10,105 nucleotides of DNA from a virus (lineage: Duplodnaviria; Heunggongvirae; Uroviricota; Caudoviricetes): the IMG/VR virus record IMGVR_UViG_3300027798_000013; one strand, 5' to 3'. Numbering within the stretch: position 1 is the stretch's first letter; each line of letters opens with the position of its first letter. Position numbers and translations under genes: made by a program. The notes under the pieces are model-generated. The model was not told the DNA's origin and did not search any database. It was given only the letters and a program-made list of their open reading frames with translations. Below, piece after piece: positions 1 through 10,105 of this stretch.

Positions 1-21
1 TTCATAGAGCACGATTGTTTC

Positions 22-113
22 GCCAGCGAGACTTGACAGTCAGAGAGGTTTTATAAACCTTTTAGCGCCAGATTAGCGTTCTTGAGAGGGTTTGATTCCC
101 TCCGCTGGTACCA
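22..113 (+). tRNA. trnI: Atypical tRNA-Ile(UAU) with long variable arm
   Basis: Acceptor GCCAGCG(22-28)/CGCTGGT(103-109), A110, CCA 111-113. D stem GACT/AGTC with 4-nt loop TGAC. Anticodon stem GAGGT(45-49)/ACCTT(57-61), loop TT-TAT-AA (TAT 52-54). Variable arm AGCGC(64-68)/GCGTT(76-80). T arm GAGGG/CCCTC with loop TTTGATT. D and T loops are non-canonical. Confidence 0.7.
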
Positions 114-120
114 AAACATG

Positions 121-149
121 TTGACATATCAGCATTTATGTCGTATAAT
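121..149 (+). promoter_or_regulatory. sigma70-type promoter (perfect consensus)
   Basis: TTGACA 121-126, 17-nt spacer, TATAAT 144-149. GGAG RBS at 161-164, ATG at 170. Small inverted repeat GACATA(123-128)/TATGTC(137-142) overlaps the -35 box. Confidence 0.9.
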
Positions 150-169
150 AAACTTTTAACGGAGCATAT

Positions 170-430
170 ATGAAACAACGTCAATTTAATGAAATTCGTA
201 AACCGCTTGACCTCAGTCGTGGCCCTGGTGTTGACACACAAATTTGCACTGATATGGTGGGCGGCAACAGGTTCAATCTTGTTCTCGTTGCTAGCGAACG
301 TGCTAGAGAAATCCGTCGTCAAAACAAAGACAGTGACAAGCGTGAACATGTTCACAGCATTGTAACAGCACTGGAAGAAATTCAACGTGGTGAAATCGAA
401 CCACGCAAGTATCTCAACAAAGTAAGATAA
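170..430 (+). CDS. rpoZ: RNA polymerase omega subunit-like protein
   Basis: 86 aa. VGGNRFNLVLVASERAREI and VTALEEIQRGEI match the two conserved RpoZ blocks (NRFxLVLxAxxRARql; ALxEIxxGki). GGAG RBS and own promoter. Confidence 0.75.
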   Translation: MKQRQFNEIRKPLDLSRGPGVDTQICTDMVGGNRFNLVLVASERAREIRRQNKDSDKREHVHSIVTALEEIQRGEIEPRKYLNKVR

Positions 431-435
431 AATTT

Positions 436-511
436 AGGACGTTAGCTCAGTTGGTAGAGCGTCTGCCTTACACGCAGAATGTCGGCGGTTCGAACCCGTC
501 ACGTCCTACCA
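436..511 (+). tRNA. trnV: tRNA-Val(UAC)
   Basis: Canonical 76-nt cloverleaf: AGGACGT/ACGTCCT acceptor, GCTC/GAGC D stem, TCTGC/GCAGA anticodon stem with loop CT-TAC-AC, GGCGG-TTCGAAC-CCGTC T arm, A discriminator, encoded CCA. Confidence 0.97.
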
Positions 512-516
512 TATAC

Positions 517-594
517 GTGGCGGTGGCAGAGAGGCCCATTGCATCGGATTGCAAATCCGAAAAACCGTGAGTTCAAATCTCACCCGCCACTCCA
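517..594 (+). tRNA. trnC: tRNA-Cys(GCA)
   Basis: GTGGCGG/CCGCCAC acceptor, U73 discriminator typical of tRNA-Cys, CCA 592-594. TCGGA/TCCGA anticodon stem with loop TT-GCA-AA. GTGAG-TTCAAAT-CTCAC T arm. Confidence 0.93.
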
Positions 595-654
595 AGTTTT
601 GCTAGTTTTTCAAAACTAGTTGGTGGAAGCTACACGTAACCGTGCGGCCCCTTT

Positions 655-708
655 TAGGATACTAACAGCAACTTTAATTTCAATGCAAATGAAGAAAAAT
701 GTATCCTG
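655..708 (+). ncRNA. ACAGCAA module A (short, anticodon-loop mimic GCA)
   Basis: AGGATAC(656-662)/GTATCCT(701-707) plus U655.G708; ACAGCAA 665-671; inner stem TTTCA(678-682)/TGAAG(690-694) with 7-nt loop AT-GCA-AA. Confidence 0.7.
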
Positions 709-723
709 TTTAACCAAAATGTA

Positions 724-752
724 GTGACAACATACAGCAAACACGTTATAAT
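724..752 (+). promoter_or_regulatory. Possible internal sigma70 promoter within the array
   Basis: GTGACA 724-729 (5/6 match to TTGACA), 17-nt spacer, TATAAT 747-752. Followed by a GAGA-tetraloop hairpin at 760-781 that could be a transcript 5' end. Confidence 0.5.
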
Positions 753-788
753 AGATACATAGCAAGCAGAGATGCTAGCTAAGAGTTT

Positions 789-954
789 TAGGATCGGTAC
801 AGCAACATTCATATACTATGAATCGTTAGTCACTGTGGTAGTTCGTTGGAGCAGAGTGCGTAAAAACACCGAGCGTTGAAGGCGACTGCTGGAACACACT
901 AACAAGCTCAGAGTGATGGCCTGAGTAAAATAAAAGCAGTCAACAACGATCCTG
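789..954 (+). ncRNA. ACAGCAA module B (long insert)
   Basis: AGGATCG(790-796)/CGATCCT(947-953) plus U789.G954; ACAGCAA 799-805. Inner helices ATTCATA/TATGAAT (807-823), GACTGCT(884-890)/AGCAGTC(935-941), CTCAG/CTGAG (907-925). Confidence 0.7.
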
Positions 955-962
955 TTTAGTCA

Positions 963-1191
963 TAGGATGACTACAGCAATTTAAAACTACATCTTAACGC
1001 TATAGAAGGTGGTTGGAGGACAGGCAGAAATGCTTTCTAGAAATAGACACTGACGGAATAGATAGGTCCAGAGAATCTGGAATATGATGTTTGTACAGAA
1101 AAACACAAACTAGGCAACATGAATGTTGATAGGGTCTGAGTGCCGTAATTGGTCAGACCAGAATACTAAACAAATTGGCACGATCATCCTG
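963..1191 (+). ncRNA. ACAGCAA module C (long multi-hairpin insert)
   Basis: AGGATGA(964-970)/TCATCCT(1184-1190) plus U963.G1191; ACAGCAA 973-979. Inner hairpins AGGCA-GAAA-TGCTT (1022-1035), TCCAGA/TCTGGA (1067-1081), GTTTGT/ACAAAC (1089-1110), CAACA/TGTTG (1115-1128), GGTCTGA/TCAGACC (1133-1159). Confidence 0.7.
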
Positions 1192-1198
1192 TTAAATT

Positions 1199-1251
1199 TA
1201 GAATGTTAACAGCAACATTAAATTTTTTGGTAAAAAGAAAAATACATTCTG
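1199..1251 (+). ncRNA. ACAGCAA module D (short, anticodon-loop mimic GGU)
   Basis: AGAATGT(1200-1206)/ACATTCT(1244-1250) plus U1199.G1251; ACAGCAA 1209-1215; weak inner stem TTTT(1223-1226)/AAAG(1234-1237) with 7-nt loop TT-GGT-AA. Ends 15 nt before the ATG at 1266. Confidence 0.7.
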
Positions 1252-1265
1252 TAAAGGTAATTGAA

Positions 1266-2681
1266 ATGAACGCATTTGTAACAGCAGTAGCAAACCAAGA
1301 AGCCCGTACCGCTAACGGTATGAAGGCACGTAAGAGCACAGCATCAGCTTGTGTTGACTTGTTTTACAACATCGGTGCAAGCCGTGGCAAGGACATCACT
1401 CGTGAGTTCACCGCGGCTTACGTGGAAAACTCTGATGTAGCACTACGCATCGCACAATGGGCACGTGATGTGCGCGGTGGTGCCGGTGAACGTCAACTGT
1501 TCCGCGACATTCTAGTACATCTAGAAAAGCGTGATCCAGACGCCGCTTTGGCTCTTCTAAAGAAGATCCCAGAAGTAGGTCGTTGGGATGACATCTTTGT
1601 GTTCCAAGACCCAGTTCTGAAGTCAGCCGCTTACACCATGTTGGGCGATGCCCTACGTGCCAAGAACGGCCTGGCCGCAAAGTGGACTCCTCGTAAGGGC
1701 AAGATCGCGGCTGAAGTACGAGCATTCTTCGGAATGTCTCCAAAGCAGTACCGCAAGTCATTGGTGTCAATGACCACAGTTGTTGAAACCCAAATGTGTG
1801 CAGGAGATTGGGACAACATCAACTTCAGTCACGTGCCTAGTGTTGCGTCACGCAACTACAAGAAGGCATTCAGCCGTCACACACCGGCATTCGCTGAGTA
1901 TGTGGCCAAGTTGGTGGCAGGTGATAAGACTGTTAAGGTTAACGCCAGCGCAATCTTCCCACATGACGTGTTGAAGGGAGTGATTGGAAGTTACCAACGT
2001 GCAATTTTAGACAAGACAGAAATCAATCATTTGATTGCTCAATGGGACAGCCTGCCTAACTACGTTGGAGATGCCAGCATCATGCCAATCGTAGACGTTA
2101 GCGGTTCTATGTCTTGCCCAGCAGGAAAGAACACTAGTGTGACTTGTATGGATGTTTCAATCAGCTTGGGCTTGTACCTAGCAGACAAGAACAAGGGCGT
2201 GTTCAAGGACACATTCTTGACTTTCTCCAGCAAGCCACAACTTGTTACTCTAAAGGGTAACATTGTTGACAAGGTGGCACAAATGAGCAAGAGCAACTGG
2301 GACATGAGCACTAACCTAAATGCGGCTATGGACAAGATCCTAGACGTTGCGGTTAAGGGTAATGTACCAGCCAGCGACATGCCAGCCATGTTGTTGATCT
2401 TGAGTGACATGCAGTTCAACCAATGCGCCAAGCACGACGACAGCGCAATGGAAATGATCGAACGCAAGTTCGAAGCCTATGGCTACAGCATGCCACAGAT
2501 TGTTTTCTGGAACCTAAACAGTTCAGATAACGTGCCTGTTGCGTCCGACAAGAGTGGTGCGGCTTTGGTAAGTGGATTTAGCCCAAGTATAATGACTAGC
2601 TTGCTAGCCGCTGACTTGGATCAGTTCACTCCAGAAGGCATCATGCTTAAGACTGTAATGAGTGATCGTTACGCTCTGTAA
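1266..2681 (+). CDS. TROVE-like + vWA domain protein (DUF2828-type, Ro60-related architecture)
   Basis: 471 aa from ATG 1266 (AAGGT RBS 1254-1258). Motifs RTANG, DLF, RDVRGGAGER, GRWDD, AKWTPR, MIDAS-like DVSGSM, TFSSKP, ILSDMQF and PQIVFWNL, recognised as typical of the DUF2828 family. Confidence 0.8.
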   Translation: MNAFVTAVANQEARTANGMKARKSTASACVDLFYNIGASRGKDITREFTAAYVENSDVALRIAQWARDVRGGAGERQLFRDILVHLEKRDPDAALALLKKIPEVGRWDDIFVFQDPVLKSAAYTMLGDALRAKNGLAAKWTPRKGKIAAEVRAFFGMSPKQYRKSLVSMTTVVETQMCAGDWDNINFSHVPSVASRNYKKAFSRHTPAFAEYVAKLVAGDKTVKVNASAIFPHDVLKGVIGSYQRAILDKTEINHLIAQWDSLPNYVGDASIMPIVDVSGSMSCPAGKNTSVTCMDVSISLGLYLADKNKGVFKDTFLTFSSKPQLVTLKGNIVDKVAQMSKSNWDMSTNLNAAMDKILDVAVKGNVPASDMPAMLLILSDMQFNQCAKHDDSAMEMIERKFEAYGYSMPQIVFWNLNSSDNVPVASDKSGAALVSGFSPSIMTSLLAADLDQFTPEGIMLKTVMSDRYAL

Positions 2682-2686
2682 GTAAC

Positions 2687-2836
2687 TGCTGGCCCACCTT
2701 AGCCTAGGCTGAGAATCCAGCATCCGCGATACACGAAATGTGGGATGGGCTGTGTATCCGGGGTTTGGTAAGTTTCCTGACACAAAAAAACTTATCACTA
2801 ATTCGTTGTTTTATAACAACATCAGTCCTGTTGATG
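2687..2836 (+). ncRNA. Candidate structured RNA downstream of the TROVE/vWA gene
   Basis: TGCTGG(2687-92)/CCAGCA(2717-22), GATACAC(2728-34)/GTGTATC(2752-58), loop-loop CCCAC(2693-97)/GTGGG(2740-44), GGTAAGTTT(2767-75)/AAACTTATC(2788-96), GTTGTT/AACAAC (2805-20), CATCA/TGATG (2820-36). Single copy, so no covariation support. Confidence 0.4.
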
Positions 2837-2841
2837 CATAG

Positions 2842-2870
2842 TTGACAGGACTTCTTTTTGACTGTATAAT
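2842..2870 (+). promoter_or_regulatory. sigma70-type promoter (perfect consensus)
   Basis: TTGACA 2842-2847, 17-nt spacer, TATAAT 2865-2870; GGAG RBS 2891-2894, ATG 2900. Confidence 0.9.
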
Positions 2871-2899
2871 ATACAAATACTAGCAAAAAAGGAGCAGAA

Positions 2900-3097
2900 A
2901 TGGGTTATCGTGTATTGGGCAAAACGGAAGATATCATGCAAGGTTACCAAATCCGTAAAGGTTTGGAAGGCCCATTTTATTTCAACGGCCGTATCCTTTA
3001 CTATGATCCCCAAGAAGGCAAGTACTGGGATCCGCGAACGGATTTCTATGTGCCACACTCCGAATATTTTGAACTTGTTGGATTGATGGTGAAATAA
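2900..3097 (+). CDS. Hypothetical phage protein (aromatic-rich, GLEGPF...LYYDP...YWDP)
   Basis: 65 aa, strong RBS, first gene after promoter; stop overlaps next start (TAATG). Confidence 0.8.
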   Translation: MGYRVLGKTEDIMQGYQIRKGLEGPFYFNGRILYYDPQEGKYWDPRTDFYVPHSEYFELVGLMVK

Positions 3098-3435
3098 TGG
3101 AAGCAGTAAAAGAAATCACAGTTTGGGAAGGTAGCTTACAAGCTAACCACATTTATCTCTTGAATGGAGATAAGATGGTGGCCTACATTAGAAAAGGCAC
3201 AGAAGAAGAGTTTTGGTTTAAAAATCCAATCCGCATTGACAAGCGTGGACGTAAGTTTGAGCCAATTAAAACAAATCCGTTTACAGGCCTAGGCGGTAGT
3301 GTACGCAACACCAAAGAAGTTGTTGGAAGCAAAGGTCAAACATACATTGTCAATTTGGATGATAACACTTGCACTTGCCCAGGATTTACATTTCGTGGTG
3401 ATTGTAAACATGTGAAAGAATTGCAAACAGCATGA
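3097..3435 (+). CDS. Hypothetical protein with C-terminal SWIM-type zinc finger
   Basis: 112 aa; C-terminal CTCPGFTFRGDCKHV fits the SWIM CxC-x(n)-CxH pattern, preceded by YIVNL; translationally coupled at both ends. Confidence 0.75.
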   Translation: MEAVKEITVWEGSLQANHIYLLNGDKMVAYIRKGTEEEFWFKNPIRIDKRGRKFEPIKTNPFTGLGGSVRNTKEVVGSKGQTYIVNLDDNTCTCPGFTFRGDCKHVKELQTA

Positions 3436-3977
3436 TTGACAAAATTCGTGTAGTATTTGAGCAGTTGGGTCATGAGTGGGTTGAACCATACTCAACTACT
3501 GAAGGTGCTATTAACAGAGGCGAAGTGGGCAACCACAGAGGTTTGTATTACATCTATCCCAAAGTAAATTTTTACTTTGGTAAGGCCGCGACAAATACAG
3601 TGATCAATCGTCACCAAACACATCGTCCCAAGTTGGACGTGGACTTGGCCACATTGTACAGTACTCCAGTTGAAAAAGTAGAACCCAAGTGGCAGTTCCC
3701 AGAAGGTTGGAAACAAGGTGTATGTAAATACATCATCGAAGGAGTGGAAGAGATTCCAAGCCACTATGTTAAAGTTGGTAAGAAACGTGTGGCACCTGGT
3801 GTGCTGGACTTTCCAGTAACACACAAGGTCAACGTTGATACGTTGCCCGTATTAGTTTGGAATTTGGATCATTTATCCGCTGAACAAATTAGCGAAATTG
3901 AAGAGGCTGTAATTCCGGTGATTTGGCCTTATTGTAATAACGAAACGTATAGAAAGAGAAAACGAGAAAATGTATAA
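3432..3977 (+). CDS. GIY-YIG superfamily nuclease-like protein
   Basis: GLY-x8-YFG (GLYYIYPKVNFYFGKA), downstream NRHQTH (Arg/His), EIEEAVI (Glu) and PYCN (Asn) in the GIY-YIG order. ATGA overlap with the upstream gene. Confidence 0.55.
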   Translation: MIDKIRVVFEQLGHEWVEPYSTTEGAINRGEVGNHRGLYYIYPKVNFYFGKAATNTVINRHQTHRPKLDVDLATLYSTPVEKVEPKWQFPEGWKQGVCKYIIEGVEEIPSHYVKVGKKRVAPGVLDFPVTHKVNVDTLPVLVWNLDHLSAEQISEIEEAVIPVIWPYCNNETYRKRKRENV

Positions 3978-4200
3978 AGTAATAGGTAATGATGTAGAAC
4001 TAGAACGATTCATCACATTGAACGAAGCAATGGCATTTGCCAAAGCGGTTGATGTGTTTGTTGCTATTCGAGGTCCAGATTTTGAAGTTGTAGGTCGATT
4101 CGGTGTTGATACAGTAGAAGATGGTAAGTGCCCTGATGGTGTTGCTTACGATTGGAACAAAGCCAGCCGTATTGGTCGTGTAAAGAAAGAACGAGTATGA
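3970..4200 (+). CDS. Hypothetical phage protein
   Basis: 76 aa, overlaps flanking genes in operon fashion; no recognised motif. Confidence 0.75.
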   Translation: MYKVIGNDVELERFITLNEAMAFAKAVDVFVAIRGPDFEVVGRFGVDTVEDGKCPDGVAYDWNKASRIGRVKKERV

Positions 4201-4484
4201 TGCAGGATTTTTACTATGAGCAAACTAGATCTGCTGTAACCGAAGAGTGGAGTGATGAGATTAGTATGTCAACGCTTGCTGAAAAGTTTGATGTTCCTCG
4301 TGTAAGCTATAGAATTTACTATGCCAAGGATGATTTAACTCGTAGAATTTTTATCTTCCGTGGTAACTGTACACAATTTGAAATGAAAACATTGTTAGGA
4401 TTAGGCTTTGTACTTGCTCAAGACAGCGATACAGACAACATTCCCGACCAACCTATAAAGGAAGAACAAAATGCCATGGATTGA
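4197..4484 (+). CDS. Hypothetical phage protein
   Basis: Start moved from 4152 to ATG 4197 (ATGA overlap with the upstream stop); 95 aa, MMQDFYYEQ... Confidence 0.65.
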   Translation: MMQDFYYEQTRSAVTEEWSDEISMSTLAEKFDVPRVSYRIYYAKDDLTRRIFIFRGNCTQFEMKTLLGLGFVLAQDSDTDNIPDQPIKEEQNAMD

Positions 4485-4947
4485 AAATGTAGCGGCCGCT
4501 GATATTCCAACAGGATTTCATCACGCGGCTGGCCCAAACAGTATGCTGATCAGTATTGTGGATCCAGCCAGCTGGCGTCCTGAAGCCAAGCATCAGTTTA
4601 AAGAGCGTCACAACTTTGAGTTTTTGGACGTGGAAGAAAAGGATTCTGTGCTGGAAGAAGCAATGAAGTGTAGTCATGAGCAGGCCGCAGAGCTGGTTCG
4701 CTTGCTACAACACGCATTGGCTAACCGAATGAATGTGGTTGTTCATTGCTACGCTGGCATTTGCAGATCGGGTGCGGTTTGTGAGGTTGGAGTCATGATG
4801 GGCTTCAGTGATACTGAGCGTTTCCGCAGTCCAAACTTGTTGGTCAAACATCGCATGATGAAGCATCTGGGTTGGACTTATGATGAGGCTGAACAGCACA
4901 TACCGCTTGCAGGGGATGAGTATATGCGCCAGGACGGAGACATTTGA
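4471..4947 (+). CDS. Protein-tyrosine/dual-specificity phosphatase-like protein (CX5R)
   Basis: VVVHCYAGICRSGAV is the HCxxGxxRS catalytic loop; upstream ISIVDP and FEFLDV fit this fold. Confidence 0.85.
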   Translation: MPWIENVAAADIPTGFHHAAGPNSMLISIVDPASWRPEAKHQFKERHNFEFLDVEEKDSVLEEAMKCSHEQAAELVRLLQHALANRMNVVVHCYAGICRSGAVCEVGVMMGFSDTERFRSPNLLVKHRMMKHLGWTYDEAEQHIPLAGDEYMRQDGDI

Positions 4948-4951
4948 TTGG

Positions 4952-4980
4952 TTGACACATCTCCTTGTTTGTTGTATAAT
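4952..4980 (+). promoter_or_regulatory. sigma70-type promoter (perfect consensus)
   Basis: TTGACA 4952-4957, 17-nt spacer, TATAAT 4975-4980; AAGGAG RBS 4995-5000, ATG 5007. Confidence 0.9.
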
Positions 4981-5006
4981 ATATAGATACAAACAAGGAG
5001 ATACTA

Positions 5007-5177
5007 ATGGCTGGCAAAGCGAAATCGGTTTACCTCACAGTAACTACAATGGATCACAAATCAGTTTTTCATCGTATGTTTTTCAATGCAAAGCAATACA
5101 ACGATTTTGTTAACACAGACGAATTCAAAGCAAAGTATCCAACCACTGAATTTAAAATTGTAAAAGAAGTTTATTAA
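5007..5177 (+). CDS. Small hypothetical protein (56 aa, not in ORF track)
   Basis: Hand translation MAGKAKSVYLTVTTMDHKSVFHRMFFNAKQYNDFVNTDEFKAKYPTTEFKIVKEVY*; AAGGAG RBS 6 nt upstream; directly after promoter. Confidence 0.85.
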   Translation: MAGKAKSVYLTVTTMDHKSVFHRMFFNAKQYNDFVNTDEFKAKYPTTEFKIVKEVY

Positions 5178-5179
5178 TT

Positions 5180-5347
5180 ATGAAAATTCGATTTAACAAA
5201 GACACAATGCCTGACGAACTGTACAATTCGCTGTTAAAACATTTTGTGAACGAAGCAGTTGGACTTGGAGTTGAAGTAAATAAGTTTACCCAGTTTGAGA
5301 ATTGGGTAGTTGAATGTGACGTGGATGTGAAAGAAGCAGTGCATTAA
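5180..5347 (+). CDS. Small hypothetical protein (55 aa, not in ORF track)
   Basis: Hand translation MKIRFNKDTMPDELYNSLLKHFVNEAVGLGVEVNKFTQFENWVVECDVDVKEAVH*; fills the gap exactly, with TAATG coupling to the kinase gene. Confidence 0.8.
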   Translation: MKIRFNKDTMPDELYNSLLKHFVNEAVGLGVEVNKFTQFENWVVECDVDVKEAVH

Positions 5348-5829
5348 TGCCCAAGTGTTATCAATTAATCGGAGTGCCTGCCGCAGGTAAAAGTACTTGG
5401 TACAACAATCAAGATTGGCTAGGCGAGGACAAAGAAGGTCACAAGTATGTTTCTACAGATCAGCATGTTGAAGGATATGCGCAGGATCAAGGAAAAACAT
5501 ACAGTGAAGTTTTTACAGAATACATGCCCACTGCTATCAAGCAGATGATGGTGAATGTCAATATGGCATCTGCACTTCAGATGGACATTGTTTGGGATCA
5601 GACCAGCACTACTGTTGCAAGTCGTGCTCGTAAATTCAATGCATTGCCAGAGTCTTTGAATTATGAACATATTGCTGTAGTGTTCCGTACTCCAGATTTG
5701 GATGTACTCAAAGAACGTTTAGCCAGTCGTCCTGGCAAAGATGTTCCTTGGGAAGTTGTACAGGGCATGATTGATAATTGGGAAGAACCGTCCCTAGAAG
5801 AAGGTTTCAAAGAAATTTGGAGAGTATAA
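5347..5829 (+). CDS. P-loop kinase, polynucleotide-kinase-like (AAA_33 type)
   Basis: Walker A GVPAAGKST, VSTD, DIVWDQTS..ASR, lid LKERLASR, and C-terminal VP.EVV..M...EEP..EEGF resemble the T4 Pnkp kinase domain family. Confidence 0.8.
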   Translation: MPKCYQLIGVPAAGKSTWYNNQDWLGEDKEGHKYVSTDQHVEGYAQDQGKTYSEVFTEYMPTAIKQMMVNVNMASALQMDIVWDQTSTTVASRARKFNALPESLNYEHIAVVFRTPDLDVLKERLASRPGKDVPWEVVQGMIDNWEEPSLEEGFKEIWRV

Positions 5830-6053
5830 TGAGAGTTGAATACATTAATGGTCGTAATCTAATGTGCGGCTACATTTACCCACTAGTAGAACTTGCTGTG
5901 GGACAAGAATGGGCACAAGCAGATGGAGTTGACAGGGTTGTAACTATTCGTGAAATTGAAGGCAGTACTATTCGCTACGGTGATCACGCCAGTGATACAC
6001 TATACGAAAAGGATCAATTTTCTTTTCAAACACGATATTGCAGGGTAGTATAG
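5829..6053 (+). CDS. Hypothetical phage protein
   Basis: Start moved to ATG 5829 (TAATG coupling); 74 aa, MRVEYINGRN... Confidence 0.7.
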   Translation: MRVEYINGRNLMCGYIYPLVELAVGQEWAQADGVDRVVTIREIEGSTIRYGDHASDTLYEKDQFSFQTRYCRVV

Positions 6054-6066
6054 CCAAAACGAGCAG

Positions 6067-6095
6067 TTGACAAACTCTCCTTTTGGTTGTATAAT
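6067..6095 (+). promoter_or_regulatory. sigma70-type promoter (perfect consensus)
   Basis: TTGACA 6067-6072, 17-nt spacer, TATAAT 6090-6095; AGGAGG RBS 6113-6118, ATG 6121/6124. Confidence 0.9.
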
Positions 6096-6120
6096 ATACA
6101 ATTAAACAAGAAAGGAGGGC

Positions 6121-6729
6121 ATGATGCCTAGTGTATTTTTAGTCAGCGACACGCATTTCGGACACACCGGCGTCTGTCGCTTCACACGTAACGATGGTGT
6201 CACAAAACTTCGCCCATGGGATTCGGCTGAGGAAATGGACGAAGCAATGGTCAAGGCCTGGAACGAACGTGTTAAACCCACTGACAAGGTCTACCATTTA
6301 GGTGACGTTGTTATTAACCGTAAATCGTTAAAAATCATGAGCCGTTTAAACGGTGACAAAGTTTTAATCCGTGGCAACCACGATATCTTTAGAGACGACG
6401 AATACCGTATGTACTTTAGAGAGCTTAGAGCTTATCACGTTATGAATGGCATGATCCTTAGCCATATTCCGTTACATTCGGATTCAATGGGTCGTTTTGG
6501 TACAAACATTCACGGACACACTCACGCAAATCGTGTGAAACGAGCCCGTGGAGTTGATGCTAGAACTGGAGAAGTTCTATACAGCGATGAGCCCGATGTG
6601 CGCTATCATTGTGTATGCGTGGAACAAACTCCAGACTTTGCTCCAATTCTGTTTGAAGATGTCATAAAGAACATTGAAGCAGAAGGCGGATCAATAGGAT
6701 TTAAGAGTGGAAACGGTCCTACTATGTAA
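6121..6729 (+). CDS. Calcineurin-like metallophosphoesterase
   Basis: All five motifs in order: SDTHFGH, HLGD, RGNHD, LSHIP, HGHTH. Confidence 0.92.
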   Translation: MMPSVFLVSDTHFGHTGVCRFTRNDGVTKLRPWDSAEEMDEAMVKAWNERVKPTDKVYHLGDVVINRKSLKIMSRLNGDKVLIRGNHDIFRDDEYRMYFRELRAYHVMNGMILSHIPLHSDSMGRFGTNIHGHTHANRVKRARGVDARTGEVLYSDEPDVRYHCVCVEQTPDFAPILFEDVIKNIEAEGGSIGFKSGNGPTM

Positions 6730-6743
6730 TATAGTAGCACTTT

Positions 6744-6770
6744 AATAGGGCCTTTGGGCCCTATTTTTTT
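6744..6770 (+). terminator. Rho-independent terminator
   Basis: AATAGGGCC-TTTG-GGCCCTATT followed by a T run to 6770. Confidence 0.9.
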
Positions 6771-6792
6771 GACTATGCCTTCTGCTGTAGAG

Positions 6793-6800
6793 AATAAATA
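6793..6800 (+). promoter_or_regulatory. T4-late-like promoter box (AATAAATA)
   Basis: 7/8 match to TATAAATA, just after the terminator and upstream of a virion-type gene. The leader then forms GTATATA(6801-07)/TATATAC(6834-40) enclosing GGGGC/GCCCC, ending just before the GGAG RBS. Confidence 0.45.
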
Positions 6801-6850
6801 GTATATAAGAACTTGGGGCCGTGCCCCTACTAGTATATACGGAGATATCA

Positions 6851-7924
6851 ATGGCGCTACAAATAAGACGAGGAACCGATGCTCAAAGACAAACTATTGC
6901 CTTTAAAGCGGGAGAATTAATTTACACAACCGATCTTAAAGACATATATGTGGGCGACGGCGTAACCAATGGCGGAACTCAATTGTCTCCTGTTAAAAGT
7001 GTTAACGGATCTACTGGAACAGTTGTGTTAACAACAGATCAAGTTACGCAAGGTTCAACAAACAAATACTATTCAGTAACTCAAGCGAAGATTGATTCGG
7101 GTGCGGCTTTAGTAGCCGGAAACGCTGGCAATACTGGAATTACATTCAGTTATAATGGAAGTACAAACGTAATCAATGCAGTTGTTACAAATGTAGGTGG
7201 TTTATCAACAGTTTCTGGAGATCTTACACCTTCATTAGGCGGTAACCTAACATTGAACAGTCGAAATATTGTAGGCACTGGACTTATCAATATCACAGGT
7301 AATATCACTGCCTCCAACGGCAGTATCAGTAATAGCACCCTTACGTTAACAACTAATTCCATTACAACTACTAATCAGGTAATTAGTCTAGGTACTCCAA
7401 CTGTAAGTTCTGTAGTAAACATCTATCCAAGCGCCAGTAATGCTGTGAATGTCTATGGACCACCAGGCGTGGCCTTGGAATTTTTTGCGTCAAAAGGAAC
7501 CCTTGCCTCTCCTACCACGCTGATAGCCGACGACGGCTGTGGCGGTGTTAAATTTGCCGGATATAATTCAAGCGGTATTTACCAAACAGTGGCTAGTATA
7601 TTTGCAGTATACAAGGGCCCGACTAACGATCTTACAGACCCTGATAAGAAATCCCAAGGTATATTAGGTTTCACTGTAGGAGATGGAGATGCAACAGTGG
7701 TACGGGCAACCCTTGACCAATACGGTATATTTAATGCTCCTATACTTGCAACTACATTATACTCTGCGGCTGGTACAGCAATTCCAAGTGCGACTAGCAG
7801 TGGTCGCGGCGCAAGAGCATTTGTATCCGATGCCACCGTGGCTACATTTGCAACAGCATACACCAGCGGCGGATCAAACATGGTTCCGGTTTACTCAGAC
7901 GGTGCTATTTGGCGTATTGGATAA
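6851..7924 (+). CDS. Tail fibre / virion structural protein (Mtd-N-like N-terminus)
   Basis: Start at ATG 6851 (GGAG 6841-6844). MALQIRRGT...GELIYTTD..IYVGDGVTNGG, then SVNGSTGTVVLTTD...TNKYY; G/S/T/N-rich body; C-terminal GARAFVSDA...VPVYSDGAIWRIG. Confidence 0.7.
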   Translation: MALQIRRGTDAQRQTIAFKAGELIYTTDLKDIYVGDGVTNGGTQLSPVKSVNGSTGTVVLTTDQVTQGSTNKYYSVTQAKIDSGAALVAGNAGNTGITFSYNGSTNVINAVVTNVGGLSTVSGDLTPSLGGNLTLNSRNIVGTGLINITGNITASNGSISNSTLTLTTNSITTTNQVISLGTPTVSSVVNIYPSASNAVNVYGPPGVALEFFASKGTLASPTTLIADDGCGGVKFAGYNSSGIYQTVASIFAVYKGPTNDLTDPDKKSQGILGFTVGDGDATVVRATLDQYGIFNAPILATTLYSAAGTAIPSATSSGRGARAFVSDATVATFATAYTSGGSNMVPVYSDGAIWRIG

Positions 7925-7938
7925 CAAATTCAATTGAT

Positions 7939-7964
7939 AAAAAGGACCTTCGGGTCCTTTTTTT
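7939..7964 (+). terminator. Rho-independent terminator (UUCG tetraloop)
   Basis: AAAAGGACC-TTCG-GGTCCTTTT plus T run; an A run on the 5' side could make it bidirectional. Confidence 0.92.
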
Positions 7965-7978
7965 ATGATATATAGTGT

Positions 7979-8716
7979 ATGGAAAATAAAATCGTAGAGC
8001 ATACTCATCACATACAAGATCATCATGATATAGACAGTATCTGTTTGTCCGCCCTACGAGTCGACACAATGCCAGGATATTGCTGGCCGTTAGATATCTC
8101 AGTAGATACAGAATTATTATTAGAAGGTTGGTTTGATTTATTTCGTAATTTAGGTTATTCTTATAAATTGATTGTAGAAATGCTACGTGACGATTTTGTA
8201 GGAAAATACAAGCAGTTAGGAAATCCCAAAGACCCTATTGCATGGGATATGAATCTAACACATTACCCGGAATTAACCGGAGATGATCGTTGGCGTAAAT
8301 TTAGGGGAACTGTAGAATGGATAAAAGACGATGGCGGTGATCCCAAACGTGCGACCGAGATTTTATCAGAGATAAAAAATACATATTTAGAACAACTAAT
8401 TAAAACTTTGTTTGAGCATCATGCTAAAACTTTCGATAGAGAATTCAAAGGACAACTAAACGTTACGTGGGTTGGGCCTGGGCAACGATACAATCTACAC
8501 AACGATTCTAATATACATTTAAGATATCATATTCCAATAATAACAAATCCAAACGCATTTTGGATATTTCAAGATCCAGTTGATTTTAACAAATACTATA
8601 AAATGCACATGCCGCTGGGTAGTGTATGGATGTTAAATCCTGTTGACATAGTTCATACTGTAGTAAATCAATGGGATACTGCGAGAGCACACTTACTGCT
8701 GTCTGAGTTTAAGTAA
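7979..8716 (+). CDS. Asp/Asn beta-hydroxylase-like 2OG-Fe(II) oxygenase
   Basis: LHND (HxD), RYHIPIITNP, GSVWMLN, HTVVN (distal His), RAHL (2OG-binding Arg). Confidence 0.8.
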   Translation: MENKIVEHTHHIQDHHDIDSICLSALRVDTMPGYCWPLDISVDTELLLEGWFDLFRNLGYSYKLIVEMLRDDFVGKYKQLGNPKDPIAWDMNLTHYPELTGDDRWRKFRGTVEWIKDDGGDPKRATEILSEIKNTYLEQLIKTLFEHHAKTFDREFKGQLNVTWVGPGQRYNLHNDSNIHLRYHIPIITNPNAFWIFQDPVDFNKYYKMHMPLGSVWMLNPVDIVHTVVNQWDTARAHLLLSEFK

Positions 8717-9397
8717 AATTAAGTCAGCAAATGCTCGGTGAGCTGTTTGATTATAATGGTTCAATGGCAACTGCTCGTATCCTTGTTTCAAACACCAAGA
8801 ATTAAAATCTTCAAATAAAATTTTACTAGCGTCAGTATTCGGCACTGTATTAAAAATATTACTAAATCCAAAAATATGAAGATAGTTTGCAGACAAGTTC
8901 TTACATGCTTGGTCAACATAAAATAATATATTTTCTACACCATCAGTGTTTACCCGTAGCATATTTTCAATAAAATATTTGTTGATAGGGTGTTTTTTTA
9001 AATTATTATTGAATTGATCACCACTCCACTGTATACCCAATTGAATATAATCAGTATTGTCTCTAGCGTAGAAATTTCCGCTATCGGGGTAGTACACCTC
9101 TGTTCGATGTGGTTCAGTATACAAAAATAATACTAAACTGTTGGGATGATCTGCCAGTGCTTTGGGTAACAGTCTTAAACTTCTGTCGTTACTGCCCCCG
9201 CTTAATGCGTAATTGTAACAAGGGATATTTAAACTGTCAGCTACTAGTTTAGGAAAAGCAAACGGTTTAGTTTGGCTGTCCATTTCTTCCAAACTTAAAT
9301 CACCTTTGATATAGTCATTGACAATTTCTTGTCCCAACAGTTCGCAACCAGCAACGTGGCTATCACCAAATGCTAGCACAGAGTCATATTGAATCAT
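8693..9397 (-). CDS. SGNH/GDSL hydrolase-like protein
   Basis: N-terminal AFGDSH (GDS nucleophile), NYALSGGSND block, C-terminal NHYNQTAH candidate catalytic His region. Confidence 0.65.
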   Translation of the reverse strand: MIQYDSVLAFGDSHVAGCELLGQEIVNDYIKGDLSLEEMDSQTKPFAFPKLVADSLNIPCYNYALSGGSNDRSLRLLPKALADHPNSLVLFLYTEPHRTEVYYPDSGNFYARDNTDYIQLGIQWSGDQFNNNLKKHPINKYFIENMLRVNTDGVENILFYVDQACKNLSANYLHIFGFSNIFNTVPNTDASKILFEDFNSWCLKQGYEQLPLNHYNQTAHRAFADLILLKLRQQ

Positions 9398-9987
9398 AAA
9401 GTGTACTCTGTGCTTAGAATAGTATCAACATGACTAACTGGAATTTTGAAAATCAAATGAGCACGTTCAGTTGTTCCTTGATTATCCGTTGCATGAGTGA
9501 TACTAGTGTTAACCAAATAAGCATGGCCCGTTTCTAAAACAAACTTTTCACCTTCGTATAGAAAATAGCTGAGAGTGTTAGTTTCGATTGGGATATGGAT
9601 TTTCCAATGGTCTGACAGATATTCCTCTACATCAATATGCCAGGGCAACTTTGATCCAGGATAATGCACTGTGATTACTGTTTGTTTTACTTCAGGAAAT
9701 GCATCTATGATCTTTTTACCAAAACCAAATACTAATTCAGTTGGCCTATCAAAGTCCCCAACGAAATCATTTTCGTCATCAGTGGGCAAATGATAAGGGC
9801 TACACGGACGGGTAGCATCTTTCATTTTAGTTTGTATTGCCCAACTGTATGCTAGGTCACTAAATTCTCCAGGAGGCGCTTGCCACTTCATATGATCATA
9901 GTCGTGTTTAAGGGTATGATAATATGCGACCAGTTCTGCATGATTAAACTTAACATTGTCTAACCGTTGTATTTTAAAATCTAGCAT
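9394..9987 (-). CDS. Asp/Asn beta-hydroxylase-like 2OG-Fe(II) oxygenase
   Basis: PGSKLPWHID (HxD), KIHIPIETN, GHAYLVNT..HATDN, ERAHLIF; ATGA overlap with the SGNH gene. Confidence 0.85.
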   Translation of the reverse strand: MLDFKIQRLDNVKFNHAELVAYYHTLKHDYDHMKWQAPPGEFSDLAYSWAIQTKMKDATRPCSPYHLPTDDENDFVGDFDRPTELVFGFGKKIIDAFPEVKQTVITVHYPGSKLPWHIDVEEYLSDHWKIHIPIETNTLSYFLYEGEKFVLETGHAYLVNTSITHATDNQGTTERAHLIFKIPVSHVDTILSTEYTL

Positions 9988-9991
9988 TGAA

Positions 9992-10005
9992 TATTTATAT
10001 AAGTA
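9992..10005. promoter_or_regulatory. Overlapping divergent T4-late-like boxes
   Basis: TATAAATA on the minus strand (9999-9992) and TATAAGTA on the plus strand (9998-10005), each exactly 4 nt before an ATG, with no room for a Shine-Dalgarno. Confidence 0.55.
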
Positions 10006-10009
10006 TATT

Positions 10010-10105
10010 ATGATGAAAATTTTATGTACAGGAAATCCAAAAGATGGAATCGCTTGCTCGTTAAAAGCAATATACCCTGATACTACGTTTATTTCCAGAT
10101 CAAAC
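10010..10105 (+). CDS. Truncated ORF, probable SDR/NAD(P)-binding Rossmann protein N-terminus
   Basis: MMKILCTGNPKDGIACSLKAIYPDTTFISRSN runs off the window; KILxTG..xGI and SR resemble the first beta-alpha-beta unit of SDRs. Confidence 0.5.
   Translation, partial: MMKILCTGNPKDGIACSLKAIYPDTTFISRSN

What the first reader, a model, noticed from the sequence alone, without database searches (positions are those of the whole stretch)
655..2681. Candidate new RNP system: array of ACAGCAA stem-module RNAs directly upstream of a TROVE-like/vWA gene
Seen: four modules whose closing stems differ in sequence yet are all perfect Watson-Crick 7-mers (AGGATAC/GTATCCT, AGGATCG/CGATCCT, AGGATGA/TCATCCT, AGAATGT/ACATTCT). 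That gives compensatory changes at three positions. Each stem is closed by a U.G pair, which only works on the + strand. An unpaired, invariant ACAGCAA sits at a fixed offset. Inserts are completely different: about 30 nt in A and D, about 140 in B, about 205 in C. Established: Ro60/Rsr TROVE-vWA ring proteins bind Y RNAs through a conserved terminal stem, and bacterial Y RNAs are encoded beside the protein gene and carry a variable effector domain (tRNA-like in YrlA). Inference: stem plus ACAGCAA is the docking site for the adjacent DUF2828-type protein, and the inserts are interchangeable cargo domains. It would be a phage-encoded multi-RNA analogue of Ro/Y RNA with a different recognition motif. 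I cannot match it to a named RNA family from memory.
Basis: partly seen in the sequence, partly recalled or inferred. Interest (0 to 1): 0.92.

Follow-up and report, generated by a model that had tools for sequence, protein, structure and literature searches.

The report
Phage Ro60-like protein with partner RNAs
Four small RNA genes that share one "handle" (a short closing stem followed by ACAGCAA) lie directly in front of a phage gene whose protein is predicted to fold like the RNA-binding ring Ro60. This pairing recurs in very different phages, so the RNAs are probably the protein's Y-RNA-like partners, and I found no published description of them.

Summary
Four + strand modules (655-708, 789-954, 963-1192, 1199-1251) have the form U-AGNNUNN-NN-ACAGCAA-insert-NNANNCU-G, with four different, perfectly compensated 7-bp stems.

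The gene at 1266-2681 (Pfam DUF2828/DUF7788) is predicted to fold like Ro60 over its full length (Z 20.7 to 1yvp).

In 80 distant loci holding this gene, stem-closed ACAGCAA elements occur 107 times on the gene strand, against about 10 expected, and are not enriched on the other strand. When I fetched handles by DNA pattern alone, the unconstrained stem positions paired in 85 of 92 cases. At least 44 of 75 mostly fragmentary records carried the gene, always on the same strand.

No Rfam family reaches its threshold. Short modules weakly hit Dictyostelium Class I RNA, and long modules in other phages weakly hit YrlA.

Best reading (about 0.6): a Ro60/Y-RNA-like particle with a different protein family and a different RNA handle. 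Binding itself is untested.

A preprint reports that a Ro60-like protein of E. coli phage Bas63 (gp130), probably of this family, counters the Ppl defence.

This scan has already found the same RNA-protein pairing many times on other DNA. I found no published description of the RNA family.

The parts
121..149 (+). Consensus sigma-70-type promoter (TTGACA-17-TATAAT). It is the likely start of the unit holding the small ORF, two tRNAs and module A.
   Evidence: 12 of 12 matches.
436..594 (+). tRNA-Val(UAC) 436-511 and tRNA-Cys(GCA) 517-594. This is the tRNA island in which the modules sit.
   Evidence: 70.8 and 60.1 bits.
655..708 (+). Module A: 54-nt handle RNA (stem AGGATAC/GTATCCT, closing U.G, unpaired ACAGCAA, 29-nt A/U-rich insert).
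   Evidence: RF01414 20.2 bits, below threshold. Model R1 scores it 52.4 bits, but it was in the seed.
724..752 (+). Promoter-like site GTGACA-17-TATAAT between modules A and B. It would drive B, C, D and the protein gene as one transcript.
   Evidence: 11 of 12 matches.
789..954 (+). Module B: 166-nt handle RNA (stem AGGATCG/CGATCCT, 141-nt structured insert).
   Evidence: In 26 orthologues the handle is invariant and an internal hairpin covaries.
963..1192 (+). Module C: 230-nt handle RNA (stem AGGATGA/TCATCCT, 205-nt structured insert).
   Evidence: fold z-score -3.2. In 19 orthologues, 9 pairs show changes on both sides.
1199..1251 (+). Module D: 53-nt handle RNA (stem AGAATGT/ACATTCT). 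It ends 14 nt before the start codon and abuts the ribosome-binding site.
   Evidence: RF01414 17.4 bits. In 19 of 45 distant loci the nearest handle ends 19-60 nt before the gene.
1266..2681 (+). Gene for a 471-aa DUF2828/DUF7788 protein: a Ro60-like helical ring plus a vWA domain with an intact MIDAS motif. The true start is the ATG at 1266 (AAGG 8 nt upstream), not the ATG at 1203, which lies inside module D.
2824..2852 (+). Terminator-like hairpin with a T run, overlapping the next consensus promoter (2842-2870). This is the likely end of the unit.

Best explanation
The region holds four tandem genes for non-coding RNAs of a widespread, unnamed phage and bacterial RNA family. The family is defined by a terminal handle:
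- a 7-8 bp stem joining the 5' and 3' ends, whose sequence varies freely but always pairs;
- a conserved AG...CU at its base;
- an unpaired ACAGCAA 1-3 nt after the 5' arm;
- a 3' G(U).

The RNAs are transcribed on the + strand with the tRNAs and with the downstream gene, and are presumably cut out of the precursor (inferred).

The downstream gene encodes a Ro60-shaped ring protein of the DUF2828 family. The most likely mechanism, inferred by analogy and from co-occurrence, is that this protein binds the handle the way Ro60 binds the conserved stem of Y RNAs. The variable inserts (about 29, 141, 205 and 28 nt here) would then act as effector or adaptor modules that recruit or decoy other RNA-handling factors.

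The particle probably acts in RNA-level conflict with the host, meaning counter-defence or RNA repair and surveillance.

Module D abuts the ribosome-binding site, so the same interaction could also let the protein limit its own translation.
For: Shown in the sequence:
- Four different, fully compensated stems, a fixed motif offset, and strand-specific U.G closure.

Shown by comparison:
- Fifteen or more distinct perfect stems occur in relatives.
- In 80 loci whose protein is only 33-67% identical, from MAGs of many phyla, stem-closed ACAGCAA occurs 107 times on the gene strand against 9.8 for permuted motifs, and 6 against 7.3 on the other strand. Of the 107, 99 lie upstream, at a median of about 300 nt.
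- In a pattern scan that ignored the protein, the two unconstrained stem positions were complementary in 85 of 92 matches (chance is 1 in 16). At least 44 of 75 records carried the gene, although most are under 25% complete. All 29 handles in loci with the gene were on its strand.
- For comparison, the gene is in 711 of 50,697 isolated phage genomes.
- In 345-364 kb jumbo phages, every model hit lies within about 17 kb of the gene and on its strand.
- E. coli phage SUSP2 and Ralstonia phage RSP15 also carry handles near the gene. SUSP2 was not used to build the model; one short RSP15 module was in its seed.

Protein:
- AlphaFold2 mean pLDDT 89.
- The top 10 PDB matches are all Ro60. Z is 20.7 to 1yvp over 414 residues, and the next fold scores Z 9.8.
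- The MIDAS residues D277, S279, S281, T349 and D381 are invariant.

Precedent:
- Ro60 genes with adjacent Y RNAs in bacteria and phages (PMC4201824).
- Thermus phage phiLo Ro60 binds two upstream Y-like RNAs (PMC12135203).
- A long RSP15 module carries a circularly permuted tRNA body and hits YrlA.

Function hint:
- Bas63 gp130, a Ro60-like protein encoded just upstream of the tRNA array, counters the Ppl defence (PMC11482910).
Against: - Binding has not been tested in any way. The tools cannot model protein-RNA complexes.
- The handle and the gene both live in tRNA/RNA islands, so part of the co-occurrence could reflect shared residence rather than partnership.
- Two large partial genomes with a genuine handle (83 kb at 75% complete, 250 kb at 67% complete) show no DUF2828 or TROVE gene in the sequence held.
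- 32 of 80 distant loci show no strict handle within the DNA held, up to 4 kb on each side.
- gp130 expressed alone from a plasmid rescued T7 on a Ppl host, so the protein can act without phage-encoded handle RNAs.
- The inserts of the window's own modules B and C show no tRNA-like or other recognisable domain.
- The stem statistics are circular, because the sequences were chosen for having stems.
Confidence: 0.6

Rival explanations
1. The modules are real small RNAs, but their partner is something else: a host protein, an RRM-type protein like the one that binds Dictyostelium Class I RNAs, or a tRNA-processing or repair enzyme. On this reading they sit near the DUF2828 gene only because both belong to the phage's tRNA/RNA island.
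For: - Handles can lie up to 17 kb from the gene within RNA islands.
- Handles occur in two large partial genomes without the gene.
- The one directly shown binder of the look-alike Class I RNAs is the RRM protein Rnp1A, not a Ro-like protein (PMC7919456).
- gp130 works without phage RNAs.
Against: - Strict same-strand linkage holds, and in many distant lineages a handle lies 19-60 nt from the start codon.
- The protein has the fold of a dedicated binder of stem-closed small RNAs.
- Some modules have YrlA-like architecture.
Confidence: 0.2
2. The modules are cis-acting parts of the polycistronic transcript and not free-standing RNAs. They could be processing or stability signals, or an operator through which the protein or another factor controls translation of the DUF2828 mRNA.
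For: - A promoter-like site at 724-752 would place B, C and D in the 5' leader of the gene, and no terminator-like site separates them from it.
- Module D ends 14 nt before the ATG, next to the ribosome-binding site.
- That position recurs in other lineages.
Against: - In SUSP2 and RSP15 the handles lie downstream of the gene, among tRNAs.
- Genomes carry many copies with unrelated, structured, covarying inserts, including permuted tRNA bodies. An operator or a cleavage signal would not need these.
Confidence: 0.12
3. The repeats act at the DNA level, as inverted-repeat mobile elements, recombination sites or protein-binding sites, and not as RNA.
For: They are inverted repeats that flank variable inserts, arranged in tandem.
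Against: - The closing U.G pair works only on one strand.
- The conserved motif is asymmetric and strictly co-oriented with the tRNAs and the gene.
- Stem sequences are free to vary while pairing is kept.
- There are no target-site duplications or transposase genes.
Confidence: 0.03

Closest known systems
Ro60 (Rsr, TROVE + vWA) with Y RNAs: bacterial Rsr-YrlA/YrlB (Chen et al. 2014, PMC4201824; Rfam RF02553) and Thermus phage phiLo Ro60 with Yrl1/Yrl2 (PMC12135203)
   Same: - A ring protein of helical repeats plus a vWA/MIDAS domain (Z 20.7 to Xenopus Ro60).
- Several small RNA genes beside the protein gene, on the same strand.
- RNAs built from a terminal stem joining the 5' and 3' ends plus a variable module. 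In related phages that module is a permuted tRNA body, as in YrlA.
   Different: - The protein belongs to Pfam DUF2828/DUF7788, not TROVE. Sequence similarity to Ro60 is marginal (E about 0.1, vWA part only).
- The RNA handle is a plain 7-8 bp stem plus a single-stranded ACAGCAA, not the Y RNA stem with its bulge or the CGAA motif.
- No window module reaches even weak scores for YrlA or Y_RNA.
- Binding, and any link to PNPase, are untested.
Dictyostelid Class I RNAs (Rfam RF01414; Kjellin et al. 2021, PMC7919456)
   Same: - About 55-60 nt long and A/U-rich.
- A short terminal stem of free sequence with compensatory changes.
- ACAGCAA (the core of the 11-nt CCUUACAGCAA) directly after the 5' arm.
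- A conserved AG at the 5' base of the stem and CUGU at the 3' end.
- A variable remainder.
- Modules A and D are the best Rfam hits of this region, and the hit boundaries match the modules.
   Different: - Scores are below threshold: 20.2 and 17.4 bits in the window, and at most 32.4 bits in related loci, against a gathering score of 41.5.
- The stem has 7-8 pairs, not 6.
- The setting is a phage with sigma-70-type promoters, not the DUSE promoter element that precedes Class I RNA genes.
- Some family members carry inserts of 140-200 nt.
- Class I RNAs are reported to be confined to Dictyostelia, and their shown binder is an RRM protein.
Bas63 (Escherichia phage JohannRWettstein) gp130, anti-Ppl counter-defence protein (PhageMaP preprint, PMC11482910)
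   Same: - A Ro60-like phage protein encoded next to the tRNA array.
- The authors already suggest that some neighbouring 'tRNAs' may be Y RNAs.
- Related E. coli phages of the subfamily Ounavirinae, such as SUSP2, carry a DUF2828 homologue (36-37% identical) directly upstream of the tRNA array, with two handle RNAs in it.
   Different: - I could not fetch Bas63 itself, so its membership of the same family rests on the description and on its relatives.
- The preprint does not define the RNAs or the ACAGCAA handle.
- gp130 worked without them.

Membership tests
Pfam DUF2828 (PF11443) / DUF7788 (PF25043); PHROG 850 'RNA-binding protein' | Profile match above the curated cut-off | tested here: met
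   DUF7788 166.4 bits (cut-off 27.1) and DUF2828 96.4 bits (cut-off 29). phrog_850 E 2.8e-141.
Ro60 / TROVE protein family | Sequence match to the TROVE domain or to solved Ro60 chains | tested here: not met
   No TROVE hit in Pfam. A profile of 38 homologues against PDB sequences gave E 0.07-0.13 to TROVE/Ro60, over the vWA MIDAS stretch only.
Ro60 / TROVE protein family | Ring of helical repeats followed by a vWA domain (full-length fold) | tested here: met
   AF2 model pLDDT 89.2, pTM 0.87. Foldseek PDB ranks 1-12 are all Ro60/TROVE, E 4.5e-8 to 5.7e-5. VIA-align Z 20.7, rmsd 4.0, 414 aligned residues to 1yvp_A, and the next fold scores Z 9.8. Ro60 of mouse, frog, human and Deinococcus top the Swiss-Prot models.
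Ro60 / TROVE protein family | Intact MIDAS motif (DxSxS...T...D) in the vWA domain | tested here: met
   D277, S279, S281, T349 and D381 are invariant in 38 homologues.
Ro60-Y RNA ribonucleoprotein | Small RNA genes encoded beside the protein gene, whose 5' and 3' ends pair | tested here: met
   Four modules lie 14-611 nt upstream on the same strand. The arrangement recurs in distant loci.
Ro60-Y RNA ribonucleoprotein | The protein physically binds the RNA stem | not testable with these tools
   No protein-RNA modelling or experiment is available. Binding is inferred from the fold and from co-occurrence only.
YrlA (Rfam RF02553) | Score at or above the gathering score (69 bits), and a tRNA-like T-arm/acceptor/D-arm module | tested here: not met
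   No YrlA hit in window 595-1275 even at E<=10. Related loci give sub-threshold hits on long handle modules: RSP15 25.8 bits, L190 41.6 bits.
Dictyostelium Class I RNA (Rfam RF01414) | Score at or above the gathering score (41.5 bits) | tested here: not met
   Module A 20.2 bits and module D 17.4 bits. The best related modules score 32.4 bits (L203) and 28.1 bits (L191).
Dictyostelium Class I RNA (Rfam RF01414) | Short terminal stem with compensatory changes, the motif next to the 5' arm, and a 3' CUGU | tested here: met
   All four modules have the stem, ACAGCAA 2 nt after it, and CUGU at the 3' end. The family description is in PMC7919456. Module A matches 9 of the 11 motif positions, including the five near-invariant ones.
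Dictyostelium Class I RNA (Rfam RF01414) | DUSE promoter element about 60 nt upstream; occurrence in Dictyostelia | tested here: not met
   The contig is a phage contig with tRNAs and sigma-70-type consensus promoters.
Unnamed 'stem + ACAGCAA handle' RNA family (model R1, built here) | 7-bp terminal stem, ACAGCAA 1-3 nt after the 5' arm, AG...CU base, on the strand of a nearby DUF2828 gene | tested here: met
   All four modules meet the pattern. A and D score 52.4 and 46.6 bits but were in the seed. Independent members score 25.6-58.5 bits in SUSP2 and jumbo phages; one RSP15 module (37.7 bits) was also in the seed. B and C are too long for the model and rest on the pattern alone.

The most novel reading that the evidence does not exclude
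The phage handle RNAs and the Class I RNAs of dictyostelid amoebae may be the same kind of RNA, related by descent or by transfer from phages of the bacteria the amoebae eat. On this reading their shared stem + ACAGCAA + CUGU signature is the docking site for DUF2828/DUF7788 Ro-like proteins, a family that structure matches suggest is also widespread in eukaryotes.

That would give the orphan Class I RNAs a partner and a function. [quoted passage not shown]

I could not retrieve any Dictyostelium protein, so this is untested here.
Probability: 0.1. Interest if true: 0.95.

Novelty: new variant of a known kind. Interest (0 to 1): 0.78.

Why it matters
Ro60 and its Y RNAs are a classic but still poorly understood RNA-surveillance particle. 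This locus points to a second, much larger branch of that idea:
- A distinct protein family, with 6,232 clusters at 50% identity, present in 711 isolated phages including E. coli, Salmonella, Listeria, Staphylococcus and mycobacterial phages.
- Its own RNA handle.
- Cargo modules that can be swapped.

A Ro60-like E. coli phage protein that probably belongs to this family is reported to defeat a bacterial defence system. The RNAs may therefore be missing components of a phage counter-defence mechanism.

The system can be tested in standard laboratory phages.

The resemblance to the Dictyostelium Class I RNAs, whose molecular role has been open since 2004, offers a concrete hypothesis for them too.

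Tried and rejected
- I first misread the coordinates as window coordinates and thought module inserts matched coding DNA of other phages. The alignments were poor. The coordinates were query-relative, and the matches lie in the protein gene.
- My first own-genome pattern used the wrong spacing (N5 instead of N4) and found nothing relevant.
- Rfam at gathering scores found nothing for the modules.
- The modules alone do not fold better than shuffles: A z -0.95, D z -0.76, B z -1.25. Thermodynamics gives no support for the short ones. Only C stands out, at z -3.2.
- Model R1 cannot capture the long-insert modules B and C.
- The stem statistics are circular, so I did not use them as evidence of pairing.
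- A search for the TROVE domain in handle-bearing records without DUF2828 found none.
- Attempts to learn what DDB_G0281243 is, or whether Dictyostelium has a DUF2828 protein, all failed. I tried Swiss-Prot models, AlphaFold clusters (organisms hidden), the ESM Atlas, paper searches and the preprint's supplements. Avesson et al. 2011 is not held.
- I could not locate the Bas63 record by guessing an accession number.
- The search for homologous proteins returned only near-identical relatives and added no diversity.
Full report
**What is in the window.** The window is part of a 17.5-kb viral contig.

On the + strand it carries, in order:
- a tRNA-like element (22-113);
- a consensus promoter (121-149);
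- a small ORF with an RNA polymerase Rpb6/omega-like domain (170-430);
- tRNA-Val and tRNA-Cys (436-594);
- the four modules;
- a 471-aa gene (1266-2681);
- a terminator-like hairpin (2824-2852).

**The observation.** The modules are exactly as described:

| Module | Coordinates | Length |
|---|---|---|
| A | 655-708 | 54 nt |
| B | 789-954 | 166 nt |
| C | 963-1192 | 230 nt |
| D | 1199-1251 | 53 nt |

Each reads U, a 7-nt arm, 2 nt, ACAGCAA, an insert, the perfectly complementary arm, then G. The arms differ at three positions, and every difference is compensated.

ACAGCAA occurs five times in 551 nt, against about 1.3 expected per strand in the whole contig. The fifth copy has no stem and lies in the spacer of a promoter-like site (724-752).

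Minimum-energy folds of A and D close the terminal stem and leave the motif unpaired. Their energies are no better than those of shuffled sequence, so the case rests on comparison, not on thermodynamics.

**Comparative evidence that this is a structured RNA family.** In 80 close relatives (protein 85-96% identical), the four module types recur with invariant handles and diverging inserts. Further modules with other stems appear. In all there are at least 15 distinct perfectly paired arms of the form AG-N-N-U-N-N.

Orthologous B and C inserts keep internal hairpins through changes on both sides.

The cleanest unbiased test is a scan of the viral collection for TAGGAT-N4-ACAGCAA-N20-50-ATCCTG. 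This pattern leaves two stem positions free. They were complementary in 85 of 92 matches, against 1 in 16 by chance.

The pair statistics look strong but are circular, because I had chosen sequences that had stems. I do not count them.

**Link to the protein gene.** I fetched 80 loci from prokaryotic assemblies, mostly MAG contigs of many phyla. Their DUF2828 protein is only 33-67% identical to the window's.

- ACAGCAA closed by a stem of at least 7 bp occurs 107 times on the gene strand, against 9.8 for permuted motifs.
- On the opposite strand it occurs 6 times, against 7.3.
- 48 of the 80 loci have at least one handle.
- 99 of the 107 handles lie upstream, at a median of about 300 nt.
- In 19 of 45 loci the nearest handle ends 19-60 nt before the start codon, as module D does here.

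The reverse test used the 80 records fetched by the handle pattern alone, of which 75 could be searched.

- 26 carry the gene in the DNA held, and 18 more carry it elsewhere in the record. That gives at least 44 of 75, although most are fragments under 25% complete.
- All 29 handles in loci with the gene are on its strand.
- The gene is present in only 711 of 50,697 isolated phage genomes.

A covariance model of short handles (R1) gave hits in three 345-364 kb jumbo phages only within about 17 kb of the gene, all on its strand. It also found handles in RSP15, though one short RSP15 module was in its seed. In E. coli phage SUSP2, which was not in the seed, it found two handles in the tRNA array directly after the gene.

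Counter-evidence:
- Two large partial genomes with a genuine handle lack the gene in what is held, and none of the negatives has a canonical TROVE gene.
- Both features live in tRNA islands, which inflates their co-occurrence.

**The protein.** Pfam gives DUF2828 and DUF7788, with no TROVE hit. PHROGs calls it an 'RNA-binding protein'. Phage records call homologues 'Ro-like RNA binding protein' or 'RNA-binding protein'.

The family is large, with 6,232 clusters at 50% identity.

An AlphaFold2 model built on 38 homologues is confident (pLDDT 89, pTM 0.87). Every top solved match is Ro60:
- Foldseek E 4.5e-8 to 5.7e-5;
- VIA-align Z 20.7, rmsd 4.0 over 414 residues to the Xenopus Ro60-RNA complex 1yvp. 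The next fold scores Z 9.8 and covers the vWA domain only.

The MIDAS residues are invariant. At sequence level the relation to Ro60 is marginal (E about 0.1). The protein is therefore a Ro60-shaped member of a different Pfam family.

**Comparison with named RNA families.** No Rfam family reaches its gathering score.

With permissive settings, the best hits on the region are modules A and D against Dictyostelium Class I RNA (RF01414), at 20.2 and 17.4 bits against a threshold of 41.5. Short modules elsewhere reach 32.4 and 28.1 bits.

The resemblance is specific. Class I RNAs have the following features (PMC7919456):
- about 60 nt long;
- a 6-bp terminal stem of free sequence with compensatory changes;
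- CCUUACAGCAA next to the 5' arm;
- a conserved AAG start and CUGU end.

The window modules have UAG, a 7-bp stem, ACAGCAA and CUGU.

Long modules in other phages hit YrlA below threshold. RSP15 scores 25.8 bits and carries a circularly permuted tRNA body (T-arm, acceptor, D-arm) between the handle arms. L190 scores 41.6 bits.

The window's own B and C inserts show no such domain.

**How it probably works.** Shown:
- the RNA family;
- its strand-specific linkage to the gene;
- the predicted Ro60 fold.

Inferred:
- the protein docks on the stem plus the single-stranded motif, as Ro60 does on the Y RNA stem;
- the inserts serve as adaptor or decoy modules.

Promoter-like sites at 121-149 and 724-752, and the lack of a terminator before 2824, suggest that B, C and D are made as the leader of the gene's mRNA and then processed. 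Module D abuts the ribosome-binding site, so autoregulation is a reasonable extra role.

Function is likely in RNA-level conflict with the host.
- A preprint reports that Bas63 gp130, a Ro60-like protein encoded upstream of the tRNA array, counters the Ppl defence and can do so when moved to T7 (PMC11482910). That result also shows the protein can act without phage handle RNAs.
- Thermus phage phiLo Ro60 binds two upstream Y-like RNAs and host PNPase (PMC12135203).
- Downstream in this window lie a DSP-type phosphatase, a P-loop kinase and a metallophosphoesterase, which are typical RNA end-healing activities.

**Novelty.** I found no paper on DUF2828 function or on an ACAGCAA RNA family.

The Ro-like nature of the protein is already in annotations. 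The PhageMaP preprint already guessed that neighbouring 'tRNAs' might be Y RNAs. The RNA family, its handle and its statistical link to the gene appear to be undescribed.

This scan has reported the same pairing on many other genomes, including the Class I resemblance. My tests here were run independently and agree with those reports.

I rate this a new variant of a known kind of system (Ro60/Y RNA).

[quoted passage not shown] Whether DDB_G0281243 is a DUF2828/DUF7788 protein could not be checked with the tools at hand.

Noticed in passing
window 22-113 (+): An unusually long (92 nt) tRNA-like gene. ARAGORN calls it tRNA-Ile(UAU). Rfam's best match is tRNA-Sec, below threshold (30.6 bits against 47), because of a long extra arm.
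   Followed up: no
window 170-430 (+): A phage ORF of 86 aa with an RNA polymerase Rpb6/omega domain (PF01192, E 8.4e-10), placed just before the tRNAs and behind a perfect consensus promoter.
   Followed up: no
window 4471-4947, 5347-5829, 6121-6729 (+): A DSP-type phosphatase, a P-loop kinase (AAA_33, with a weak polynucleotide-kinase PHROG hit) and a calcineurin-like phosphoesterase lie downstream of the Ro-like gene. Together they resemble an RNA end-healing set.
   Followed up: partly
window 2682-2822 (+): The 140 nt after the stop codon fold into several hairpins better than shuffled sequence (z -2.6). No Rfam match. This could be another structured RNA or a 3' UTR element.
   Followed up: partly
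window 734-740 (+): A fifth ACAGCAA without a closing stem, inside the spacer of the promoter-like site GTGACA-17-TATAAT (724-752).
   Followed up: partly
G000:C1:1119-1214 (+), about 900 nt upstream of the window: A possible variant handle (stem TAGCAAC/GTTGCTG, motif TCAGCAA, 96 nt) in the same contig. RSP15 also has a TCAGCAA variant, at L001:5063-5118.
   Followed up: no
L191:1007-1068: A freshwater-1 RNA (RF02979, function unknown) scores above its gathering score (82.7 bits against 72). It lies between a handle RNA and the DUF2828 gene in a contig binned with a Micavibrio MAG.
   Followed up: partly
G015:C1:30181-32564, G018:C1:114278-116802, G043:C1:14903-17255: In three viral records the DUF2828 gene is split into an N-terminal and a C-terminal piece about 0.9-1 kb apart. 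This suggests an intron or a homing-endonuclease insertion.
   Followed up: no
L362:5332-5502 (Escherichia phage SUSP2): An annotated hypothetical CDS overlaps a handle RNA (5376-5438, 30.6 bits with R1), so it is probably a mis-called gene.
   Followed up: partly
window 7979-8716 (+) and 9394-9987 (-): Two ORFs with weak Asp/Asn beta-hydroxylase (cupin-type) domains.
   Followed up: no
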